Part shown: positions 1 to 64,000 of the stretch, piece after piece | Numbering within the stretch: the first letter of the stretch is position 1 | Layout: each line of letters starts with the position of its first letter | DNA from: a virus | Taxonomy: Duplodnaviria > Heunggongvirae > Uroviricota > Caudoviricetes | Strand: one strand, 5' to 3' | IMG/VR virus record: IMGVR_UViG_3300037313_001331 | DNA length: 64,000 bases | Made by a program: the position numbers and the translations under genes | Notes under the pieces: model-generated | Told to the model about the DNA's origin: nothing | The model's input: only the letters and a program-made list of their open reading frames with translations | The model's database searches: none

Positions 1-33
1 ATTCGCAAGCCATCCCAGGCAATCACGGTCATG

Positions 34-756
34 TCAGGCTCCCTTCAACAGCAGGTCGTTGATCTCGTCGCGCGTCATCGCGCGCTCGGCCGCCAGCTGG
101 GCGGCGTTCTCGAACACCTCGGTGCGCAACTTCTCGCGGAAGCGCTTCTCGATGACCAGGTCGGGGCACAGGTCCTCGACCATGTCGGTGTGCGTGGTGG
201 CCACCAGGACGGTCGCGCCAGCCCGGCGGGCGGTCTTCTGAAGCGAGAACGCGATCACCTTGGCCGCGGTGCGATCAAGCACAGCGAGGAACTCGTCGGC
301 GACCCACACCTGGGCGCCGCTCTCGATGGCCTTGGCCAGGCGGAAGCGGTAGCGCTGGCCGTCGGACAGCTCGCCTGGCTTGCGCACGTACAGGTAGGCG
401 TCGTTGATGCCGGCCGCGCCCAGCAGCTGGATGGCGTGGTTCGTGTCGGTGCCGATCTGGTCGATCAACGGCTTGTTGGGATCGAGCGCGATTTGGTCGA
501 GGTTCACCACCGACCGGCCGCGGCCGGCCATCTGCGCGGCCAGCTCGCGCAGGAGCACGGACTTGCCGCCGCCCGACTGCCCGGTGATGTAGACGATGTC
601 GCCATCGCGGATCTGCAGCTCCAGGTTGTCGAAGACGACGAATTCCTTGTCCTCCAGCCCGATGCCGAAGGCCTCCGCGATGTCCAGCACACGCGGCGAA
701 CGCTCCACCCGCGTGGTGAAGCGCTTGTCGATCACGTAGGGTTCAGCGCCAGACAT
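34..756 (-). CDS. ABC-type ATPase (nucleotide-binding domain only)
   Basis: Walker A GQSGGGKS, ABC signature LSDGQ, Walker B VWVADE; start taken at internal ATG 756 preceded by GGGAGGA. Confidence 0.75.
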   Translation of the reverse strand: MSGAEPYVIDKRFTTRVERSPRVLDIAEAFGIGLEDKEFVVFDNLELQIRDGDIVYITGQSGGGKSVLLRELAAQMAGRGRSVVNLDQIALDPNKPLIDQIGTDTNHAIQLLGAAGINDAYLYVRKPGELSDGQRYRFRLAKAIESGAQVWVADEFLAVLDRTAAKVIAFSLQKTARRAGATVLVATTHTDMVEDLCPDLVIEKRFREKLRTEVFENAAQLAAERAMTRDEINDLLLKGA

Positions 757-915
757 CGGGGTCCTCCCAGATGCGGATGGCATCGGTGCAGGTGATCTCG
801 CTCATGGCCGTCGTGGGCATCTCCCGGGACGCCTTCGAGACCACGCGGATGAACGCCCAGCGCACGACCATGCGGGGCAGCAGGCGGGCGATCCGCCATG
901 CGAATTTCTCTTTGC

Positions 916-1296
916 TCACTGAAGAGCCTCCTTCTTGACCCGACGCAGGGTCTTGTTGATCCAGTTCAGGACGCGGGGATTGCGCATCCACATCTCGACC
1001 TGGCCGTAGGTGTGCTGGGTGGTGAACGTCTCCTCGTCGGAGTCGTCCGTGACATCGCGCGCCCAGTTGATGCAGTGGGTCAGCTCGTGCACGGCGGTGT
1101 TCAGGGCGGTCTGCAGGTCGAGCCCGCTGGACAAGAACACCTTGTTCTCGCCCGTGTAGGTCATGCCGTCACAACCGCCCAGCTTCTCGTGGTCGGGTGC
1201 GACCACGAAGATGCGGAAGGTGTACTGGCCGATCTGCACGCGCCGCGGCAGGCCCTTGTAGAAGTCAGGCGCGTTCTGGATTTCGTTCGTCAGCAC
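916..1296 (-). CDS. HExxH zinc-metallopeptidase-like protein
   Basis: HELTHC motif; GTG start lies inside a class A box GTCAGCACTGAC with SD GGGAGTGGG just upstream. Confidence 0.55.
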   Translation of the reverse strand: MLTNEIQNAPDFYKGLPRRVQIGQYTFRIFVVAPDHEKLGGCDGMTYTGENKVFLSSGLDLQTALNTAVHELTHCINWARDVTDDSDEETFTTQHTYGQVEMWMRNPRVLNWINKTLRRVKKEALQ

Positions 1297-1297
1297 T
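1286..1297. promoter_or_regulatory. class A box GTCA-N4-TGAC
   Basis: GTCAGCACTGAC containing the GTG start of gene 916..1296; operon-internal. Confidence 0.5.
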
Positions 1298-1310
1298 GAC
1301 CCACTCCCGG

Positions 1311-1946
1311 CTACAACGTGGCGGCGAATGCGACCAGGGCCTCGTCGTTCTTCAGGCCGGTGGCAGCTTCGGCTTTCGCCATGAGGTTGGTGATTGCGAT
1401 CTGGCCGGCGGCCGAGATGTCCTTGAACCCGAAGGCCCGGGCCAGCGACACCTTCGACGCGGCGGCGGTCTCGATGCGGGTCTCGATGTCGGCCCGCTGC
1501 TCGGCGACCACCTTGTCCATGTCGTCGACGAATGCGCCCGGGTTGATGGCCCCCAGGTCGGCGTCGAGGAACTCCAGCTCCTTCGCGTCGAAGATGCCGG
1601 TGAGGTCCATGTCGATAGCCGCCAGCTCCGCCTTCAGCATCTCGGGGTCGATGTCGGAGATCGCCACGCGGTTGTCGGCGACCCGGGCGGCCTTGACCTG
1701 GTCGTCGCTCAGGTCGTCGCGCACCAGCACCGGCACCTTGTCCAGGCCCAGCTCGATGGCGGCCAGGCGCCGGCCGTGCCCCTTGATGATGATGCCGTGC
1801 TTGTCCACGACGATGGGCACGTCCCAGCCGAAGCGCTTGATCGACTCGACGATCTTCTTGACCTGGTCCTTCTCGTGCTTCTTGGAGTTCAGCTCGTATG
1901 GGATCAGGTCCTTGACCGGACGCATTTCCAGCTTCGGGGTCTTCAT
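1311..1946 (-). CDS. ParB-like nuclease domain protein
   Basis: ParB N-terminal-like block KDLIPYELNSKKH...GHGRRLAAIELG; start at MKTPK with RBS. Confidence 0.7.
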   Translation of the reverse strand: MKTPKLEMRPVKDLIPYELNSKKHEKDQVKKIVESIKRFGWDVPIVVDKHGIIIKGHGRRLAAIELGLDKVPVLVRDDLSDDQVKAARVADNRVAISDIDPEMLKAELAAIDMDLTGIFDAKELEFLDADLGAINPGAFVDDMDKVVAEQRADIETRIETAAASKVSLARAFGFKDISAAGQIAITNLMAKAEAATGLKNDEALVAFAATL

Positions 1947-2323
1947 GCGTCGGCCCTCCCGTTCAGCGTTGCGCAAGCGAAGCACTCGTAGCGGGCACGG
2001 CCGAGAAACACGCTGCCGCAGCGGTTGCAGTTGAGCGTGTCCTTGCGCCCTTCCTTCACGTCCGATGGCCAGTCGCGCGGTGTCAGCGTCGGTTCTGCCG
2101 GGGTCTTCTCGACCTCGAACAGCGCGACGCCCCCCGGGAAGTCGGGATCGGGTGCGATCACGAACTCGGCCGGCTTCCCGTCACGCGGGTTGAGCACGGA
2201 CAGGTAGATCTCGCCCTTGTCGTTGCCGCCGAACGCTGTGATCTTGGCGCCTACCAGGCGCCAGATGACGTGGTCACCGTAGTCGGCTTCTGCCTGCTCG
2301 GCCGGGTTCAGTGCGTCGCTCAT
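1943..2323 (-). CDS. hypothetical protein with C-terminal Cys zinc-ribbon-like motif
   Basis: ORF with CNRCG...CFAC; ATGA overlap with downstream gene. Confidence 0.5.
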   Translation of the reverse strand: MSDALNPAEQAEADYGDHVIWRLVGAKITAFGGNDKGEIYLSVLNPRDGKPAEFVIAPDPDFPGGVALFEVEKTPAEPTLTPRDWPSDVKEGRKDTLNCNRCGSVFLGRARYECFACATLNGRADA

Positions 2324-2326
2324 GAC

Positions 2327-2551
2327 TCAGAAGAAGGTGGGTTTGGCCACGGCGCGGGTCAGCGCCATCAGACCGGTCTGGAAGTCGGTGGCGCCGATGG
2401 ACACCCAGCGCTGATCGAGGTTCGGCGTGGCACGCAGCCGCTCGATGAGCGCGCCCAGCTCGGCTCCCTTGGCCTTGATCTCGTTCATCAGGTCGATCTC
2501 GACCTGGTCCAGCTCGCGGTAGCCCGCGATCTTTCGGTGTTGGTTGTCCAT
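2327..2551 (-). CDS. hypothetical protein (74 aa)
   Basis: start MDNQHRK overlaps stop of upstream gene (TGATG). Confidence 0.5.
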   Translation of the reverse strand: MDNQHRKIAGYRELDQVEIDLMNEIKAKGAELGALIERLRATPNLDQRWVSIGATDFQTGLMALTRAVAKPTFF

Positions 2552-2748
2552 CAGCTCTTTCCTCCTTGAATGCACGCGAGCACGACTCGCGGCGGTTGTT
2601 GTGTTTCTTGCTGCACGAGGTCGCCGACATCGCGCCGGGCGTCATCGATGCTGTAGCCCTCGTAGTCCTTCGGGAACTCGACGTAGTAGCTGGTCACCGA
2701 CCCGTCGGCACGACGCGCACCGATCAGTGCCCTCACGGTTTCGCTCAT
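2551..2748 (-). CDS. hypothetical protein (65 aa)
   Basis: MSETVRAL start at ATG 2748 overlapping stop of upstream small ORF (ATGA). Confidence 0.5.
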   Translation of the reverse strand: MSETVRALIGARRADGSVTSYYVEFPKDYEGYSIDDARRDVGDLVQQETQQPPRVVLACIQGGKS

Positions 2749-2912
2749 TGGGGCACCTCGATCAATTCGTTGCGCACGCGCATGAACCCGTCTTCGCCGA
2801 TCTCGATGAGCGATTCGTCCAGCTCGTAGCCGTCGGCGTTGTCGCAGTCCCCGCACACCACCGGGTCCTCGCGGTGGAGGCAGCTGTTGCAGCTCGGGAA
2901 CTTGTCGCTCAC
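2745..2912 (-). CDS. small Cys-rich zinc-ribbon-like protein (55 aa)
   Basis: manually translated: GTG start after GAGG SD, CNSC...CGDC, ends in ATGA overlap; below ORF-track cutoff. Confidence 0.4.
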   Translation of the reverse strand: MSDKFPSCNSCLHREDPVVCGDCDNADGYELDESLIEIGEDGFMRVRNELIEVPQ

Positions 2913-3580
2913 ATCACCTCCCGGGCGGCGCTCACAATGGCCACCAGCGCCATGCCGGCTGCGACCATCGAGTCCTCTTCGGCCTTGAAGCCGTTGGTCT
3001 TCACCACGTGGGAGATGAAGGCCTCGACGCGCGCCTGGTCCTCGACGGGCACCTTGAAGCGCATCAGGGCGTGGGTGATGGTTGGGCGCTCGGGCTTTTC
3101 CAGCGTGGGGATGGTTTCCTCGCCCTTCTCTTCGTCATCGAGGCCCAGCATGTCGAGGTCGATGCTGTCGGCCGCGAAGATGCCGGCCAAGTCCTGCTCG
3201 GTGTAGGGCAGGAACTTGGTCACGTCCTCCCCACCCAGGTCCTTCAGGATCTCGCCCAGCTTCAGCGCGTCGTCCTCGCCATACCGGCCGTTGTCGGCCA
3301 GGCCGATGGCCTTGGCTTGGCTGTCAGGGATGTGGCCCAGGTTGACGTAGGGCACCTCAGCAATGCCCATGCGCTGGGCGGCCCGGGTGCGGTGCTCGCC
3401 GCCGAGGATCTGCAGCGACCCATCGGGCAGCTCGCGCACAACAATGGGCTTGTAGAAGCCCATGCGCCGAATGCTCTCTTCGAGTCGGGCCTCCATTTCA
3501 GGACCCACCACGTTGCTGTTCCAAGGGTTGGGAAGCAACGTCGCGGGCGCTGCGTATCGAATCTCGATGCGGCTTGTCAT
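2909..3580 (-). CDS. ParB/Srx-like nuclease domain protein (second copy)
   Basis: LLPNPWNSN...ILGGEHRTRAAQRMG ParB-like N-terminal motifs. Confidence 0.65.
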   Translation of the reverse strand: MTSRIEIRYAAPATLLPNPWNSNVVGPEMEARLEESIRRMGFYKPIVVRELPDGSLQILGGEHRTRAAQRMGIAEVPYVNLGHIPDSQAKAIGLADNGRYGEDDALKLGEILKDLGGEDVTKFLPYTEQDLAGIFAADSIDLDMLGLDDEEKGEETIPTLEKPERPTITHALMRFKVPVEDQARVEAFISHVVKTNGFKAEEDSMVAAGMALVAIVSAAREVM

Positions 3581-3604
3581 TGGTCTAGGTATAAGGGATA
3601 CTCA

Positions 3605-3616
3605 GTCAGTGCTGAC
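3605..3616. promoter_or_regulatory. class A box
   Basis: GTCAGTGCTGAC after GGTATAAGGG in the divergent promoter region for the helicase. Confidence 0.5.
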
Positions 3617-3658
3617 TGATTAAATGTATAAGCAAACTGCGCCGATTGGCAAGCCTCA

Positions 3659-5383
3659 ATGATTCGGATCGCTCACAACGCAACAACCGCCAAGCTCTTC
3701 GACGCTGATCGCGACGCGAAGCTCGAAGTCCACCGGCTGCTGAGCTACCGCGTTGAGGGCTCCGAACACATGGCCGCCTTCAAGAGCGGTGGATGGAACG
3801 GCCGCGCGTCGTTCTTCGACTTCGCCAAGGGCACCTTCCCCACCGGCTTCGTCCGCCTGGTCGCGCAAGGGCTGCGCAAGAAGGGCTACGACATCCAGAT
3901 CGTCGCCAAGCCGCGGCCGGAGCCCCTGGGCCCGGAGAGGCCCGTTGTGGATCCCTTCGGCTACACGGAGCGCTACGACTACCAGCCCGCTGCCGTGGAC
4001 CAACTGGTGCGGCACGGCAACATCACCGTTCAGGTGGCCACCGGCGGCGGCAAGTCGCGCATCGCGCGCATGGCCTACAAGCGGATCGACCGCCCCACCC
4101 TCTTCCTCACCACGCGCGGCGTGCTGCTCCACCAGATGAAGGAGGCGGTCGAGGGCATGGGCGAAGAGGTCGCCGTGCTCGGCGACGGTGATTGGGGCAT
4201 CCCGTACACCCGGCCCGACGGAAAACAGGGCCGCCGCATCACGAAATTCGTCGTTGGCATGGTCCAGACGCTGGCTCAGCGCTTGGAGATCATCTCCGTC
4301 GACGGCGAACTCGAAGCCTTGACCGCCAGGCGCGACGCCGCCGAGTCAAAAGCGGTCGCCAAGCTGAAGGAAGACCTGAAGCAGCAAGGAATCACCGATT
4401 CCGAGGTCGTGCGCACGCGCTGCATCGCCCTTCTCGAAGGAATCACCTCGAAGTACCCCTCCAAAGAGCAGGATCGAGCGGAAATCACCGCCAAGGTCGC
4501 TCGGCACGAGCGGCTGCGGCTGGCCACCATCGAAATCCTCGCCCGTTTCGAGCTGGTGATCGCGGAAGAAGCTCACGAGGTGTCTGGCAACTCGTTCTAC
4601 GCGGTGATGAGTGCTTGCCGCAACGCGCACTACCGCATGGCGCTCACCGCCACGCCCTTCATGAAGGACGATGAAGAGGCGAACATGAAGCTGCTCGCGT
4701 GCTGCGGGCCGGTGGCGATCCGGATCACCGAGAAGATGCTGATCGACCGCGGCATCCTGGCGCGGCCGTACTTCAAGTTCCTGAAGCTGGACCCGTCGAA
4801 GAAGCCCAAGGGCATCTTCCGCACAACGGGCTGGCCGCGTGCCTATGAGCTTGGCATCGTGAAGAACGAATACCGCAACAAGCTCTTCTGCGTGGAGATG
4901 CTGCGTGGCATCAAGTACGGGCTGAACGGAATGATCCTGGTGACGCACAAGGCGCACGGGAAGATCTTCCTCGACATGCTGCGCAAGGCGGGCGCCCGGG
5001 CCGAGTTCATCTGGGGCGAGGACGACCAGGCCGGCCGGAAGGCGGCACTGCGCCGGCTCGGCAACGGCGAGATCGACGTGCTCATTGGGACCTCGATCAT
5101 GGACGTGGGCGTGGACGTGCCCAGTCTGGGCATCGTCGCGCTCGCCGGCGGCGGCAAGGCTGAGGTGGCAACGCGGCAGCGCATCGGCCGCGGGCTGCGC
5201 GAGAAGAAGGGCAAGCTGCCGAACGTCGCCTTCATCGTCGACGCGGCCGACAGCGACAACACGCACCTGGCGCGGCACGCGCGTGAGCGCCGGGCGATCA
5301 TCGAGGGAACGCCGGGCTTCGCCGAGGGCATCGTCGACGACTTCGACTACGTCGGCCTCGGGCTGGAGCGTCTGGCAGCGTGA
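3659..5383 (+). CDS. SF2 DEAD/DEAH-box helicase
   Basis: Walker A VATGGGKS, DEAH-like AEEAHE, TATP motif III, helicase-C motifs GTSIMDVGVDV and RQRIGRGLR. Confidence 0.85.
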   Translation: MIRIAHNATTAKLFDADRDAKLEVHRLLSYRVEGSEHMAAFKSGGWNGRASFFDFAKGTFPTGFVRLVAQGLRKKGYDIQIVAKPRPEPLGPERPVVDPFGYTERYDYQPAAVDQLVRHGNITVQVATGGGKSRIARMAYKRIDRPTLFLTTRGVLLHQMKEAVEGMGEEVAVLGDGDWGIPYTRPDGKQGRRITKFVVGMVQTLAQRLEIISVDGELEALTARRDAAESKAVAKLKEDLKQQGITDSEVVRTRCIALLEGITSKYPSKEQDRAEITAKVARHERLRLATIEILARFELVIAEEAHEVSGNSFYAVMSACRNAHYRMALTATPFMKDDEEANMKLLACCGPVAIRITEKMLIDRGILARPYFKFLKLDPSKKPKGIFRTTGWPRAYELGIVKNEYRNKLFCVEMLRGIKYGLNGMILVTHKAHGKIFLDMLRKAGARAEFIWGEDDQAGRKAALRRLGNGEIDVLIGTSIMDVGVDVPSLGIVALAGGGKAEVATRQRIGRGLREKKGKLPNVAFIVDAADSDNTHLARHARERRAIIEGTPGFAEGIVDDFDYVGLGLERLAA

Positions 5384-5414
5384 TTTCTTGACGCCGTGGG
5401 CGGCATCCGCCACA

Positions 5415-5426
5415 GTCAGTAGTGAC
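5415..5426. promoter_or_regulatory. class A box
   Basis: GTCAGTAGTGAC 19 nt before ATG 5445. Confidence 0.5.
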
Positions 5427-5444
5427 TAACAACAGGACCCGCCT

Positions 5445-5657
5445 ATGCAGCCGATCCACTATTCGCTCATTCTCAACGCCCTGATCATCGTCGCCGGCAC
5501 CTTCCTCGCCTACGTCTGGGCTCAGCCGCTGCTTCTGGTGGTGCTGGTTCTCGTCGCAAACCACGCCGTCGCGCGCTTCACCGACCCGCCACCGCCGGAG
5601 CGCGAGCGCGGGATCGGCTTCATGGCCGACATGGGCTCGGACGACGAAGACGACTGA
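5445..5657 (+). CDS. small membrane protein
   Basis: hydrophobic core, acidic C-terminus; SD-like AGGACC before ATG; class A box upstream. Confidence 0.45.
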   Translation: MQPIHYSLILNALIIVAGTFLAYVWAQPLLLVVLVLVANHAVARFTDPPPPERERGIGFMADMGSDDEDD

Positions 5658-5738
5658 CTCAGCAGTCGCTTATTGCTAACTCAGCGGGTGCTGACTACCT
5701 ATAATGGGAGTCTCACCCGCTTAGTATTTGGAGACTGG

Positions 5739-6032
5739 ATGTCCGAACTGCACCGATCAAGCTATGCGATTCGCAAGGACCTACAGCCAGGCCTGGACAA
5801 GGCCATCACGACCATGGGGCTGCAGTCCATCGGCGAGCTGCTCAGCATGATCGCTCGCGACCCAGCGCGTGCCGCCATTGCGCTCAAGCCCTTGGCTGAC
5901 GCGCTGCAGGCCGACAAGGACGAGGCCAAGCGCTTGAAGCAGGCCCAGGCCGACGTGAAGAAGCTCGCACGCACCGCGGACCCGGAGGCCGTCGCGAAGG
6001 CACTGGCCATCTTGAACAAGGCGCAGAAGTGA
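5739..6032 (+). CDS. hypothetical protein
   Basis: ATG after GGAGA; CCTATAATG box and degenerate class A boxes upstream. Confidence 0.5.
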   Translation: MSELHRSSYAIRKDLQPGLDKAITTMGLQSIGELLSMIARDPARAAIALKPLADALQADKDEAKRLKQAQADVKKLARTADPEAVAKALAILNKAQK

Positions 6033-6706
6033 CCGACAAGGTGCTCACCGGCGGGGTGAAGTCGACGAGTTTCAAGAAGCTGCGTGATTCGGAGCTGTTG
6101 GTTCCTGAGCACGTGGCGAAGGACCTGGAGCGCCGGGTGATGAAGAGCCTTGTCGCAAGTCGTGACGCCTTCAGTCGTGAGTACCTGGCGACTTGGGAGC
6201 CCGAAGAGAAGAAGGAAGAAATGACAGGGATCTCGGCAGCGCCCTCGTGGGCCATCACCTCGTTGAAGTGGCTCAAAGAAAACGGCTACGGCAGCTACGT
6301 CAGCTCGGGCATCACGCCGGACGTGCGCCTGCTGGGCGCGTTGCGCCGGATGTGCTGGATGAAGCTCGACCGCGTCAGCGGCGAGGATCGAGACCCCGAG
6401 GAATACAGCGCCCTGCTGACCGAGTACGTGAGTCGGTGGGATGCGGCACGGCACAAGGAAATGCGTGCATTCTTGGAGAGCGGAGGCTACTCGACCGAGA
6501 AGCGTCTTCATGGGGTCTCTCCGGCGGAGCCCGGCAAGATCACACTGGACGGCGCCGAAGGCCATGTTTGGGTGGTCGAAAACGGCCCAGACGGAAAGAT
6601 CCCCGCGCGTCCAGAGCCGGCAGCGCCTGCGTCGGAGATCGATGACCTGGCCGCCGCGGTGTTGGCTGAAGCAAAGGCGCGTGATTCGCGTCACGGGAGC
6701 TGGTGA
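6029..6706 (+). CDS. hypothetical protein
   Basis: GTG start overlapping upstream stop (GTGA). Confidence 0.55.
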   Translation: MTDKVLTGGVKSTSFKKLRDSELLVPEHVAKDLERRVMKSLVASRDAFSREYLATWEPEEKKEEMTGISAAPSWAITSLKWLKENGYGSYVSSGITPDVRLLGALRRMCWMKLDRVSGEDRDPEEYSALLTEYVSRWDAARHKEMRAFLESGGYSTEKRLHGVSPAEPGKITLDGAEGHVWVVENGPDGKIPARPEPAAPASEIDDLAAAVLAEAKARDSRHGSW

Positions 6707-7485
6707 TGGCGCTGTTCGACGCGGAACGCTTCATCGGCGGCATTCTCGGGAAGACCGGGTTCGGCGACCGCGGCGAACCCCATCCCTTCGAGGGCAGAGT
6801 GCGAGCACCGGACATGCGCACCGACGGCCCGACGCCGATCTATTCGTACAGCGCGACCCCGGCGGTAGAGGCGGCACTGGCCGCACAGCGCGAAGAAGAG
6901 AAGAAGCGCATCGAGGAATACCAGCGCCGGCGTGAAGAGCAAGAGAAGCAGCAGAGGTCGGCACGGGTGGCCCGCTCGGTCACGATGCGCGAGGTTTTGG
7001 CCTGCTTCCCGAACCAGCTGGCCGACGCGGTGAAGCGTGCCAAGCTCAGTGCTGGAGCTGGCAGCTGGGAATCCGAACGGCGGGAGAACCCGGACTACTT
7101 GGCGGAGCAGATCTTCCACGCCAACTGGCGGCGTGACACCTTCAAGTACCACCAGGCCTACGCGGAATGGGTCGAGCGCAAGGTCAAGACCTGGACAACC
7201 AAAGATGGTGCCGAACTGTTGGCGCACATGGATGCCGTCTACCTCGGCACGCGGCCCGAGACGGAGTTCAATGCGTCGGTGCTGGAAGAAAGTGCGCGAG
7301 AGCTGCGCGAGGCGCGGGCCAAAGAGGACGAGGAGAAGGAACGCCGCCGGGCGGAAGAGCAACGACTGCGCAAGCAAGCGGAGGTCGAGCGCGAAGAGCG
7401 GCGGATCGAGGCCGAGCAGGCTGCCTTTGCGCAGGAGATCGCCGAGCTGGACCGCCTGCGTCAACCCGGTCGAGGTGTGTGGTGA
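6703..7485 (+). CDS. hypothetical charged coiled-coil protein
   Basis: long ORF with E/R/K-rich segments; start overlaps upstream stop. Confidence 0.55.
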   Translation: MMALFDAERFIGGILGKTGFGDRGEPHPFEGRVRAPDMRTDGPTPIYSYSATPAVEAALAAQREEEKKRIEEYQRRREEQEKQQRSARVARSVTMREVLACFPNQLADAVKRAKLSAGAGSWESERRENPDYLAEQIFHANWRRDTFKYHQAYAEWVERKVKTWTTKDGAELLAHMDAVYLGTRPETEFNASVLEESARELREARAKEDEEKERRRAEEQRLRKQAEVEREERRIEAEQAAFAQEIAELDRLRQPGRGVW

Positions 7486-8123
7486 GCGGTGGCTGGCACG
7501 AGGGCGGCATCGTGTCGGATGACGTGGCCGACGGAATGGCCTATGCCTGGGGCGTCGGGAAAGACCCCTGGAGGCTCAAAGTCGCTGAGGGCGCGGGAGA
7601 GCCTTTCGTTCGCAGTCTTGGCGACAAGGTGGGTTCGGGAGAAGCGGTCGTTGACACCGAATACCGGGTGTTCACTTCGGGGCGACGCGCCGGCAAGACA
7701 GTGCGATGGTCGGCTGGTGCTCCAATTCACGTCACCGTGAAGGTCGATGAAGCCATCGCGGAAATGGATGCGGCGAAGAAGTCGCTGAAGGCTTTTGTCG
7801 ACGCAGAGCTGCGCAGACGAATGCTCGATGCTGTGAGAGAAACGGTCGGGGTCTTCGATGAATTGCCCTGGCCTGCGCGACGGGGCTATGGTGCCGGCGC
7901 GAAGCCGATGCTGGCGCGGGACTTGGCCACCACCGAGGTCGACATGCGCGGCATGATGGTGGTGAACTCAGACCGCAGGGAGTGGGCGGAGAGAAGCGCC
8001 ACAGACGATCTGAGCAGACGAGCATCACATCGGGCTGCGGCACGCGTGAAGCCCAGCCCGATGCTCGCGAAGTTACTCGACCGACACGAACTGATCAACG
8101 ACGACAAGCGGGGTACGTGGTGA
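7482..8123 (+). CDS. hypothetical protein
   Basis: GTG start overlapping upstream TGA; same frame as ORF-track 7167..8123. Confidence 0.5.
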   Translation: MSGGWHEGGIVSDDVADGMAYAWGVGKDPWRLKVAEGAGEPFVRSLGDKVGSGEAVVDTEYRVFTSGRRAGKTVRWSAGAPIHVTVKVDEAIAEMDAAKKSLKAFVDAELRRRMLDAVRETVGVFDELPWPARRGYGAGAKPMLARDLATTEVDMRGMMVVNSDRREWAERSATDDLSRRASHRAAARVKPSPMLAKLLDRHELINDDKRGTW

Positions 8124-8491
8124 GCGACCCCGCTCTTTTTTGGCACAACAACAGGGACACACGAACGATGAAGCTCACGGACATTCAGGAGGGCAAGAAC
8201 TATGGCAACGACAAAGACCCGCAATGGGCGGGGTACTACCGCACGGTCTGGATGATCGTCGACACGCCCAACAAGCCCGGCGGGAAGACCGTCCTGTGGA
8301 AGGTGGGCGGCGAAGGGGCGGGGCAGCCGCCGACACCAGGCCGGTTGAAGTCGACCCACCACGCGGGGCAGACCTCGCTGAAGAACTTCGCGGTCTGGGC
8401 GACGCATGAGGTGGTGGTGAAACAGCGGGCACCGGCCAAGAAGGTGGCGGCGAAGAAAGCCCCTGCGAAGAAGGCGGTGGCCAAGAAGTGA
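8120..8491 (+). CDS. protein with Lys/Ala-rich histone H1-like C-terminal tail
   Basis: C-terminus KKVAAKKAPAKKAVAKK; GTG start overlapping upstream stop (ATG at 8168 is an alternative). Confidence 0.5.
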   Translation: MSDPALFWHNNRDTRTMKLTDIQEGKNYGNDKDPQWAGYYRTVWMIVDTPNKPGGKTVLWKVGGEGAGQPPTPGRLKSTHHAGQTSLKNFAVWATHEVVVKQRAPAKKVAAKKAPAKKAVAKK

Positions 8492-8609
8492 GAACTATGC
8501 CCGCCAAAGACTGAGGGCCGCGTGCGGGCATCAGCGGAAGTGGTTCAATCAGCGGATGCACACGGTGGACACGTGTGCCCGTGTATTTGCAGTTCGAGGG
8601 GAAGTAGCG

Positions 8610-8888
8610 ATGAAGAAGCCGAGCCTGTATGCGACGGCACTGGAGTGGGTGGAGTCAGATGCCTTCACTGCCGAGCAGCTGGAGCGCATCGCGGTGGCCG
8701 CGGTGAAGGGCCTCAGCAGGCGGGGTGCAAAGACCGCGCTCGCGCGGGCTGTGCACGACGTGAGCGCTGAGCTGGGGCGAACCATGGGTGAGCACCTGCA
8801 GGAGTTCCATGACAAGCGGGCACTGGGCATGAGCAACCCTCACGAGTGGGCGGAAGACCCCAAGATCAAGCGGATCAACAAGCCCTGA
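8610..8888 (+). CDS. hypothetical protein
   Basis: ATG after GAGGGGAAG. Confidence 0.5.
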   Translation: MKKPSLYATALEWVESDAFTAEQLERIAVAAVKGLSRRGAKTALARAVHDVSAELGRTMGEHLQEFHDKRALGMSNPHEWAEDPKIKRINKP

Positions 8889-9111
8889 TCTCGGCCCTAT
8901 AAGGTCGAGTGCCTGACACAAGGCCGCCAGGATTTTCGGGGTGGGTGCGCGGTGCCGGGTCGCTCCGGGAGTGGAGCTTCGTCTACGTATAAGGTCTTCG
9001 TGCCAGGCTGGACAAAAACGGCGGCAAGGGCCACCGAAGCCCGAGACACCCCATAGGGGGTGCAAGGTCTAGGGTTCTCCCCTAGACAGGGGCGGGGTCG
9101 TGTGCGTCAGG

Positions 9112-9307
9112 TCAGACCAGACCCCAGTCCGCAGGGATGCCCCAATCGAACGACTCGCATGCATCGGGGTGCTCATCGGTGCGTGACCGGTTGAACCGTT
9201 CAGCCCCCAGGGCAAGCCCCTCGCATGCATCGTGCTCGCTGCGGGTGTGCTCATGGGCAAGGGTGGGCGTGATACGGTGGGTCTGCTGGTGGTGTTGAGT
9301 GCGCATG
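9112..9307 (-). CDS. small His-rich protein (65 aa)
   Basis: ATG after GAGGT; class A box and 16-bp CACGTG palindrome upstream. Confidence 0.4.
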
Positions 9308-9334
9308 GTGGTACCTCGGCGGTGCGAATGGTGG

Positions 9335-9346
9335 GTCAGTGCTGAC
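9335..9346. promoter_or_regulatory. class A box
   Basis: GTCAGTGCTGAC next to palindrome GGGCACACGTGTGCCC (9357-9372). Confidence 0.5.
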
Positions 9347-9385
9347 TGATCGAACAGGGCACACGTGTGCCCTGCCCTGGGTGGG

Positions 9386-10051
9386 TTACTCGCTCTTTTC
9401 GCCCCCGATCTCTTCGAGTTGACCCATGGTTGCAGACTCGACCAGGGAGACAAACGCAGTGACAAGGGGGTGTTCCCGGTTCAACTGCACCATGCGATCA
9501 TGGGTCTTGTGCTTCGCAGCAGTCGCACCCAGGGCATCGCAGAACCCGTTGTCACCCCACGTGCGAGACTTCTGCGTGGAGACCGTGTTAGCCCCCACCC
9601 GTGCGAACATCTTCGCAAGACGGGCCCGAGAAACGCCCTTGGTGTCACCGGTAGCACCATCGACACGGGCATACCCTGCGATGAGCACGTGCAGGGAGTC
9701 ATAGCTCAGCGCCCCCTCGGGGGACAGGTGCAGCGCGTACAGCCCGCATGCGGTGGTCGCGTCGATGTTCTTGTAATTCTTTTCGGTGATCGCGTTCACC
9801 ATCTGGATCGCCCGCTTCACCTGCTTTTGGGGAAGGGAAAAGAGGGTCTTGAAGTCGATCCCGTAATCTTTCATCGCGACGAAGGTCGATTCGACGAAAG
9901 CGAACTTGCCCTTGTCTCTGAGGACCGCTTCGATGTCTTTGGACGCTGCTGCGCGGTGGGCGGTGAGCACTGCGCGGGCTTCAGCGTAGGTGTCCCCGTT
10001 CTTGTTGGGACGGGCTGCACGCGGGGCGCGGGGGGTGGTGGTCTTGCTCAT
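9386..10051 (-). CDS. hypothetical protein
   Basis: 221-aa ORF; class A box about 24 nt upstream of ATG. Confidence 0.55.
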   Translation of the reverse strand: MSKTTTPRAPRAARPNKNGDTYAEARAVLTAHRAAASKDIEAVLRDKGKFAFVESTFVAMKDYGIDFKTLFSLPQKQVKRAIQMVNAITEKNYKNIDATTACGLYALHLSPEGALSYDSLHVLIAGYARVDGATGDTKGVSRARLAKMFARVGANTVSTQKSRTWGDNGFCDALGATAAKHKTHDRMVQLNREHPLVTAFVSLVESATMGQLEEIGGEKSE

Positions 10052-10084
10052 GGTGTGTACCTTTCAAAGTGTGTGTCAGTAGTG

Positions 10085-10096
10085 ACTGAGTGTCCC
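10085..10096. promoter_or_regulatory. class A box
   Basis: GTCAGTAGTGAC with a TGTGTG flank; 24 nt before ATG 10051. Confidence 0.5.
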
Positions 10097-10770
10097 GGTT
10101 AAATGTGTGATGCACCGGGGACAGGGAGATAGTCTCACGTTAATACCTCTGTCGTCAACAATGTTATTAAAGTAGAAACCCTTAGTCACTGCCCCTTCCC
10201 TGCGCTCGGAGGTCGGCTGACAGAAGGCGCGAGGCGGGCGCACGCGACTACCGGAGTGCGCTGGGCTGGCGAAGGAGGGACAACCCGAGGATGGGGTTTC
10301 CAGGGAGGAGCAGGCACTCACGTGGGTAGGCGCTAAGGAGAGTGCCCGCTGACATCCGACCCCGGGCTCGGCGCGTCCTAGGCCCTCATCAAGGAGCGCA
10401 GCCGTACTCCTAGGCTCCCGTCATGGAAGCCCGCCGTACATCGACGGGCTCGGCACCAGGCGCTCAGCGCTGGCCCTGGGTGCGCTGCAGGGTGTCCCGG
10501 CGACGGTCCGGGGCTGCAGCGATGGCGCGGCGCAGCTGCCTGCCCTGGCGGCGCTTGTTGCGCTCGGCGAGGTCTCGCTCCAGCTCGCGCTCCAGGGTCT
10601 GGTAGAACCGCTCGAATTCACTGTTCATGGAGCGTTCCTCAGTGAATCCAGCACACGGGGCGGTGTTCCGCGATGCACTGGACCACCTGGTCCTCCATGA
10701 CGGTGTCCCACACCACGCGACCAGGCGTGAGCGAGTACAGGTAGGCACGCAGCAGCATGACGGCCGCCGG

Positions 10771-10929
10771 TCATGCGAAGCGTGGAGCACGGCCCAGCAG
10801 GATCTGGTGCGCTTCCTCGAACGTGGCCTGGCGGTTGCGGAGGTACCCGGCAGCGGTGCGTGTGCCCAGGCTCTTCTGGATGGCCAGCGCCTTCTTGATG
10901 ATCTTGGTGAGTTGGCTTTGCAGTCCCAT
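10771..10929 (-). CDS. small ORF (50 aa), possibly the remnant of a disrupted gene
   Basis: manually translated; class B box then AGGGGAA then ATG; two further small ORFs follow in other frames. Confidence 0.3.
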   Translation of the reverse strand: MGLQSQLTKIIKKALAIQKSLGTRTAAGYLRNRQATFEEAHQILLGRAPRFA

Positions 10930-10951
10930 GGCGTTCCCCTGTGTGGTGGGT

Positions 10952-10990
10952 GTTGCGATGGGAGTGACTTTCTCGACCGGGCGTCGGCTA
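10952..10990 (-). promoter_or_regulatory. class B box copy 1
   Basis: GTTGCGATGGGAGTGACT plus GC hairpin CGACCGGGCGTCG; on the minus strand it precedes ATG 10929. Confidence 0.5.
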
Positions 10991-11211
10991 TGGTGGGCCT
11001 AGCCTGCGGGAGCCTAGGACCCGTGTGAGCCTGAGAAAAGTGGGCCTAGGACGGGCCTGAGCCTCATTGGTGTCCGAAATCTGTGCACGGACTTCGGACT
11101 AGTGAATTGTTCGGAGGTGACTCGGCGTATCTCCGAGTTTTTCACTACTCGGAGCGGTCAAGGCGAAGCCTATTCTCTGTCGAGGCACGCAGCCGTACCT
11201 CGCCGAGGGCC

Positions 11212-11502
11212 TCACGCCACCTTGGAGCCCTTGATCACGGTGAACCCGACCTTTGGCAGCGCCTTCAGCTCGACCTCCTCGACCTGCTGGAGCAGGAGCT
11301 GCGCACTGCCGATCTCCCAGCCTAGGCGCTCGAAGGTCCTGTCGATGGCCAAACGAAGTTCGGCCGCTGCAATCGGGGTCGGATCTGTGGTCGTGGACTG
11401 GATCGTCATGACCTGGAACGTGCCGTGGTGGTCCGTGTAGGCCACGCGCATGCTGAGGTTGGGCTCCGGGAAGCGCCCGGCGTCGATGTCGCGCTGGGGC
11501 AT
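11212..11502 (-). CDS. hypothetical protein (96 aa)
   Basis: GGTGGAG SD; start overlaps stop of the upstream 77-aa ORF. Confidence 0.4.
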   Translation of the reverse strand: MPQRDIDAGRFPEPNLSMRVAYTDHHGTFQVMTIQSTTTDPTPIAAAELRLAIDRTFERLGWEIGSAQLLLQQVEEVELKALPKVGFTVIKGSKVA

Positions 11503-11504
11503 GG

Positions 11505-11738
11505 CTACAACTCCACCGAGGCGTCGGTGACGCGCTCTGCCTTCAGGAGCTTCATCCCCATCGCCGGGAACGTGTGAGCCGCGCTGGCCCTCACTCCCTT
11601 GTCCAGCACGTCGGAATCGACCGTGGCGGTGCTGATGATGGTCCAGAGATGCCTGCTGCCGTTGTTGTCTTCGATCAGCGCTCTCAGGATGACTCGTTCG
11701 TTCGGGTACTGCGGATTCTCTTGCTTCGGACTACGCAT
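11505..11738 (-). CDS. hypothetical small protein (77 aa)
   Basis: C-terminal part of a longer Arg-rich ORF; manually chosen ATG. Confidence 0.3.
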   Translation of the reverse strand: MRSPKQENPQYPNERVILRALIEDNNGSRHLWTIISTATVDSDVLDKGVRASAAHTFPAMGMKLLKAERVTDASVEL

Positions 11739-13056
11739 GGGGACTTCAACTGCCTGGTGTACTGCTCGGAGGTGCCTCGGGCCAGGGAGCGCTGAGCCTA
11801 GGACGGGTGGATTCTCGGTCAGCCTCTGGTGGGCGGGTGGACATGAAACGGTAAGGATTGCCGATTGTGTGCGCGTCGTCACAGTCGGACGCACCTTTTC
11901 AGGACGTTTAAGGTAGGAGCCAGAACCCCTGGCGCCTGGAAGGTCGTTTCGATTGATCTCACGATTGGCGCCACCCCTATAAGCCAACTTACAGGTAGAC
12001 CCACACCTGGCCCCACAGCCAGACCCCTGCCTGTCCCTCTCTGCGGCATGTGATCCACCAGCCTGAGCCTCCCTATGGGTGAGCCTGTGCGTGTTGCCTA
12101 CCCTCCCCTTGGAGCATCTGCGAGCCTGGGTGTCTCTGTTCGTTGCCCGGCTCGTCCTGCCCCTCTTCCGTTCGGTGGTGCTACTGCCGGTGATCGCTCC
12201 GGGTGCTCTTCTGCTCACGACGCTTGCCCCTTTCCTCATAGGTGTTTCCTGCTGTATCTGCAGTCTCGGCGCTCGCTAGCTCACTGGCTGAGCCTGGGCT
12301 GTTCGGGGCCTGGTTCGGGTGTGGCGTTTCACCGGTTTGCGGGATGGGCTGCTCGCGCCATTCCCTTCTGGGAATCGGTGCAGCTCATTCCCTTTCGGGC
12401 ATTGCCGTGCGGTGCGCCTGGTGGTCGGCGGGCTTCTTGGGGCGCTCCAGCTTGTTGGGTTGGGGCTCGGGTGCTCGTTGCGTTGCGAATCGTCTGCCTT
12501 GCGCTCGGCGTGCGCTGCCTTCCCGTGCTTTATGCGGCGCTTTCTGTCTTCCCTGGTGATTTCTTCGGGGCGAAGCCGACATCTTCGACAGGTCCTGCAT
12601 ATAAGATGAATTGAGCGGACAAAAAGCCTTATAAATCAACAACTTACGAGCCTAGGCAGGAGTTGCACAAAATGAAGCCGCCCAACCGTGAAGTTGAGCG
12701 GCCCGAAGACTCGTTGGCATCACTCTCGGAGTCGGTTCACACACACGTGGTCGCAACACCGCAGTGTGGGCAGAGCCTGGTGCTTGTCAGGCGCTCTCCA
12801 CACCACCCAGGTCCACCTGCCCCACACTCAAGGGAGCTTCGGACCTGGCCTATGGGCGGGCCGTCGGGGCTCTTCACGTCCCCATGGCTAGCCACCGGGC
12901 AGGCGGCCTTCGTTCAATGACTCAAGGATTGCTGACGGATGTCAGGCGTGCCTGCTGTTCAGCGCCGCAGGCTTGCGGTGCCCCTTCTTGTGCTCTGGGG
13001 CTGGGATTCTCTTCGTCGTGTTCCTCAAGGTGTTGATGGCAAGTCGGATCAGCGCT

Positions 13057-13272
13057 TCATCCGGCACCTCCCTTCGCTTCCAGGGCTTTGTTGATGTTCT
13101 CAATGCGTTGGGTCCAACCGGCGGCTCGCATCGTGATCGTGCGGCGATGGTTCTCACGCACGTCCTCAGGCACTCGGCTTTCCAGCGTGCCGAGAAGTCG
13201 CCCCTCCTGGTCCAGATGGGCCTGGGCAACTCGGCGTTGAGCCAAGAGTTGCTCACGGGTGTAGTCGCTCAT
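13057..13272 (-). CDS. hypothetical protein (71 aa)
   Basis: ATG after GGGAG. Confidence 0.45.
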   Translation of the reverse strand: MSDYTREQLLAQRRVAQAHLDQEGRLLGTLESRVPEDVRENHRRTITMRAAGWTQRIENINKALEAKGGAG

Positions 13273-13273
13273 G

Positions 13274-13630
13274 TCAGGCTCCCATGCAGCCGTCACTGCG
13301 GATGCAAAGCTCCGGCGCCTCGCACTTGCGGTGGTTCTTCTGGCAGTCCGTGTCGGGGTTGAATGCGGCAGGCTCTTCCTTGCTTCCCTTGGCCAGCTGC
13401 CGCAGCCTGTCAATCGCCAGGATGAACTGGACTGACCAGTCCCCGGGCATTTCGCGGATCTGCCCGTGCTTGTCGGCGCATGAGCGGGACACGTCGGCCA
13501 TGAGCCGCATCACATCGCCTTTGCTCTTGCAGGCCGACAGGCGCGGCTCGATCTCTGCCAGCCACACGGCGTTGGCGAGCTTGCCCAGCTCCGCTGTGCG
13601 GTTGCACAGGTCTTCGATGGCTTCACTCAT
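13274..13630 (-). CDS. hypothetical Cys-containing protein
   Basis: ATG after GGAGG. Confidence 0.5.
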   Translation of the reverse strand: MSEAIEDLCNRTAELGKLANAVWLAEIEPRLSACKSKGDVMRLMADVSRSCADKHGQIREMPGDWSVQFILAIDRLRQLAKGSKEEPAAFNPDTDCQKNHRKCEAPELCIRSDGCMGA

Positions 13631-13977
13631 GGAGCCTCCGCGTTGCCGGCTTCCGGGTCGACCTCGGTCCAGTCGCTGACCCAGCAGATGAAGTTGGACC
13701 ACTTCTCACGCGGCTGGCTGTCGTTCTCGTCACGCGTGACGATGCATAGCGTGGGTTTGTGATAGACGCTCGGGGTCCAGAGGAATACGCGGTAGACGAA
13801 GCGCGGATCGGGCGCGACGCGGTATTCCTTGTCCGTCAAAAATGCTGGGCAGATTCGCCGCGTCTGGTGCGTCCCCAGACACTGCCATGGCTGATCCGGT
13901 GAAGCGCGGAACTCGACTGACTTGCCGTCGGCCCAGGCCTTGATCGCTTCGGCGTGCTTGTGTGGCGTGTTCATCAT
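13627..13977 (-). CDS. hypothetical protein
   Basis: ATGA overlaps at both ends. Confidence 0.5.
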   Translation of the reverse strand: MMNTPHKHAEAIKAWADGKSVEFRASPDQPWQCLGTHQTRRICPAFLTDKEYRVAPDPRFVYRVFLWTPSVYHKPTLCIVTRDENDSQPREKWSNFICWVSDWTEVDPEAGNAEAP

Positions 13978-14171
13978 CAGGTCTTCCGGAACTCGCAGCG
14001 CGAGTAGGTCTTGCGGGCCTCGCCGCGGGCTTCCTTCATGGTCGCGAAGCGGTCGATGCGGCCGGTGTTGTGCAGCAGGAGCCAGGGCTCCGCGGGGTTG
14101 AACGTGTCGGCGCCCTTGGGCTGCAGGTTGATCATGGCAACGTGCTTGTCGTGCGAGTAGACGTGCAGCAT
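13977..14171 (-). CDS. hypothetical protein (64 aa)
   Basis: class B box plus GGGGAAAG immediately upstream of ATG. Confidence 0.45.
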   Translation of the reverse strand: MLHVYSHDKHVAMINLQPKGADTFNPAEPWLLLHNTGRIDRFATMKEARGEARKTYSRCEFRKT

Positions 14172-14184
14172 GTGCTTTCCCCGT

Positions 14185-14225
14185 GTTGCGATGGTTCTAC
14201 TGTGAGGTTCGAGCCCCGGCTGCAG
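14185..14225 (-). promoter_or_regulatory. class B box copy 2
   Basis: GTTGCGATGGTTCTACT plus GC-rich tail; precedes ATG 14171. Confidence 0.5.
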
Positions 14226-14234
14226 GTTGGCTGG

Positions 14235-14480
14235 TCAGCGTGATGCGGCCGTGGCGTGGCGTGTCTTGAACTCCGCGATTGCCTCCGCATTGATCTCGTC
14301 CATGCGGCTGGCGATGCGCAGGTCGTTGAACAGGCTGTCAGCCAGCTCGCGGTCCGCCCGGAGCTTCAGGCCGTGGTCCATGCACAAGATGCCTTTCAGC
14401 ATCTGGAACTCGTGCGGATTGCCGCGAAAGTTCGCGAGCAGCTCATCCGTGCGCCGGTTCTGATCGTCAAGCAGGCTCAT
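14235..14480 (-). CDS. hypothetical protein
   Basis: ORF-track ORF in the co-oriented gene run. Confidence 0.45.
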   Translation of the reverse strand: MSLLDDQNRRTDELLANFRGNPHEFQMLKGILCMDHGLKLRADRELADSLFNDLRIASRMDEINAEAIAEFKTRHATAASR

Positions 14481-14884
14481 GCCGATGTCTCCACATCTTC
14501 AGCAGCCAGCTCGATTGCCCGGTCCAGCACACCGACGATGTCGACATGAAGGCGGCCGAGTGTGTCGTTGAAGTCCACCACGCTCAGCCTAAGCCCCTGT
14601 GAGCGCTCTCTGATTGCGCGCTCAAGAAAGCCATTGGCGGCAACCCGCCTGGATTGCATTGCCTGCATCTGGCTTGGCGTGGGGAGCGGCGGTTCAGGAG
14701 TCACCGCCAATCGGGCGCCGTGCAGACAGAAACATGCCGCGGTCTCTGTGTAGGGGCTGGTGCCCCAGCCATACTCATCACGCGCCATGCTTCGCTGTGT
14801 CCAGCGTTCGGGTTCATCAAGCAGGCAGCGCATTGCCTGGAGCGTGCACAGAGCGTCCATAGCCTGGTCGTGCGGGGTCATCAT
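14477..14884 (-). CDS. hypothetical protein
   Basis: ATG at 14884 overlapping upstream stop (ATGA). Confidence 0.45.
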   Translation of the reverse strand: MMTPHDQAMDALCTLQAMRCLLDEPERWTQRSMARDEYGWGTSPYTETAACFCLHGARLAVTPEPPLPTPSQMQAMQSRRVAANGFLERAIRERSQGLRLSVVDFNDTLGRLHVDIVGVLDRAIELAAEDVETSA

Positions 14885-15309
14885 GCCCTTGCCCCTTCGT
14901 GCTTGGCGATGAACTTGTCCATGCGCCACATCAGGACCGCGTGATCACGCACGTCATCCGCGCCCGTCTGCTGCAACTGCATGCGCTCTTCCGTCATGCA
15001 CAGGCAGAACATCGAGCCGGCGTCTTCCTCGGTCATGTTGAACAGCTTTGCTGCCACGGTTCCGAAGTAATCGAACTTCCGGTTCCACAACAGGCGCCCC
15101 TCATCATCGACGCCGAGTCCCAGCGCCTGGAACTCAGGCCGCATGGCTAGCCACCCCAAGCCGCAGGCGATGGTGCCGCAGTGGTTTGGATCGTTGCAGG
15201 CGCCATCCTCGTTGTTGAGTGCGACGACGGAGAGATTGAGCCTGGGGGCCGGGATGGTGGCCAGGATCTCGCGTGCGCGCTTCAGCAGCTCGATGTTCGG
15301 CCAGCTCAT
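14881..15309 (-). CDS. hypothetical protein
   Basis: 142-aa ORF in a coupled chain. Confidence 0.5.
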   Translation of the reverse strand: MSWPNIELLKRAREILATIPAPRLNLSVVALNNEDGACNDPNHCGTIACGLGWLAMRPEFQALGLGVDDEGRLLWNRKFDYFGTVAAKLFNMTEEDAGSMFCLCMTEERMQLQQTGADDVRDHAVLMWRMDKFIAKHEGARA

Positions 15310-15521
15310 TGCGCTACCGCCGCGGTGATCTGGTGGACCGACACGCCCGCGGCCAGGCCGGCGGCGATGGTTTCCTGCACGGCCTTGTCAGCGCTCGGCT
15401 TGTACACCACGCACGGCAGCTGCTTTTGCAGCTCCAGCTGGCGACTATGGGTGGCGCGTGCCTTGCGGCTCACTGCGCGGCGCCGGGCCTCGATCTCTTT
15501 CTCGGTGGTCGGGGTGTACAT
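15306..15521 (-). CDS. hypothetical protein (71 aa)
   Basis: class A box, then GAGGAC, then ATG. Confidence 0.45.
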   Translation of the reverse strand: MYTPTTEKEIEARRRAVSRKARATHSRQLELQKQLPCVVYKPSADKAVQETIAAGLAAGVSVHQITAAVAQ

Positions 15522-15540
15522 GATGCGTCCTCGATTGTGT

Positions 15541-15552
15541 GTCAGTGGTGAC
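15541..15552. promoter_or_regulatory. class A box
   Basis: GTCAGTGGTGAC; 20 nt before ATG 15521. Confidence 0.5.
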
Positions 15553-15601
15553 TTACCATTTCAGGCGGACTTTGCCCTGGGATGCCCGATCTATCGGGCG
15601 T

Positions 15602-15640
15602 GTTGCGATGGTTGAATCATCGCCCCGGGGCTGAGGCTGC
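15602..15640 (-). promoter_or_regulatory. class B box copy 3
   Basis: GTTGCGATGGTTGAAT plus GCCCCGGGGC palindrome. Confidence 0.5.
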
Positions 15641-15949
15641 GCGCTTCGCCGCGTCTTCAGCCAAGGCGCGCTTCATTGCTTCGGCACCCTGGTTGTAGGC
15701 GTCCTGCTCAGCCTTGGAGCGCTTGGCAGGCGCCTTGGAGGTGGGCTTGTCTTGGGGCTGGCAGGCCTGACCGCCAATCACGATGGGGCGAATGCCGCCG
15801 TTGGTCTGGGCCTGGGTGTCGAGCCAGGCATTAAGGGACTTCATGCACGCCTGCTGCGTGCGGTGGGGCGGATCGCTGATCTGCCGTTCGTGTTTCCCAC
15901 CTTCTGCGTCCACCCATGCGATGGTGGCTGCCAGCACAAATTCGATCAT
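15617..15949 (-). CDS. hypothetical protein
   Basis: 110-aa ORF; stop codon lies inside a class B box. Confidence 0.5.
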   Translation of the reverse strand: MIEFVLAATIAWVDAEGGKHERQISDPPHRTQQACMKSLNAWLDTQAQTNGGIRPIVIGGQACQPQDKPTSKAPAKRSKAEQDAYNQGAEAMKRALAEDAAKRAASAPGR

Positions 15950-16006
15950 AAAAGAGGACCTCCGTAACCCATTGTAGGGATCAGAGGCCCTCCACTCGCC
16001 CCTTGC

Positions 16007-16348
16007 TCAGGTGGCCTTGCCCTCGGGCGTCAGGCCATCCTTCACGTTTTGGCGGCGCGTGTCGCTGTCGGCGAGCGCCGCAGCTGCCAAGACCAGCGTG
16101 TCCACGTGCGGGATGATGCGCAAGCCGCTGAGCAAGCCGATCATCCCGGCCCGGTTCATGTTGCGCCGCTTACGGGCCAGGGCCTCCATTTCGCGCTGCT
16201 CATCGGTCAGCTGCCGTTGGCGCTCCAGCTCCGCGGCCTGGATGGTGCGTTCGGCCGCCGCTTTCGCTTCCCGCTCCTGGCGCGTGCGCTCCAGCGCCGC
16301 AGCCTGGCGTTGCTCGAAGGTGCCGCGATTCTTTGCCTGTCCCATCAT
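16007..16348 (-). CDS. hypothetical coiled-coil protein
   Basis: E/R/A-rich ORF. Confidence 0.5.
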   Translation of the reverse strand: MMGQAKNRGTFEQRQAAALERTRQEREAKAAAERTIQAAELERQRQLTDEQREMEALARKRRNMNRAGMIGLLSGLRIIPHVDTLVLAAAALADSDTRRQNVKDGLTPEGKAT

Positions 16349-16566
16349 TTCTCCTTGGTGTAGGTGCGAATTTCCACCACGTCGCGCTCGGCACGCAGAT
16401 AGGCTTTCGCCGCTTCGATGTCCTCATCGGTGTGATGGGGCTCTCTGTACAGCGCGAACCCAGCGCCTGCACTGCTCGCAAGCCACCAGTCGTAGGCGAC
16501 GCCATTCGGCGTCGTCAACCCGTAGCGCTTCGCCTTGACCAGGTCGGCATCGGTGAAGGTCTTCAT
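16345..16566 (-). CDS. hypothetical protein
   Basis: ATGA overlap chain. Confidence 0.45.
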   Translation of the reverse strand: MKTFTDADLVKAKRYGLTTPNGVAYDWWLASSAGAGFALYREPHHTDEDIEAAKAYLRAERDVVEIRTYTKEK

Positions 16567-16784
16567 GCCTGCACCTTGAACGCGATGACATGGTCGGCGT
16601 CGATCACGTATCGCGACTGCGTCGGCTCGTAGTCGAAGATGAATGCGCCATTCAAGTGGTCCACCCTCTTCAGCCTCACACCGGAAAAGCCAGCGCCTCC
16701 CGTGAGGAACAAGTCAACCCTAGCCCCTTCCTTGAGACCAGCCAAGTGCGCAGCAACACCGGTGAACTTCTTCGGCTCGGTCAT
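16563..16784 (-). CDS. hypothetical protein
   Basis: ATGA overlap chain. Confidence 0.45.
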   Translation of the reverse strand: MTEPKKFTGVAAHLAGLKEGARVDLFLTGGAGFSGVRLKRVDHLNGAFIFDYEPTQSRYVIDADHVIAFKVQA

Positions 16785-17050
16785 CAGATCCTCCCCTGCA
16801 TGAACGGCGCGATTTCCAGCACGCGGGCCTTGAAGCTGACGCGGAAGTGCTGCAGCACGCGATCATGGTCATAACTGACCTGGGCCAGCTTCTCTTGAAG
16901 TTGGCGGCCTTCTTCATCCGGCAGTACACAGATTGGCTTGAACCAGGACTGGTACTCCGTGATTCGCACCAAGTCGGTCTTCTTGTCCTCCTTCTCCACG
17001 GTGCCGCTCAGGACGAAGGGGAACAGGTCGTAGCTCCAGAAGGCGATCAT
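16784..17050 (-). CDS. hypothetical protein
   Basis: internal ATG chosen (MIAFWSY...) because of overlap with upstream gene. Confidence 0.4.
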   Translation of the reverse strand: MIAFWSYDLFPFVLSGTVEKEDKKTDLVRITEYQSWFKPICVLPDEEGRQLQEKLAQVSYDHDRVLQHFRVSFKARVLEIAPFMQGRI

Positions 17051-17253
17051 GGTTGGACCTTTCCTTCGTACTGCACATCGAAGCCTGCAATGCTGCTCAG
17101 CGTTTCCGCGTCGTAGGACTCCTCGTCCCCGTCCTGAACCCGCTGAATAGCAAGGGCCACAGCTTCTTCGTCGGACAGCTCCGCTGGCACGTCCACGAGG
17201 TAGATCAGCCGCTCCCACACCGCCTCATCGCGATGCACTGTGACGCGCTTCAT
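17047..17253 (-). CDS. hypothetical acidic protein
   Basis: internal ATG (MKRVTVH...) chosen. Confidence 0.4.
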   Translation of the reverse strand: MKRVTVHRDEAVWERLIYLVDVPAELSDEEAVALAIQRVQDGDEESYDAETLSSIAGFDVQYEGKVQP

Positions 17254-17589
17254 GCTGCCTGCCTGTTCGTATGCTGAAGCCGGCCCAAAGCCTCGCGGAA
17301 TTCCACGTGCACCCGCTCGACGATGTCGCGGCCGGTGCCGCCGATGCGCCAAGCCACACGCTCTTCGACACCCGGGGCGTGACCATGCATCCAGTCGTAG
17401 ATGTCGGCGGTGCGGCCGTCCTCGAACAGCAAGGACCAGCGGGTCGTCACCTTGCCGTCACTGTCTTTCGGGTGGTGCGGCGTGCCGAAGGCGTATGCCA
17501 GCTGGAGCACCGTCGCCTGGATGGTGCCCTGCATGCTGGTGGGCCATTCGAGATCGAAGGCGCGGTCGTTGTGGGTCTGGAACTGCATG
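17250..17589 (-). CDS. hypothetical protein
   Basis: ATG about 20 nt downstream of a class B box; no SD. Confidence 0.45.
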
Positions 17590-17615
17590 GTGTGCGGTTG
17601 CGTGTGTTGCGATGG

Positions 17616-17650
17616 GTGAATGGTCACGCCCCGGGTGCGGCGCTGGTGGT
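17616..17650 (-). promoter_or_regulatory. class B box copy 4
   Basis: GTTGCGATGGGTGAATGGTCACGCCCCGGG; 20 nt before ATG 17589. Confidence 0.5.
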
Positions 17651-17829
17651 CAGCGCTTGTCGGGGCCGCGCGAGGGCTTGTTGCCGTTGCTGCGGGCCGG
17701 GGTGATGGCGACACCGGACTGCGTGCGGCGCTCGACCTCGCGCATGTGGGCGCGGTCCTCTTCCGTGATCGGAACCGAGGTGCAGGCGCAGAGGCTTGCC
17801 AGAGCCATGGTGAGCAAAACGGGTTTCAT
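17650..17829 (-). CDS. small lipoprotein (59 aa)
   Basis: manually translated MKPVLLTMALASLCAC signal and lipobox; AAGGGA SD; ATGA overlap with upstream gene. Confidence 0.45.
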   Translation of the reverse strand: MKPVLLTMALASLCACTSVPITEEDRAHMREVERRTQSGVAITPARSNGNKPSRGPDKR

Positions 17830-18092
17830 GTTTCCCTTTCAGTGGTGGTTGAGAGAACTGAATCGTTGTGCTCGGTGTTCGGCTCTGGGTCGGCTGCATT
17901 GCTGCGCTCGCGTGCAGCCTCGCAATCGAAGCCCAGCATCCACTGCATGCGGTCGAGGATCTGCGCGTTGGTGCGGTAGGGACAGGAGTTCCGCAGCTTT
18001 CCTTCGCGGCAGGCCTGTGCGCCTTCGGCACGCAATGCCATCTTCTCGTCGCGCCGAACCGCTTTGCGTGGGCGCCACTTGCTGACCGTCAT
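17826..18092 (-). CDS. hypothetical protein
   Basis: ATG after GGAGCGAAGTGA. Confidence 0.4.
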   Translation of the reverse strand: MTVSKWRPRKAVRRDEKMALRAEGAQACREGKLRNSCPYRTNAQILDRMQWMLGFDCEAARERSNAADPEPNTEHNDSVLSTTTERET

Positions 18093-18307
18093 TTCACTTC
18101 GCTCCTCAACCAACGTTCGCCCTTCTGCTTCGCCACTTCCGCGCTCGTGTGGTGCGTCGTGGTGGGCGAGAAGCCGCAGCCGGGGAACCAGCGCTGCAGC
18201 TCCGCCCATGTCTTGCGGTCCACGACGGTGACGTAGCTCTTCTTGCCTTCAAGAGTCCCGTGTGTGACGCCGTAGTAGGGTCTGGACCAGACGACAGGCT
18301 TCTTCAT
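18089..18307 (-). CDS. hypothetical protein (72 aa)
   Basis: MKKPVVW start; overlaps upstream stop. Confidence 0.4.
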   Translation of the reverse strand: MKKPVVWSRPYYGVTHGTLEGKKSYVTVVDRKTWAELQRWFPGCGFSPTTTHHTSAEVAKQKGERWLRSEVK

Positions 18308-19013
18308 CCCCGTGCCCACAGGAACCTCTCCACCTTCTGCCTGGCTTGCCAGGAAAGCTCGTGGTCCTCTCGGATGTAGTGCCGCACCTTGGCGCGGCCC
18401 GTCTCGCGGCACAGGTCGACGATGATGCGGAGCAGCCTCGGTCCCGCCTCCTTCGCGTCGATGCTGCGGCTCTGGAAGTCCATGTAGTTCACGAAGTCCC
18501 AGCCCAAGCGGCTGCATCCATCGCTGCCGCCGTAGCGACGCAGGGCATCCCTGTAGCCGATGTGCAGCCACGCGATCATGTCGCCCCAGAAGCCCCGCCG
18601 GACTCCAGCGCCGGGGCTGTACCGTTCGGACAATCCGTGCTCGAACCGCATGGAGTTGGCCAGCTGTCGGACCTCATCCACGACGTCATCGTGCGGCTCA
18701 TAGGCGGGCGCCGACGCCAGCTCTCGATCAGCGGTGCCGCCAAACAGGCTCGCCAGCTCGGAGCCAAGATCCGCCGTGACGGACCTGGAGCCCCAGGTGG
18801 GCGTGATGATTCCGGGCAGCACCCGAAGCGCCAACATGCGGCCGAAGGCCATCACCTCCTCGTGGAACTGCCCCGTGTCGCACAGCCGGTGCTCCAGCGT
18901 GTCGTGGATGATGAAGTTGGTCGACGTACCGGTGAAGCCTGCCTCTTCGGGGATCCACGCCGGCACCCATCCGCCCACCTCGGGGTCGGGGAAGAAGTCT
19001 CGGACGATTCGCA
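18304..19013 (-). CDS. hypothetical protein (236 aa)
   Basis: start MRIVRDFF 11 nt after a double class A box; the first 120 aa of the longer ORF look like a non-coding Arg-rich extension. Confidence 0.5.
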
Positions 19014-19023
19014 TGACGGTTTC

Positions 19024-19045
19024 GGTCAGTGACTCAGCACTGACC
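19024..19045. promoter_or_regulatory. double class A box
   Basis: GGTCAGTGACTCAGCACTGACC; 11 nt before ATG 19013. Confidence 0.5.
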
Positions 19046-19246
19046 CATGAAAGTTGCGACAGTTGAATGTTCAGGGCGGGGTATCGGCTTGCGTCGAGCA
19101 CGCTGCGAGCAGCCACAGCGTTCCCGACACCAAGGCGCCGCCGGAACCGGCGAGCGCCAAGAATCCGTTGGGCCACCAGAAGCCGAAGATGCTCACGAGG
19201 GCGAGCATCACGGTGCCGGCCGCGAGCCTGTCTTGCAGTTGCAGCC

Positions 19247-19756
19247 TCAAGTGATTCCATCCCCCTGCGCCAGTTGAAGAAGCGGTGTCGGGTCCAGCAG
19301 CCATTCGGGCTTCGGCTGGTCCGGCGCCCAGTCGAAAAGCTCTGCGTGCCCGGGTGCGCGCAATTCGAGGTGCAGCATGCATGGCCGTGGGCGCTTGTTG
19401 GGCGGCAGCACATGAACCACGCGCCCTAGAATCGAACCCGCACGCACGTGTGATCCAACAGCCAGGAATGGCGACTGAGCAATCTCTCCGTAGACCACCA
19501 CCCCCGAAAGACCTTCGACCATCACAGCATCCGTGTTGAGCCACCATTTGTGGCCCAGCGCACGCCCCGTGAATTGTCCGGCGTACACAACGACGCCATG
19601 CTCAACCGCCACCACCCGCGTGGCTTCAGCACAGTGCAGGTCCACACCCTCGTGAATGTGGTGCCGTCGGCGTGCGCCGAATGCTGCTGGTGACGGGGCG
19701 CGCGGGACCGGAGCGGCGCTGAGCATGTCTTGGTGCAGCGGCCATTGCCAACTCAT
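19247..19756 (-). CDS. M23/LytM-family peptidase domain protein
   Basis: HIHEGVDLH and HLHLE metal-site-like motifs with a Gly-rich core; AAGAGGAG SD. Confidence 0.55.
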   Translation of the reverse strand: MSWQWPLHQDMLSAAPVPRAPSPAAFGARRRHHIHEGVDLHCAEATRVVAVEHGVVVYAGQFTGRALGHKWWLNTDAVMVEGLSGVVVYGEIAQSPFLAVGSHVRAGSILGRVVHVLPPNKRPRPCMLHLELRAPGHAELFDWAPDQPKPEWLLDPTPLLQLAQGDGIT

Positions 19757-20358
19757 GCCCAGCTCCTCTTCGCGTTGTCGATGACTGCGCAGAGTTCGTA
19801 GAACTGTTCCATGCTCACCCCCAGCGCATCCAGCCACGTCCTGAAGTAGAGGTCCAGCTCGACCGCTCGCTGGTGCGTGCCCGCGTGATGGGTGCGGAAG
19901 TCCTTGTAGTTCTGCACCTTGTCCGCGATGAGCATGTGCTTGACCGGTGTCAGGGGCCCACTGGTGGGCTTCGTGTCGAAGCGTGCCAACACCATCCCTT
20001 CCACGAAGCCATCTTCATGGGGCATGAGGCGATAGACCTTGTCGCTGAGCCAGTTGTTCGCCTGGTTGCGGTACTCCATCATCAGTAGCAGTACACGCGG
20101 CTGAATCATGGGACCACCGCTCGTGTAGAACTCCTGATTGAAGAACCGCTTCAGGTCAAAGTCCGACTGCACGAGCGGGTGCAGCATGTAGGCCTTCACA
20201 GCCTCCACGGTGGCGCCGATGTGATTCAGGATCGCCACACCTTCGGCGATGTGGTTGATGAGCGGCACCCCGGAGCGTGCGGCGCAGTGGTTGCCGTAGT
20301 GCTCACGGATCAGGCCAATCTCGGTCCCGCACACCGCGAGCGTGTCCTTGTCGAACAT
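19753..20358 (-). CDS. hypothetical protein (201 aa)
   Basis: ATG after GGAGGAGAACTG. Confidence 0.5.
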   Translation of the reverse strand: MFDKDTLAVCGTEIGLIREHYGNHCAARSGVPLINHIAEGVAILNHIGATVEAVKAYMLHPLVQSDFDLKRFFNQEFYTSGGPMIQPRVLLLMMEYRNQANNWLSDKVYRLMPHEDGFVEGMVLARFDTKPTSGPLTPVKHMLIADKVQNYKDFRTHHAGTHQRAVELDLYFRTWLDALGVSMEQFYELCAVIDNAKRSWA

Positions 20359-20765
20359 CAGTTCTCCTCCACCAGGAACATCACCAGCACCACCTTGGGC
20401 GCTTCGACGAGGCCGTCCATGGCGAGCATGAACTCCCACTGGCCCACCGGGAAGTCGGTGTATTCGATGGCGCGATGCCAGATGCGTTCTTCGCCGAGCT
20501 TCACCTCCAGCAGCGCCGTGCGCCCCTGCAGAACCTGGATGTGAAAGCTCCATGATGTGCACCCGCCGTCATCCCAAGCCCGGCACAAGATCGGTGCGAC
20601 TTCGGTGGCGACGATGTCGAGGAGCCAGTAGGCACCGGCTGTGTCAGCGACCGCCTTCATGCCCTCGCTGAAGATGAAGCGGCGATTGAACGGGTGGCGG
20701 AAGCGGCCGTCCGATCCGCCGACGAACTGCGCCATCACGCGCTGAAGGGCACCTGCGTCAGCCAT
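20358..20765 (-). CDS. hypothetical protein
   Basis: ATGA overlap. Confidence 0.45.
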   Translation of the reverse strand: MADAGALQRVMAQFVGGSDGRFRHPFNRRFIFSEGMKAVADTAGAYWLLDIVATEVAPILCRAWDDGGCTSWSFHIQVLQGRTALLEVKLGEERIWHRAIEYTDFPVGQWEFMLAMDGLVEAPKVVLVMFLVEEN

Positions 20766-21135
20766 AGGTGATCTCTCCCAACAGGCCCACCTGCAGCACG
20801 ACATCGGCCACCTCCGCGTCCCAGTCGCCGTTCTCAGGATCGATGACGCTGTTCAGGACGTTGCCGCGAATGTCGGAGCGCACCTCCGCCTCGTTCGCGA
20901 GGATCTTGCGAATCCCGGTACGAATCGTCTCCAGGGTCGCGTCACCCCACTTGGTGGAGTCATCCTCGCGGTCCACGCAGCCGGCGATCTTGACGACGTT
21001 GGAGTCGTCATCCCGCTCCACGTCGTCACAGGCCAACCAGTAGGCGGAGCCGCCCTCGTAGCAGGCCGTGAGAAGGTCGCGGCACAGCTCGTCGGTCACC
21101 TCCAGCTGCACGTTGATGGTCTTGTCGGTGCTCAT
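20758..21135 (-). CDS. hypothetical acidic protein
   Basis: ATG 18 nt after a class B box. Confidence 0.5.
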   Translation of the reverse strand: MSTDKTINVQLEVTDELCRDLLTACYEGGSAYWLACDDVERDDDSNVVKIAGCVDREDDSTKWGDATLETIRTGIRKILANEAEVRSDIRGNVLNSVIDPENGDWDAEVADVVLQVGLLGEITYG

Positions 21136-21149
21136 TGCATTCGTGTGTC

Positions 21150-21195
21150 GTTGCGATGTGTGAATGGTCGCGGTGGGTGTTCGGCTGCGCGGGCT
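21150..21195 (-). promoter_or_regulatory. class B box copy 5
   Basis: GTTGCGATGTGTGAATGGTCGCGGTGGG; 18 nt before ATG 21135. Confidence 0.5.
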
Positions 21196-21608
21196 CAGCG
21201 CCCAGCAGCCTTCAGGATCTCGTGCTTGAGCCTCGCCTTCGCGTCGGCCAGGTCCTTCGCCTTGAGCACCACGCGGGCGGCGTAGGCCAGGCCGGCGAGG
21301 AAGCCCGTCTTGCGCACGACCCGGGCAAGCGATGCCTCCTCAGCCGTGGGCAGCAGGACGCGGTACTCCCACAGCCCCGCCCTGCCCTCGCCACGCCGGC
21401 GGCGCTCGACGATGTGACTGCCGAACTTGGGCTTGCGCAGGTGCCGCAGCTGGGCGCTGATGGAGGCCGGCGGATCCAGGGTCAGTGCCGCGATCTCGTC
21501 CAGCGTGCGCCAGTTGCCGTCCCGGAGCATCAGGTCGCGGATGCGGCCCATCTGGTCAACCAGGCGCTCCTCGTCCAGCTCAGCGTCGAAGGCCGGGCCG
21601 AAGGTCAT
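21195..21608 (-). CDS. winged-helix DNA-binding protein (candidate regulator)
   Basis: wHTH-like segment RTLDEIAALT...ISAQLRHLRK...GLWEYRV; GGAGGA SD. Confidence 0.5.
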   Translation of the reverse strand: MTFGPAFDAELDEERLVDQMGRIRDLMLRDGNWRTLDEIAALTLDPPASISAQLRHLRKPKFGSHIVERRRRGEGRAGLWEYRVLLPTAEEASLARVVRKTGFLAGLAYAARVVLKAKDLADAKARLKHEILKAAGR

Positions 21609-21772
21609 GTCAGTCCTCCGTGACCGGGATGATGACCACGCGCTCCCATCGGCCACCTTGCTTCCAGCGGTCGTCGTGCTGTTGGTCGTCGGTGTAGACC
21701 TCGGGCTTCTGCCACGTCGGCTCACCAGGCTCACCAGGCTCCGGCCACCAGATCCAACGAACCTTGCCCATT

Positions 21773-22021
21773 TCAGCCCTCCTTCGGCAACCACACCCAG
21801 GCTTCAATCCAGGTGCCCTCGTCACTCTCGGAAGTGAACGTGTCATCGTCCACCTCGATGTTGTCGTCTGAGCCCCGGGCGTATCGGCGAATGGCCGCTT
21901 GAACCTGTTCCGGCGTTGCCACCGTTGTGTTCTCGTAGGCAATACGCAGTTTTGCCAGAGCGTCCGGCGCACCGTCTCGCTCAAGCAGGTCCTTCACGGC
22001 GCAGTAGAGTCGCCACGTCAT
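21773..22021 (-). CDS. hypothetical acidic protein
   Basis: internal ATG (MTWRLYC...) chosen. Confidence 0.4.
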   Translation of the reverse strand: MTWRLYCAVKDLLERDGAPDALAKLRIAYENTTVATPEQVQAAIRRYARGSDDNIEVDDDTFTSESDEGTWIEAWVWLPKEG

Positions 22022-22419
22022 CGCGCGACCTCCGTGCGGACGTTCGCGCTGGTGACGGTGTAGTGGTCCATGTGACCCGGGCCTTGACACCAGCCGTTCT
22101 GTGCAAGGGCTGTCATGCGGGCTTCGACCTCCCAGGGCTCCAGGCTCGAAGCCTCAAGCCAGGTCCGCACCTGCTTTGTGGCCAGCTCCTCGGTCGCGAA
22201 GGCCCAGGCGCCCTGGTGCTCGTTTCCGTTCTCCACATCCCACGAGAGGATGTAGACCTCCGCCGGCTGGTTCACCCCTTTGAGGATGAACTCCACCTCC
22301 TCCTCGGTGGCTCCGTCGAGCTTTCCGACCAGCTCATGATCGCCGGCGATGAGGTACCAGGTGTCCATCCGGCGCTTTGACCGATCAGCCCGCAAGGGGA
22401 GTGTGAATGGCGCGCTCAT
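22018..22419 (-). CDS. hypothetical protein
   Basis: class A box, then GGAGAATGC, then ATG. Confidence 0.5.
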   Translation of the reverse strand: MSAPFTLPLRADRSKRRMDTWYLIAGDHELVGKLDGATEEEVEFILKGVNQPAEVYILSWDVENGNEHQGAWAFATEELATKQVRTWLEASSLEPWEVEARMTALAQNGWCQGPGHMDHYTVTSANVRTEVAR

Positions 22420-22435
22420 GCATTCTCCAAAATGT

Positions 22436-22447
22436 GTCAGTGCTGAC
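22436..22447. promoter_or_regulatory. class A box
   Basis: GTCAGTGCTGAC; 17 nt before ATG 22419. Confidence 0.5.
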
Positions 22448-22900
22448 TTACCACGATCCGCGAGAAGCGACCCTGTGCCCGTCTTCGTAGACGGTGCGCC
22501 CCTCGGGTGGGTGTGAAACCAAATGATCGCCCTGTGAGTCAGGACTGAGTGATTCCATTGTAGAGACCGCCGAAGGCGTTGCCCGGTCGGCGTACAGGCT
22601 GGGCGTGCGCGAATTGGCGATCTCCACCAGCTGGCGCCAGTACCGCTTCATCTTGTTCCGGGTGATCGCCAGCTGCTTCGGGGTCAGCGACTCGTACCGG
22701 AGGTAGCCGCGCACCATGTCCGTGAGGAACGGGGCATCGAACCGGGAGAAGCCGACGCCATTCACCTCCCGGGTGTGGTGGCCGGCCTGTTCGGCGGCCG
22801 TCTGGCGGTTGTAGATGGCGAGCAGGGCCTTGTACACGGCCTGGTCGCTTCGCTCCAGGAGTGCCTGGATGCTCTCCTTCGTGTGAGTGGCAGCGGTCAC
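22448..22900 (-). CDS. hypothetical protein
   Basis: GTG after GAAGGG, 15 nt after a class B box; the ORF-track TTG start lies inside the box. Confidence 0.45.
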   Translation of the reverse strand: MTAATHTKESIQALLERSDQAVYKALLAIYNRQTAAEQAGHHTREVNGVGFSRFDAPFLTDMVRGYLRYESLTPKQLAITRNKMKRYWRQLVEIANSRTPSLYADRATPSAVSTMESLSPDSQGDHLVSHPPEGRTVYEDGHRVASRGSW

Positions 22901-22915
22901 TTGTTGCCCTTCGGT

Positions 22916-22975
22916 GTTGCGATGGGTCAACTGTGCGAACCGGGGTTCGGCGCTGGTGCGGCTGCTGTCGATGCG
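22916..22975 (-). promoter_or_regulatory. class B box copy 6
   Basis: GTTGCGATGGGTCAACTGTGCGAACCGGGGTTCGGCGC; 15 nt before GTG 22900. Confidence 0.5.
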
Positions 22976-23336
22976 TCAGCGAACGCTGTGAGCCCGACAA
23001 CGCCTGCATGCATGGCTTGAGGCGTGGGCCCTGCCTCGCGCTTCCGAACTAGAGGTCGAGGGCGGGCTACCTGCGGTAGTTCGCGAAGCTCGCGATGAGA
23101 CTCGGCCGCGGCTTCGGCGGACCTTCGCTCAGCTCATCGTCGCCGCCTGGCTCACGCTCCCAGGAACAGCAGGCGCCGAATTCATGTGCGGGCGTGGGCC
23201 ACACCGGATGCCGACACACGAACGAGCCGCGCGCCAGGTGTACAAGATCGATGTGCCGGCAGTGCTTGCACCGACGGCCATCATCAGTCCAGACTCCGTA
23301 CATAGACATGGGGCATACTGTACATCCATACAGCAC

Positions 23337-23368
23337 AAAAAGGGCGGAGCCGAAGCCCCGCCCGTCAA
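23337..23368 (-). terminator. intrinsic terminator
   Basis: minus-strand GGGCGGGGC-TTCG-GCTCCGCCC followed by TTTTTG, downstream of gene 23392..24204. Confidence 0.6.
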
Positions 23369-23391
23369 GCCCCTCGATCAGGAGACAGTGA

Positions 23392-24204
23392 TCACGCGCC
23401 CGCGAAGAGCATCGAGTTCGCCTTCGCCAGCAGGGTGCTCTCGGGGTTGCCGACGTAGCGGCCCTTGCCGTCGGCGACGATGACCTTCAAGTCGGCGAAC
23501 ATGCTGATGGTGTTGCCCGACATCGCCCGGGCCGACGGCACGCTGTAGGGCTTGGCCAGCAGGTTCTTCATCACGTTGCCTTCCTTGCCCGTGGTGATGT
23601 GGCCCTCGTCCTTGAGCACCTTCAGCGTGCGGTGCAGGACTTCGTTGAGCGAGGACTTCTTGCCGCTGATGAACTCGATGAACAGCGAGGCGCGGTTCTG
23701 CTCCTTCTTGTTCATCTTCTTGATGATGGCCAGCGTCTCTTCCATGCGGGCCTTGACCGCCTCGGGGTCGTCGGTGGCATCCGAGACGGTCAGCACCGTG
23801 TAGTCGGACAGCACCCCGCCCACGCGGTCCTTCAGGCGCTCGGTCTTGTCGGTGTAGTGCTTGCGCGGCACCTTGGCCTTCACCGGTGCCGCGGGCGTGG
23901 TCCCGGCGGCGGGGATGACACCATCCGGGGTCGCAGCGGCGATGCTCAGCTCGACCGCTTCGGCACCGGCCACCGCCGCATGCAGCTCGGCTTCGGTGTG
24001 CGCGGGCTTCACCGCGGTCTCGACCGGCGTCGGTGCGACCAGGGGTGCGGCGCCTTCGAGATCGGCGATGAGCGCGCTCAGTGCGGCGTCGCCCGCGTCT
24101 TCGACGGCGGAACCAGCTGCGACAACGCCGCCGGCGTCGGCGGCTGCCGCTTCGACCTTCGGTGCGGCGGTCGACTTCTTGCTGGAACGAGTGGTTTTTG
24201 CCAT
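23392..24204 (-). CDS. hypothetical Ala-rich protein
   Basis: 270-aa ORF; GGAGG SD. Confidence 0.55.
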   Translation of the reverse strand: MAKTTRSSKKSTAAPKVEAAAADAGGVVAAGSAVEDAGDAALSALIADLEGAAPLVAPTPVETAVKPAHTEAELHAAVAGAEAVELSIAAATPDGVIPAAGTTPAAPVKAKVPRKHYTDKTERLKDRVGGVLSDYTVLTVSDATDDPEAVKARMEETLAIIKKMNKKEQNRASLFIEFISGKKSSLNEVLHRTLKVLKDEGHITTGKEGNVMKNLLAKPYSVPSARAMSGNTISMFADLKVIVADGKGRYVGNPESTLLAKANSMLFAGA

Positions 24205-24342
24205 AGGGCCTCCAAAAATTGGGAACTTGCAGAGCCCGCGAACCGCCCGGTTCGCAGTGTTCTCAGTGTTCGCGCTGACCGTTGGCGTGTGTCTTCAGCA
24301 CCAGGCTGTCTTCGCTCTCACCGACCGCCGCACTCGCGTGCT

Positions 24343-24390
24343 GCAGTGGTTGAACTGTCGGGCTCGGGGTTCGGCGCCGGTGCGACCGGC
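24343..24390 (-). promoter_or_regulatory. class B box copy 7 (degenerate, in the attP region)
   Basis: GCAGTGGTTGAACTGTCGGGCTCGGGGTTCGGCGCCGGTGCG resembles the 3' half of copy 6. Confidence 0.35.
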
Positions 24391-24467
24391 GAGGCTACGT
24401 TCGTGATTCGCGAATCACGAAGTGCGCGTGTGCGTGTGCGCGAGTGACACGCCAGACATGGCAGCGG

Positions 24468-24727
24468 CGTTCCCACCACGAGGCCCCACTGTTCCCACCA
24501 CCCCGGGCCGTTCCCACCATCGTTCCCACCTTTTTGCCCGGATGCAGGCGGACGGCAGCGAATAGGCGCGCAAAGAAAAAAGCCCCGTTTCCAGAGGAGA
24601 ACGGGGCTTTTCAGGATGGTTGCGGATCGTGATGAACGATCTGCTGGCGGAGCCGGAGGCTGTCCAATAGCAAGGATTGGCGCGGGTTCCCGGGGTATCA
24701 TTCCCACTTTCCCACCGCCATTCCCAC
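24468..24727. repeat. eight direct TTCCCAC(C) repeats, candidate integrase arm-type sites (attP)
   Basis: TTCCCACC at 24470, 24492, 24511, 24523 and TTCCCAC(C) at 24690, 24701, 24710, 24720, all upstream of int. Confidence 0.5.
24574..24612. terminator. bidirectional intrinsic terminator
   Basis: A-tract, then AGCCCCGT / ACGGGGCT 8-bp stem, then T-tract. Confidence 0.55.
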
Positions 24728-24737
24728 CGGCCAATTT

Positions 24738-25964
24738 ATGCCCCGTCACACCCTCGTCGCCACCACTTTGAAGGCGAAGATCGAAGCCGCACTGGCGGCT
24801 GCCAAGGACTCCCAGAAGGCCCAGAAGCTGGGCGACGGCGACGGGCTGATGCTGGTGGCCCGCCCCAGCGGCGATGCCTCGTGGGTGCTGCGGTACCGCC
24901 AGGATGGTGCACGAAAGGACCTGACCCTGGGCCGGTGGCCAACGCTGACCCTGAAGATGGCGCGGGACGAAGCGGACAAGGCCCGCAAGTCTGCCGCCAC
25001 CGGCGTCGACCCGGTCGAGGCGAAGAAGGCGGCCCGCAAAGCGCGCCCCGGCGTGGCATCGGGCCCGGACACGGTCAGGCGGCTCTTCGAGGACTGGCGG
25101 GCCAAGGAAGAGGTCAGCGCCGTCTACGCCGGCAACATCGAGGCGGCGTTCCTGAAGGACGTGCTGCCTGTCATCGGCGCCGTGCCACCCGAGGACGTGA
25201 CCCGCGAGCAGATCCTGAAAATCCTGCGGACCATCGAAGGCCGGGGCGCCGTCGACATGGTCCGCCGGGTTCGCATGTGGATGCGGCAGATGTTCGAGTT
25301 CGGCATCGAGGACGAGAGCCGCCCTGCCCTGCGCATGTCGCCGGTGCCGATGGGGACGCTGAAGTCCTTCAAGAAGTCACGCAAGAAGCGGCACTACGCG
25401 GCCATCAAGGACGCCAAGGAGGTGCCGGCGCTGATGAAGGCGATCAAGGGCATCACGGACAACTTTGTCATCCGGAACGCCTTCCTGCTGTCGGCGCACA
25501 CGTTCCAGCGGCCGACCGAGATTCGCGAGGCGACCTGGGACGAGTTCGACCTGGACGCAGGCATCTGGCGCATCCCCGCGGAGCGCATGAAGCTGGCCGG
25601 CGAGCACTGGGTGCCGCTGTCGCGCCAGGTGGTGGAGATCCTGCGCGTGCACAAGGGCGTGGTGGGAGATCAGGGCTGGCTGTTCCCGGGCCGGAAGTAC
25701 GGCCAGTCCATCTCCGAGGGCACGCTCACCGGCCGCCTGAACAACATGGGGTTCGAGGGCCGTCACACGCCTCACGGGTTCCGCGCGATGGCGCGGACCA
25801 TCGGTGAAGAGGTCCTGCACATCGACGCCAAGTACCTGGAGAAGCAGCTTTCACACGAGGTCGATGTGAGCGGGCTGCGGGGCGCCTACAACCGGGCGGA
25901 GTACTGGGACCAGCGGGTCAAGATGATGCAGAAGTGGTCGGACTGGCTGGACGCTCAGACATGA
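24738..25964 (+). CDS. int: tyrosine integrase (P4-like, N-terminal arm-binding domain)
   Basis: N-terminus GDGDGLMLVARPSGDASWVLRYR; C-terminal HGFRAMARTIG...RAEYWDQR catalytic region. Confidence 0.85.
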   Translation: MPRHTLVATTLKAKIEAALAAAKDSQKAQKLGDGDGLMLVARPSGDASWVLRYRQDGARKDLTLGRWPTLTLKMARDEADKARKSAATGVDPVEAKKAARKARPGVASGPDTVRRLFEDWRAKEEVSAVYAGNIEAAFLKDVLPVIGAVPPEDVTREQILKILRTIEGRGAVDMVRRVRMWMRQMFEFGIEDESRPALRMSPVPMGTLKSFKKSRKKRHYAAIKDAKEVPALMKAIKGITDNFVIRNAFLLSAHTFQRPTEIREATWDEFDLDAGIWRIPAERMKLAGEHWVPLSRQVVEILRVHKGVVGDQGWLFPGRKYGQSISEGTLTGRLNNMGFEGRHTPHGFRAMARTIGEEVLHIDAKYLEKQLSHEVDVSGLRGAYNRAEYWDQRVKMMQKWSDWLDAQT

Positions 25965-26121
25965 CCCGCGCCTGGTAGGCGTCGATCTCGATGTCCACCC
26001 ACCGGCTGGACGTGCCCTGCTTCACCGGGCGGGGAAACTTGCCTTCTTGGATCAGCTGGTAGATGGCGGTGCGGCCCAGGCCCACACGCTTCTGGACAGC
26101 CGGTAGTGGAAGGAACTCCAT
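25918..26121 (-). CDS. alpA: AlpA-family excisionase / transcriptional regulator
   Basis: LPLPAVQKRVGLGRTAIYQLIQEGKFPRPVK HTH; overlaps the int 3' end convergently. Confidence 0.75.
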   Translation of the reverse strand: MEFLPLPAVQKRVGLGRTAIYQLIQEGKFPRPVKQGTSSRWVDIEIDAYQARVMSERPASPTTSASS

Positions 26122-26134
26122 GGCTCACAACTCA

Positions 26135-26160
26135 GTCAGTACTGAGTCATTATAGGGAGC
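26135..26160 (-). promoter_or_regulatory. class A box plus conserved -10-like box
   Basis: minus strand GGCTCCCTATAATGACTCAGTACTGACTGAG upstream of alpA. Confidence 0.5.
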
Positions 26161-26173
26161 CGGTGGGGGCGAT

Positions 26174-26338
26174 TCAGCCGGGCTTCTGGGGCGGCTTGTA
26201 GTCCTTCTCCCACTGGTCGTAGTTGGGAGCGACGTAGCGGTCCACGGGGTCAGAGCCGGCCCGCCGGCGCAGCTCGATCTCGGCGGAGCCGTGACGCCAC
26301 GAGGTCCAGATTCCGATGAGCAGGTCGATGATCCACAT
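26174..26338 (-). CDS. small hydrophobic protein
   Basis: internal ATG (MWIIDLLIGIW...). Confidence 0.3.
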   Translation of the reverse strand: MWIIDLLIGIWTSWRHGSAEIELRRRAGSDPVDRYVAPNYDQWEKDYKPPQKPG

Positions 26339-26631
26339 GGTGCTTGCGAGGGGCGGCAGAGGAGCCACCGCCCCAGATCGTCTACTTACAGCGGACGATA
26401 GTCACCAGGCGCGCGACCAGGCAGGCCGGGGCATCCGCCACCGCCGCCACCAGCTGGGTTGCCGGCGTCCATGGGCATGCCACCACCGGTCTGCTTCTGT
26501 TCTTCCTGCGTGAGCGGACGGGGAACATTCACTGCTTTTTGCATTGTGCCTTCCTAAGGGTTGAGGACTCGGACTCCTCTCGACCGCGGCGCATTCTGGT
26601 GAATGAGCCGATGATCGCACACTGCAAAGGT

Positions 26632-26961
26632 TTACAGCTTGAAGGCCGGCGGCGTCGGACCACCCATGCCGAACCGCGGTAGCTGGACTTTCTGGGGCTC
26701 GGGATTGATCAGACGAATGTTCGGGTGGAAAGGCATCGAGCAGCCGTTGTACAGGTGCCGGCCGAAGGCATGCATCAGCGCCCACAGCTGCCAAGTGCTC
26801 CACCCTTCCGCGTCTTCTGGCGGCGCCTGGAAGGTTCGCACTTCGAGAGGCAGCCTGGTGCCGCCGTTCTGGGCGACCCAGATGGCGTGATCGGTCTGGA
26901 GCTGAGCGCGGCCCAGCGGCGTCAGGCGCACTTTGACCTGGAAGTTGATGTTGAAGTCCAT
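26632..26961 (-). CDS. hypothetical protein
   Basis: MDFNINFQ start; no clear SD. Confidence 0.4.
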   Translation of the reverse strand: MDFNINFQVKVRLTPLGRAQLQTDHAIWVAQNGGTRLPLEVRTFQAPPEDAEGWSTWQLWALMHAFGRHLYNGCSMPFHPNIRLINPEPQKVQLPRFGMGGPTPPAFKL

Positions 26962-27048
26962 GTGTGGCTTTGGGGTTGGGGCGGTACGCCGCCCGATTGT
27001 TCCGACGTGACGATCCTGACCTCGAAGGTAGCGGCCGACGTTCATGGG

Positions 27049-27324
27049 TCAGCAGCCGCAGTCCGCATGCGCCTGGCGCCAGCAGGGGCCGTCGTGCTTC
27101 TTCTCGCGCCGCGGCCACGCGAGCGGGTGGCCGCTGGACCAGATCTCTTGCAGAACGGCCGCGCCCTCCGCGTCTGTGGGTGGTCCCTGCTTCTCGGTGC
27201 GCACCCAGGCGCAGGGCTTGCTGTTCTTCATGCCCGTGTAGATGTGCGCGTCGCACTGCTCCCGGGCGCTCAGCTCACGTGCTTGCTCGCGGGAGGCGCG
27301 AATCAGTCCTTCTTCGGTGCTCAT
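27049..27324 (-). CDS. hypothetical Cys-containing protein
   Basis: 91-aa ORF. Confidence 0.4.
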   Translation of the reverse strand: MSTEEGLIRASREQARELSAREQCDAHIYTGMKNSKPCAWVRTEKQGPPTDAEGAAVLQEIWSSGHPLAWPRREKKHDGPCWRQAHADCGC

Positions 27325-27710
27325 GCATCACCTCGCAGCTTCTGGGCCATCAGCTCGATCTCGTCGGCGAGTTGCAGCAGATGGGCATGGTTGAAGTGCT
27401 GTTCGCCACCCGACGGTCGGTCGTTGTGGGCGAGGTACCGCAGCGCCTTCGGCACCATGTCATCGCAGCCGTTCGGCCAGGCCGGCAGCTTGCTCTTGCG
27501 CCTTGTGACCAGTTGCTCGACGCGTTCCACAACGTCGTCGATCTCAAACTCACGAACGCTCATGCCAACGGCCGAAACGATTCTGTAGATGCCCTGCTGC
27601 CAGCGGTCCTTTCGCACCAGCTTGCCGTCGGCGCGAAACTCGTAGTCCTCGACCTTCGCGTCCCGGAACTCGGGCATGCGGAAGTCCTGTTCGGTCACTT
27701 GACGGGTCAT
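27321..27710 (-). CDS. hypothetical protein
   Basis: ATG after GGGAGGCAACC. Confidence 0.5.
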   Translation of the reverse strand: MTRQVTEQDFRMPEFRDAKVEDYEFRADGKLVRKDRWQQGIYRIVSAVGMSVREFEIDDVVERVEQLVTRRKSKLPAWPNGCDDMVPKALRYLAHNDRPSGGEQHFNHAHLLQLADEIELMAQKLRGDA

Positions 27711-28051
27711 GGTTGCCTCCCATGGATCTTCAGCAGCTGGAGTCCCGGGTCGCCCTCGAAGTTGACGAAGCCGTCCTCCAACAGCGCCGCGACGTGCGCC
27801 TTGCAGGTCTCCAGGTCCTCGGGGTCCAGCTCCTCGCCCTCGGGCACGAAGTAGCAGACGCCGATGACCGCTTCGAGGATCTCCGCCTCGTTGTCGCACC
27901 AGGTGAGCACGTGGGTCCGGTCGTCGGTTTCGGCGACGAAGAGGTAGGGGCTGGTCTCCGACTTCGGGCGCCCGCGGCAGATACCGGGCACGACGCCCTC
28001 GCCGCAGGTCTCGCACCAGCTTGTATCCGTGAGGATTTCGTTGCCGCTCAT
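27707..28051 (-). CDS. hypothetical Cys-containing acidic protein
   Basis: ATG after GAGGCGCCC; ATGA overlap. Confidence 0.5.
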   Translation of the reverse strand: MSGNEILTDTSWCETCGEGVVPGICRGRPKSETSPYLFVAETDDRTHVLTWCDNEAEILEAVIGVCYFVPEGEELDPEDLETCKAHVAALLEDGFVNFEGDPGLQLLKIHGRQP

Positions 28052-28058
28052 GGGCGCC

Positions 28059-28412
28059 TCAGTAGCTGTAGGTGACGATGTACGAGCCGGCGGGCAGCAC
28101 ATCCTTGTTGACCAGATCCTGCAGGACGACCTGCAGGCACCACGCCTCGATGCCCTTGTGCTTCACCATCTGCTCGATTCGGCCGCGGTCCCATTCATCC
28201 AGTTCCTTCTTGCCGTCGATCTCGTGCTTGTAGTCGGTGTCGTTCGGCGACTCGAACAGCTCGATGTCCACGCCGTAGGCGGCAGAGACCACGCTCTCCA
28301 GGCCGAGCGTGCCTCCCTCACGGTTGTACGCGTAGGTCTGCCAGTAGACGTGGTAGGTCGGCTTCTGCCTGGTCGCGAGAATGCCGTGCGGGGTTTGCAA
28401 ACCGATGGTCAT
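28059..28412 (-). CDS. hypothetical protein
   Basis: 117-aa ORF. Confidence 0.5.
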   Translation of the reverse strand: MTIGLQTPHGILATRQKPTYHVYWQTYAYNREGGTLGLESVVSAAYGVDIELFESPNDTDYKHEIDGKKELDEWDRGRIEQMVKHKGIEAWCLQVVLQDLVNKDVLPAGSYIVTYSY

Positions 28413-28597
28413 AGATCTTCCTCGTTGATCACGTCCTTGTAGGAACCGGCGTCACCCAGCGCATCGAGCGGATCGCGCTTGCGCTTCGGTGGGATCGGCC
28501 TCTTCGACGGCACACGCTTGGGCTCATCGATGTCGAACGAGCCGTCGCCCAGAAAGTCCAGGCCGGCCAGCATGTCGTCGTGGTTGTCGCGTAGCAT
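28409..28597 (-). CDS. hypothetical acidic protein
   Basis: ATGA overlap. Confidence 0.45.
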   Translation of the reverse strand: MLRDNHDDMLAGLDFLGDGSFDIDEPKRVPSKRPIPPKRKRDPLDALGDAGSYKDVINEEDL

Positions 28598-28598
28598 G

Positions 28599-28937
28599 TC
28601 AGTGCAGCTCCGATTCGAGCAACCAGCCGATCTGCTGGCGCTCCGTGACCGGCAGCAGGTACAGGCGCCCTTGCCCGGTCGGACCCGGTTGGGTCATGAG
28701 TGAGTTGAGGACGGGGATGTAGGTCGCGACGTTGCGCAAGACCTTCTCGCCTTCCGGTGCGGGCGCCACGAACTCGTAGGCGAACACCTCGCAGTGCGCG
28801 TAGCCGCCGGACCGGCCGAAGCGCTCGACGATCACGAAGTCGGCGAGAGGGATGCCGTGGTGCTTAAGCCAGCTGACCGCCTCCTGCAGCCCGCCGGCGA
28901 TGTGCGTTTGAACGGAATTGAGTCGTGTGTCAGTCAT
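28599..28937 (-). CDS. hypothetical protein
   Basis: 112-aa ORF. Confidence 0.5.
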   Translation of the reverse strand: MTDTRLNSVQTHIAGGLQEAVSWLKHHGIPLADFVIVERFGRSGGYAHCEVFAYEFVAPAPEGEKVLRNVATYIPVLNSLMTQPGPTGQGRLYLLPVTERQQIGWLLESELH

Positions 28938-29010
28938 GACAAACCTCGTGGGGTGCGATGCTGAATGATCGAGGGGGCCCCTTGGACATGGGGGGTTGCT
29001 GCTTGGCTGG

Positions 29011-29124
29011 TCGCCCTACAATGCGTTGTGCCCTGTCGAAGGGCATGCCGAAAGGCTCCTCCCTCCATTCCTCCCATTACCTTTCGGCTAGGGGTCGGCC
29101 ACTTGTGAGCCGACCCCATTTTTC
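29011..29124 (+). ncRNA. candidate small RNA (promoter, structured CU-rich body, intrinsic terminator)
   Basis: CGCCCTACAATG -10-like box; stems TGCCCT/AGGGCA and GCCGAAAGG/CCTTTCGGC around CTCCTCCCTCCATTCCTCCC; GGGGTCGGC...GCCGACCCC then ATTTTTC. Confidence 0.4.
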
Positions 29125-29512
29125 ATACCGACCTCACCAGCACCGCGGTCCCCGCCTTGATCTCGGCAACAGCCTCGATCTCATCCAGCACCCGACAGTG
29201 CAGGAGCGTTTCGATGGGAAGGTCCACGCCGCGGGCGAAGCCCGCGATGCCGAAGGCGAAGCGAATCACCATCGAGACCACGAGCGACAGCAGGCCCAGC
29301 AGTGCCTCGCCCAGACCGTCGTGGATGCACGCCAGAACAACCTCGACCCACAGCCGCGTGGGCAGCAGGAAGACGTTCCAGAACGTGCCCAGCCATAGCG
29401 AGTTGAGGTAGGACGGGTTGCGGTACTTCAGGATCTGGTACGGCTCGGGCGTCCAATGCAGTCGCGCCAGCGCCGGGTTCAGCTCGAAGAGGACAGGGAA
29501 CTCGCCGGTCAA
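29123..29512 (-). CDS. membrane protein
   Basis: several hydrophobic segments. Confidence 0.5.
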   Translation of the reverse strand: MTGEFPVLFELNPALARLHWTPEPYQILKYRNPSYLNSLWLGTFWNVFLLPTRLWVEVVLACIHDGLGEALLGLLSLVVSMVIRFAFGIAGFARGVDLPIETLLHCRVLDEIEAVAEIKAGTAVLVRSV

Positions 29513-29712
29513 GACGCTCTCCTGAGTGCGAGCATTGCGGGCTCGATGATCCAGGCACCGGCGGCTCCGAAGAGCACGCCCGCGGCGAAGAGAAGCACCA
29601 GGTCCGAGAAGTACATCGGATGCATGCGCGGGGTCTTGGTCGGCTTGCGCATCCGGGGCTTGCTGATGGCGGTGATGGCGGTCATGGGCAGTTCAAGTTG
29701 TCGATGCGTCAC
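29509..29712 (-). CDS. small membrane protein
   Basis: ATGA overlap; hydrophobic C-terminus. Confidence 0.4.
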   Translation of the reverse strand: MTHRQLELPMTAITAISKPRMRKPTKTPRMHPMYFSDLVLLFAAGVLFGAAGAWIIEPAMLALRRAS

Positions 29713-29849
29713 TGTCTCGTGCGGGCTGCGGCTAGAGTTCGGCGGTGTGCTGCGTCATGAGCCTTGCTCTCGTCGGCGCTTTTCCACCACCTCGTCCACC
29801 AGCTGCTCCTCACGGAGCAGCGCTTCAGGCGTCGTCGCCTTGAGAATGT

Positions 29850-30164
29850 TCACCTGTGCTCCTTCGCAGGTTGCCAGCAGTCCTCGCTTGGTATCACTCG
29901 CGCCAAGTCGTCGTAGTAGCTTCCATGTGCGTGCCACAACTCCTCAACAACGTCGTCCCTCACCGTGCCCCAGGTCGTTTGCGAGCGGTGGCGCGCGTGC
30001 ACCTTTGCCCCTTCCGCAAATACACTGACGCCCTCCTCTTTTGAATTGGCACGGGAGTTGTGCGACAGGCTGTAGGAGTCGCGGGAGAGCACGGGACGGA
30101 ACACATAGCCGCCGGCCCGGACATAGAGCCCGTGCTTGTCCTTCTTGACTTTGGTCTTGCTCAC
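29850..30164 (-). CDS. hypothetical protein
   Basis: GTG after AAGGAGCGG; the upstream part of the longer ORF is Arg-rich and probably non-coding. Confidence 0.4.
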   Translation of the reverse strand: MSKTKVKKDKHGLYVRAGGYVFRPVLSRDSYSLSHNSRANSKEEGVSVFAEGAKVHARHRSQTTWGTVRDDVVEELWHAHGSYYDDLARVIPSEDCWQPAKEHR

Positions 30165-30745
30165 TTCCGCTCCTTCGACGTGGTCAGCACGAACGCCTGC
30201 GCCGGCAGCTGGAAGAAGCCGCGGTCGAACTGGCTGAAGAAGCAGGCCATCATCTGGTCCACGTCGTACTCGGCCGCGTGGGCGGCTTCTTTGTCGTAGG
30301 GCACGCCGCATGCGAAGCACAGGGCTTGCAGATTGGGGATCGCCCCGTCCGGGGTCGCCCAGCGCCCTTGCAGCATCGTGTCGATGAGCCGCACGACGGG
30401 CAGCGGGGCACCGATGCGAATGAGTTCGAGGAGCACGAACGGGATGTCGAACCCCTCCCCGTTGTGGACCACCATGTAGTCGCACTTGGACATCAGCAGC
30501 GAGAGCTTCGGCCCGACGGCATCCCACGTCGGGCAGCCGACCAGGTCCTCGAACTTGATGCCGTGCACCGCCTGGGCGTCGGGGTCGATGGAGCGCTCAG
30601 GGTTGATGCGTTGCACGTACTTGCCGATGGGCTCCCGGGAGTCGAGGTCGTACAGCTTCAGTGCCACCTCGATGATGCGGTGGCCCTTGGTCTGGTCCAG
30701 TCCCGTGGTTTCGGTGTCAAAGCCGCCGATGATTCGCCTGGTCAT
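30161..30745 (-). CDS. DnaQ-like 3'-5' exonuclease (DEDDh)
   Basis: Exo motifs GGFDTETTGLD, HNGEGFDIPF, HAAEYDVD; GGAGAAG SD. Confidence 0.8.
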   Translation of the reverse strand: MTRRIIGGFDTETTGLDQTKGHRIIEVALKLYDLDSREPIGKYVQRINPERSIDPDAQAVHGIKFEDLVGCPTWDAVGPKLSLLMSKCDYMVVHNGEGFDIPFVLLELIRIGAPLPVVRLIDTMLQGRWATPDGAIPNLQALCFACGVPYDKEAAHAAEYDVDQMMACFFSQFDRGFFQLPAQAFVLTTSKERK

Positions 30746-31020
30746 TGCGGCTTCTCCGCGAGGCCGCGCCAACGCACCAGACGCCACTTGTCCAGGTTGA
30801 TAGGGGCGTGACTGGAGCGAGCGAGTGCGTCGGCACTCTCCACCCCCTTCGAGCCGTATCGCCACCGCACACCATCGAATCTGTTGAAGAAGGCGTCCAC
30901 AACACCTTCGCCGATCAGCACCCACTCACACTCGTAGATGCCAGGCTCCCAGGGCTGCTGTGGCGGGTCGAACCAGTCACTGCGGTTGACCTGACCGCCG
31001 AGGTAGTAGACGGGCGTCAT
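30742..31020 (-). CDS. hypothetical protein
   Basis: ATGA overlap. Confidence 0.45.
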   Translation of the reverse strand: MTPVYYLGGQVNRSDWFDPPQQPWEPGIYECEWVLIGEGVVDAFFNRFDGVRWRYGSKGVESADALARSSHAPINLDKWRLVRWRGLAEKPQ

Positions 31021-31256
31021 GCCACCACCTTCGGAGCAACGACCTGCGGCAGCGGAATCGGCTGCAGGTCACGCTCCGGCACGGTGAAGAACGGGTAGCT
31101 GCCGTCAGCCTTGAGCGTCACGCTGACGTGATACACGCCAGTGGTGTTGGTGTCGTCTCGGGCGCAGCCGTAGTCGTGGCCGCTGCAGAGGTAGACGGTC
31201 GAACCAGCTGCGTGGTCGAAACGATCCTTGGTCAGCTTGTATGCCTGTCGGGTCAT
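31017..31256 (-). CDS. hypothetical protein
   Basis: internal ATG (MTRQAYK...). Confidence 0.4.
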   Translation of the reverse strand: MTRQAYKLTKDRFDHAAGSTVYLCSGHDYGCARDDTNTTGVYHVSVTLKADGSYPFFTVPERDLQPIPLPQVVAPKVVA

Positions 31257-31349
31257 GGTGTCCCTCGAAAAGTTGATGTGTGCATGGTCGTGCGCAGCAC
31301 TCGGCAAGTGCTCTGGACGACCGGCCCGCCCATCACGCGGGCCGATCAA

Positions 31350-31586
31350 TCACTCGCAGTACTGGAACTTGTCGCCCACGTGGCCGTAGAAGCCATCGCG
31401 TGTCATGCGCACCCGAGGAGCCTCACCGATGACCTCCATCACCGTGTTCGGACCTTCGATGATCACGATCTCCACCTGGAAGCAGGAGAGCGACTTGGGC
31501 GCCGGCGCCGGAACGGGGACCTCTTCCTTCTTCGTGCAACCTGCCAGCACGAAGACCAGCACCGCGAGTGCGATGAAGGCGCGCAT
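31350..31586 (-). CDS. small lipoprotein
   Basis: signal peptide and LAGC lipobox. Confidence 0.55.
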   Translation of the reverse strand: MRAFIALAVLVFVLAGCTKKEEVPVPAPAPKSLSCFQVEIVIIEGPNTVMEVIGEAPRVRMTRDGFYGHVGDKFQYCE

Positions 31587-31589
31587 GGC

Positions 31590-32405
31590 CTACTTCACGT
31601 TGATGAAGGGAACCGCGCCGGCGGCCTGGGTGGTCGGGAGTCGCCCGTCCCACTTGGCGATGGCCTGCAACTGCACGTACTCGGCACCGCCCTGCTTGGC
31701 GACCGCCTCCGCCTTGATGCGAATCGCGTCGGCCTCACCCTGGGCCTGGACACGCTGCCGCTCTGCGGTGATCTTGGCGTTCTCCAGTTGGTTCTTCTCG
31801 GCCTGCAGTTGGAACTGGGCCGCTGCGGCGGCCTTGATGTTCGCCTCCAGCGCCGGGTCCGTCAGCAGGTTGCGCACGTTCACCGTCTTGACTTGGAACA
31901 GCCCCTTGCCGGCGTCTGCGTCGAGCGACGCCTGCAGAGCCTTCACGGTCTCCGCTTCGAGCGCGGAACGTTCGGTGTGGATGGTCGCCGAACCGTGCTT
32001 GCTGACCACGTCGTAGATGGCCCCGCGGGCCTGGCGGGTCACGAAGTTCATGCCCACCGCTTCACAGCCGCCACCCTTGATGTCGGTCAGGTCGCCCGGC
32101 CACTTGGTCATGATCGCCGCGGCCTTGCCGGGGTCGATGTTCACGTACAGGTCCACGTCGAGGTCGGCCAGGGCGATCTTGTCGCTGGTCTGCGGCTTCA
32201 GGTCGTTGACGGCCATCGGCAGCTCCTTCGCGCACACCTCGGTGATGCGCTTGAACGCGGAGAAGTACATGCCGGGCGGCAGCGTCTCGTTCTTGACTTG
32301 GCCGAGCGCGGACTCGACGCCCACGTTGCCGGTGTCGATCTGGGTGCAGGCGCCCAGGCAGAGCGCTGCGAGCGCCATCGTGAATGAGAGGAACAGTCGT
32401 TTCAT
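31590..32405 (-). CDS. SPFH/band-7 (prohibitin-like) domain lipoprotein
   Basis: LGAC lipobox; SPFH-like core and Ala/Gln-rich coiled-coil C-terminus. Confidence 0.65.
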   Translation of the reverse strand: MKRLFLSFTMALAALCLGACTQIDTGNVGVESALGQVKNETLPPGMYFSAFKRITEVCAKELPMAVNDLKPQTSDKIALADLDVDLYVNIDPGKAAAIMTKWPGDLTDIKGGGCEAVGMNFVTRQARGAIYDVVSKHGSATIHTERSALEAETVKALQASLDADAGKGLFQVKTVNVRNLLTDPALEANIKAAAAAQFQLQAEKNQLENAKITAERQRVQAQGEADAIRIKAEAVAKQGGAEYVQLQAIAKWDGRLPTTQAAGAVPFINVK

Positions 32406-32408
32406 GTG

Positions 32409-32597
32409 TCAGATCACCTTCATGGTTGGAGAGAGGCCGATGAACACCGCGGCGGCCGTGGCCACTGCGGCAATGAGAAGGGGCACCAGCAGCTGCCGGA
32501 AGCCCTTGCGAACCTGTTTGCGCTCACGCTTCGTGAAGACGTGCAGCATCAGGAACGCCAGCGACGCAACGGTCGCGAAGAGAACGATGAACTTCAT
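32409..32597 (-). CDS. small transmembrane protein
   Basis: two hydrophobic segments flanking a basic loop. Confidence 0.5.
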   Translation of the reverse strand: MKFIVLFATVASLAFLMLHVFTKRERKQVRKGFRQLLVPLLIAAVATAAAVFIGLSPTMKVI

Positions 32598-33064
32598 GCG
32601 TTTCGCTCCAGTCCGGCGAGGATTCGGTGGATGTGCGCCTTCGCCGCCTTGAAGTCCTCCTGGGCTTCCTTGCCCCAGAAGCTCGCCCGGCAGGTGGGCT
32701 TCTCCTGATGAGCCAGGACCGCGGGCAGTGCAGCGTCAAGCACTGCTCGGGTCAGGCGCTCAGGCTTCCAGTCGCGGCTGTAGTGAGGCCCGCGGTGGCC
32801 GAGAATCTCGATGAGGTGACCCTTGTTGCAGCCGCGGTAGATCACCCCGGACGTGCACATCTCCAGCGCCTGGGCCAGTTGCGTCGCGTTCCAACGACGG
32901 AAGCTGGGGCGCCAGTCCCTGATGTCGCCCGACCGGTTCAGAGGGTCCCAATTCAAGTCCTTGTGGACCTTCGCATCGTGGTCGCGCCACTCAATCTCCC
33001 AGCCGGGGCTCGGCATCCAGTCGAGCACCGAGATCCACGGGAATTCCTTCCGGTCGTGGCTCAT
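32594..33064 (-). CDS. hypothetical protein, weak peptidase-like motifs (possible peptidoglycan hydrolase)
   Basis: internal ATG (MSHDRKEF...); GHLIEILGHRGPHYSRDW segment. Confidence 0.4.
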   Translation of the reverse strand: MSHDRKEFPWISVLDWMPSPGWEIEWRDHDAKVHKDLNWDPLNRSGDIRDWRPSFRRWNATQLAQALEMCTSGVIYRGCNKGHLIEILGHRGPHYSRDWKPERLTRAVLDAALPAVLAHQEKPTCRASFWGKEAQEDFKAAKAHIHRILAGLERNA

Positions 33065-33477
33065 TCCAAGCCCCGCGAGCTGCCGGCGAGCATCCGGCCC
33101 GTGTTCGCCTGGATGGTCACTGCGCGGTCGTCCCACAACTCGACCATCCCGTAGTCCTTGACGCACGTGACCGGCAGCGCGTGGCCGAAGGTCTTCTGGC
33201 ACCAGGCGTGAATCGCGCACAGCGCCTCGAACGCCTGCCGGCCGCGGTCACCCTCCGGCACGGGGACCGAAGCGCCAGGCCGGGCCACCGTGGTGATCGG
33301 CCACATCCGGGCCGTGAAGATGCGAACCTCCCACCCTTCGTTGAGCCAGCGCTTCACGCGCTGCACCATCGCCGGCACCGGCTCGCCGATGTGCGACGCG
33401 CCCTTCCAGCCGTCGTAGTGCGCCAGGGTGCCGTCGAGGTCGACGCCGATCCATCCGCCGTTGTCGCTCATGGCCAC
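33061..33477 (-). CDS. HAD-superfamily hydrolase-like protein
   Basis: N-terminal DLDGTL motif I. Confidence 0.55.
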   Translation of the reverse strand: MAMSDNGGWIGVDLDGTLAHYDGWKGASHIGEPVPAMVQRVKRWLNEGWEVRIFTARMWPITTVARPGASVPVPEGDRGRQAFEALCAIHAWCQKTFGHALPVTCVKDYGMVELWDDRAVTIQANTGRMLAGSSRGLE

Positions 33478-33478
33478 C

Positions 33479-33955
33479 TCAGTGCACGCTCAGGCCGAGA
33501 CCGTGGGTGTCCGTGGTGACCACGGTGTGCCCCAGACGCTCCGCCAGCAGGTCGATCAACTGGCCCGTGGACAGCTCGGTGAGCCCCAGGGCCCGACCGC
33601 GGGCGGTGTCCTCGATGCCGATGGCTTCGGCCGACAGGCCCACCTTCTCGGCGATGGCCTTGATCAACACTCGGCGGGCGCGAATCAGCTCGCCCTTGTC
33701 GCCGAAGATGGAGTGGTTCTTGTAGAGCGACGTGATCATGTCGCCGCTGTCGGGCGAGACCACGCACTCCAGAACCGTGTCGGTGTGCATGTCGTCGCGC
33801 CGGTACAGGTAGAACCAGCCGGCGTCCACAGTGCCGCCGAACGCCTGGTGTTGGGCCATCTTGGAGGCTTCCTTGAACTTCAGGCTCAGTTCAAGCGCGA
33901 TGCGGTCGGCGTTGACCACGACCACGTCCTTGTAGGCATCGAGTGCGGGATGCAT
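33479..33955 (-). CDS. hypothetical protein
   Basis: 158-aa ORF. Confidence 0.5.
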   Translation of the reverse strand: MHPALDAYKDVVVVNADRIALELSLKFKEASKMAQHQAFGGTVDAGWFYLYRRDDMHTDTVLECVVSPDSGDMITSLYKNHSIFGDKGELIRARRVLIKAIAEKVGLSAEAIGIEDTARGRALGLTELSTGQLIDLLAERLGHTVVTTDTHGLGLSVH

Positions 33956-33967
33956 TGGGTCCTTTCT

Positions 33968-34351
33968 TCAGTTGGTGTTCGTGTTCAGCGCGCCCGGCAG
34001 CGGAGAGTTCCGGGGCTTGAGGGCGTGCTTTGCGCGGATCTCGGGCACCTTGGTCCAGACGCGGTTCAGCTCAAGCTGGCCGCACTTCTCCATGTCGAGC
34101 CCATGCGCGCTGCACAGTCCGGCCAGCGTGACCATCACGCCGCCCGCCTCCTGGTAGCGCTCGCCCACGGGCCGGCTGAAGACGTAGTCGACAAGCATCA
34201 GCACCTCCTCGCGGGTGGTGCCGGCCGCCTGCGCCAGTTCCAGCGCCTCTTCCGTGAAGCGGTGGTTGCGCTCCCGCTGGCTGGTCGCATCGGCCTCTCC
34301 AAAGCAGGCATGCATCCAACGGGTGACTTCTTGTTGAAATTGGCTCATCAC
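33968..34351 (-). CDS. MazG-like nucleotide pyrophosphohydrolase
   Basis: all-alpha pattern with EEALELAQA / EEVLMLVDY acidic motifs. Confidence 0.45.
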   Translation of the reverse strand: MMSQFQQEVTRWMHACFGEADATSQRERNHRFTEEALELAQAAGTTREEVLMLVDYVFSRPVGERYQEAGGVMVTLAGLCSAHGLDMEKCGQLELNRVWTKVPEIRAKHALKPRNSPLPGALNTNTN

Positions 34352-34770
34352 AGCTCCACGTAGCCGCTCTTCTTGAGCGTGTTGAAAAGGGCCTTCAGCT
34401 CGGTCTCGCGCTCGCCAACGTCGACGCTGCGCGTGGTGGGCTTCCCCACCTGTTCACCCGACAGCGCGTCGCGACGCTGAATCGCGTATCCCGGGCGATC
34501 CGGGAACCACGCGAAGGTCACGGTCCCGCCCTTGCCCAGGAAGTGCTTCTTGAGCGGTTCGGGCGGGCAGCTGTCTGCCGTCATCCCCACCAGGGCCAGC
34601 ACCGACTCATCGATCAGCCCGCTGGTCACCTGCCACAGCGAGCGACTCACCAGGGCCAACTCGCGCTTGGTCATGCGGTTGCGCTCGACGCGGTGAACCA
34701 GCACTTCCAGCTGCTCGACCGTCTTCCGGGCAAGCTCTTCGCTGATGGTTGGGGGTGCTTCAAACGTCAT
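34348..34770 (-). CDS. hypothetical protein
   Basis: ATG directly after class A box plus ACACACAA; no SD. Confidence 0.5.
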   Translation of the reverse strand: MTFEAPPTISEELARKTVEQLEVLVHRVERNRMTKRELALVSRSLWQVTSGLIDESVLALVGMTADSCPPEPLKKHFLGKGGTVTFAWFPDRPGYAIQRRDALSGEQVGKPTTRSVDVGERETELKALFNTLKKSGYVEL

Positions 34771-34776
34771 TTGTGT

Positions 34777-34788
34777 GTCACTACTGAC
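34777..34788. promoter_or_regulatory. class A box
   Basis: minus strand GTCAGTAGTGACACACAA directly followed by ATG 34770. Confidence 0.5.
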
Positions 34789-34807
34789 TTACTCACCTGG
34801 ACAAAAA

Positions 34808-34836
34808 TAGGCGGGCACGGAGGCCCGCCCCTATGG
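34808..34836 (-). terminator. intrinsic terminator between two class A boxes
   Basis: minus strand GGCGGGC-ctccgt-GCCCGCC followed by TATTTTTGT. Confidence 0.5.
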
Positions 34837-34846
34837 CACATCGTGT

Positions 34847-34880
34847 GTCATCACTGACTGTCGAACTCATTATAGGGAGC
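34847..34880 (-). promoter_or_regulatory. conserved -10-like box plus class A box
   Basis: minus strand GCTCCCTATAATGAGTTCGACAGTCAGTGATGAC. Confidence 0.5.
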
Positions 34881-34896
34881 GACAGTCAGGCTTCGG

Positions 34897-35541
34897 TCAC
34901 TGGAGCGTGACAGCTCCTGCGGCCTTTGCCGCCTCCATCAACGCAAGGTGCTCCGAGATCGAGCAATGTGCGGCATGGATCACGGCGCTCACCCGGTCCG
35001 ACAGGTCCAGGTAGGCACGCGGCAGGCGGTAGTGCCGGCATTCCATGCGCTCATCCATCACCAGGCCGATGGCCAGCGCGTTGTAGTGCTCCATGAACGC
35101 CGGGCAGGCGGGCGCCTTGCCCTCCTCTTCCACCAGCGGGATGCCCGGCTGCACCACCACGATGGTTGAGAACCACCGGTTGGCCGCCTGTATGCAGCGC
35201 CCGACGTAGTCCACCACCAGCTGGGCGACCTCGGGGCTGCCCGCGAGCGTGGATCGCTGCACGTCGGCCAGGAGGTACGCGGCCCCGTCCAGGGGCGTGC
35301 GGTCCGAGATGAAGAGCCGGGAGACCTTCGTCGCCGCGGCGAACTGCTTCTCGAATGACTCCAGCAGCGTGTTCTGGACCGCCAGGCGCTCCTCGATGGG
35401 GTACTCCTTCCTGGGGTCCATGCCGCACGCGGCGTAGACGCCCCTGGCGTCGGTCTGCAGGAACGGAATGTCACAGCGCTGCGCGAAAGCCTTCGCCAGC
35501 GTCGACTTGCCCACGCGCTGGGCGCCAAGCAGGCCGATCAT
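34897..35541 (-). CDS. P-loop kinase, putative (d)NMP kinase
   Basis: Walker A GAQRVGKST; GGAGGG SD. Confidence 0.55.
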   Translation of the reverse strand: MIGLLGAQRVGKSTLAKAFAQRCDIPFLQTDARGVYAACGMDPRKEYPIEERLAVQNTLLESFEKQFAAATKVSRLFISDRTPLDGAAYLLADVQRSTLAGSPEVAQLVVDYVGRCIQAANRWFSTIVVVQPGIPLVEEEGKAPACPAFMEHYNALAIGLVMDERMECRHYRLPRAYLDLSDRVSAVIHAAHCSISEHLALMEAAKAAGAVTLQ

Positions 35542-36095
35542 TCGGGCGTGCCCTCCGCCAGCGTCACCACCCCCTCGGGCGCCTGCCTCATCGGGATCGG
35601 CACGATGAGGCCCGGAATCGCCGCGGGTTCGATGAAGCCCTCGCGGTCGCCGTCAGGCGTCTTCACCGCGATGCCGGTCGACCCGAATCCACCCTCGCCG
35701 CGTTCCGTGGACGGCAGCTCATCGACTTCCACGAATTCAGGCAGCACGAACGGCTGGAACATGATCTGGGCGACACGCTCGCCGGCCTGGACGACCTGGT
35801 CTTCCTTGCCGAAGTTGGCCAGGATCACACCGATCTCGCCGCGGTAGTCGCTGTCGATCACGCCCGGGGCGTTCAGCACGATCAGGCCCTTCTTCAAGGA
35901 CAGCCCGCTGCGCGAGCAGATCAGGCCGACATGCCCGTCGGGAATCGCCATCTTCAGGCCGGTCTTGATGAGTTTCCACTCACCCGGCGCGATGGTCTCG
36001 TCGTGGTCCGTGCACAGATCCACGGCTGCAGCTCCACGCGTCGCCGCGAAGGGAATGTTGGCCTGCGGGTGCACGCGCTGAGTTTGAACTTGCAC
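35538..36095 (-). CDS. dut: dUTP diphosphatase
   Basis: dUTPase motifs AAGVDL, GVIDSDYRGE, RGEGGFGSTG; GTG after AGGAGAGG. Confidence 0.85.
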   Translation of the reverse strand: MQVQTQRVHPQANIPFAATRGAAAVDLCTDHDETIAPGEWKLIKTGLKMAIPDGHVGLICSRSGLSLKKGLIVLNAPGVIDSDYRGEIGVILANFGKEDQVVQAGERVAQIMFQPFVLPEFVEVDELPSTERGEGGFGSTGIAVKTPDGDREGFIEPAAIPGLIVPIPMRQAPEGVVTLAEGTPE

Positions 36096-36133
36096 TGGTC
36101 CTCTCCTGTGAGTTGTTTTGGGGTTCCCTCTTC

Positions 36134-36175
36134 ACTGTAGGGAGCGCGGGAACCCCTTATAGGGAGCCGAAATTC
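36134..36175 (-). promoter_or_regulatory. two tandem conserved -10-like boxes
   Basis: minus strand CGGCTCCCTATAAGGGG and GCGCTCCCTACAGTGAAG upstream of dut. Confidence 0.4.
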
Positions 36176-36207
36176 CAGGACTTTTTTCGGCGCCGATTTC
36201 CCTTTCG

Positions 36208-36468
36208 TCAGCCAACGATGGCGCCCAGGCGCTCGGCGACCTGCTGGGCACGGGCCGCTTCGGCGACCGACGCCTCGCGCTGCTGCAGGTTGAAGTCGAT
36301 GGCACGCTGGTGCGAGGCAGCCTTGTCCTCGTGGTGCTGGCGCACGTGATTCAGGTCCTCGACGGCCTTCTGCAGCGCACTCACTGCGCTGTCCACGCTG
36401 GTCGGGCGGACCGGCGCCGGGGTTTGCTTGATGAAGCCGTTGAGCAGATTGGCGATGACTTGGGTCAT
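36208..36468 (-). CDS. hypothetical protein
   Basis: class A box, then AAGGA, then ATG. Confidence 0.45.
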   Translation of the reverse strand: MTQVIANLLNGFIKQTPAPVRPTSVDSAVSALQKAVEDLNHVRQHHEDKAASHQRAIDFNLQQREASVAEAARAQQVAERLGAIVG

Positions 36469-36486
36469 GATGTTTCCTTGGTGTGG

Positions 36487-36498
36487 GTCAGTACTGAG
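36487..36498. promoter_or_regulatory. class A box (variant)
   Basis: GTCAGTACTGAG; 19 nt before ATG 36468. Confidence 0.45.
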
Positions 36499-37422
36499 TC
36501 ACGCAACAAGGTGAGAGCTGCTGACCTCAGCCTCCACCTGATGACGGAATTGCAGCCAGCCCCGGAAGTTGCGGGACTGGAACTGCTTGAATGCGGCGGC
36601 GAATGCCTGGTGTTCCACCGGCGACGCATGCAGCGGCGTCGAGCCCACCAGGCGCTCGTACAGCGCAAGGTCCTTCTCGATGCTCGGGCGTTCGCCGTCG
36701 TGCGTCAGGTACGAGACCCGGGCACAGCGGGCAGCGCTGATTTTGGCGAGCAAGCGCGGGTTGCTGGGGTACAGCTCGCGCTCTTCCGGGAGCACGTAGG
36801 GCAGATGCCAGCCCTTCTCGGTCTCCCAGTCGGCATGCCGGCGCTGCACCGGCTCTGAGCCCGCCATGGCCTTGTTCATGGCCTGGGCCAGGGCGCGGAT
36901 CTCGGGCTGGGCATCGGCATGGTCACGCAGGGCGAAGAAGTTGTCCCAGTCCGTCGCCGTCACGATGACGCTGATGTACTGGAACGGCTCCAGAATGCGG
37001 TTGACCACCTGCTTGTGGTAGCCGGCCGCCGACATGGCTTCTGCGACTTCGGCCGCCCGCCGGGCTGCTTCGCGCCAGGCATCCTGCACCGACATGCTGG
37101 TGCGCTCGAAGGTGAACAACGGGCAGTCCGACGGGTTGTCGTGCTCGATGGCCTCCTCCAGAAGTACAGGCGCGGTGCCCTCTTCCGCCGCCTGCATGCC
37201 GGGCTGGTTCAGCCCCCAGTGCACAGGCATGGCCGGATCGTTGCGCACCTGGTCCAGCATCTTGGCCACCGGGATCGCACGGGAGCTGCTGGCGTTGCGG
37301 CTGAAGACGCGGTGGGTCATGAACTCCGCGTGGATGAAGCGCTGGTAGCGCAGCTGGAGGGTGATCAGCTCAACGCCGTTGTCGGCGACCGAGTGCTCGA
37401 TGACTTTTGCTGTTGCGGTCAT
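36499..37422 (-). CDS. thyX: flavin-dependent thymidylate synthase
   Basis: ThyX signature THRVFSRNASSSRAIP (RHRX7S type). Confidence 0.85.
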   Translation of the reverse strand: MTATAKVIEHSVADNGVELITLQLRYQRFIHAEFMTHRVFSRNASSSRAIPVAKMLDQVRNDPAMPVHWGLNQPGMQAAEEGTAPVLLEEAIEHDNPSDCPLFTFERTSMSVQDAWREAARRAAEVAEAMSAAGYHKQVVNRILEPFQYISVIVTATDWDNFFALRDHADAQPEIRALAQAMNKAMAGSEPVQRRHADWETEKGWHLPYVLPEERELYPSNPRLLAKISAARCARVSYLTHDGERPSIEKDLALYERLVGSTPLHASPVEHQAFAAAFKQFQSRNFRGWLQFRHQVEAEVSSSHLVA

Positions 37423-37716
37423 GCTCCGACCTTTCGCTTGCCGGCTTCCAGCCAGCGCATGGAGACGTAGTGCATGGACACCGATCCGGTGACCGTGCCT
37501 GCGATGTAGATGGCGCCCAGACCAGCCAGCTCCAGCAGGGTGCGGCCCTGCATGGTCACCAGCCCGATCAGAAGGATGTTCGTGACGAAGAAGATGCCGT
37601 TGCTACAGACAGACGCCGCGGCGTGGTAGGTGAGACTGCCTGAGTTGCGAGCGCGACTGACCCACGTGAACGCGGCACTCTGCAGAACCAGCAGGAGGAA
37701 CCAGGCAAACAGCATC
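37419..37716 (-). CDS. membrane protein
   Basis: internal ATG (MLFAWFLLL...); hydrophobic. Confidence 0.4.
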
Positions 37717-37930
37717 ACCAGGCTCCAAACCAGCGGCCAACGCCATGAACGATGCCGATGGGGAAGAAGATCGCGCCGGCGACTAGAAAGCCCCACATGC
37801 CCGCCTTGAAGCAGATGACCAGGTGCGTGAGCCAGCCGCCCAGAATCGCGATCAGCAGGCAGACCGGCAGCACGAGGGCACCCACGCCGCCCAGGAGGGC
37901 GCCAATGAAGCGAAGAACGGAGCCGGTCAT
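37715..37930 (-). CDS. small membrane protein
   Basis: internal ATG (MTGSVLRF...); two TM-like segments. Confidence 0.4.
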   Translation of the reverse strand: MTGSVLRFIGALLGGVGALVLPVCLLIAILGGWLTHLVICFKAGMWGFLVAGAIFFPIGIVHGVGRWFGAW

Positions 37931-38415
37931 CGCTGCACCGCCTGACGAGAGACCTTGCTGCTCGGGCCGCCGGTGCGAACCGCGGGCTTGAGGCCGTCCT
38001 GCTCCGCCTCCTTGACCACCTTGAGACGCACGCCATCGACGAACTGCGGGTCGGGGTTGGCGTCGAACATCGCCGTCTTCTTCTTGGGGATCACGTCGTA
38101 GTAGACGCAACCGTTGAGGAACGTGGCGCGGGCGGTGGCAACACCTTCGAGGCCCGTGACGGTATCGCGCACCTTCGAGCCCAGCGGGATGGGGGCGGCT
38201 GTCGCCTTCGTCGCGCGGGCTGACACGCCGGCGTCAACGAAGTTCAGCATGTGGGCGTCGATGTACTGCGCCTCGGGCATCACGTTCTCGCCCTCCTTGT
38301 TGCGGGGCTGCACGGCGTACTGAATGTTGCCGCTGAGCATGTCCCGGCGCTGAATCGCGATGCCGCGAAAGCCGGTGACGGCGTCTTCCACCGTCGATCC
38401 AAGGTCAAAGTTCAT
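37927..38415 (-). CDS. tandem-repeat protein (two ~70-aa repeats)
   Basis: repeat GxxVxDxVTGxxGxAxxR...GxxxY twice; ATG 14 nt after the tRNA 3' end with AAAGGA SD between. Confidence 0.5.
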   Translation of the reverse strand: MNFDLGSTVEDAVTGFRGIAIQRRDMLSGNIQYAVQPRNKEGENVMPEAQYIDAHMLNFVDAGVSARATKATAAPIPLGSKVRDTVTGLEGVATARATFLNGCVYYDVIPKKKTAMFDANPDPQFVDGVRLKVVKEAEQDGLKPAVRTGGPSSKVSRQAVQR

Positions 38416-38429
38416 GGGGTCCTTTCGAT

Positions 38430-38507
38430 TGGGGACGGCGGCAGGACTCGAACCTGCGACCAAGTGCCTGTTCGGCACGATTGCTCTACCGCTGAGCTAC
38501 GCCGTCC
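38430..38507 (-). tRNA. tRNA-like gene, His-type acceptor (G-1:C73, encoded CCA) but non-canonical anticodon arm
   Basis: canonical D arm and T arm, 7-bp acceptor plus extra 5' G; anticodon region GTGCC-GAACA-GGCAC has a 5-nt loop or G33. Confidence 0.55.
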
Positions 38508-38689
38508 GTTGAAGGGAGCACCAGGCGGATTCGACCCCGCGGCGTCAGAACCGTGAGAGCGGAGGAACTGAATCTCCGGGTGCATGGTTCCGCTTGACTA
38601 GCCTCGACGCGCTACTTGGTTCACTCAGCCGCCGTCTGTCAACCGACGGCGTCACTACTGCTTTCGCGCTCGACTGGCACCTTGATCTG

Positions 38690-39157
38690 TCAGTTGAGTT
38701 CGGGGTCGTCGTCCTCGTCCGTGTCGAGGAAGGACACGCCCTCGATCACGACCGGCTTGTCCTTCTGCGGCAGCGCCGATTGCAGGATCACAGCTGCAGC
38801 GCTGGGGGCCGTTGCCGGGGCCACCTTCTTCGTGCCCTTGTCGGACCGGGGCTTGCGCGTCGCCGGCTGGCTACGGATGCGCACTTCCTGCTTGTAGCAG
38901 GCCATGATCGCGGCGCGGTTGACGAACAGGAATTCGCCCAGCGTGGCCTCGGTGACGACGGGATTGCCACGGTCGTCCAGCGTCACGCCCGGCAGGTCTT
39001 CGTCGATGAGTGCAAGGGCATTCAGCGCCTCGCGGACCTTCACGTTCTGCATGTGCTCGGTCGCGGCCTTCAGCGTCGCGTGCGTGGTGCCGTCCTTCGC
39101 GCGGAACCCGCTGAACTTCTCGATGTCGGCGGTGATCGCCTTCTTGGTCTCTGCCAT
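38690..39157 (-). CDS. hypothetical protein
   Basis: 155-aa ORF, acidic C-terminus. Confidence 0.5.
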   Translation of the reverse strand: MAETKKAITADIEKFSGFRAKDGTTHATLKAATEHMQNVKVREALNALALIDEDLPGVTLDDRGNPVVTEATLGEFLFVNRAAIMACYKQEVRIRSQPATRKPRSDKGTKKVAPATAPSAAAVILQSALPQKDKPVVIEGVSFLDTDEDDDPELN

Positions 39158-39372
39158 GTGTTCTCCTGTTGCAAAGGGAAGCGGGCGTCCGGATGGCTCT
39201 GTGCTTTCCCGGTCCTCATCGGTCGCCTCGCCCGCTTTCGTTTGCAGGGGCCGGAGCCCCTGGGATCAGGCCTTGCGCTTGCGCCACCAGACCTTCACGG
39301 TGGCCACTCCCACCACACCCACGATGACGCCGAAGACGAAGGTCTCGGCGATGTTCGAGAACGTGCAAGCGA

Positions 39373-39564
39373 TCATTGGCCGCGCCCCTGTTCGTTCGAC
39401 TTGTCGACCCGGGCCTGCGAGCCGTAGCTCTCGTCGTACCGTCCGCCCTCCTCACGCCCGGCACGCTTGTCGAGGATGTGCGCGATCCACATCAGGCCCG
39501 CGATACCGACGACAACGCCCGTGACGAAGAAGCCCGCGGCGGTGGACCAATCGATGGGGCTCAT
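39373..39564 (-). CDS. small membrane protein
   Basis: one TM segment; ATGA overlap. Confidence 0.45.
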   Translation of the reverse strand: MSPIDWSTAAGFFVTGVVVGIAGLMWIAHILDKRAGREEGGRYDESYGSQARVDKSNEQGRGQ

Positions 39565-40085
39565 CGACGACCACCCACGCTGATGGACGGCTTGGAGAAC
39601 GAAGTCGTCGTGCTGCTGTAGCCGGTGGTGCGCGAGCTGAAGCTGCCGGTGTTCGTGGTGGGCGTCGGCGCCTTGAACGTGCTCGGCGAGGTCGTCACCG
39701 GTGCCGGAGCGGGCTTCGGCGGCTGCGGGATGGGCGCTGCTGCCGTCTGTTGCACGGGTGCCGGCGCACGTTCGCGGATGATCGTCGTGCGCTCACGGAT
39801 GATCTGCCGCTGCGGCGCGACCTGGACCTGCTGCTGGTTGGCGCTGTGCTGGCCGGCCATGTATCCGATGGCACCGGCAGCCAGCGCACCGCCCCAGCCC
39901 GGGCCGTTGTCGGCCTGCTGGACCACAACGGGCGCGGCCCCTGCAGGTTGGGCTGCCACGGGTGCCTGGTACTGGGGCTGCTCGTAGCTCGCACCGCGGG
40001 GTGCCTCGTGGCAACCGACCGTGAGCGCCGTCACGATCAGGAGCGCCGCTGCACCGCCGTAGATGAATTGAAGTCGTCGTTCCAC
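39561..40085 (-). CDS. Pro/Thr/Ala-rich lipoprotein
   Basis: GTG after AGGAG; LTVGC lipobox; low-complexity PAPV tail. Confidence 0.5.
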   Translation of the reverse strand: MERRLQFIYGGAAALLIVTALTVGCHEAPRGASYEQPQYQAPVAAQPAGAAPVVVQQADNGPGWGGALAAGAIGYMAGQHSANQQQVQVAPQRQIIRERTTIIRERAPAPVQQTAAAPIPQPPKPAPAPVTTSPSTFKAPTPTTNTGSFSSRTTGYSSTTTSFSKPSISVGGRR

Positions 40086-40238
40086 TTGTTCTCCTCTGAA
40101 AATGTCCCTGAACCTGAATCGTCGGGGCTCCCCGTTGGCAACGGTGAGTCACCACTGAGTGCACCGCTGGTGCGCCTTGGGACGCTCCAGAGATTGATGG
40201 GCGGGAGCGTGAACCCCTCCCATTCAATCGCACAGTTA

Positions 40239-40274
40239 CTCAGCACTGACTTAGTCGTTTGCATTATAGGGAGC
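40239..40274 (-). promoter_or_regulatory. conserved -10-like box plus class A box variant
   Basis: minus strand GGGGCTCCCTATAATGC-N10-GTCAGTGCTGAG. Confidence 0.45.
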
Positions 40275-40286
40275 CCCTAGGGCGCT

Positions 40287-42554
40287 CTACGCGACCTTGC
40301 TGAAGGAGTAGTCGATGGGGCACGCGCCGGCAGAGCAGTCCAGGTGCTCGAAGCCGATGTCCTGGCTGATCGAGTCATCCTTGATGGCAGCCAGGATCTC
40401 CTGGAAGCGCTCACGGCTGACCGGCTCTTCGGGCTGGTACTCGTAGGCGGTCGTGTCTGCCTGGGGCATCACGGAGCAGCACTTGATCGTCGACTGGCCG
40501 TCCAGCAGCGTCTGCCGGAAGTGCGGATAGTTCACGGTCTTCGGGTCGTACTTCAGCGTGTAGGAGACCTGGTTGCCGAAGTCGTGCTTCTCGCCGGTGG
40601 TGTCGTCGTAGCCGTCGATCCACCACTTCTCCATCAGCTGCAGGAACTTGTACTGCTCTTCGGGCGTCGCCTCGGCCGCGGTCACCAGCGCGTCGCCCAT
40701 GCCCAGTGTGACGATCTCGGGGACGGTTGGGAAGCCCACGATGGTCGTTCCGCTGTACTGCTTCAGCTCGCGCACCGGGTAGCCCTTGGCGCGGTACTGC
40801 TCGATCAGCGGGTCATCGTTGCGGAACTGCACCCAGCGCAGGTACTCACGCATCGACGGAAGGTGCGCGCCCTCGGTGAGGCCGAACAGCTTGCTCGTGG
40901 TGCCGGCGGGCTTCATCGTCGTCACGGTGTGCGGCATGGCCACGCCCAGCTTCTCGCTGTAGCGGCGGGCTTCGTCGACGCAGGCCCGGCTGAAGCGGCC
41001 CAGCGTGCGCCACATCTTGATGGACTTGTGCTCGTTGACGATGTCCTTCCAGCCGAAGCCGAAGCGAGCCCAGATCCACTCATGCAGGCCAGTGATACCC
41101 ACGCCGATGCGGTTCGTGCGGCGAACTTCCTTGCCGTAGAGGCAGTCCATCGTGTTGACGCGAATCAGCGCCCGGGTGGCAGTGCGGAATGCGTCCTCGG
41201 CGTCACGGTCCCAGGCAGTGGCCGTCTCTTCGTCGGCGAAGTTGAAACCACGGATGTAGGAGGCGGCGTGATACGGCACCACGTCCGCGATGACGCAGTA
41301 GCCACCCAGCATGCCCAGGCTGATCTCGCCGCACGGGTTGGTGATCTGAGTGAACTCCTTCTTCGCGAAGATGGCCGCCAGCTCGGCCGTCATGTGCTTC
41401 GTCTCGGGGTCCAGCTTCATCCGCTCGGACTCGGCGTAGTCACCATCGAACAGCGCGGCGATGCCGTCCTGCTTCTGGGTCAGGCGCTCCACATTGATCA
41501 GGCCAGGCTCACCGGTGCCATCGTGGTAGCTGGCGCTGCAGACGGCCTCGTAGACCTGCTTGGCGTGCAGGGCAAACAGCAGCGTGCCTTGCGACTCGAA
41601 AGCAAGGTCATCTTGACCAGCGCGCACCAGCTTCCAGAACTCCTCGTCCACGGTGACGGAGTTGTTCGAGGACCAGAGCACCCCGCCCTTCTTGACCGAA
41701 ACGAAGTCGGCGATGTTGGCGTCACGCCAGGTCTTGGTGGCCATGCGAGCGGCCCGGCGGGCACCACCCACCAACACGCACTCGGCCAGGTAGTGGTCGG
41801 CGTACATGGTGGCCTTCCAGGGCTCCATGCCGCTGCCCTTCAGCTGGGCGATCTTGGTGATGGCGTCCATGAGCGGCGCCGGCCCGGAGGCGGGACGACC
41901 CTGCATGCCCATGATGGGGGCACCACGGTGGCGCACGCCGCTGAAGTCGAGGATCAGGACGTGGTTGGACCAGCGGCGCTCCCAGGTCATGCGCTCGATC
42001 TGCTCCACTGCCTTGGCCCAGCCCTCGCGGCTGTCGGGCACCTCGTAGACGACCTGGGGGAAGCCGACGAAGGTGTGGGGCGTGACGTAGTCGGTGCTGA
42101 CGTACCCGTCGCGCACGTCCGGGTGGTCGCCGCGAATCACACACTGCACGAACGGCATGTCGCGCGACCAGTTGACGACCATCATGTCGTCGTCGTAGGC
42201 GCGGCCGACGCCTGAGCCATTCAGCAGAAGGTAGAACAGCAGGAAGCTCGACGCGGCGGTCGAGCAGTTGGTGAAGACCTCCTGATTGCGGCTGGGCTGG
42301 TTCTCGTCGCCGTGCTGGAGGTGACGACCCGACATCAGCAGCGAAGCCTGTCGCAGGTGATGGTGCAGCGGCTCGAACTCGAAGCCGGCAGTCTCGGGGT
42401 GGAGGGACGAGTTGCCGATGGCAACCCGCAGGGCTACGTCGCTCCACACTTCGACGCTGCCGTCGGACTTCTTGCGGTTGATGGTACGGTCTGCGACTGC
42501 TTCGCCGATGCCGGAGGCGTAGCTGCGCGCTGGTGTGGACCAGCTGGAATTCAT
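40287..42554 (-). CDS. ribonucleotide reductase, class II-like
   Basis: 755 aa; TNCSTAASSF, LLLNGSGVG and NPCGEISL active-site motifs; AAGGAG SD. Confidence 0.85.
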   Translation of the reverse strand: MNSSWSTPARSYASGIGEAVADRTINRKKSDGSVEVWSDVALRVAIGNSSLHPETAGFEFEPLHHHLRQASLLMSGRHLQHGDENQPSRNQEVFTNCSTAASSFLLFYLLLNGSGVGRAYDDDMMVVNWSRDMPFVQCVIRGDHPDVRDGYVSTDYVTPHTFVGFPQVVYEVPDSREGWAKAVEQIERMTWERRWSNHVLILDFSGVRHRGAPIMGMQGRPASGPAPLMDAITKIAQLKGSGMEPWKATMYADHYLAECVLVGGARRAARMATKTWRDANIADFVSVKKGGVLWSSNNSVTVDEEFWKLVRAGQDDLAFESQGTLLFALHAKQVYEAVCSASYHDGTGEPGLINVERLTQKQDGIAALFDGDYAESERMKLDPETKHMTAELAAIFAKKEFTQITNPCGEISLGMLGGYCVIADVVPYHAASYIRGFNFADEETATAWDRDAEDAFRTATRALIRVNTMDCLYGKEVRRTNRIGVGITGLHEWIWARFGFGWKDIVNEHKSIKMWRTLGRFSRACVDEARRYSEKLGVAMPHTVTTMKPAGTTSKLFGLTEGAHLPSMREYLRWVQFRNDDPLIEQYRAKGYPVRELKQYSGTTIVGFPTVPEIVTLGMGDALVTAAEATPEEQYKFLQLMEKWWIDGYDDTTGEKHDFGNQVSYTLKYDPKTVNYPHFRQTLLDGQSTIKCCSVMPQADTTAYEYQPEEPVSRERFQEILAAIKDDSISQDIGFEHLDCSAGACPIDYSFSKVA

Positions 42555-42602
42555 TGGGGCTCCTTATAGGTGTTTTGAATCGGGGACGGCGAGTCTACGT
42601 GA

Positions 42603-42614
42603 CTCAGTGCTGAC
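42603..42614. promoter_or_regulatory. class A box (variant) upstream of the RNR gene
   Basis: CTCAGTGCTGAC about 50 nt before the RNR ATG. Confidence 0.45.
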
Positions 42615-42634
42615 CCACAATGTAAGTGGATCAG

Positions 42635-42901
42635 CTACCACGAACCACAGCGAACATCACCGTCTTTCACTGTAGAGATCGCGATGGGTTCGGACTTGAC
42701 AGGCTCCGGCGGCGTGGGCTGGACGATAGGGCCGAGACGCATCGTGTTGTGAATGCCTTGCGTGTGCAGCCTGTTCAACTGCTCCATGACACGCCTGGGA
42801 TCACCGATAGGCGTTGCCTCGATCACGATCTGCACCGAGTCGCGATCCATTGCGTGCCGGAAGTCGATGCGACTGACGTACAGGTCGATACCCTGGCTCA
42901 T
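42635..42901 (-). CDS. hypothetical protein
   Basis: internal ATG (MSQGIDLY...); its 3' end carries a degenerate class B copy. Confidence 0.45.
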   Translation of the reverse strand: MSQGIDLYVSRIDFRHAMDRDSVQIVIEATPIGDPRRVMEQLNRLHTQGIHNTMRLGPIVQPTPPEPVKSEPIAISTVKDGDVRCGSW

Positions 42902-42902
42902 G

Positions 42903-43124
42903 TCAGCGTCCGAAGAAGTCGATGGGCGGGTCCGAGTCGGTCTGCACTGCCTTCTCCGGCAGGCGATAGCACCACACCGGGCAGTACTCGCCCCGCAGCT
43001 GACGCTCGACGGTTTCAAGCCACACGATCACGCCATCACCGACGCTGATCGGGTGCCACGCAAACCAACGGTGCCAACCCCGGTTGCGCTTGCGGCGCAG
43101 ACCCGCATAGATGTCGATCTTCAC
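42903..43124 (-). CDS. hypothetical protein
   Basis: 73-aa ORF. Confidence 0.4.
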   Translation of the reverse strand: MKIDIYAGLRRKRNRGWHRWFAWHPISVGDGVIVWLETVERQLRGEYCPVWCYRLPEKAVQTDSDPPIDFFGR

Positions 43125-43321
43125 GACATGAACTCCTCAAGGCTGAGCGTGCGCTTCCAGCCGTGGCCGCCATCGTGAAACACATCAACGACAGCATGCG
43201 GCAGCTCCTTGCCCTGTTCCTGCTGTTGCTTGATCCAGCTTTGCGCCTCATGCTTGACAGTGAACGGCATGAGCAAGTCGCTCCACCACCGGACGACGTA
43301 GATGTAGGTTGCGCGAGCCAT
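43121..43321 (-). CDS. hypothetical protein
   Basis: ATGA overlap. Confidence 0.4.
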   Translation of the reverse strand: MARATYIYVVRWWSDLLMPFTVKHEAQSWIKQQQEQGKELPHAVVDVFHDGGHGWKRTLSLEEFMS

Positions 43322-43770
43322 CAGTGTTCCTCCGCCAGCAGCGCCTCGACGCGCTTGAAGGCAAGCATGTAGCGCTGCATGCGCGCCACGTCCTTTTCTG
43401 TCACGCCCTTGAGCCGCGTCAGGTCCGAGTTGTCCCGGAGGTCCTCACGCTTCACTAGCAGGGCGTCACGATTGAACGCGAGCCGCTCGATGAACTCCTC
43501 GTAGGTCTCGCCGCTCTGCCGCGTCAGTGCGCGCACGCCGCTGATGACCCGCTCGGTCATGCCAATGGCGCGGAGGTCTCCGAACGACACCTTGCAGTCC
43601 TCGACCACGTCGTGCAACACGCAGATGGCCATCAGCTCCTCGTCCGACGTGCGCAGGCGCATCATCATGCGTAGCGGGTGCAGGATGTAGGCATTGCCTC
43701 CCTTGTCGGCCTGGTCAACATGCTTCGCAGCCGCGAAGGCGATGGCCGTTGCGAGAATGCTGATGCTCAT
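43321..43770 (-). CDS. small HD-domain hydrolase resembling a (p)ppGpp hydrolase
   Basis: HPL...HDVVED HD motifs in 149 aa, like the RelA/SpoT hydrolase half. Confidence 0.55.
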   Translation of the reverse strand: MSISILATAIAFAAAKHVDQADKGGNAYILHPLRMMMRLRTSDEELMAICVLHDVVEDCKVSFGDLRAIGMTERVISGVRALTRQSGETYEEFIERLAFNRDALLVKREDLRDNSDLTRLKGVTEKDVARMQRYMLAFKRVEALLAEEH

Positions 43771-44357
43771 GCGGCAACCGGGGTTGCGGCACGCATCAGC
43801 GCAATGGCCTTCTGGAACTCCTCGGTCTTCACGCCGGCCGCGACCGCGGCGCAGGCGTCAGCCAGGTGCTCGTTCGCCGCGAGAAGCGTCACCTTGCCCT
43901 TCACGGTCCGAGTGAGCCAGCCCGCGTTCGGCCAGCGGGCCACCGCCCACTCGATGACCTCTTCCTTCGCCGCGTGCTTGTGCCCCACGCTCGCCAGCTT
44001 CACCTCGGTGGGGTTCACCTCGATGAGCGGGACCGGCAGCCCCGCAAGCAGCATGATCGACATCCCATTGCCCAGGCTGCCCCGGGCGCTCTGGGTGCCC
44101 GTGGGCACTTCCCCGACAGCCATGCCGGCACCCGACCAGCTCATGAACTCGGCCAGGCCGGCGCGCAGCTCCTTCGCTCGGCGGAGATCGTCGCTGGACT
44201 TGCGCACGACCTTCGCCTCCGCCTTCTTGGCGCCCTCGGTGCTAACCAGCTTCACGTGGGTGATGGCCCAGCTGCCAGTCAGCAGGTCGAACTCGGCCCG
44301 GGCCAAGCCCAGGTTCGACATGGCCGGGTCGAGCCCGGCGAGGATCAGCTTGCTCAT
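43767..44357 (-). CDS. RuvC-like Holliday junction resolvase
   Basis: ILAGLDPAMSNLGLA RuvC/YqgF-like start; internal ATG at 44357. Confidence 0.55.
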   Translation of the reverse strand: MSKLILAGLDPAMSNLGLARAEFDLLTGSWAITHVKLVSTEGAKKAEAKVVRKSSDDLRRAKELRAGLAEFMSWSGAGMAVGEVPTGTQSARGSLGNGMSIMLLAGLPVPLIEVNPTEVKLASVGHKHAAKEEVIEWAVARWPNAGWLTRTVKGKVTLLAANEHLADACAAVAAGVKTEEFQKAIALMRAATPVAA

Positions 44358-44671
44358 GCGGTGACCTGCTCCGTGTGTTCGATTTCCGGGGTGCTCCGCA
44401 GCTGGTACAGGGCCTCTTCGAGCGCGGCCACCCGCTTCTCGCGGCGGGCGCGCACGTCGGCGACGGCCTCCTCCTTGGTGAGGAAGGCGTCCTTGCCGAT
44501 CACCAGGTTCTCCCAGTGACTGCTGCCCTCGGGACTGAACTGGATGTTGCGCCGCCCGCGGCTCCAGCCCCCGATGGTGATCTTCCCTTCGACCAGGCGG
44601 ACCTGGTAGTCGTACTTCGTGACCCATGCCTGGCACAGGTCACCGGTCTTCAGCTCTTTCGGATTCGTCAT
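44354..44671 (-). CDS. hypothetical protein
   Basis: 105-aa ORF. Confidence 0.45.
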   Translation of the reverse strand: MTNPKELKTGDLCQAWVTKYDYQVRLVEGKITIGGWSRGRRNIQFSPEGSSHWENLVIGKDAFLTKEEAVADVRARREKRVAALEEALYQLRSTPEIEHTEQVTA

Positions 44672-44674
44672 GAA

Positions 44675-45058
44675 TTACTCCTGCGCCGGGATGCCGGCCA
44701 ACTGTCGCGTTTCTTGGTAAGCGCCGACCCATTCGGCGTCGCTATAGAAGCCACACCCGTACCGGTCATCAGCGGCGTGCATGCGTTTCGTCGCCTCCCA
44801 CAGCTGCACAAGCTCGGCGTACGACGGAGGCTTCGCCGGCTCAGCCGTCACCAGGCGTTTTGCGATCTCCGCCCTGATGACGGTGTGCATGGAGCCGGCC
44901 GGCGAATCATCCAGCACCTTCCGCACCCACTTCGTCCACCGCAGGCCCTCACCGTTGGCGATCCATTCGATGGCTCGCCACGTGGCATGGTCAAACCGCA
45001 GCGATGTGCGCTGTCCGTCGGTGAGAGCCAGCGTTCGGGTTTGGTGAACCTCACTCAT
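44675..45058 (-). CDS. hypothetical protein
   Basis: 127-aa ORF. Confidence 0.45.
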   Translation of the reverse strand: MSEVHQTRTLALTDGQRTSLRFDHATWRAIEWIANGEGLRWTKWVRKVLDDSPAGSMHTVIRAEIAKRLVTAEPAKPPSYAELVQLWEATKRMHAADDRYGCGFYSDAEWVGAYQETRQLAGIPAQE

Positions 45059-45061
45059 CGG

Positions 45062-46669
45062 TCAATCCCAGCGGTCCAAGTTGTAGGTGGTCACGGTGCC
45101 GTTGGCGGTCGTCACGCGCACCTTCTGGTTCCAGGTGTTGTGCGACTCCAGCTTCAGCCCGGCGGCGCTGCCCGCGTCTTTGCCTTCTAGCGACTTGGAC
45201 CAGGAGTGAGCCTCAACCGTGGCACGAACCGCGTGCAGCTCGCTCTTCAGTTGCTCCGGGAACAAGCACAGCGACCGGCCGGAGGAATCGTTCGCCCCCT
45301 TCAGCAGCAGGAACACCGACTTGCCATGGTGGGAGAACTTGTCCTCGCCACCCCACAAGTTCGGCTGCAGCGCGATGGCCGTGCACTCCACCATCGCGTG
45401 AGCGGAAAGGCCCCAGCTGCTCGCCGGCGAGCCACCGCTGTACAGGTACCACGTGACGGGGTTGCGGGCCTCGGGCAGGTCCCACTGGATGATGGGCGGC
45501 GCGTCCATGTCGGCCGCGGTCACCAGCTGGGCAAAGTTGCCGCGGGAAGGCACCTCCACCTCGATCTTCTTGGCATCCGGCAGCACCGTGCGGCGGAACT
45601 TGTCCCAGGTCATCGTCTGGACGCCCGGGATCACCATGCCGGGCGCCGGCTTGGCCTTCAGGTGCCCGAACACTGTGCCCGAGGCATCGAAGTGCTGGGG
45701 CGGCACCGTGGGCTTCCACAGGGCGGTCACGTCCTCCAGGCGGGCGTAGCGACGGCGCAGCGAGGGGGCGATGCCCAACTTCTCGACCAGCTTCTCGGCC
45801 TGCTCGATGTTGCCCGCCTTCGGGGGCGCAGTCGGGCGCTGGTACTCCAGCGGGTGCATCTTCGCGGCGAACGCGCGACGCACCTCCTCGATGGGCTTAC
45901 CCGCTGCCAGGTCGTCCAGCAGCGTCCCGATCATCGAACTGCGAACGTGGCAGAAGCCCGCCGGCGCGGTTGCGACGGCCAGCCAGGTGCCGGCACGTTC
46001 GTGCGCTGGCGACCAGGCGTGCTTGCGAGCCATGTGCAGCGCGTACAGCCATTCAGCGACGCCCAGCACCTTCTCGGAGCGGTACAAGGTTTCGGACTTC
46101 AGCAGCGTCACCGCGGCATTGATGGTGGCTTCGTTGTAGTCGGCCAGCGCACGGTTGAGCATGCCGTAGTCCTCGCGCTTCTCCGCCATGACCTGGCCCG
46201 GGGTCTTCACCCGGTCCTTGTGAATCATGGCCTTGGGCGGCGTCACCGACAGGTGATGCCAGTCGCCGGTCACCGCGGTACCCCACGTGCGGGCGTTCGA
46301 CAGGAACACGCCGGTCACCAGCGAACGCTCCACCTTGAGCTTCAGCGCAGCCACCGCATCGCGGTAGAGGGCGGGCGCGTCGAAGTCCCACAGGATCGAA
46401 TGGGTGCCGCCGTTCTCGTCGATGGTGACCAGGCCGCCGTAGGTGTTGACGAACTGACGGCAGCAGTTGCAGTTGTAGACCTGGCGCACGTCTTCGGGCA
46501 GCCGCTCCAGGAAGTGCTCGTACAGGCCAGGGATGCCGGTGGTGAACACCGGCTTGCCTTCACCCACGTTCGCAGCGAAGCGGGCGCGCATCATGTCGGC
46601 GAAGCGGTCGAATTCATCCTCGTCGTAGGGCTTGCCACCGATGGTGGCCGCGGTCACAGCAGTCTTCAT
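45062..46669 (-). CDS. large protein of unknown function (535 aa)
   Basis: long intact ORF inside the replication block; no motif I recognise. Confidence 0.6.
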   Translation of the reverse strand: MKTAVTAATIGGKPYDEDEFDRFADMMRARFAANVGEGKPVFTTGIPGLYEHFLERLPEDVRQVYNCNCCRQFVNTYGGLVTIDENGGTHSILWDFDAPALYRDAVAALKLKVERSLVTGVFLSNARTWGTAVTGDWHHLSVTPPKAMIHKDRVKTPGQVMAEKREDYGMLNRALADYNEATINAAVTLLKSETLYRSEKVLGVAEWLYALHMARKHAWSPAHERAGTWLAVATAPAGFCHVRSSMIGTLLDDLAAGKPIEEVRRAFAAKMHPLEYQRPTAPPKAGNIEQAEKLVEKLGIAPSLRRRYARLEDVTALWKPTVPPQHFDASGTVFGHLKAKPAPGMVIPGVQTMTWDKFRRTVLPDAKKIEVEVPSRGNFAQLVTAADMDAPPIIQWDLPEARNPVTWYLYSGGSPASSWGLSAHAMVECTAIALQPNLWGGEDKFSHHGKSVFLLLKGANDSSGRSLCLFPEQLKSELHAVRATVEAHSWSKSLEGKDAGSAAGLKLESHNTWNQKVRVTTANGTVTTYNLDRWD

Positions 46670-46690
46670 GTCGAGTCCTTTCAGGTTGAG

Positions 46691-47170
46691 TTACCAGCTG
46701 CCGCGGGACGGCGCATCGGCATTGCGTTCATGGGGAACGCTGGGGCGGGGAGTCATCGCTCCCCGCTCCGTCACGAAATCTTCTGGCGCTGCCAGCAGTT
46801 CGGAGAACCAAGTCTCCAAGCCATCGAAGTGCTCAATGGCGTCTTGCAGGGGCAGCGTCACGCCACTGATCTCCTTCGCGAGTTCAAGGTCCGCCGGCGC
46901 GAAGGCGGCACCCACGATGTAGGATTTGTTGGGCAGGTCGTTGTCCACGTACAGGTCGGCCAGGCGGAACTTCTCGTCGCCGATGAATGAGTGCGGAAGT
47001 GCCACTGTGCCGCCGGCCTTGGTTGTCTTCCGGAAGCGCACCTTCAGCACCGCCGGTCCCTTGATCTGGAACACCGGAGCGTCCTTACCCATCGCCGCCT
47101 GCTTGGCGGTGGCCAGAATCCGACGCAGATCGATGCGCCTCTCCTGCAGCTCAGCCTTGCCTATACGCAC
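46691..47170 (-). CDS. hypothetical protein
   Basis: 159-aa ORF. Confidence 0.5.
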   Translation of the reverse strand: MRIGKAELQERRIDLRRILATAKQAAMGKDAPVFQIKGPAVLKVRFRKTTKAGGTVALPHSFIGDEKFRLADLYVDNDLPNKSYIVGAAFAPADLELAKEISGVTLPLQDAIEHFDGLETWFSELLAAPEDFVTERGAMTPRPSVPHERNADAPSRGSW

Positions 47171-49098
47171 AGCGAGCCCTCCACGGTCGAGGTGCCGTCC
47201 TTCTTGCGGACCACGGTCACCTCGTCACACCAGTCCCTGAGTTCGTTGTGGCTGATCACCAGCACCGTGCCTCGCTCCCGAGCCTTGCGCTCCAGCAGCG
47301 TCATCAGGCGCTCCAGACCGGCGGCGTCCATCGCCTCGTCGATCTCGTCACCGATCCACAGCTCGATGGGGTTCGCGGCCCGGGAAGCGACCAGGTCCTG
47401 CAGCGCGAGGCCGCATGCCAGGCGCACGCGCTTCTTCTCGCCGCCCGACAGGCCCTGGAAGTTGTCGCTGCCCTTGTCGTTGTGCACGTCGATGGAGAAC
47501 TTCTCCTTCAGGTCGCCCTTGGCGCCCTTGGTCAGCGTGGTCCAGGTCGCGTGCATGTTCCCGTCCGACAGCACCGAGAGGTAGTCGGCGGTTCGGTCGT
47601 TCAGGAACGGCGTCACCGTGTCGAGGATCTGCGCCCGAACGCCGGCCGGCCCGAAGACCTTCACCACCGACTCGGCGATCTCCAGCGCCTCCTGCTTCGT
47701 CGCGACCTGGGTGGTCAGCTCGCCCATCTTGCTGGCGTGCTCTGCGACCTGGGTTTCGAGCATGGTCACGGTCGCCGCGTGCGGGTTGCTCTCGGTCTTG
47801 CGCAGCTCGACCTGTTCCTTCGCCTTGTCGAGCGCCGCCTTCATGCGCTCGATCTCGTCCTTGCCTTGTTGGAAGCGCGTCACGACGGCCTGGAGGCCCG
47901 TGCGCTCAGCAGTGATCGCCGACACGTCGGGCACCTTGCGGCGCGCTTCCGTTGCTGCAGCTGCCGCCCAAGTGGCGGCAGTGACCTGCTTCAGAACCAG
48001 AGCCTTCACGGCCGCGAGGTTGTCCTTTGCCGTTGTCAGCAGCGTCTCGACGTGGGCGATCAGCTCGCTCTGTTCCGATTCGGTGTGCGTCTTCCCGCAG
48101 GACTCACACGGCGCGATCTTGCCAGCCCGGGTGGCCTCCAGCTGCTTCTCCAGCTGCGCGATTGTTTTCTCGGCAGCGTCCTTTTTGTGCTTCTCGATGC
48201 CGCGTAGGGCCGCCTGGTGCTTGGTCTCCGCGTCACGGGCGGCACGCTCCAGCTCACCGTGCTTCTCCAGCTCGGTGTCGATCTCGGCGATGCGCACCAC
48301 GGCCGCGTCGTGCCCCTTCTTCGAGGCCAAGACGTTCGCCAGGTGCGTGCGCAGCTTCAGCTCCTGCTCCGTGACCGCGACGGTCGCCTCGTCGACGCGA
48401 ACACCGCGCCCCTTTTCCCAGGCGCCATAGTTAGCGCGTGCCTTCAGCAGCGTCTCCTCGACGCGCTTCATCACCGCCTGCAGCGTGGTGCGGGCAGCCT
48501 CCGCGGTCTCCAGCTCACGCTGGGCAGTCGTGCGTCGCTTGGTCGCGATCTCGTAGGCGCGCTCGTAGCGCCGCAGCCCTGCCGCCTCTTCGACCAGGGT
48601 CTTCAGCTCCTTGTCGGTCTTCATGGGCAGGTCGGGCATGACCTCCTGACCGCTGTAGACCGCGGCCATGAAGACCTCCTGGCTGCAACCCAGAATGCTC
48701 TCCAGCACCTTCTGGCTCTCGGCTTCGGTGCCTTTGTGCAGGTCGACCGCGCCGGAAGCGGTCACTGCCTGAATCAGCAGGCTGTTCTTGTGGTCCTTGT
48801 GCTTGCGGAACCGCTGGACGACGTAGACAGAATCGCCCTTGCGCAGCGTCAGCTGCACGGAGCAATCCTTCTTGGCGGTCTGATTGACCACCTTGTCGCC
48901 CTTGATGCCGCGGGCAGTCGTCCCGAACAGCACCCAGCAGATCGCGTCGACCAGGCTGGACTTGCCGGCGCCGTTGCTCGACGCGGACCCGTCATCCTCG
49001 TTCTTGCCCTGGATCAGGTGCAGCCCACGATCCTGCAGATCAACGGCAGCTCGCCCGATGGTCAGAAAGTTCTGAATGTAGAGGCGAACAAACTTCAC
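47161..49098 (-). CDS. SbcC/Rad50-like ATPase
   Basis: Walker A GAGKSS, coiled coils with CESCGK zinc hook, signature LSGGEKKR, Walker B LWIGDEIDE; GTG start overlapping upstream TGA (GTGA). Confidence 0.85.
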   Translation of the reverse strand: MKFVRLYIQNFLTIGRAAVDLQDRGLHLIQGKNEDDGSASSNGAGKSSLVDAICWVLFGTTARGIKGDKVVNQTAKKDCSVQLTLRKGDSVYVVQRFRKHKDHKNSLLIQAVTASGAVDLHKGTEAESQKVLESILGCSQEVFMAAVYSGQEVMPDLPMKTDKELKTLVEEAAGLRRYERAYEIATKRRTTAQRELETAEAARTTLQAVMKRVEETLLKARANYGAWEKGRGVRVDEATVAVTEQELKLRTHLANVLASKKGHDAAVVRIAEIDTELEKHGELERAARDAETKHQAALRGIEKHKKDAAEKTIAQLEKQLEATRAGKIAPCESCGKTHTESEQSELIAHVETLLTTAKDNLAAVKALVLKQVTAATWAAAAATEARRKVPDVSAITAERTGLQAVVTRFQQGKDEIERMKAALDKAKEQVELRKTESNPHAATVTMLETQVAEHASKMGELTTQVATKQEALEIAESVVKVFGPAGVRAQILDTVTPFLNDRTADYLSVLSDGNMHATWTTLTKGAKGDLKEKFSIDVHNDKGSDNFQGLSGGEKKRVRLACGLALQDLVASRAANPIELWIGDEIDEAMDAAGLERLMTLLERKARERGTVLVISHNELRDWCDEVTVVRKKDGTSTVEGSLCV

Positions 49099-49703
49099 AG
49101 AGTCGCTCCTTCTTCCTTGTGCTCGAACATCCATTCCTCCACCTTGAAGGTCGGGATTCGCTTCCCGTTGCAGTAGGGTTCGAGAATGAACGACTCGTCG
49201 CGGACCTGCTTGCCCTCGAAGAACAGCACGCAGGCCCCCTTCGAGAAGCGGATGCTGTGCACCTGGTCCGCGGTCATCGTGTAGACGGAGCCGACCTCAT
49301 AGGTCCTCTCTTCGATAAGCCAGTCGTCGGGCTTCGCTTCCGGGGTCACCGTGTACTCGCCCATGCCGGCGGCCTGCAGCTTCGAGCGGATGAACTGGTC
49401 ACCCACCTCGTCGGTGTGCGGCCGGACCTTCCGGTAGGTCTGGTTGGTTACCGATCCCGCCAGCACCAGGCAGGCGAAGTTGAATCGGTGGCTGTGCGGC
49501 GTGATGTGGTGTTGCGTCTGGCGGTCAGACCTGAACAGGCGCACTTTCCCGTACTCGCCGCCACCCACCAGCTCACTGGTGAGGCCCGGCAACGCGTAGT
49601 TGCGCACTTCGTCATGTGTCATGCGGCTGACGGCCTCCCTCAGCACCTCCATCGGTGACTGCAGGGCTTCATCCCTCGTCTTCTTGTACGGCCCCATGCT
49701 CAA
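49095..49703 (-). CDS. hypothetical protein between the SbcC-like and SbcD-like genes
   Basis: 202-aa ORF; HITPHSHRF segment. Confidence 0.5.
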   Translation of the reverse strand: MSMGPYKKTRDEALQSPMEVLREAVSRMTHDEVRNYALPGLTSELVGGGEYGKVRLFRSDRQTQHHITPHSHRFNFACLVLAGSVTNQTYRKVRPHTDEVGDQFIRSKLQAAGMGEYTVTPEAKPDDWLIEERTYEVGSVYTMTADQVHSIRFSKGACVLFFEGKQVRDESFILEPYCNGKRIPTFKVEEWMFEHKEEGATL

Positions 49704-50815
49704 ACCTCCACTGTTTCAGCGGCGCCGAGAATCTCGAACGCGGCCTTCGTGACCGCTTCGGTGCGGTCGCCGGCGAAGCCCTTGATGAACTCCGTCACCG
49801 ACGCTTCAAGAGACGCTCCCGAGACCACGCTGGCGGTCACTGCGCCCTCACGAACGGGCGCCTTGGGCATCGCTTGCACCAGCACCGCGCGAGCACCCAT
49901 CGCAAGCAGCTCCTCGCGGGCGGCCGCGGCGTCCTTCGCCTTGTCGGCGTCGACTCGCACGCGGACGTAGTTCCCGTCGACAACCAGGGGCAGCTCATCG
50001 GGCTCGCAGTACTCGGCAGCCTTGCCCAGGTCCACGAACTCCGGGAGGTGCGACTTGCGCCAGATGACCTTGTCGTCATGAACGATCAGGAATCCCGCCC
50101 TGGAGCCGATGTCCGACCAGGTGTGATGGGCCAGAGCACCGATGCTCCAGACCTCACCCACGCCGTGCGAATCAGCGTCACCATGGGTCATGCAGCGGTG
50201 GTTGTGGTAGTGGCCTGCGAACACCCGCTTGAACCCGAGGGACGACAGCCAGGCGGCGTCAAGCCCGTGCGTCGGCAGTCCCTCGATCACGCCGTCGATG
50301 GGGGCGTGAATGATCAAGTCGAATTTCGCAGCGCCACCATTGGCCAGGACGGGAGTCGCGACTGCGGCGAGTTCCAGCTCCTTCTTCAGGTGCTCGATGC
50401 TTTCGATCCATGGGACCAGCACGACGTTCAGGTCCATGTCGAATGAGATCGCATTGCAGACCTTAATGCCCGGGCCTTCGAGTGCCGTGATGGCGCTGCC
50501 CAGGCGGGTGGCATCTTTGCCTTCGAGATCGTGGTTCCCCGCAAGGATCACGATCTCCATGTCCATGCCGATCACGATGTCGTTGAGCGTATCGCGCACG
50601 GGATTGAGCACGCTCGGTGCCACCGAACCCCGCACATGAAACACATCACCGGCGAACACCAGCTTGCGCCCACCAGCAGCCTTCACCTCCTGGGCGGCCC
50701 GCTGGACCTCATCGAGAAGCCCTTGCAGGCGGCTGTTCACGCCGTTCGGCAAGACCGTCGAAAACTGCGACCACGCATGCTTGTGCAGGTCTGCCAGCAA
50801 ACCGTAAGGTGACAT
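49700..50815 (-). CDS. SbcD/Mre11-like metallophosphoesterase nuclease
   Basis: GDVFH, GNHD, GHYH phosphoesterase motifs; ATG after GGGAAGGG. Confidence 0.85.
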   Translation of the reverse strand: MSPYGLLADLHKHAWSQFSTVLPNGVNSRLQGLLDEVQRAAQEVKAAGGRKLVFAGDVFHVRGSVAPSVLNPVRDTLNDIVIGMDMEIVILAGNHDLEGKDATRLGSAITALEGPGIKVCNAISFDMDLNVVLVPWIESIEHLKKELELAAVATPVLANGGAAKFDLIIHAPIDGVIEGLPTHGLDAAWLSSLGFKRVFAGHYHNHRCMTHGDADSHGVGEVWSIGALAHHTWSDIGSRAGFLIVHDDKVIWRKSHLPEFVDLGKAAEYCEPDELPLVVDGNYVRVRVDADKAKDAAAAREELLAMGARAVLVQAMPKAPVREGAVTASVVSGASLEASVTEFIKGFAGDRTEAVTKAAFEILGAAETVEV

Positions 50816-50825
50816 TGCAACCCTT

Positions 50826-50851
50826 CCCAAAAATTGCCCCGCTTGCGGGGC
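50826..50851 (-). terminator. intrinsic terminator
   Basis: minus strand CCCCGC-aa-GCGGGG followed by CAATTTTTGGG, between a TATAAT box and the sbcD-like SD. Confidence 0.5.
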
Positions 50852-50859
50852 TTCAATCA

Positions 50860-50885
50860 ATTATAGAGAGTTAGTCAGTGATGAC
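50860..50885 (-). promoter_or_regulatory. class A box plus TATAAT
   Basis: minus strand GTCATCACTGACTAACTCTCTATAAT; the box spans the SleB-like stop codon. Confidence 0.45.
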
Positions 50886-51296
50886 TGAGTCATTCGGGCG
50901 ATAGAAGCGGTGGTCGCCGATCTTTTTCGTCGCCACCATCGCGAGCCGCCACGCCGGGCGCACCCAGGTGGCGTGGTAGAACTTCGATCCACCCGTGAAG
51001 TCGTACATGCGGCCGTTGATCGTCATGAGCGCCACACGGTTCGCCACCCACCAGGCGTGCTCCTCCCGCGGCATCAGGCCGGCCGGGATCACCCAGCCCT
51101 GCTTCGTGCGCACAACGGCATTTGTCCACGAAAACTGGTGTGGCTTGAAGACCTCGGTGCACACCTTGTCGTTGTCCAGCTCGGCACGATTCACCGTCAC
51201 CAGCGCGACGGCGTACTGGCCTGGGATAGTCTGATTGCGGCTCTCGTGGTAGACGTTGAGCGCCAGGCAGGCGAGCGCAGTGCTGACCAGCATCAT
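50871..51296 (-). CDS. SleB/CwlJ-like cell wall hydrolase
   Basis: CLALNVYHESRNQ, like the Hydrolase_2 family; stop codon lies inside a class A box. Confidence 0.6.
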   Translation of the reverse strand: MMLVSTALACLALNVYHESRNQTIPGQYAVALVTVNRAELDNDKVCTEVFKPHQFSWTNAVVRTKQGWVIPAGLMPREEHAWWVANRVALMTINGRMYDFTGGSKFYHATWVRPAWRLAMVATKKIGDHRFYRPNDSVITD

Positions 51297-51637
51297 TTGG
51301 CAGCCTTTCCCGGTCTCGCTTCATGATGCGCGACAAACTCCATCGGGGTCGCGAACACCAGTTCGGTGTTCTTGGGTAGTACCAGGTTCGGCGGGTCGAC
51401 GCGCTTGCAGACGTTTCTCCGATAGATCGCCATGCCGGCGCACTGGGCGCCTCTCAGCGTGTGGCAATGCACCACGTGATCGCTGTGGGCCAGCTGAACG
51501 TACTCTCCGGGAGTAGCGCCGCCCAACCAGCCGTTGAGTGCGGTACGGGTCATCGGGCAGTCTGAACAGGGCGCGGTGTGTTGGCGCTTTGCGGGCTTCG
51601 CCTCCCTGCTGCTGATGAGTTGTCGCTTTGTGTTCAT
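51293..51637 (-). CDS. hypothetical Cys/His-rich protein
   Basis: 114-aa ORF. Confidence 0.45.
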   Translation of the reverse strand: MNTKRQLISSREAKPAKRQHTAPCSDCPMTRTALNGWLGGATPGEYVQLAHSDHVVHCHTLRGAQCAGMAIYRRNVCKRVDPPNLVLPKNTELVFATPMEFVAHHEARPGKAAK

Positions 51638-52110
51638 GGTGAGACTTTGCTGGGTGCTCTTCGGCTCGTCCCGGGGATTCGCATGCGCTCGGTGAGGGAC
51701 TCCTCACGCATGTCCTCGGGCGGGCGCTTGACGGCGAAGAGCCGTTCGGGGATGTGCCAGTGCATGCCGCCCGTGAAGGGGTGCTTGCCATGGCTCTTGT
51801 AGGTGACACCCTTGTCCTTGCCGGCTTGGCCAAAGGCGTCCATGTGGATCAGCATGCGGGTGCCGTCTTCGATCAGCATGCCCACGTGCGTCACCCCGTA
51901 GGCCCGAATGGCGGAGATAGTCTCGGCGGGGATCGCCCAGGACTCGTCTGCTCGGATGTACTCGTCGGTGCGCCGCGGCATCCAGTAGATGTTCAGGCGC
52001 AGGCCCTTGAAGCTGTGGATCTCGCCGGCCTTGCGGCGGTGCCGGCGCACCATGCGAACGGTGTGGGTGCCGGCCCGCTTCGGTTCACCGACCTTCGTGG
52101 ACATGGACAT
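51634..52110 (-). CDS. hypothetical protein
   Basis: 158-aa ORF. Confidence 0.45.
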   Translation of the reverse strand: MSMSTKVGEPKRAGTHTVRMVRRHRRKAGEIHSFKGLRLNIYWMPRRTDEYIRADESWAIPAETISAIRAYGVTHVGMLIEDGTRMLIHMDAFGQAGKDKGVTYKSHGKHPFTGGMHWHIPERLFAVKRPPEDMREESLTERMRIPGTSRRAPSKVSP

Positions 52111-52444
52111 GCACCTTCAGGCCGCGCAGTCGAGCTGCGTCGATCATGTGCTTCGTGCCCCGGCTGCGGCCATCCCAGAACGCCACCAGCCCGTCGGCGT
52201 AGTCGGCCATCTGACAGTTGCGCACCAGGCCGGCCCGCTTGCCGGCGTACCCATTCCAATCGGGAATGAACTGGCGAATCGGCAGGTTGTTCCGGTTTGC
52301 CCAGGTCTCGCCCAGCTGGTCGACGCCGCGGGCGCCGCCGCTGACGACCTCCGTGATTTTCCAGTCCCAGAGCAGCGGCTCCATCACCTGCTGGATGAGC
52401 TTGTAGTCCGTGATCCCCCGACTGCCGGCGATGATGACCTTCAT
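52085..52444 (-). CDS. SLOG/DUF2493-like protein
   Basis: MKVIIAGSRGITDY...VVSGGARGVDQLGE...LVAFWDGRSRGTKHMI pattern. Confidence 0.5.
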   Translation of the reverse strand: MKVIIAGSRGITDYKLIQQVMEPLLWDWKITEVVSGGARGVDQLGETWANRNNLPIRQFIPDWNGYAGKRAGLVRNCQMADYADGLVAFWDGRSRGTKHMIDAARLRGLKVHVHVHEGR

Positions 52445-52662
52445 GCGTCAACCTCGATTCGGTCGAGGCAGTACTCCACCTGGTCGACGAAGGTGAAGTT
52501 CATCCCGCCAGTGCTTGTACGCCCACACCGCATGCACGCTCTGAGCCCCCGCATGAAGTACGGGTTGTAGCGGGCTCGAAGGAACGCCATCATCTCCGGC
52601 GTGTAGTACCGCGCCCGCATCTTGCGGCGCCAGGTCTCACGCTTGCCGAAACGCTTGGGCAT
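52441..52662 (-). CDS. hypothetical protein
   Basis: 73-aa ORF with CMRCGR. Confidence 0.4.
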   Translation of the reverse strand: MPKRFGKRETWRRKMRARYYTPEMMAFLRARYNPYFMRGLRACMRCGRTSTGGMNFTFVDQVEYCLDRIEVDA

Positions 52663-52663
52663 G

Positions 52664-52933
52664 TCAGTGGTAGTCCGAACAGCGGTGTGGAAGAAATGCC
52701 ATCGGCACGAATTCGACTCGACAGCCTTCAGGTAGCAGCCGCTCGACGATGGATCGATTGGAGTTGCACTGAGGCGAACCGGTGCTACTCGGCCTGAGCT
52801 TGAAGAACAGCGCCTCGTTCTCCGGAGTGATGGCCCAGTACCTTTCGCCCATGCAAATGCGACCGGACTTCGGGGTCGTGATGTCCGAGAGGGGCACCCG
52901 CACGAATCGCGGGTCAGACAACGACAGCGGCAT
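52664..52933 (-). CDS. hypothetical protein
   Basis: 89-aa ORF. Confidence 0.4.
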   Translation of the reverse strand: MPLSLSDPRFVRVPLSDITTPKSGRICMGERYWAITPENEALFFKLRPSSTGSPQCNSNRSIVERLLPEGCRVEFVPMAFLPHRCSDYH

Positions 52934-52934
52934 G

Positions 52935-53222
52935 TCAGGCGTCCTCTGAGATCTCGTGCAGGCCGCCGCGGGCGGTCAGGCCCCAGCTGCGCTTGGGCAC
53001 ACGGTCACCGCCAGGGCCTTGCCCGTTCAGGAGAGCGACGATTGCGGCCTTGTCGGTCGGGATCTCCAGCTCGTCGATGAAGGTCTCGCCGTAGTAGGGC
53101 TTGGGCGAGAGCTTTGCCTCGGTGTGGGCGCCGCCCTCGCCCGTGAGGTTGGCGCAGTAGCTGGCCGGGTAGAGGTTGTCGCCGCAGGCGGCTTCAGGCC
53201 GGGTCACACGAAACACTCGCAT
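52935..53222 (-). CDS. hypothetical protein
   Basis: 95-aa ORF. Confidence 0.4.
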   Translation of the reverse strand: MRVFRVTRPEAACGDNLYPASYCANLTGEGGAHTEAKLSPKPYYGETFIDELEIPTDKAAIVALLNGQGPGGDRVPKRSWGLTARGGLHEISEDA

Positions 53223-53560
53223 CAGGAATCTCCTTCAGGTAGATGACACTCACCATCGAGTGAGGGTGAACTCTCCCGGGTGGGTATCGGCGCGTCATCG
53301 ACGCAATCAAAAGTGCCGCGCGATCCTCGGCAGGGTGCTCGCGCCAGTTGTGGGCAAGGGCCGAGTGATGCTCTGCCATGTCGGTCAGCTCACCGGTCAC
53401 CACCCGTTCAACGACGGCGCGCTTCAGCAGCTTCTTGCTACGTGAATCGACCAGCTCCACCTGTGCGCCCTCGGGGCACTTCTCGACCCACGAGAGGCCC
53501 AGGCGGAACGTGTTGAACTGGCCCGTGAGGCCGCGGCGGGGATATGAGAAAGCGATCTGC
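53194..53560 (-). CDS. hypothetical protein
   Basis: internal ATG directly after CTCTACAGTGAAAGC. Confidence 0.45.
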
Positions 53561-53600
53561 ATGCTTTCACTGTAGAGACGACACGCAGATCGCTCGGCGC

Positions 53601-53903
53601 TCAGAAGCTGCCGCTGTCCACCTTCGACTTGACGAAGTCGAGGATGCGCGTGGCCGAGTCCTTGCGGCTGTAGATAGAAGCGGCGCCCGGGATCGTGCTG
53701 GGCTCCACCTGGCACAGGGCCAGGCGCTTGAGCACCTGTAGGATGATGCCGATGGCCTGCACTTCGCAGTCGTCACTCTCCACCTGGAACGACATGCACA
53801 GCGGATCAATTGCTGGGCGGAAGAACTGGTGGTGGCTATCCTCCAGCGGAGGATCGAAGCGCACGGTCCCGTCGGGGTTCACGATGACTTCGTGGCGACT
53901 CAT
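53601..53903 (-). CDS. hypothetical protein
   Basis: 100-aa ORF. Confidence 0.45.
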   Translation of the reverse strand: MSRHEVIVNPDGTVRFDPPLEDSHHQFFRPAIDPLCMSFQVESDDCEVQAIGIILQVLKRLALCQVEPSTIPGAASIYSRKDSATRILDFVKSKVDSGSF

Positions 53904-54940
53904 GCTTCGGACCCCACCAGCAGCTCGTGCAGCTCACCCACGCGGCCTTCAGCGTTGATCTTGTCCACCAGCTGGCCGGCGAAGTAGGTCTTGCCGTCGA
54001 AGGTGATGCGCCCGCTCTTGTCCTTGTCCAGCTTCTTCGCCGCGATCAGCTCTTCGATGTAGCCGCGGGTGAAGTCGAACGACGCGAGGCCCTTGTCGTC
54101 ATAGGCCAGGCGCAGCTCCACTTCCTGGAACGGCATGCAGATCTTGTTCTTCTTCGTGTTCAGGCAAATCACTGCCGCGTCCAGCCCGCCGTCCTTCTTG
54201 TCCTTCTCCAGCTTGCGACCGGTGAAGATGCGGGTGGTGGCATAGAACTCCATGGCCGCGCCGCCCGGGGTTGTGGTCGGGTCGCCGTACACGACGCCAG
54301 GCTTCGTGCGGATCTGGTTGAGATAGATGCCCGTGACATCGAACTCACCCACCGCCTGGTTCACGGCCTTGAGCGTCGTCGATGAGACGCGAGCCAGGGC
54401 AGTGGTGTCGTTCATGGTGTACTCGTCGATCTCGCGGCGCTTCCCGTCCTTGTCGTAGAGCACGGACTTCGGAATGGCCGATGCAATGGAGTCGCACACG
54501 TAGACGATGGGTGCATCCGGGGCGATCAGCTTCCGCTTGCGGATCGTCTCTGCCACCTTGAGCGCAGCGGTATTGCCCTCTTCCCAGGTTTCCGACCGCT
54601 TGTAGACGAAGCGAGGGAAGGTGGTATCCAGCCCCAGCAGCTGGGCGAATGCCGCATTGAAGGTCCGCTCCCAGTCGATGAACACCGCGACGCCACCGGC
54701 CTTCTGCGCCGCGATCATCGCGAGGGTGGCCAGCAGGGTCTTGCCCGAGGCGGACGGGCCGGCGATCTCGATGAGTCGGCCGCCCGGCAGACCGCGGCCA
54801 TAGAAGCCGCTCAGGATCTTGTTCAGGGGCGCGTAGCCCATGTCGAGCCACAGTGAAGGCTCGGTCTCTTCATCGTTGGCTCCCACCGCTCCCAGTAGGG
54901 CGGCGCCCAGGGCGGCGAGGTCAAGTGATTTTGCGGACAT
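53900..54940 (-). CDS. RecA-family recombinase
   Basis: Walker A GPSASGKT, Walker B-like VYVCDS and RecA-core layout. Confidence 0.85.
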   Translation of the reverse strand: MSAKSLDLAALGAALLGAVGANDEETEPSLWLDMGYAPLNKILSGFYGRGLPGGRLIEIAGPSASGKTLLATLAMIAAQKAGGVAVFIDWERTFNAAFAQLLGLDTTFPRFVYKRSETWEEGNTAALKVAETIRKRKLIAPDAPIVYVCDSIASAIPKSVLYDKDGKRREIDEYTMNDTTALARVSSTTLKAVNQAVGEFDVTGIYLNQIRTKPGVVYGDPTTTPGGAAMEFYATTRIFTGRKLEKDKKDGGLDAAVICLNTKKNKICMPFQEVELRLAYDDKGLASFDFTRGYIEELIAAKKLDKDKSGRITFDGKTYFAGQLVDKINAEGRVGELHELLVGSEA

Positions 54941-55009
54941 GCTTTTCTCTTTCTTGTAGTGGTGGGCTCAGTGCTGGCCCGGTTGTGGCTCAGGCGGACG
55001 CCTGGCCGG

Positions 55010-55972
55010 TCAAGCGGCCATCGCCATTGCTGGCGCCGGCACGTCGATTCCGAAGTTCTGCAGGAAGGCCCGGCGGTCGCGCAGAATCGAGGCGAAGTTC
55101 AGCCGCTCGCACAGGTGCAGGAACTTCTCGGGGTCGGGCTTCTTGTGGACGATCTGGACCTCGCCCGGCAGCGGCTTGCGCGCCTGCGCCAGGTCCAGCA
55201 GCTTGAAGTTGCGTCGCACCAGCGCCCTACCCTCCTCGCTGGCCAGAAACTGCTCTGGGTGAAGAGACTTGGCGGTCTTCGACTTGCGCGTGGCCGGCGT
55301 GTAGGCGCCCGAGTCGACGGCGTCCCAGAAGGCCTGAACCGTCTTCCACTTGGCGATGAACTGGTAGCACGCGGCACTCTTCTCGCCCATGCCATCGACA
55401 CCCGGGACGTTGTCGTTCGCGTCGCCGTTGATGGCCTTGCCCTGGGCAAACTCCTCGGGGCTGAAGAAGCCGGTGAACTCCAGGAAGTTCTCCAGCGAGA
55501 CCTTGCGGTCACGAATCGGATCGAACCAGGTGGTGGTCGCGTTGACCATGCGCAGCCAGTCGCGGTCGCCCGTCACCATGACCGTGCGCGTCCCGGGGCG
55601 GGCTGCGACGGTGTGCCAGCCCAGGTCGTCTGCTTCGAGCAACGGGGAGCGCAGCTGACGCACCCCGAGGTACTCCATGAACTTCTCGATGAAGGGCGTC
55701 TGGCGCTTGAAGGCATCCTTCGATGCCTGCTCCTCTGGCGTCTTCGCCACCCGGTTGCCCTTGTACTCGGGGTACAGCTCGTAGCGGAACTCGGCACGAC
55801 CGTCCCACAGGATCAGCGGTGTGCCGTTCGGGTAGGTCTGCATCAGCTTCCGCATCGAGTGCAGGAAGCCGAAGATGGCTTGCACTTCCATCGTGCCCAC
55901 GGTCAGGGTGTTGGCCTGGTCGTTCGCATGGGCGATGGAGTTGCCGTCAACGGCGAGAAGGAGTTTCGTCAT
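55010..55972 (-). CDS. 5'-3' exonuclease / flap endonuclease (FEN, Pol I 5'-exo-like)
   Basis: LLAVDGNSIA, TGDRD, GVDGMGEKSA motifs. Confidence 0.85.
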   Translation of the reverse strand: MTKLLLAVDGNSIAHANDQANTLTVGTMEVQAIFGFLHSMRKLMQTYPNGTPLILWDGRAEFRYELYPEYKGNRVAKTPEEQASKDAFKRQTPFIEKFMEYLGVRQLRSPLLEADDLGWHTVAARPGTRTVMVTGDRDWLRMVNATTTWFDPIRDRKVSLENFLEFTGFFSPEEFAQGKAINGDANDNVPGVDGMGEKSAACYQFIAKWKTVQAFWDAVDSGAYTPATRKSKTAKSLHPEQFLASEEGRALVRRNFKLLDLAQARKPLPGEVQIVHKKPDPEKFLHLCERLNFASILRDRRAFLQNFGIDVPAPAMAMAA

Positions 55973-56117
55973 CGCGTTTCAAATGGCAAATGTGAGCGCC
56001 AGGTCAGACCGGACGGCTTGATGTCATCGATGCCGGCCATGCATAGTGCTGGCGCTCAGGTTTGCCTTCGTCACGAGAAAAATGGGGCGGCGCGATGCCG
56101 CCCCGTGGGGTTGTCGA

Positions 56118-57062
56118 TCAGCCGAGTTGGCTCAGCAGTTCGTCCAGGTCCGGGTCACCGGTGGGCTCGCCCGCCGTCGTCGCGGCTGCGGGAGCCGCCG
56201 CGGGCTTGGCCGCTGCCTTCGCGGGCAGATCCGGCACGTCGGTGATCTCCTCGTCCAGCTTCTTGGCAGCTGCAGCGGGCTTCGCGGCCGGCTTGCGCGG
56301 TGCAGCGACGGCGTAGTCGTCGTCGACCAGCTCGGCGGCACCAGCTGCGGCCTCGGGCAGGCCCGAGGGGCGAGCACCGGCTGCGGCCGGAGCTGCCAGC
56401 AGACCGGCAACGGAACGCACCGAGTTCAGGGCGCGCTGTTGTTGCTCGACCGACTCCTGCTGCACGTAGGCGTCCAGGTCGTGGAGCTTGGTGAGCACGT
56501 CCGGCGACACGGCGCTCGCCTTCGCGGCCAGCATGGTCTGGTACTTGGTGTTCTTGCCCGTGCCTTCGCGGGTGATGATGATGTCCGAACCCGGATTGCC
56601 GTCGCCCATGATGATGGACTCGCCGGCTTCTTCGTACTCGGTGGCGATGCCCAGCACCTGCTCGAACACCGTGGGCGCCAGCTCCAGGATCTGGACCTCG
56701 CCGGGGGTCGGGCCATCCAGCTGCACCGCGTTCAACAGCACGCGGCCGGCGGACTTGGCTTCCTTCAGCAGCTCCATCGTGGCGTCGTCGGTCGCGCCCT
56801 TGATGGCGCTCTGCACCGCGTCGCACACGGGGCAGGGACGACCGAAGGTCTTGTCCGTGCAGACGTAGATCGCGGCGATGGTGTTGTCGGCGTTCTTGAC
56901 GAAGTGCTGACCGAAGTCGTGCCAGAACTGCTGGCCGGCGCCACGCCAGGACTGGAGGATGCGCCAGCGACTGCGACCTGCGGCCGGCTTGACGGTCTTG
57001 CGACGCTTGCCGGAGGCCAGGTCTTGCTTCTTGTTCTTCAGGAGTTCGAGCAATGCGGACAT
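56118..57062 (-). CDS. putative ssDNA-binding protein
   Basis: position in the replication block, Cys cluster CTDKTFGRPCPVCD, Ala/Pro-rich linker and acidic tail DPDLDELLSQLG; inference only. Confidence 0.4.
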   Translation of the reverse strand: MSALLELLKNKKQDLASGKRRKTVKPAAGRSRWRILQSWRGAGQQFWHDFGQHFVKNADNTIAAIYVCTDKTFGRPCPVCDAVQSAIKGATDDATMELLKEAKSAGRVLLNAVQLDGPTPGEVQILELAPTVFEQVLGIATEYEEAGESIIMGDGNPGSDIIITREGTGKNTKYQTMLAAKASAVSPDVLTKLHDLDAYVQQESVEQQQRALNSVRSVAGLLAAPAAAGARPSGLPEAAAGAAELVDDDYAVAAPRKPAAKPAAAAKKLDEEITDVPDLPAKAAAKPAAAPAAATTAGEPTGDPDLDELLSQLG

Positions 57063-57112
57063 GTAGTTTCCCTTGTTGGTTTGGTTGGGTGAAGAGCGGT
57101 TTGACCCGCCCT

Positions 57113-57139
57113 CACATTATAGTGTGTGTCAGTGGTGAC
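57113..57139 (-). promoter_or_regulatory. class A box plus TATAAT
   Basis: minus strand GTCACCACTGACACACACTATAATGTGAGG upstream of the SSB-like gene. Confidence 0.5.
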
Positions 57140-57142
57140 TGA

Positions 57143-57652
57143 CTATTCGGACGACTTCGCAGCGCCGCCAGACATCGCGTCCAGCATCCGCTCGCGATTG
57201 GCCTGGTTGACAGCGACCCGCAGGCCACCCTCCTTCTCCTTCGCTGCGTCCCGGGCGATCTGCAGGAGCATGTCCTTGCGGTGCTCGAAGGATCGCTCAG
57301 CGACTTCGGCCAGGCGGTATTCCTGCTGAGCGTCGATCAGCTGCGCGTAGGCGCGACGGTACCGGGCGTCCAGCACCAGCGCGGCACGAATCTGCCCCTC
57401 GGTGGTCTTGGGGTTTTCTTCCTTCAGCTTCAGACGGTATTCGCCATCCAGCTTGCCTTCGAGGATCTCGACCGCCACCTTGTACCGCTCGTACTGGCGC
57501 TTCGCCCGCACGGTCCGCGTGGCGTAGAACACGTACAGCGCGGAGTGCTGCGCCATGTTCCCGCTCAGGTCGGTCAGGTCGATGGAAATGTCCTTCTTCA
57601 GCTGCTCCGGGTCGACGTATGCCGTCATCGCGGTTTCTGCGGCTTCGCTCAT
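57143..57652 (-). CDS. hypothetical protein
   Basis: AGGAGAG SD; ATGA overlap with the dnaE stop. Confidence 0.5.
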   Translation of the reverse strand: MSEAAETAMTAYVDPEQLKKDISIDLTDLSGNMAQHSALYVFYATRTVRAKRQYERYKVAVEILEGKLDGEYRLKLKEENPKTTEGQIRAALVLDARYRRAYAQLIDAQQEYRLAEVAERSFEHRKDMLLQIARDAAKEKEGGLRVAVNQANRERMLDAMSGGAAKSSE

Positions 57653-60600
57653 GTCAGTAGCTCTCCTAGTTTCTCGAACGTGTTCTCGATCAGCCGGACC
57701 TTCGAGGGGTCATGGAAGACTGATCCGGGGTGAATGCCGAAGATGACGGTTGCATCCAGGTCGGCGCGATAGATGACCTTGCCGGCCAGGTCCGCCGGCG
57801 TGCCCTTGATGCCCGGCGCGAACCAGCGCACCGCGTTGCTGCCCATCGCGATGATGATGGGCGGCTTCAGAATCTCGATCTCCTGCTCCAGGTACTTGGA
57901 GCATCCGATGATCTGCTCGTTGGTCAGGGCCTTCTGCTCTTTCGGCTTCGACACCTTCACCAGCGACGTGTAGTAGCCGTCGGAGGCCCGGAGGCCCACG
58001 TCCTTCAGAGCCGCCTTCACCGCTTCGGAGGCCTTGCCTTCCAGCATCTTGCCGGCGCGCTCCTCTTCCCAGCTGGGTGTGTCGAACACCATCATGAACC
58101 GCGGCTTGTCGCCCATGCGCGGCAGCGGGTGCGGCTTGCCCTTGAGCGAGCACCCCTCACATGCGCGGGCCTCCTCGACCAGGCGGGTGATCTTGATCTT
58201 GGCCAAGTGCTCCGCATTCAGCTCGCGGTCGGGGCGCACCATTTCGACGGTGAAGCCCGGCACCAGTGCAATGCGGTCTTTCAACCGGTCGGGGTGCGTC
58301 GCGGGCTTGCCCTCACCGGTGATCGAGTGGAGTGCCCCGACCTTCTCCAGGTTCTCCAGGTGCTTGCTGTTGACGGCGGTCCGCCCCAGCACCTCCTTCT
58401 GGGTCTCCTGGTCCAGCCCGCGGATGTGCGCCGGCACCTCCACGATCTTCACCTTGGTCTTGAGCGGCACTTCCTTCGTGCTCACCGGCACCCAGGTGAA
58501 TCTGCCGCCCACGTGGGCGCGCAGCTTCTCGATGGCAGCGGCCACGCCCGAGCTGATGCCCTTGATGGCCTGCAGGGGCGCGTACAGCTTGTCCTCGCCC
58601 TCGATCTCAACCCGGGCGCTCGAACGGTTCAGGTCAGGCGGCAGGACCTGCAGCTTCTTCCCCTGGGCATCAAGCACCAGGCCCGCCAGCTTCTCGTCCT
58701 TGTCGACCACCGTCATCGCCGCGGCGAAGAATTCGGCGGGGTAGTACACCTTCAGCCACATCGTCACCCAGCTGATGAGCGAGTACTCGTAGGAGTGCGA
58801 CTTGTTGAAGGAGTATGCCGCGTAGCCCTCGATGGAGGTCCACAGCGACTCGGCCTTGTGCTCTTCCCATTCGGAGTGGTCGACGCAGCCCTTGATGAAC
58901 TTGTCCTTGAACTCGGCCATCTTCTCGGCGTCCTTCTTGCCGATGGCCTTTCGCACACCGTCTGCTTCGCCCGGCGTGAAGCCCGCGAGCACCCGGCAGA
59001 CCTGCATCACCTGCTCCTGGTACGCCATCACCCCGTAGGTTTCAGACAGCACCGGCTCCAGCTTCGGGTGGTCGTAGTACGGCCGCGTGGCTCCCTGCTT
59101 CACCTGGACGTAGCGGTCACAGAGGCCGGCGTCCAGCGGGCCCGGCCGGAAGAGCGCGGTTGCGGCGCAGATGTCGTCGAACGTGAGCGGCCCGCCCAGT
59201 GCCAGCTGCTTCAGCAGGTTCTTCATGCCGCCGCCCTCGAACTGGAACACGCCGGTGGTGTCGCCCTTCGCGAATGCCTCCAGCACCCGCTTGTCGTCAA
59301 GCGGCAGGGAAAGCATGTCGATGGTCTTGTGGTGACGCTCGCGGATGTACTCCAGCGCCGTCTCGACCATGTCCAGAGTGCTGAGGCCCAGAATGTCGAT
59401 CTTGATCAGGCCAAAGTCCTCGACCTTGGTCTTGTCCCACTGCACGATCGGCAGGGTGCTGCCATCCTTGTCACCGCGGGTGGACACCACGGCCCGGTTC
59501 ACCACCGGCTCGCCGGCGACGACCACGCCCGCGGCGTGTTGCGACAGCGAGCGGTTGGCGCCCTCCAGGCGCAGCGCATAGTCCCACAGGATCGGCCGCT
59601 CGTTCTTGAACTTCTCGATGTCGGGCACGCGTTCGGCGGACTCGGTCAGGCTCAGCGAGACACCGTGCTCCTTTTCCATCTGCTTCGAGCAGGCGTACTC
59701 CCATGGATCCAGGTCATGCAGGCGCGCGGTGTCGCGCAGCGCCGACGCCGGGCCCAGAGTGGAGAAGTTGACGATGCCGGCAACGCGGTCGTGCCCCCAC
59801 TTGTTGCGGATGTAGTCGATGACCATGTGGCGCTTGCCGGACATGAAGTCGAGGTCGGCGTCGGGAAGGTCCACGCGGTCGGGGTTGATGAAGCGCTCGA
59901 ACAGCAGGCCGAAACGGATGGGGTCGATGTCAGTGATGCCCATCAGGTAGGCGACCAGAGACCCGCCCACGGAGCCGCGCCCGGGGCCGACGCGCACGCC
60001 GTTTTCCTTGCTCCAGTTGACGATGTCCTGCACCAGCAGGAAGTAGCCGCTGAAGCCCATCTTCTTCAGGACGCCCAGCTCGAATGCCAGGCGCTCCCGG
60101 TACGGTCCGTCCAGGTCCTCGCGGCTCGGGGCGTGGCCCCAGACCTCGCGACCGAAGCGTTTGCCCCAGCCGGCCTTCACTGCGGCCAGCAGCGCGGTGA
60201 ACTCGTCGTCAGCCATCTTGGGCATGGTCGGCTGCAGCTTCTTGAAGACGAAGCTGCAGCCGGCCGGGATCAGCTTGGCGTTCTCGACCAGCGAGAGCAC
60301 CCGACCGCTGCCAACCTGGTCGCGCAGCTTCTTGCACTCCTCCACCATGTCCTTCGCTGACAGCAGGCACATGTTGCGCACGTAGGGGCGCGGCAGAAAG
60401 ATCGAATGGGCGGACGTGTTGCTGCTGATGGCGCGCAGCACGTCGGTGGCATTCGCGTCCTCGGGCGTGGCGTAGAACGCCGGCCGAGTGACGATCATGG
60501 TCTGCAGGTAGGCGTCGCCCACCTCGAACGCCTTGCGGTTCAGACGGTTGAACAGCGGCGTGTCCAGCGCCACCAGCTCGATGATGTAGTCGCGGCCGAA

Positions 60601-61074
60601 CCGGGCGGACAGCTGCGCGCTGATCGAGGTGGCGTCCTCGCGGTGCCACAGGTTGTAGATGTCGCCGGTCGTGACGATCACGTCCTCCAGCGCCAGCACG
60701 TCGGCCAGACCCAGGCGGGCGTGGTAGTAGTAGTGCTCGGGCGTGAGCGACTTCGTGAGGGCCGCGAACAGACTCTGCATGCCCTTGTCGGACTTCACGT
60801 AGACCTTCAGGCGGTAGCCGCCGTTCTCGCGGTCCTTGAGCTTCGCCGTCGGATCGTCCACCACCTGGATGGTGCACCCGACAATGGGCGTGATGCCGGC
60901 CTTCTTGCATTTCTCGGCGAAGAACGGCATCGACGCGACGCTCATGTAGTCCGCGAGCGCGATGTGCGTGTAGCCCAGCTCCTTCGCGCGGTCGACGATC
61001 TTGCCGACCTGGAAGCTGGACTCGCCCAGCGAGAAGTCGGAGCGAACCGACAGTGCGATCTGCAGCGGATTCAA
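57649..61074 (-). CDS. dnaE: DNA polymerase III alpha (DnaE) fused to a C-terminal family-4 UDG-like domain
   Basis: PHP domain and palm GPGRGSVGGSLVAYLMGITDIDP; C-terminal ~190 aa with GIHPGSV (HPS-like) motif; TTG start after GGAGAAG, overlapping upstream TGA (TTGA). Confidence 0.85.
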   Translation of the reverse strand: MNPLQIALSVRSDFSLGESSFQVGKIVDRAKELGYTHIALADYMSVASMPFFAEKCKKAGITPIVGCTIQVVDDPTAKLKDRENGGYRLKVYVKSDKGMQSLFAALTKSLTPEHYYYHARLGLADVLALEDVIVTTGDIYNLWHREDATSISAQLSARFGRDYIIELVALDTPLFNRLNRKAFEVGDAYLQTMIVTRPAFYATPEDANATDVLRAISSNTSAHSIFLPRPYVRNMCLLSAKDMVEECKKLRDQVGSGRVLSLVENAKLIPAGCSFVFKKLQPTMPKMADDEFTALLAAVKAGWGKRFGREVWGHAPSREDLDGPYRERLAFELGVLKKMGFSGYFLLVQDIVNWSKENGVRVGPGRGSVGGSLVAYLMGITDIDPIRFGLLFERFINPDRVDLPDADLDFMSGKRHMVIDYIRNKWGHDRVAGIVNFSTLGPASALRDTARLHDLDPWEYACSKQMEKEHGVSLSLTESAERVPDIEKFKNERPILWDYALRLEGANRSLSQHAAGVVVAGEPVVNRAVVSTRGDKDGSTLPIVQWDKTKVEDFGLIKIDILGLSTLDMVETALEYIRERHHKTIDMLSLPLDDKRVLEAFAKGDTTGVFQFEGGGMKNLLKQLALGGPLTFDDICAATALFRPGPLDAGLCDRYVQVKQGATRPYYDHPKLEPVLSETYGVMAYQEQVMQVCRVLAGFTPGEADGVRKAIGKKDAEKMAEFKDKFIKGCVDHSEWEEHKAESLWTSIEGYAAYSFNKSHSYEYSLISWVTMWLKVYYPAEFFAAAMTVVDKDEKLAGLVLDAQGKKLQVLPPDLNRSSARVEIEGEDKLYAPLQAIKGISSGVAAAIEKLRAHVGGRFTWVPVSTKEVPLKTKVKIVEVPAHIRGLDQETQKEVLGRTAVNSKHLENLEKVGALHSITGEGKPATHPDRLKDRIALVPGFTVEMVRPDRELNAEHLAKIKITRLVEEARACEGCSLKGKPHPLPRMGDKPRFMMVFDTPSWEEERAGKMLEGKASEAVKAALKDVGLRASDGYYTSLVKVSKPKEQKALTNEQIIGCSKYLEQEIEILKPPIIIAMGSNAVRWFAPGIKGTPADLAGKVIYRADLDATVIFGIHPGSVFHDPSKVRLIENTFEKLGELLT

Positions 61075-61280
61075 GGCGTCTTCTCCAGCGGCACGACGAC
61101 ACCCTTGAAGATGTCCGCGTACTTCACCGCGCTGCCGATTGACATCGGCACACTGAACCGAGGTGGAATGCAGTCGTCGTAGCGAACGCGTGCTTTTGGC
61201 CACCAGTGAGGCTCGTGCCCGCGGAGACCGTTGTGACAAAAGAAACCCATTCGCCCGAGAAGAAGCCAGATCTTGAACAT
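61071..61280 (-). CDS. small ORF translationally coupled to dnaE
   Basis: ATG 5 nt after class A box plus ACACA; no SD. Confidence 0.35.
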   Translation of the reverse strand: MFKIWLLLGRMGFFCHNGLRGHEPHWWPKARVRYDDCIPPRFSVPMSIGSAVKYADIFKGVVVPLEKTP

Positions 61281-61285
61281 TGTGT

Positions 61286-61297
61286 GTCAGTGGTGAC
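61286..61297. promoter_or_regulatory. class A box
   Basis: minus strand GTCACCACTGACACACA directly followed by ATG 61280. Confidence 0.5.
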
Positions 61298-61306
61298 TGA
61301 GTCTTT

Positions 61307-61912
61307 TCATGATAGTGCCCGCGTGGGGTTGGATGTGAAATGCAACGCCCCATTCAGCTCACAAACCAGTTGCCCGGCGAGGAAGATCGCCACCGCATCG
61401 GAGACCTTCACCTTGGCGCTACTGGGCGCCATGCCCAGCTCTGCCTGGAAGGCGAATGCCAAGCGCGCTCGGGACCATCCGCCCTCCAGCAGGGCCCGCA
61501 CCATGATGTGTCGCCAGCCCTTCGCCGCGGGGTTTCGGCCCGCCTGCATTTCCGCACGCACGTGGTCGAACCAGCCACACTCGAAGCCCCGACGGATCTG
61601 ACTCTGCACGCGCTTGGGCGCGGCGTCGATCACCTGCTGTTCGCCCGCGGTGATGCTGACGCGCGTGACGCCCCGGGTGCTCGCCGTGATCGTTCTGTCG
61701 GGGACCTCCCCACCCTGCTTCGCTGGCGAACCCTGCAGCAGCTTCGCTGCGAGCACAAGGTCCTGGCGTGCACGACGCACGCCAGCTTCATCGGGAAGCT
61801 TCGCCAGCACCCGACGTGCAACCGACACGCACGCCGCCGAGTGCGAACAGGCGCCACACGTTGTCGATGTGGCGCTGACGTAGACCGGAGAACCGTAGCA
61901 GGTGGGCGTCAA
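61307..61912 (-). CDS. Cys-rich protein coupled to the sigma factor (candidate anti-sigma)
   Basis: TTG start overlapping the sigma stop (TTGA); CYG...TTCGACSHSAAC cluster; function inferred from context only. Confidence 0.4.
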   Translation of the reverse strand: MTPTCYGSPVYVSATSTTCGACSHSAACVSVARRVLAKLPDEAGVRRARQDLVLAAKLLQGSPAKQGGEVPDRTITASTRGVTRVSITAGEQQVIDAAPKRVQSQIRRGFECGWFDHVRAEMQAGRNPAAKGWRHIMVRALLEGGWSRARLAFAFQAELGMAPSSAKVKVSDAVAIFLAGQLVCELNGALHFTSNPTRALS

Positions 61913-62592
61913 GCGGCTTTGTCCGAGAGCGTCTTGCGCAGGCCTCCGATGGGTGCCCACTGCACGTCGAACTTGGCGAGGATCTCGCGCTTGACCTGGC
62001 GCAGCTCTTCGCCAGCCAGACCGATCTCGGTACACAGCTCGCGAAGCTTGCGGCCACCGGTGCCGCGCTCCTTCTCGTCGAGCATCAGTGCCGTCACCAG
62101 GCGGCGAGCGCCCGGGGACAAGGATGCCAGGCGCTCACGCACGGCATCGCGGTGGTCGAGGCGGTCCTCTTCGGAATCATCCATCTGGTCGCCGGCCAGC
62201 AGCTCCAACGGGTCGCCCTCCGCCTCTGCGCCCACGACTTCCTCGTAGCTGACCAGGCCCAGCTCGGCACGCTCCTTCTCGGGCTTCTCGATGTAGGCGT
62301 TGAAGAAGCGCCACGCGACGGTCTGACAGTAGCTGGAGAAGTAGGTGCCGCGGTCGGCGGACCAGCTGCGAGCCGCCTGGACGTAGCCCAGGTTCAGCAC
62401 GCTCATGCAGTCGTCCAGCTCCATGCCCAGCCCCATGGCCTCCACCCGCCGGAATGCCTTGATGGCCATGCCCTTCAACATGCCCTGGACGGACTCGTAG
62501 GAGCCATCGTTCGCGTAGCGCTTGTTCTTCTCCTCCCGAACGCGAGTGGTGCGCGGCTTCAGGACAACGACGGTGGGGGAAACTGCTTGCAT
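61909..62592 (-). CDS. sigma-70-family RNA polymerase sigma factor
   Basis: region-2-like RGTYFSSYCQTVAWRFFNAYI and region-4 HTH LRELCTEIGLAGEELRQVKREILAKF; AAGGA SD. Confidence 0.7.
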   Translation of the reverse strand: MQAVSPTVVVLKPRTTRVREEKNKRYANDGSYESVQGMLKGMAIKAFRRVEAMGLGMELDDCMSVLNLGYVQAARSWSADRGTYFSSYCQTVAWRFFNAYIEKPEKERAELGLVSYEEVVGAEAEGDPLELLAGDQMDDSEEDRLDHRDAVRERLASLSPGARRLVTALMLDEKERGTGGRKLRELCTEIGLAGEELRQVKREILAKFDVQWAPIGGLRKTLSDKAA

Positions 62593-62616
62593 GGGACTGA
62601 TCCTTGAGTCGAAAAA

Positions 62617-63786
62617 TTACTTGCCGAAAACGCGCTTGGCGACCTGGTCCGCGACTTCGCGGTCCACCGTCGACAGACGGTTGATGAAGGCCTTCTGCAG
62701 GCCCAGGTGGTAGTTGTTGTGGGCGTACCCGTACATGCCAGCGTTGATCAGCGAACGCGGCGAGATCGGGTTGGACAGCTTGGACGAGTCGAACTCCTGG
62801 CGCACTCGGGTGGCAAAGTCGACGAGCAGCTTCGCGTCCTCGGGCGGGATGTCCGACTGCAGGGCGACCAGTCGCTCCTCCAGCGCCTTCTCCATGTAGG
62901 GCATCTTCTCGACGATGCCGAAGCGCTCGAAGTTGGCGGCGTTCTGGATCGTGGTGCCCTGGTACAGGCCGGTCTCATCGCCCTGCCCGTTCGTGTTGCC
63001 CGTTGCGACGATGCGGAAGTCCGGATGCGGCTTCACGACCCGCATCGAGGTGTCAGCTTCCTTGATGAACAGCGGCTTGCCTTCCAGCACCGCCTGGTAC
63101 ACGGCGAGCACCTCCGGGCGCCCGAAGTCGTACTCGTCGGCGATGTACAGCCACCCGTACTTCATCGCCATGGGCAACGGCCCGTACTCGAAGAACGTGT
63201 GACCATCGCGCAGACGCCACCCGCCGACGATGTGCTCCTCTTCCATGTTGGCGGTGTGCTGCACACGCACGGTGGGGCGTCGCGTGCGTGCCGCGACCTG
63301 CTCGAAGATGGTGGTCTTGCCGGTACCCGAGTGACCCCAGAGGAACGTCGGGATGTTCATCTCCAGCCCGAACATCAGCGACTTGAGCACGTCCAGGTTG
63401 AAGACGTAGTTGGGGTCGACTGCCGGCACCATGTCGGAGAACTCGGGCGTGTCCGGCATGACGGAGATTTTGATCGGCTCGCCCTTGCTGCTGAGCGCCG
63501 CCTTGACCTTGCCCAGGCCGAAGACTTCGTGGAAGTTTTTCTTCATGGACGTGGCCACCGGGGTGGAAGATGTGTCAGTACTGACTGAGCTTGCAAGCGC
63601 TCGCTTTTCCAGCTCTGCCTTTGCGATGTCGCTCAGCAGCGGCGCACCGGGAAACTCCTTCTCGTAGTCCTTGAGGGTGTACCCCTCGGCGGCGTGGTCC
63701 TTCGCGATGTGCAGCTGAATCGAGTGGACCTTTGCGCCACACTTCATGCACTTGATCTTGGTGTCTTCCGTGGTGCCCTTGCTCAT
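62617..63786 (-). CDS. AAA+ ATPase (MoxR/CobS-like) with N-terminal zinc ribbon
   Basis: Walker A LWGHSGTGKTT, Walker B LYIADEYD, N-terminal CMKCGAKVH; ATG after GGAGGA. Confidence 0.8.
   Translation of the reverse strand: MSKGTTEDTKIKCMKCGAKVHSIQLHIAKDHAAEGYTLKDYEKEFPGAPLLSDIAKAELEKRALASSVSTDTSSTPVATSMKKNFHEVFGLGKVKAALSSKGEPIKISVMPDTPEFSDMVPAVDPNYVFNLDVLKSLMFGLEMNIPTFLWGHSGTGKTTIFEQVAARTRRPTVRVQHTANMEEEHIVGGWRLRDGHTFFEYGPLPMAMKYGWLYIADEYDFGRPEVLAVYQAVLEGKPLFIKEADTSMRVVKPHPDFRIVATGNTNGQGDETGLYQGTTIQNAANFERFGIVEKMPYMEKALEERLVALQSDIPPEDAKLLVDFATRVRQEFDSSKLSNPISPRSLINAGMYGYAHNNYHLGLQKAFINRLSTVDREVADQVAKRVFGK
63574..63585. promoter_or_regulatory. class A box inside the AAA+ ATPase CDS
   Basis: GTCAGTACTGAC within codons for SSVSTDTS, about 30 nt before an in-frame Met. 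Confidence 0.4.
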
Positions 63787-63817
63787 CAAATCCTCCGGTT
63801 CACAATGTTTGTCGCGG

Positions 63818-63850
63818 GGTTGCGATGGTTGAATCTTCGCCCCTACATCT
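63818..63850 (-). promoter_or_regulatory. class B box copy 8
   Basis: GTTGCGATGGTTGAATCTTCGCCCC; about 30 nt before the AAA+ ATPase ATG. Confidence 0.5.
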
Positions 63851-63863
63851 TGGACATCATACA

Positions 63864-63875
63864 GTCAGCGCTGAC
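63864..63875. promoter_or_regulatory. class A box
   Basis: GTCAGCGCTGAC upstream of class B copy 8. Confidence 0.45.
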
Positions 63876-63876
63876 T

Positions 63877-64000
63877 AATTGTTCATCACGAAAGAAGAAC
63901 TTTCGTGAGTTGTGCCATGACGGTTGTCGGCAGGCTGCCCAGGTCGTCCAGCACGACGTGCTTGTCGTAGTAGTAGCGGACCGACTCCGTCTGAATCCCG
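63877..64000 (-). CDS. partial CDS (C-terminal end)
   Basis: open frame running off the window edge; class B and class A boxes lie downstream of it. Confidence 0.3.

What the first reader, a model, noticed from the sequence alone, without database searches (positions are those of the whole stretch)
29011..29124. Candidate ~100-nt small RNA with a CU-rich anti-Shine-Dalgarno-like loop, antisense to the surrounding gene block
A 186-bp gap lies between two minus-strand genes. On the plus strand it has CGCCCTACAATG (the same family as the conserved -10 boxes, with a TTGCTG -35-like hexamer 15 bp upstream). Then come a 6-bp hairpin (TGCCCT/AGGGCA), a 9-bp long-range stem GCCGAAAGG...CCTTTCGGC enclosing CTCCTCCCTCCATTCCTCCCATTAC, and a textbook intrinsic terminator (GGGGTCGGC-loop-GCCGACCCC-ATTTTTC). 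The hairpin/T-tract orientation only makes sense for a rightward (plus-strand) transcript. No ORF with an SD fits. The exposed CCUCC repeats could pair with GGAGG Shine-Dalgarno sequences of the many phage mRNAs, or with the anti-SD-dependent ribosome, and act as a translational modulator.
Basis: seen in the sequence. Interest (0 to 1): 0.7.

Follow-up and report, generated by a model that had tools for sequence, protein, structure and literature searches.

The report
Candidate phage small RNA, anti-Shine-Dalgarno loop
A 185-base non-coding gap in a temperate phage genome has the layout of a self-contained gene for a roughly 95-nucleotide regulatory RNA whose large open loop could block ribosome-binding sites, but no expression data or related copy is available to confirm it.

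Summary
The gap (28938-29122) is non-coding by codon composition. On the + strand it holds a -10 box of the phage's own promoter family (CCCTACAAT, 29014-29022). Three perfect hairpins follow. The second exposes a 24-nt G-free loop with three CCUCC cores. The third is a strong intrinsic terminator, the only strong + strand one inside the long minus-strand gene block apart from a bidirectional hairpin next to the integrase gene.

The most likely reading is an independent, antisense-oriented transcription unit (a non-coding "moron") that makes a ~95-nt sRNA. This sRNA would pair with Shine-Dalgarno regions. It is also perfectly complementary to the intercistronic mRNA on the other strand.

This is not proven. 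The stems are all Watson-Crick, so folding does not identify the strand. The -35 element is weak. All recovered contigs are 100% identical, so covariation cannot be tested. The two distant relatives lack the element. Rfam gives no + strand match, and no convincing target lies in the window.

It fails the definitions of the cuckoo/αr14 and AbcR families. It works like them and like phage-borne SprX. Verdict: a plausible new member of a known kind, of moderate interest.

The parts
28996..29001 (+). -35-like hexamer TTGCTG. It matches TTGACA at 3 of 6 positions and lies 15 nt upstream of the -10 box. It is weak and possibly irrelevant.
   Evidence: Other members of the box family show no conserved -35.
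29014..29022 (+). -10 promoter box CCCTACAAT, a member of the phage's CCCTAnAnT box family. It has no ACTCAGT/ACTGACT operator-like half-sites nearby.
   Evidence: CCTANAAT occurs 7 times against 0.8 expected, and 0 of 100 shuffles reach 7. All 7 CCCTAnAnT boxes are intergenic. Operator-like motifs sit near the other boxes but not this one.
29028..29123 (+). Predicted sRNA of about 93-96 nt. The TSS is inferred 6-8 nt after the -10 box, and the 3' end is placed in the T5 tract.
   Evidence: Inference from the promoter box and the terminator. Fold: -44.9 kcal/mol, z = -6.2.
29028..29046 (+). 5' hairpin 1: UGCCCU paired with AGGGCA (6 Watson-Crick pairs plus a possible G29028-U29046 wobble), loop GUCGA.
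29047..29088 (+). Hairpin 2: a perfect 9-bp stem, GCCGAAAGG paired with CCUUUCGGC, around a 24-nt loop.
29056..29079 (+). G-free loop CUCCUCCCUCCAUUCCUCCCAUUA, the presumed seed region. It holds three CCUCC cores (starting at 29058, 29062, 29070), two UCCUCCC heptamers (starting at 29057, 29069) and CUCCCA at 29071-29076.
   Evidence: Unpaired probability is about 1 across the loop. It lies in the only + strand G-free run of 22 nt or more in the window. Exact CCTCCCTCC is unique in the window.
29091..29123 (+). Intrinsic terminator: GGGGUCGGC, a 9-nt loop, GCCGACCCC, then A and U5. The T-tract overlaps the stop codon (29123-29125) of the convergent 129-aa gene.
   Evidence: The hairpin is -21.4 kcal/mol, the second strongest of all terminator-like sites in the window. 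It is the only strong + strand one inside the minus-strand block apart from the bidirectional 24576-24611.
28938..29122 (-). Intercistronic stretch of the minus-strand early operon mRNA. It is perfectly complementary to the sRNA and displays the purine-rich loop GUAAUGGGAGGAAUGGAGGGAGGAG. It is the obligatory cis partner of the sRNA, or under the rival reading the functional element itself.
   Evidence: No minus-strand terminator or promoter box lies between 34803 and 26156, so the flanking genes are probably co-transcribed. Minus-strand fold z = -3.9.

Best explanation
The gap holds a self-contained, antisense-oriented transcription unit, a non-coding 'moron' inserted between two ORFan genes of the early or accessory operon of a temperate phage of about 111 kb.

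Transcription (inferred):
- RNA polymerase starts about 6-8 nt downstream of the CCCTACAAT box, near 29028-29030.
- It stops at the GC-rich hairpin plus U5 tract, near 29121-29123.
- The product is an sRNA of about 95 nt with a 5' protective hairpin, a 9-bp stem presenting a 24-nt G-free loop, and a terminator hairpin.

Action in trans (inferred):
- The loop carries three CCUCC cores, the same core as the 16S anti-SD. It includes UCCUCCC twice and CUCCCA once.
- The loop would pair with GGAGG-type Shine-Dalgarno regions of host and/or phage mRNAs.
- Pairing would occlude the ribosome-binding site and repress translation, as αr14/NfeR1, AbcR and SprX do.

Action in cis (follows from geometry):
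- The sRNA is perfectly complementary to the intercistronic segment of the minus-strand operon mRNA.
- Loop-loop kissing and double-strand cleavage there would uncouple the upstream and downstream cistrons.

Timing (inference):
- This promoter lacks the operator-like half-sites that accompany the other promoter boxes.
- It may therefore be expressed constitutively, including from the prophage.

Shown: the sequence anatomy, the non-coding nature of the gap, the promoter-box family membership, the terminator strength and orientation, and the loop accessibility.
Inferred: transcription itself, the transcript ends, the targets and the regulatory outcome.
For: - All elements are present and in the right order.
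- The + strand fold is -46.5 kcal/mol with z = -5.1. The 95-nt version gives z = -6.2.
- The terminator hairpin is -21.4 kcal/mol with T5. This equals the phage's own best terminators and is oriented against the surrounding genes.
- The box CCTANAAT occurs 7 times against 0.8 expected. All CCCTAnAnT boxes are intergenic. Several sit directly upstream of genes, for example 26149(-) before alpA and 5698(+) before the gene at 5739.
- The loop is fully unpaired in the partition function.
- The loop lies in the longest G-free tract on the + strand of the window.
- The gap is non-coding. The 61-aa and 38-aa minus-strand ORFs have GC3 z-scores of -3.7 and -2.9. The JGI and Logan gene calls place no gene there.
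- Relatives lack the element at the syntenic position, which fits an inserted accessory unit.
- The mechanism has precedent. The CCUCCUCCC loop motifs of αr14/cuckoo sRNAs silence mRNAs at the ribosome-binding site (PMC4615179, PMC10746234). CUCCCA is the M1 seed of AbcR (PMC5461406). Phage-borne SprX uses a C-rich loop against the spoVG ribosome-binding site (PMC4005690).
Against: - No expression data are available.
- The -35 hexamer matches at 3 of 6 positions with a 15-nt spacer. The generic scan does not call the promoter or the terminator.
- All stems are Watson-Crick, so the minus strand folds nearly as well (-45.5 kcal/mol, z = -3.9).
- There is no conservation or covariation evidence. 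The nine retrieved contig segments are all 100% identical to the window.
- The flanking proteins are ORFans.
- DNA pattern scans of the viral, genome and metagenome collections returned only low-complexity chance hits.
- blastn against phages and plasmids found nothing.
- Rfam gave no + strand hit at E <= 10.
- Translation-initiation regions in the window pair only modestly better with the loop than coding background (-14.9 against -12.8 kcal/mol). That difference is the trivial consequence of their carrying SD sequences.
- The best long match is the 11-mer GGAGGAATGGA at 49130-49140(-). It lies inside a coding region and is at chance expectation, about 0.4.
- The U-tail is short at 5 U, and there is no A/U-rich linker of the kind typical of Hfq-dependent sRNAs.
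Confidence: 0.4

Rival explanations
1. The sRNA exists but acts only in cis. It pairs with the perfectly complementary intercistronic segment of the minus-strand operon mRNA through kissing of the two 24-nt loops. This triggers RNase III cleavage or transcriptional interference, and so sets the ratio of upstream (129-aa membrane protein and others) to downstream (112-aa through AlpA) gene expression. Under this reading the anti-SD look of the loop is incidental.
For: Geometry gives 100% complementarity over about 95 nt. No minus-strand terminator or promoter box lies between 34803 and 26156, so the operon mRNA should span the gap. Phage cis-antisense RNAs such as OOP, sar and aQ are well known (PMC12197685).
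Against: The sRNA overlaps no ribosome-binding site and no coding sequence. It touches only the stop codon of the 129-aa gene, and the start of the 112-aa gene lies about 90 nt beyond its 5' end. A 24-nt loop with three CCUCC repeats is not needed for cis pairing. Kissing loops are usually 5-8 nt (own knowledge).
Confidence: 0.15
2. The functional element is on the sense (minus) strand. It would be a structured intercistronic mRNA segment whose hairpin loop displays GGAGG-rich sequence (GGGAGGAAUGGAGGGAGGAG). Possible roles are a ribosome standby or SD decoy, an mRNA stabiliser or processing site, a binding site for a GGA-recognising protein such as CsrA/RsmA, or a sponge for host anti-SD sRNAs. 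The + strand promoter box and T-tract would be incidental.
For: The minus strand folds into the same three hairpins with z = -3.9. The element lies within an mRNA that is almost certainly made. The loop contains four GGA motifs, and GGGAGGAG is the near-complement of the cuckoo motif. Rfam's only sub-threshold hit is on the minus strand: DUF1874 RNA at 17.5 bits against a gathering score of 42, E = 0.64. An unrelated viral contig, L029, carries a CU-rich-loop hairpin plus terminator in the sense orientation between genes. Orientation relative to genes is therefore not fixed for such elements.
Against: This reading does not explain the U5 tract placed exactly after the GC-rich hairpin on the opposite strand. 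It does not explain the family -10 box 69 nt upstream of that hairpin on that same strand. The purine loop is about 110 nt from the start of the 112-aa gene, too far for a classic standby or CsrA site. The Rfam hit is far below threshold.
Confidence: 0.2
3. There is no dedicated sRNA. The hairpin plus T5 is an insulating terminator. It stops stray or regulatory + strand (antisense) transcription, for example read-through from the integrase gene (24738-25964, +), from running further against the early operon. The upstream hairpins and the TACAAT box would be chance or remnants.
For: My scan found no + strand terminator between the end of int (25964) and 29091. The -35 hexamer is weak.
Against: A terminator for int would be expected next to int, not 3.1 kb downstream. 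Untranslated antisense RNA of that length would normally be stopped by Rho (own knowledge). This reading does not explain two further perfect hairpins, the unique 30-nt G-free tract, or the family promoter box all packed into the 70 nt before the terminator.
Confidence: 0.1
4. The gap encodes a small protein on the minus strand. One candidate is the 61-aa ORF (29119 to 28934), which fills the gap and ends in an ATGA overlap with the 112-aa gene. The other is the 38-aa ORF (29046 to 28930), preceded by GGAGGAG at 9 nt and overlapping the next start by 8 nt, which would allow translational coupling.
For: The ORF boundaries fit the gap neatly. The 38-aa ORF has a strong SD-like sequence.
Against: GC by codon position is 0.62/0.64/0.57 for the 61-aa ORF and 0.66/0.53/0.63 for the 38-aa ORF. 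Called genes have GC2 0.45 +/- 0.05 and GC3 0.83 +/- 0.07. The GC3 z-scores are -3.7 and -2.9. The gene callers used for the JGI and Logan contigs call nothing here. In DNA of 64% GC, stop-free stretches of 38-61 codons are common. My estimate of the chance is 0.2-0.36, and there are 64 ORFs of 30 aa or more in 4.5 kb. The 61-aa ORF has no SD.
Confidence: 0.05

Closest known systems
αr14 / 'cuckoo' sRNA family of α-proteobacteria (NfeR1/SmelC397, CcsR1-4/RSs0680a-d; Rfam RF02344)
   Same: - A hairpin presents a CU-rich anti-SD motif in a large loop. The loop CUCCUCCC matches the last 8 of the 9 positions of CCUCCUCCC.
- Hairpin dimensions fall within the family's limits: 42 nt overall, a 24-nt loop and a 9-bp helix, against limits of 24-50, 9-27 and at least 6.
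- The presumed mechanism is the same: occlusion of ribosome-binding sites by redundant aSD seeds (PMC4615179, PMC10746234).
   Different: - Only one motif-bearing hairpin is present, and the family requires 2-4.
- The repeated seeds sit side by side in a single loop instead of one per hairpin.
- No covariance-model hit was found.
- It is carried by a phage and lies antisense within an operon.
- The host clade is unknown.
AbcR1/AbcR2 (αr15) sRNAs of Rhizobiales and Brucella
   Same: The exact 6-nt M1 seed CUCCCA is exposed in a hairpin loop (29071-29076). M1 is a functional regulatory motif in Brucella AbcR (PMC5461406).
   Different: There is no M2 motif (GUUCCC), no Rfam match and no sequence similarity outside the hexamer. 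A 6-mer match is expected by chance in any CU-rich loop.
SprX (RsaOR) of Staphylococcus aureus converting phages
   Same: It is a phage-borne trans-acting sRNA whose C-rich hairpin loop pairs with a ribosome-binding site and blocks ribosome loading (PMC4005690). It shows that this kind of element exists on phages.
   Different: It comes from an unrelated low-GC Gram-positive system. It has a different sequence and architecture, and it is experimentally validated.
Phage cis-antisense RNAs (λ OOP, λ aQ, P22 sar) and phage trans sRNAs (λ PreS, VP882 VpdS)
   Same: These are short, terminator-ended transcripts made against the direction of an early operon of a temperate phage (PMC12197685).
   Different: OOP, sar and aQ overlap a coding region or ribosome-binding site of their target. 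This element overlaps only an intercistronic spacer and a stop codon. There is no sequence similarity.
Phage 'morons': accessory units with their own promoter and terminator inserted between conserved genes (own knowledge of the concept)
   Same: It is a compact unit of promoter, payload and terminator. It is absent from the syntenic position in relatives. It lacks the operator motifs of the neighbouring promoters.
   Different: The payload is a non-coding RNA rather than a protein gene. Expression from the prophage is not shown.

Membership tests
cuckoo / αr14 (RF02344) | Two to four adjacent hairpins, each carrying the motif in its loop (PMC4615179) | tested here: not met
   Only hairpin 2 carries CU-rich motifs. 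Hairpin 1 has the loop GUCGA, and the terminator loop is CACUUGUGA.
cuckoo / αr14 (RF02344) | Loop motif CCUCCUCCC | tested here: inconclusive
   The loop begins CUCCUCCC, the last 8 of the 9 positions. The missing first C is replaced by the last stem G. The second copy is UUCCUCCC. The family's allowed IUPAC variants (Fig. 3C of PMC4615179) could not be read.
cuckoo / αr14 (RF02344) | Hairpin of 24-50 nt, loop of 9-27 nt, helix of at least 6 bp | tested here: met
   Hairpin 2 is 42 nt with a 24-nt loop and a 9-bp helix.
cuckoo / αr14 (RF02344) | Match to the Rfam covariance model | tested here: not met
   cmscan of 28900-29200 at E <= 10 gave no + strand hit to any of 4227 families. The gathering-threshold scan of the whole window found only the tRNA.
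cuckoo / αr14 (RF02344) | Occurrence in Rhizobiales or Rhodobacterales | not testable with these tools
   The host is unknown. The nearest phage proteins are 38-58% identical to those of Rhizobium, Stenotrophomonas and Achromobacter phages and Ralstonia replicons.
AbcR (αr15) | M1 seed CUCCCA in the first hairpin loop and M2 seed GUUCCC between hairpins (PMC5461406) | tested here: not met
   CUCCCA is present at 29071-29076. GUUCCC is absent from the predicted transcript. There is no Rfam hit.
Independent trans-acting sRNA gene (generic) | Own promoter upstream | tested here: inconclusive
   The family -10 box is present. The -35 hexamer is weak with a 15-nt spacer, and the generic scan does not call it.
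Independent trans-acting sRNA gene (generic) | Rho-independent terminator on the same strand | tested here: met
   The hairpin is -21.4 kcal/mol and is followed by T5. The minus strand has no U-tract after it.
Independent trans-acting sRNA gene (generic) | A detectable transcript of defined length | not testable with these tools
   No transcriptome data are accessible.
Independent trans-acting sRNA gene (generic) | Conservation or covariation in related genomes | tested here: not met
   All contigs are 100% identical. The relatives L032 and L059 lack the element. Model R1 finds no second copy.
Cis-antisense phage RNA (OOP/sar type) | Overlap with the ribosome-binding site or coding region of the regulated gene | tested here: not met
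   The overlap is limited to the intercistronic spacer and the stop codon at 29123-25. The start of the 112-aa gene (28937) is about 90 nt from the predicted 5' end.
Small protein-coding gene | Codon-position GC profile of this genome (GC3 about 0.83, GC2 about 0.45) | tested here: not met
   For the 61-aa ORF, GC2 is 0.64 and GC3 is 0.57. For the 38-aa ORF, GC2 is 0.53 and GC3 is 0.63.

The most novel reading that the evidence does not exclude
The RNA is not an ordinary target-specific sRNA. Instead it is a phage-made mimic of the 16S anti-SD, with three CCUCC cores in one open loop. When abundant, it would titrate strong GGAGG-type Shine-Dalgarno sites genome-wide. A variant is that its purine-rich complement on the operon mRNA titrates ribosomes or host anti-SD sRNAs. 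Either way, translation would shift globally between strong-SD and weak-SD or leaderless messages during lysogeny or infection.
Probability: 0.06. Interest if true: 0.8.

Novelty: new member of a known kind. Interest (0 to 1): 0.4.

Why it matters
Few phage-encoded regulatory RNAs have been characterised, and most are from enterobacterial, Vibrio and staphylococcal phages (PMC12197685).

If validated, this would be an anti-SD sRNA carried as a non-coding moron by a large, high-GC temperate phage of an uncultured lineage. It would extend the 'C-rich loop against the ribosome-binding site' strategy to that group. It would also show a compact variant in which several redundant seeds share one loop rather than one per hairpin.

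The locus offers a clean test case. It has a single promoter without the phage's operator motif, so it may be a lysogenic-conversion RNA.

Without expression data or conservation it remains a well-formed prediction rather than a discovery.

Tried and rejected
1. Known RNA family. Rfam at gathering threshold on the whole window found only the tRNA. Rfam at E <= 10 on the locus gave only a sub-threshold minus-strand DUF1874 hit. ARAGORN found only tRNA-Val.

2. Homologues by synteny.
- The flanking 112-aa and 129-aa proteins have no relatives in IMG/VR and almost none among 5.8 billion proteins.
- The single 38%-identical relative (L032) has a 43-nt gap there.
- A relative found through the exonuclease (L059, 63% identity) has tightly packed genes after its 129-aa homologue.

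3. Homologues by DNA.
- megablast and blastn against phages and plasmids found nothing.
- Loop-pattern scans of viral, genome and metagenome contigs gave only low-complexity chance hits.
- One architectural analogue appeared, in sense orientation (L029).

4. Population variation. All nine retrieved contig segments are 100% identical to the window, so they carry no information.

5. Paralogues. The single-sequence covariance model R1 and a hairpin/CU-loop descriptor found no second copy in the window.

6. Targets in the window.
- The RNAduplex ranking of translation-initiation regions is dominated by generic SD pairing.
- The 11-mer at 49130-49140 turned out to lie in coding sequence upstream of the probable GTG start (49098) of the SbcC-like gene.

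7. Host identification. The integrase, PolIII and RNR hits are all 58% identity or lower and are spread over α-, β- and γ-proteobacterial phages and replicons.

8. Other identities. A type I toxin-antitoxin reading was rejected because the neighbouring protein is 129 aa and is overlapped only at its stop codon. Retron, CRISPR-repeat-mimic and riboswitch readings were rejected because there is no reverse transcriptase, no repeats, no downstream + strand gene and no Rfam hit.

9. Function of neighbours. Pfam and PHROGs give nothing for the neighbouring ORFans.

Full report
**What the window is**

- The 64-kb window has 64% GC.
- It encodes a PolIII-alpha protein with a UDG domain, a RecA-like protein, an SbcC-like ATPase, a class II RNR and an RNase T-type exonuclease.
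- It also carries a P4-type integrase next to an AlpA-like gene.
- There is no DNA match in GenBank phages.
- Core proteins are 40-58% identical to those of Rhizobium and Stenotrophomonas phages of about 110-120 kb.
- Exact-protein look-ups place the locus on metagenome contigs of up to 110,897 bp from JGI and Logan.
- All retrieved segments are 100% identical to the window.
- It is therefore a temperate phage of about 111 kb from an uncultured lineage. The host could not be determined.
- Almost all genes from about 9.4 kb to 63.8 kb are on the minus strand.

**Check of the observation**

- Every element is present.
- The gap is 28938-29122, 185 nt.
- TTGCTG lies at 28996-29001, then a 15-nt spacer, then TACAAT at 29017-29022.
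- Hairpin 1 is 29029-34 paired with 29040-45.
- Hairpin 2 is 29047-55 paired with 29080-88, with a 24-nt loop at 29056-79.
- The terminator is 29091-99 paired with 29109-17, followed by T5 at 29119-23.
- The T5 tract overlaps the stop codon of the convergent 129-aa gene.
- The + strand RNA folds exactly as described. MFE is -46.5 kcal/mol with z = -5.1, and the 95-nt version gives z = -6.2.
- The loop is unpaired in the ensemble.
- The two perfect 9-bp inverted repeats lie 2 nt apart.
- The 30-nt G-free run at 29056-29085 is the only one of 22 nt or more on the + strand of the window.
- The loop holds three CCUCC cores, two UCCUCCC heptamers and one CUCCCA.

**Is the gap coding?**

- Two minus-strand ORFs fit the gap suspiciously well.
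- A 61-aa ORF (29119 to 28934) starts 4 nt after the upstream stop and ends in an ATGA overlap with the next gene.
- A 38-aa ORF (29046 to 28930) is preceded by GGAGGAG at 9 nt.
- Their codon-position GC profiles are 0.62/0.64/0.57 and 0.66/0.53/0.63.
- Genes called by JGI in this region have GC2 0.45 +/- 0.05 and GC3 0.83 +/- 0.07. The GC3 z-scores are -3.7 and -2.9.
- The gene callers behind the public contigs call nothing here.
- Stop-free stretches of this length are common at 64% GC.
- I treat the gap as non-coding. About 5% remains for a small protein.

**Which strand?**

- Folding does not decide. All stems are Watson-Crick, and the minus strand folds at -45.5 kcal/mol with z = -3.9.
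- Two features point to the + strand.
- First, the terminator.
  - The U5 tract follows the hairpin only on the + strand.
  - On the minus strand an A-run precedes the hairpin and UAGCC follows it.
  - In a window-wide scan the phage uses canonical GC-hairpin-plus-T5 terminators for its minus-strand operons: 34803-34830, 56078-56104, 23337-23363 and 50829-50851.
  - The 29091-29123 hairpin (-21.4 kcal/mol) is the second strongest of all.
  - It is the only strong + strand terminator inside the minus-strand block apart from the bidirectional 24576-24611.
- Second, the promoter box.
  - CCTANAAT occurs 7 times against 0.8 expected, and 0 of 100 shuffles reach that count.
  - The extended form CCCTAnAnT occurs 7 times, always intergenic.
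  - Several boxes sit just upstream of genes in the correct orientation. Examples are 26149(-), 27 nt before alpA, and 5698(+), 35 nt before the gene at 5739.
  - The locus box CCCTACAAT is a member of this family.
  - It lacks the ACTCAGT/ACTGACT-type half-sites that accompany most other boxes.
- Weak points:
  - The -35 hexamer matches at 3 of 6 positions with a 15-nt spacer.
  - The family as a whole shows no conserved -35.
  - The generic scan calls neither the promoter nor the terminator, because of the 15-nt spacer and the 9-nt loop.

**Comparative evidence**

- None could be obtained.
- The flanking proteins are ORFans.
- The only relatives of the 129-aa membrane-like protein are L032 and L059, at 34-40% identity. 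Their exonucleases are about 62-63% identical to the window's.
- In both relatives the next gene follows the 129-aa homologue with no comparable gap.
- The unit therefore looks like a lineage-specific insertion.
- DNA pattern scans of IMG/VR, GTDB genomes and JGI metagenomes with the loop sequence returned only low-complexity chance matches.
- blastn found nothing.
- A single-sequence covariance model found no second copy in the window or in the relatives.
- One unrelated viral contig (L029) has the same architecture: an 8-9-bp stem, a 31-nt CU-rich loop and an adjacent terminator. It is in the sense orientation between genes. This is an analogue, not a homologue.

**Targets**

- The loop pairs somewhat better with translation-initiation regions of window genes than with coding background (-14.9 against -12.8 kcal/mol). 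This is expected for any CU-rich sequence.
- Several genes have GGGAGGA or GGAGGAA Shine-Dalgarno sequences that match the heptamer perfectly. No extended, specific interaction stands out.
- The longest trans match is the 11-mer at 49130-49140(-).
  - It lies in coding sequence upstream of the probable GTG start of the SbcC-like gene.
  - It is at chance expectation.
- Host targets cannot be assessed.

**Most likely mechanism**

- The locus is an independent, antisense-oriented promoter-RNA-terminator unit producing an sRNA of about 95 nt.
- Its 24-nt loop carries redundant anti-SD seeds that occlude ribosome-binding sites.
- Precedents are the αr14/cuckoo sRNAs NfeR1 and CcsR (PMC4615179, PMC10746234), the AbcR M1 seed CUCCCA (PMC5461406) and phage-borne SprX (PMC4005690).
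- By geometry the sRNA is also perfectly complementary to the intercistronic operon mRNA, so a cis effect is unavoidable if both RNAs are made.
- The absence of operator-like motifs suggests expression independent of the phage's main regulator, possibly in lysogens. This is inference.
- My estimates are about 0.55-0.6 that a discrete + strand sRNA is made and about 0.4 for the full statement.

**Rivals**

- A cis-only antisense role: 0.15.
- A sense-strand mRNA element displaying GGAGG-rich sequence: 0.2.
- An insulating terminator with chance upstream features: 0.1.
- A small protein: 0.05.

**Comparison with known families**

- It is not a member of cuckoo/αr14.
  - It has one motif-bearing hairpin instead of two or more.
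  - It matches the motif at 8 of 9 positions.
  - It has no covariance-model hit.
- It is not a member of AbcR, because it has no M2 seed.
- It works like those families and like SprX.
- It differs in packing three seeds into a single loop and in being a phage-borne unit antisense within an operon.
- Novelty class: new member of a known kind.
- Interest is moderate (0.4). It is a clean, testable prediction that lacks expression and conservation support.

Noticed in passing
window 5698(+), 15971(-), 19424(+), 26149(-), 34869(-), 36134(-), 40263(-); also TATAAT at 50860(-), 57116(-) and TACAAT at 22557(-): A conserved promoter-like box family, (G)CTCCCTAnAnTG, is always intergenic. Most boxes are accompanied by operator-like half-sites ACTCAGT / ACTGACT / AGTCAGT..TGAC, often as palindromes flanking the box (for example CTGACTGTCG...CGACAGTCAG around 34869). 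This is probably the phage's repressor-controlled early promoters. The same half-sites occur in the relative L059 (about 10680).
   Followed up: partly
window 34803-34876 (-): The order on the minus strand is gene stop, promoter box, about 38 nt, strong intrinsic terminator (34830-34803), then the next gene. Promoter-proximal termination of this kind suggests a short leader RNA or an antitermination-controlled unit (λ PR'-tR'-like). At 50860(-) a TATAAT is followed after 8 nt by terminator 50851-50829.
   Followed up: no
window 15950-15992 (-): The strongest terminator-like hairpin in the window (-24.2 kcal/mol) carries a family box, CCCTACAAT, in its loop. It could be an overlapping terminator and promoter, or a coincidence.
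   Followed up: no
window 28974-28981: A GGGGCCCC palindrome lies about 50 nt upstream of the predicted sRNA start. It may be a regulator-binding site for the sRNA promoter.
   Followed up: no
window 38430-38506 (-): A phage-borne tRNA-Val has the unusual anticodon AAC (ARAGORN; Rfam 48.9 bits).
   Followed up: no
window 57649-61353 (-): This ORF matches the PolIII alpha domains (PHP, NTPase, finger, HhH) and a C-terminal uracil-DNA glycosylase-superfamily domain in one ORF.
   Followed up: no
window 24576-24611 and 24205-24737: A perfect bidirectional terminator (AAAAGCCCCGTTTCC...GGAAACGGGGCTTTT type) lies just upstream of the integrase gene, in the likely attP region. Minus-strand early transcription appears to have no terminator between 34803 and this point, so it would run antisense across int.
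   Followed up: no
L029 3893-3988 (-) (IMGVR_UViG_3300012984_000020): An unrelated viral contig of 64% GC has an analogous element: the stem CCCGCCGG/CCGGCGGG around a 31-nt loop, CUUUCUCCUCCCUCCCUCCCUCCCUCAGUUA, followed directly by an intrinsic terminator. It lies in the sense orientation between two genes. It may be a 3'UTR-derived anti-SD sRNA.
   Followed up: partly
window 49098 (-): The SbcC-like gene (listed as 47161-49134) probably starts at GTG 49098. This gives a GTGA overlap with the upstream stop and GGAG 8 nt upstream, and the AAA_23 match would then begin at residue 5.
   Followed up: partly
window 29123-29512 (-): The 129-aa neighbour looks like a small membrane protein, with two or three hydrophobic segments. 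It is the only flanking gene with any relatives (34-40% identity in L032 and L059), and its function is unknown.
   Followed up: no

Follow-up and report, generated by a model that had tools for sequence, protein, structure and literature searches.

The window analysed here (the whole 64,000-nt stretch of phage DNA) encodes on its minus strand a His-type tRNA-like element in which an arbitrary closed hairpin fills the anticodon-arm slot, and which is unable to present an anticodon in a canonical loop. As read from its sequence, the element retains every 'top half' feature that the tRNA machinery reads (acceptor with G-1:C73, D/T elbow, and CCA). We give about an even chance to the reading that the locus derives from tRNA-His and encodes a non-decoding tRNA-like RNA. 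The phage genome was assembled at ~111 kb. Phages nickie, RHEph10, and Cyrano encode terminases with ~60% identity to the one found here. These terminase relatives, together with homologues in Brevundimonas and Caulobacter phages, hint that the host may be an alphaproteobacterium.

Anatomy and ancestry of the tRNA-like element

The element comprises the following features:

38430-38507, minus strand: His-type tRNA-like gene (ARAGORN, Rfam tRNA, minimum-free-energy cloverleaf, five assemblies)
38507, minus strand: G-1, which pairs with C73
38506-38500, minus strand: acceptor 5' strand GACGGCG, of the 7-bp acceptor stem
38497-38483, minus strand: D arm GCUC/AGCGGUA/GAGC, canonical
38464-38482, minus strand: aberrant anticodon-arm segment, AAUC linker plus GUGCC-GAACA-GGCAC (sequence, fold, gap in the Rfam alignment)
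38482-38479, minus strand: linker AAUC, 3' of the D arm and ahead of the hairpin
38478-38464, minus strand: hairpin GUGCC-GAACA-GGCAC, a 5-bp stem with a 5-nt loop in the anticodon-arm slot
38463-38458, minus strand: variable loop UUGGUC
38457-38441, minus strand: T arm GCAGG-UUCGAGU-CCUGC, canonical
38440-38434, minus strand: acceptor 3' strand CGCCGUC
38433, minus strand: discriminator C73, partner of G-1 (38507)
38432-38430, minus strand: encoded CCA

The preliminary description of this locus had given the coordinates, minus strand, and sequence of the tRNA-shaped element, as well as G-1:C73, the 7-bp acceptor stem, the D and T arms, and the encoded CCA. All are borne out by the sequence and by the cloverleaf, which is the exact minimum-free-energy (MFE) fold (-37 kcal/mol, z = -3.3; 0 of 200 shuffles as stable), and the observation of an aberrant His-type tRNA-like is confirmed. 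Pairing is perfect in every stem, the tertiary-contact bases are all intact, and G-1:C73 lengthens the acceptor helix to 8 bp. Because the sequence is 100% the same in five independent assemblies, it is not an assembly error. The Rfam tRNA model scores the element at 48.9 bits (gathering score 29; E = 2e-7), in an alignment that bypasses the anticodon arm, where 17 nt stand in for 15 model positions. Beyond this, Rfam returned nothing, tmRNA included, whether in the window (E ≤ 1) or in 38000-39000 (E ≤ 10), and ARAGORN makes no call of a one-piece or permuted tmRNA in the window.

The arm segment has 19 nt, compared with 17 in tRNA, and is without U33 and without GUG in register. In place of a canonical arm (5-bp stem, 7-nt loop, U33, and purine 37) there is a loop of 5 nt, GAACA, and the sole GUG (38478-38476) sits within the 5' strand of the hairpin stem, outside any loop. 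Only one 7-nt register can be drawn (loop CGAACAG on a 4-bp stem); it needs G33 and a C27:U43 mismatch, leaves two extra nt between the D stem and the anticodon stem, and is shut to 5 nt by a C32:G38 pair in the MFE fold. The earlier claim that the element cannot decode normally, having neither a 7-nt loop with U33 nor an in-register GUG, holds for ARAGORN, Rfam, and the fold, and on re-reading of the sequence. ARAGORN, one of the checks named in that description, yields only a forced 'tRNA-Val(AAC)' call, labelling 38430-38506 'tRNA-Val(aac)'. The arm sequence occurs once in the 64-kb window; a repeated protein-binding site was considered for the hairpin and rejected, there being no second copy in the window. 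The odd arm was also sought among viral and metagenome contigs, exactly and with covariation tolerated, by a pattern verified against the window; there were 0 matches.

Outside the arm, the body is ~93% identical (~51/55 positions) to real tRNA-His(GTG) of Solirubrobacteraceae. Compared with tRNA-His(GTG) of three Solirubrobacteraceae genomes, the element shows no difference in G-1, the acceptor stem, or C73, and little in the D arm and T loop. G-1:C73 is likewise present in the real tRNA-His genes L023, L024, and L028; tRNA-Met and tRNA-Lys matches share the acceptor stem but carry A73 and lack G-1. The arm is unalignable with that of real tRNA-His, differing at nearly every position and being 2 nt longer. 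In cellular genomes, the His-type matches of the pattern scan were normal (3/3). The His-type tRNA shape first described is upheld by the match of G-1, C73, and the whole body to real tRNA-His genes, and His-type ancestry is demonstrated at the level of sequence. G-1:C73 is the major bacterial histidine identity element, and microhelices bearing it are substrates of HisRS (PMC9976931). Charging of the element by HisRS is possible by analogy with these microhelices (PMC9976931) and with G-1 irregular tRNAs (PMC5389517). Some alphaproteobacterial HisRS read A73, U72, and the anticodon rather than G-1:C73, and in a host with such an enzyme charging would not be expected (PMC9976931).

Neighbouring genes and the upstream stretch

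The surroundings of the element contain the following features:

38416-38429, minus strand: spacer AUCGAAAGGACCCC, 14 nt from CCA to ATG, with Shine-Dalgarno GAAAGGA (38426-38420)
37927-38415, minus strand: downstream gene, 162 aa, phrog_16275 (gene call; protein P0001 identical)
38527-38537, minus strand: T-loop-like fragment GGGTCGAATCC, one mismatch from GGTTCGAATCC
38630-38652, minus strand: hairpin CGCCGTC-GGTTGACA-GACGGCG (inverted-repeat search; shuffle test p = 0.006)
38690-39157, minus strand: upstream gene, 155 aa, ORFan confined to this phage (homology searches)

The minus strand around the element carries nucleotide-metabolism genes, no toxin-antitoxin genes are among the annotated neighbours, and neither a sigma-70 promoter nor a terminator is predicted on the minus strand in 37800-39300. 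The start ATG at 38415 is fixed by the 162-aa gene call and the identical protein P0001, and the 14 nt from CCA to this ATG, with only the Shine-Dalgarno-bearing spacer between, stand as first described. Homologues of the downstream gene in L007, L008, L010-L012, and Brevundimonas and Caulobacter phages have no adjacent tRNA. Comparison with homologous phages, also proposed in the preliminary description, found the element absent from the nearest relatives; among homologues in eight proteins and many contigs, a tRNA at that position occurs only in L001, where one member of a 14-tRNA cluster precedes the homologous gene by ~200 nt and the other 13 lie nearby. The downstream gene appears to be without functional tie to the element.

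No close phage relatives by DNA were found in INPHARED, and a distant DNA search returned generic tRNA similarity only. Since all copies of this phage are 100% identical and there is no relative between 58% and 100% identity, selection at the locus is not measurable. In the part of the ~111-kb genome covered, namely the window and ~10 kb past its ends, there is no other tRNA.

In the 182 nt of 38508-38689 there is no second tRNA and no Rfam match, and structure is as in shuffles (z = -0.07). The 5' arm of the hairpin listed above (38652-38639, ACGCCGTCGGTTGA) is the reverse complement, at 13/14 positions, of leader TCAAC + G-1 + GACGGCG + U8, and its 3' arm plus GC is complementary (9/9) to GCCGCCGUC of the element. 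This inverted match of 14 nt to the leader and 5' acceptor strand has p = 0.006 in the shuffle test and forms an inverted repeat that brackets 126 nt; the acceptor 7-mer by itself is common (32 copies in the window). Apart from the element itself, the T-loop-like fragment alone in the 64 kb comes within one mismatch of the T-loop consensus GGTTCGAATCC; it aligns to the element at chance level (p = 0.53), has no Rfam tRNA match (E < 10), and may be a relic of another tRNA. A permuted tmRNA formed from the upstream hairpin was rejected (no T arm, no CCA, no ARAGORN call). The preliminary description had reported this T-loop fragment with one base misread, as GGTTCGAATCC in place of GGGTCGAATCC, and its similarity to tRNA does not survive the alignment. 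The CGCCGTC/GACGGCG hairpin in that account is real, and its sequence comes from the acceptor and leader in inverted orientation; for the 'remnants of tRNA duplication' proposed there, support is weak and comes from the inverted 14-nt copy, not from the T-loop piece.

Related elements and readings of the locus

Pattern scans identified two further His-type tRNA-likes in unrelated mobile-element contigs: L030, an IMG/VR contig, and L031/L032, metagenome contigs. Both have G-1, the acceptor stem, and C73 as in the window (with leader TCAC vs. TCAAC in the window), and their anticodon arms are closed hairpins unrelated to that of the window or to each other: 9 bp with a 6-nt loop in L030, and, in L031/L032, 33 inserted nt that include a GCGA tetraloop hairpin; neither arm can be aligned with that of the window. 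All three family members were found by a pattern with a fixed acceptor stem and T loop; in the metagenome scan an over-long body was required as well. The 3' halves in the window and L031 are identical at 29/29 positions, 11 of these unforced by the search pattern, and these contigs have no homology besides the element. The T-stem pair 51:63 varies among the family members and real tRNA-His (A:U, A:U, C:G, and G:C); thus, T-stem pairing is retained by compensatory changes. Only the window copy has an encoded CCA, and L031 is the third gene of a three-gene tRNA array.

A length-unbiased scan of 2.9 million viral contigs gave one His-type match, which is aberrant, and no normal-length phage copy emerged from the IMG/VR scans. 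An exact scan of viral contigs for the 3' half gave 0 matches, and a relaxed T-loop scan recovered L030 alone again. Flanking genes differ in all three contexts, with no shared protein partner. The 8-9-mers shared between the flanks of the window and those of L030/L031 (ATCGTGCCG, CCAAGTAG, and TTGACA trailers) are at chance level and were discarded. Relatives of the ParB-methylase module of L030 are without the element; because relatives of the host phages lack it, its distribution is sporadic. Absence from the nearest relatives fits a dispensable relic as well. The hairpins of the family have nothing in common, and no shared ligand or target can be proposed from them.

On the favoured reading of a non-decoding tRNA-like RNA, the element would be co-transcribed with the minus-strand nucleotide-metabolism genes; no promoter or terminator is predicted around it. 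RNase P would cut the 5' end, G-1 being kept because of the G-1:C73 pair, and 3' trimming would halt at the encoded CCA, releasing a stable ~78-nt RNA; excision would also sever the polycistronic mRNA within 14 nt of the next ATG (37927-38415 gene). The proposal of the preliminary description that RNase P and 3' processing would set the 5' end of this downstream mRNA is plausible. With a standard bacterial HisRS in the host, the RNA would be charged with histidine and be unusable by the ribosome; with an alphaproteobacterial host whose HisRS ignores G-1:C73, it would be uncharged. The released RNA could be a scaffolded hairpin, a decoy, or a mere processing/stability signal.

The main rival, to which we give a minor though substantial share of probability, is that a phage tRNA-His lost its anticodon arm in a recent rearrangement and persists as neutral DNA not yet decayed; this tRNA-His was possibly the last survivor of a decayed tRNA array. 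The tRNA ~200 nt upstream of the homologous gene in L001, with 13 nearby, is consistent with such a history, as are the lack of other tRNAs in the window and ~10 kb beyond, the absence of the element from the nearest relatives, the ~180 nt of unstructured, non-coding sequence with tRNA-like scraps upstream, and the lack of any sign of selection at the locus itself. However, the new arm, which differs nearly throughout and is 2 nt longer, is a perfect 5-bp helix, and the remaining stems and tertiary-contact bases are all intact; an abnormality limited to the arm, with the arm itself a perfect helix, is not expected from random decay. Simple decay is also less likely because two unrelated mobile elements carry this His-type body with closed hairpins of their own, and the absence of a normal-length phage copy from IMG/VR and the compensatory T-stem changes across the family further argue against a dead gene.

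The recurrence of the body also suggests a broader proposal, which we regard as rather unlikely: a horizontally spreading small family of natural 'tRNA-scaffold' RNAs in phages and mobile elements, with a constant His-identity body and a variable hairpin. Either the hairpin or the charged body would act as decoy, aptamer, or regulator in infection. The constant body would serve processing, stability, and perhaps histidylation.

Doubtful, in our estimate, is an anti-defence or regulatory decoy, in which the His-type body would titrate a host factor that reads the acceptor, T, or D parts (HisRS, toxin, or nuclease) while leaving translation undisturbed. The constant part of the family is the part that such proteins read, the decoding part is disabled, and the phage encodes other counter-defence genes (e.g., an Acb2/Tad1-hairpin protein). 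We know of no defence system specific for the tRNA-His body, which counts against a decoy, as do the lack of a protein partner, the different flanking genes in the three contexts, and the abundance that a decoy would require, no dedicated promoter being seen on the minus strand in 37800-39300. Precedents are found in the charged-but-untranslated G-1 tRNAs that lie close to toxin-antitoxin genes (PMC5389517) and in the counter-defence use of phage tRNAs, exemplified by the T5-family tRNA-Tyr that reportedly counters retrons (bioRxiv 10.1101/2023.03.15.532788).

Very improbable is a recombination site or scar, by which an attP/attB-type tRNA target had its arm scrambled by crossover and the inverted 14-nt copy marks the other end of an insertion. 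P4-like integrases commonly target tRNA genes, often in the anticodon or T loop. Among the genes of this phage are a P4-like tyrosine integrase (24738-25964) and an AlpA-like protein, the 14-nt inverted repeat bracketing 126 nt has p = 0.006, and the distribution of the element is sporadic. However, the integrase lies 12.5 kb from the element and is directly adjoined by an attP-like block of its own, made up of seven RTTCCCACC arm repeats (24458-24728). An attP has just a 3' tRNA part, whereas this element has both halves, perfectly paired, no integrase adjoins the L030 or L031 copies in the available sequence, and the short words shared by the flanks are at chance level. An integrase attachment site on a tRNA gene was rejected on the full length of the element and its distance from the integrase and arm repeats.

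Barely credible is a working decoder, either tRNA-Val(AAC), as in the ARAGORN call with anticodon AAC at position 35, or an RNA reading codons via an unusual loop: the 4-bp stem with loop CGAACAG is drawable, but it entails a C27:U43 mismatch, a G at position 33, where U is near-universal, two extra bases, and C32:G38 closure, the arm is not alignable by Rfam, and GUU accounts for 20/290 Val codons of the phage. Valine tRNA identity (ValRS) includes A73, and we know of no use of A34 for Val in bacteria; tRNA-Val, with A35/C36 in a canonical loop and A73, is rejected for an element with C73, G-1, and a non-canonical loop.

Meaning and comparison with known systems

Phage tRNA genes are usually read as codon supply or counter-defence, and odd ones are dismissed as pseudogenes. 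The element points to a third possibility, a recognisable His tRNA built unable to decode. If this is true, the engineered tRNA scaffold would have an equivalent in nature, and His-identity tRNAs that are charged but play no part in translation would have been seen a second time, independently. The 78-nt RNA would then be a tractable test case for the role of non-decoding aminoacyl-tRNA-like RNAs. Even if the element is a relic, the tRNA-Val label given by annotation pipelines is wrong for 38430-38507.

The element resembles bacterial tRNA-His in G-1:C73 and in its acceptor, D, and T parts (~93% identical to Solirubrobacteraceae), but without an in-register GUG, a 7-nt loop, or U33 it lacks a defining feature. 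Large-phage tRNA arrays and 'pseudo-tRNAs' (T5-like and others) offer another comparison, as this is likewise a ~111-kb phage and its relative L001 has a 14-tRNA cluster; unlike those arrays, there is a single element here, the defect is in the arm only, and the body recurs with other arms. The tRNA top half is used for processing, CCA addition, or charging without codon reading in plant-virus 3' tRNA-like structures (TLSs; His, Val, or Tyr accepting) and the tRNA-like domain of tmRNA. B. cereus tRNA-Other and mammalian mascRNA also use the tRNA top half without decoding, and all four differ from the element in architecture and context. HisRS accepts every plant-virus TLS as a substrate, and each of them can form an N-1:N73 pair (PMC9976931).

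Engineered tRNA scaffolds (Ponchon and Dardel) carry an arbitrary hairpin instead of the anticodon arm; E. coli processes them, and they accumulate there as stable RNAs (PMC3753655). The likeness lies in the retention of the acceptor, T, and D arms around a hairpin that replaces the anticodon stem-loop; the scaffolds are man-made, and the natural hairpins described here are known from sequence alone.

In the literature on phage His-type tRNA-likes, decoys, and non-decoding tRNAs, only one parallel was found, and it is the closest published: the G-1 'irregular tRNAs' (tRNA1 group) of soil metatranscriptome polycistrons, which E. coli HisRS charges but which bring no His into translation products (Mukai et al., 2017, NAR, PMC5389517). 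These have a normal 7-nt loop, in which the anticodon is GGU and positions 35-37 read GUG, and an 8/4 acceptor/T arrangement occurs in some of them, whereas the element here has a closed hairpin with a 5-nt loop and a 7/5 arrangement plus G-1, is the only tRNA-like in the window, and has no annotated toxin-antitoxin neighbours. Compared by description, both have G-1 and a His-type acceptor identity without a His anticodon, and both occur in environmental, mobile-element-like contexts, L031 also lying in a small tRNA array.

Structure and decoding capacity of the tRNA-like element

The tRNA-like element at 38430-38507 (-) reads GGACGGCG UA GCUC AGCGGUA GAGC AAUC in its 5' part, followed by GUGCC GAACA GGCAC UUGGUC in the middle and GCAGG UUCGAGU CCUGC CGCCGUC C CCA in the 3' part. 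Its unconstrained predicted fold, computed on the element alone, is a cloverleaf with these helices:

Acceptor helix, 8 bp (seven pairs plus G-1:C73)
D stem, 4 bp
Middle hairpin, 5-bp stem and 5-nt loop
T stem, 5 bp

The fold energy is -37 kcal/mol, against -26.6 +/- 3.2 in shuffled sequences (z = -3.3; 0 of 200 shuffles folded as well). The Rfam tRNA model assigns 48.9 bits (gathering score 29), a score reached only with the anticodon arm skipped (17 nt for 15 model positions); the preliminary description of a tRNA shape with an aberrant anticodon arm is thereby borne out. ARAGORN reports the element as the sole tRNA in the window, labelled tRNA-Val(AAC), and a relaxed Rfam scan of the 64 kb found no second tRNA-like. 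Assembly error can be dismissed as the source of the odd arm, because the same 321 nt around the element occur in independent assemblies covering that stretch, from several samples; all of these are ~100% identical to the window across tens of kilobases.

The 14 nt between the CCA and the ATG of the downstream 162-aa gene (37927-38415), a distance read directly in the sequence as previously claimed, form the spacer AUCGAAAGGACCCC, which contains a ribosome-binding site. A mechanical ORF list starts this gene at GTG 38478 (-), for a 183-aa product whose reading frame crosses the tRNA-like (38416-38478); this start was rejected, as gene callers and homologues favour the ATG at 38415.

The element cannot decode canonically. 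Its lone GUG triplet lies within a stem, and the sole drawable 7-nt loop, CGAACAG, requires a C:U mismatch at the stem top and puts G at the near-universal U33 position; the predicted fold shuts this loop by a C:G pair, leaving 5 nt. These features agree with the earlier statement that no GUG is in register for normal decoding. Apart from the ARAGORN label, little speaks for a valine decoder: C73 with G-1 marks histidine tRNAs rather than valine tRNAs, G33 and the C:U mismatch are joined by two surplus bases that separate the D stem from the hairpin, and GUU accounts for only 20 of the 290 valine codons counted in twelve phage genes.

tRNA-His ancestry and related elements

A pattern comprising the acceptor stem, D-arm start, and T loop was searched in one genome per species across 185,579 species, and yielded seven matches. 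Three are genuine tRNA-His(GTG) genes of Solirubrobacteraceae, which carry both G-1 and C73; the remaining four, tRNA-Met and tRNA-Lys genes, have A73 and lack G-1. Outside the anticodon arm, ~51 of 55 positions of the tRNA-like match the Solirubrobacteraceae tRNA-His, whereas the arms are unalignable (CCGGG-UUGUGAU-CCCGG vs. AAUC-GUGCC-GAACA-GGCAC-U). The element is of tRNA-His ancestry, and the original "His-type" call was right, since body, G-1, and C73 all match real tRNA-His genes.

The same pattern, applied without length bias to 2.9 million viral contigs, matched exactly one, the IMG/VR contig L030. A metagenome scan requiring G-1, C73, and an over-long body recovered L030 and a third element (metagenome contigs L031/L032). 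The L030 element has G-1 and C73, and its abnormal arm is a 9-bp stem with a 6-nt loop, which ARAGORN calls "tRNA-???" with a four-base anticodon; in L031 the arm is replaced by a 33-nt insert with a CCGC-GCGA-GCGG hairpin. Rfam aligned both bodies and skipped both arms. The 29-nt 3' halves of the window element and L031 are identical (11 of 29 positions being unforced by the pattern), their 5' halves are one indel apart, and the leader before G-1 is similar in all three (TCAC in L030 and L031, TCAAC in the window). At T-stem pair 51:63, the three members have A:U, A:U, and C:G, and real tRNA-His has G:C, so that pairing has been kept through double changes. Among these three members, all retrieved with patterns in which the acceptor stem was fixed, the body is conserved and the arm is variable.

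Beyond the tRNA halves, no homology was found among the three contigs, and each has different neighbouring genes:

L030, ParB-like gene, C5 methylase, and methyltransferase
L031, HTH protein and SSB; element preceded by two other tRNA genes

The element is sporadic, as it is absent from syntenic relatives of L030 and from the window phage's nearest relatives, in which the homologous gene abuts its upstream neighbour. The two tRNA genes upstream of the L031 member (2482-2649; Ga0138256_10003108) are a 70-nt "tRNA-Leu(AAG)" that folds weakly (z = -0.8) and lacks the long variable arm expected for leucine, and a tRNA-Met; they may constitute a small irregular-tRNA array like those of soil metatranscriptomes.

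Upstream region and phage context

The upstream ORFan gene and the tRNA-like are separated by 182 nt that are no more structured than shuffles, and Rfam found no second tRNA there at E < 10. The T-loop fragment reported in this stretch reads GGGTCGAATCC, one base off the earlier reading. Besides the T loop of the tRNA-like itself, it is the sole site in the window close to the T-loop consensus, but its alignment to the tRNA-like is at chance level (p = 0.53). The reported hairpin of acceptor-stem sequence is real, and while GACGGCG as a 7-mer recurs often (32 copies across the window), the match runs well past it: read in reverse complement, 38652-38639 agrees at 13 of 14 positions (p = 0.006) with the stretch made up of the leader, G-1, 5' acceptor strand, and U8, and the other arm is complementary to 9 nt of the 3' strand. 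The hairpin is an inverted partial copy of the tRNA-like ends, and could be either a rearrangement scar or an RNA segment competing with acceptor-stem formation.

The phage (~111-kb assembly) encodes Pol III alpha, class II RNR, ThyX, dUTPase, RecA, an SbcCD-like pair, and a gp32-like protein; its terminase shares ~60% identity with the terminases of Pseudomonas phage nickie, Rhizobium phage RHEph10, and Escherichia phage Cyrano. The integration region comprises:

24738-25964 (+), P4-type tyrosine integrase (Arm-DNA-bind_3, Phage_int_M, and Phage_integrase domains), with an AlpA-like gene just downstream
24458-24728 and ~25918-26121, integrase flanks
24533-24696, ~165-nt candidate attP core flanked by RTTCCCACC repeats

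The integrase and candidate attP suggest a temperate lifestyle or an integrated mobile element. There is little to recommend the tRNA-like as an att scar: the attP-like block (~seven RTTCCCACC arm-type repeats) adjoins the integrase, 12.5 kb away, so the tRNA-like was rejected as the attachment site.

Additional features include an Acb2/Tad1-hairpin family protein (~2327-2551, -), likely a sponge for cyclic-nucleotide defence signals, and a UDG-family domain match in the Pol III alpha subunit (57649-61077, -). None of the assembly annotations calls a gene in a ~1.3-kb region (~11738-13057), which also has no Rfam match; bracketed by a 24-nt imperfect inverted repeat and containing two 17-nt direct repeats (CATTCCCTTCTGGGAAT, at 12359 and 12386), this region could be an origin or regulatory region.

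Every isolated phage found to carry a homologue of the downstream gene is a phage of Caulobacterales or Rhodobacterales. Another homologue lies on viral contig L001 (IMGVR_UViG_3300032893_000037), a relative with a 14-tRNA cluster including a tRNA-His (6017-6091) with A73 and without G-1. Certain alphaproteobacteria have tRNA-His of this type, a hint at the host range of the phage group. In one alphaproteobacterial group, HisRS does not read G-1:C73 (PMC9976931). Based on the homologues' phages and the L001 tRNA-His, the host may be an alphaproteobacterium of this group, in which case the RNA would be left uncharged.

Possible function and comparison with known RNAs

No promoter or terminator is predicted around the tRNA-like, and we infer that it would be co-transcribed with the neighbouring genes. 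Excision by RNase P and 3' trimming would yield a stable RNA of ~78 nt, and would sever the operon transcript shortly before the following ribosome-binding site; the released RNA would be charged by HisRS if the host follows the standard rule. These steps are plausible because G-1:C73 microhelices are HisRS substrates (PMC9976931), irregular tRNAs with G-1 are charged and not translated (PMC5389517), and tRNA scaffolds in which a foreign hairpin takes the place of the anticodon arm undergo processing and are stable (PMC3753655).

The same His-type body recurs with other hairpins in L030 and L031. We give roughly even chances to the tRNA-like being a selected, non-decoding RNA; a recently disabled tRNA-His pseudogene is a distinctly less probable origin, and the more specific idea of a decoy seems improbable. 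In the literature, we found no description of a His-type body that stays constant while its closed hairpins are interchanged across unrelated mobile elements; already known are non-decoding tRNA-likes, odd phage tRNAs, and HisRS-charged, non-translating G-1 tRNAs.
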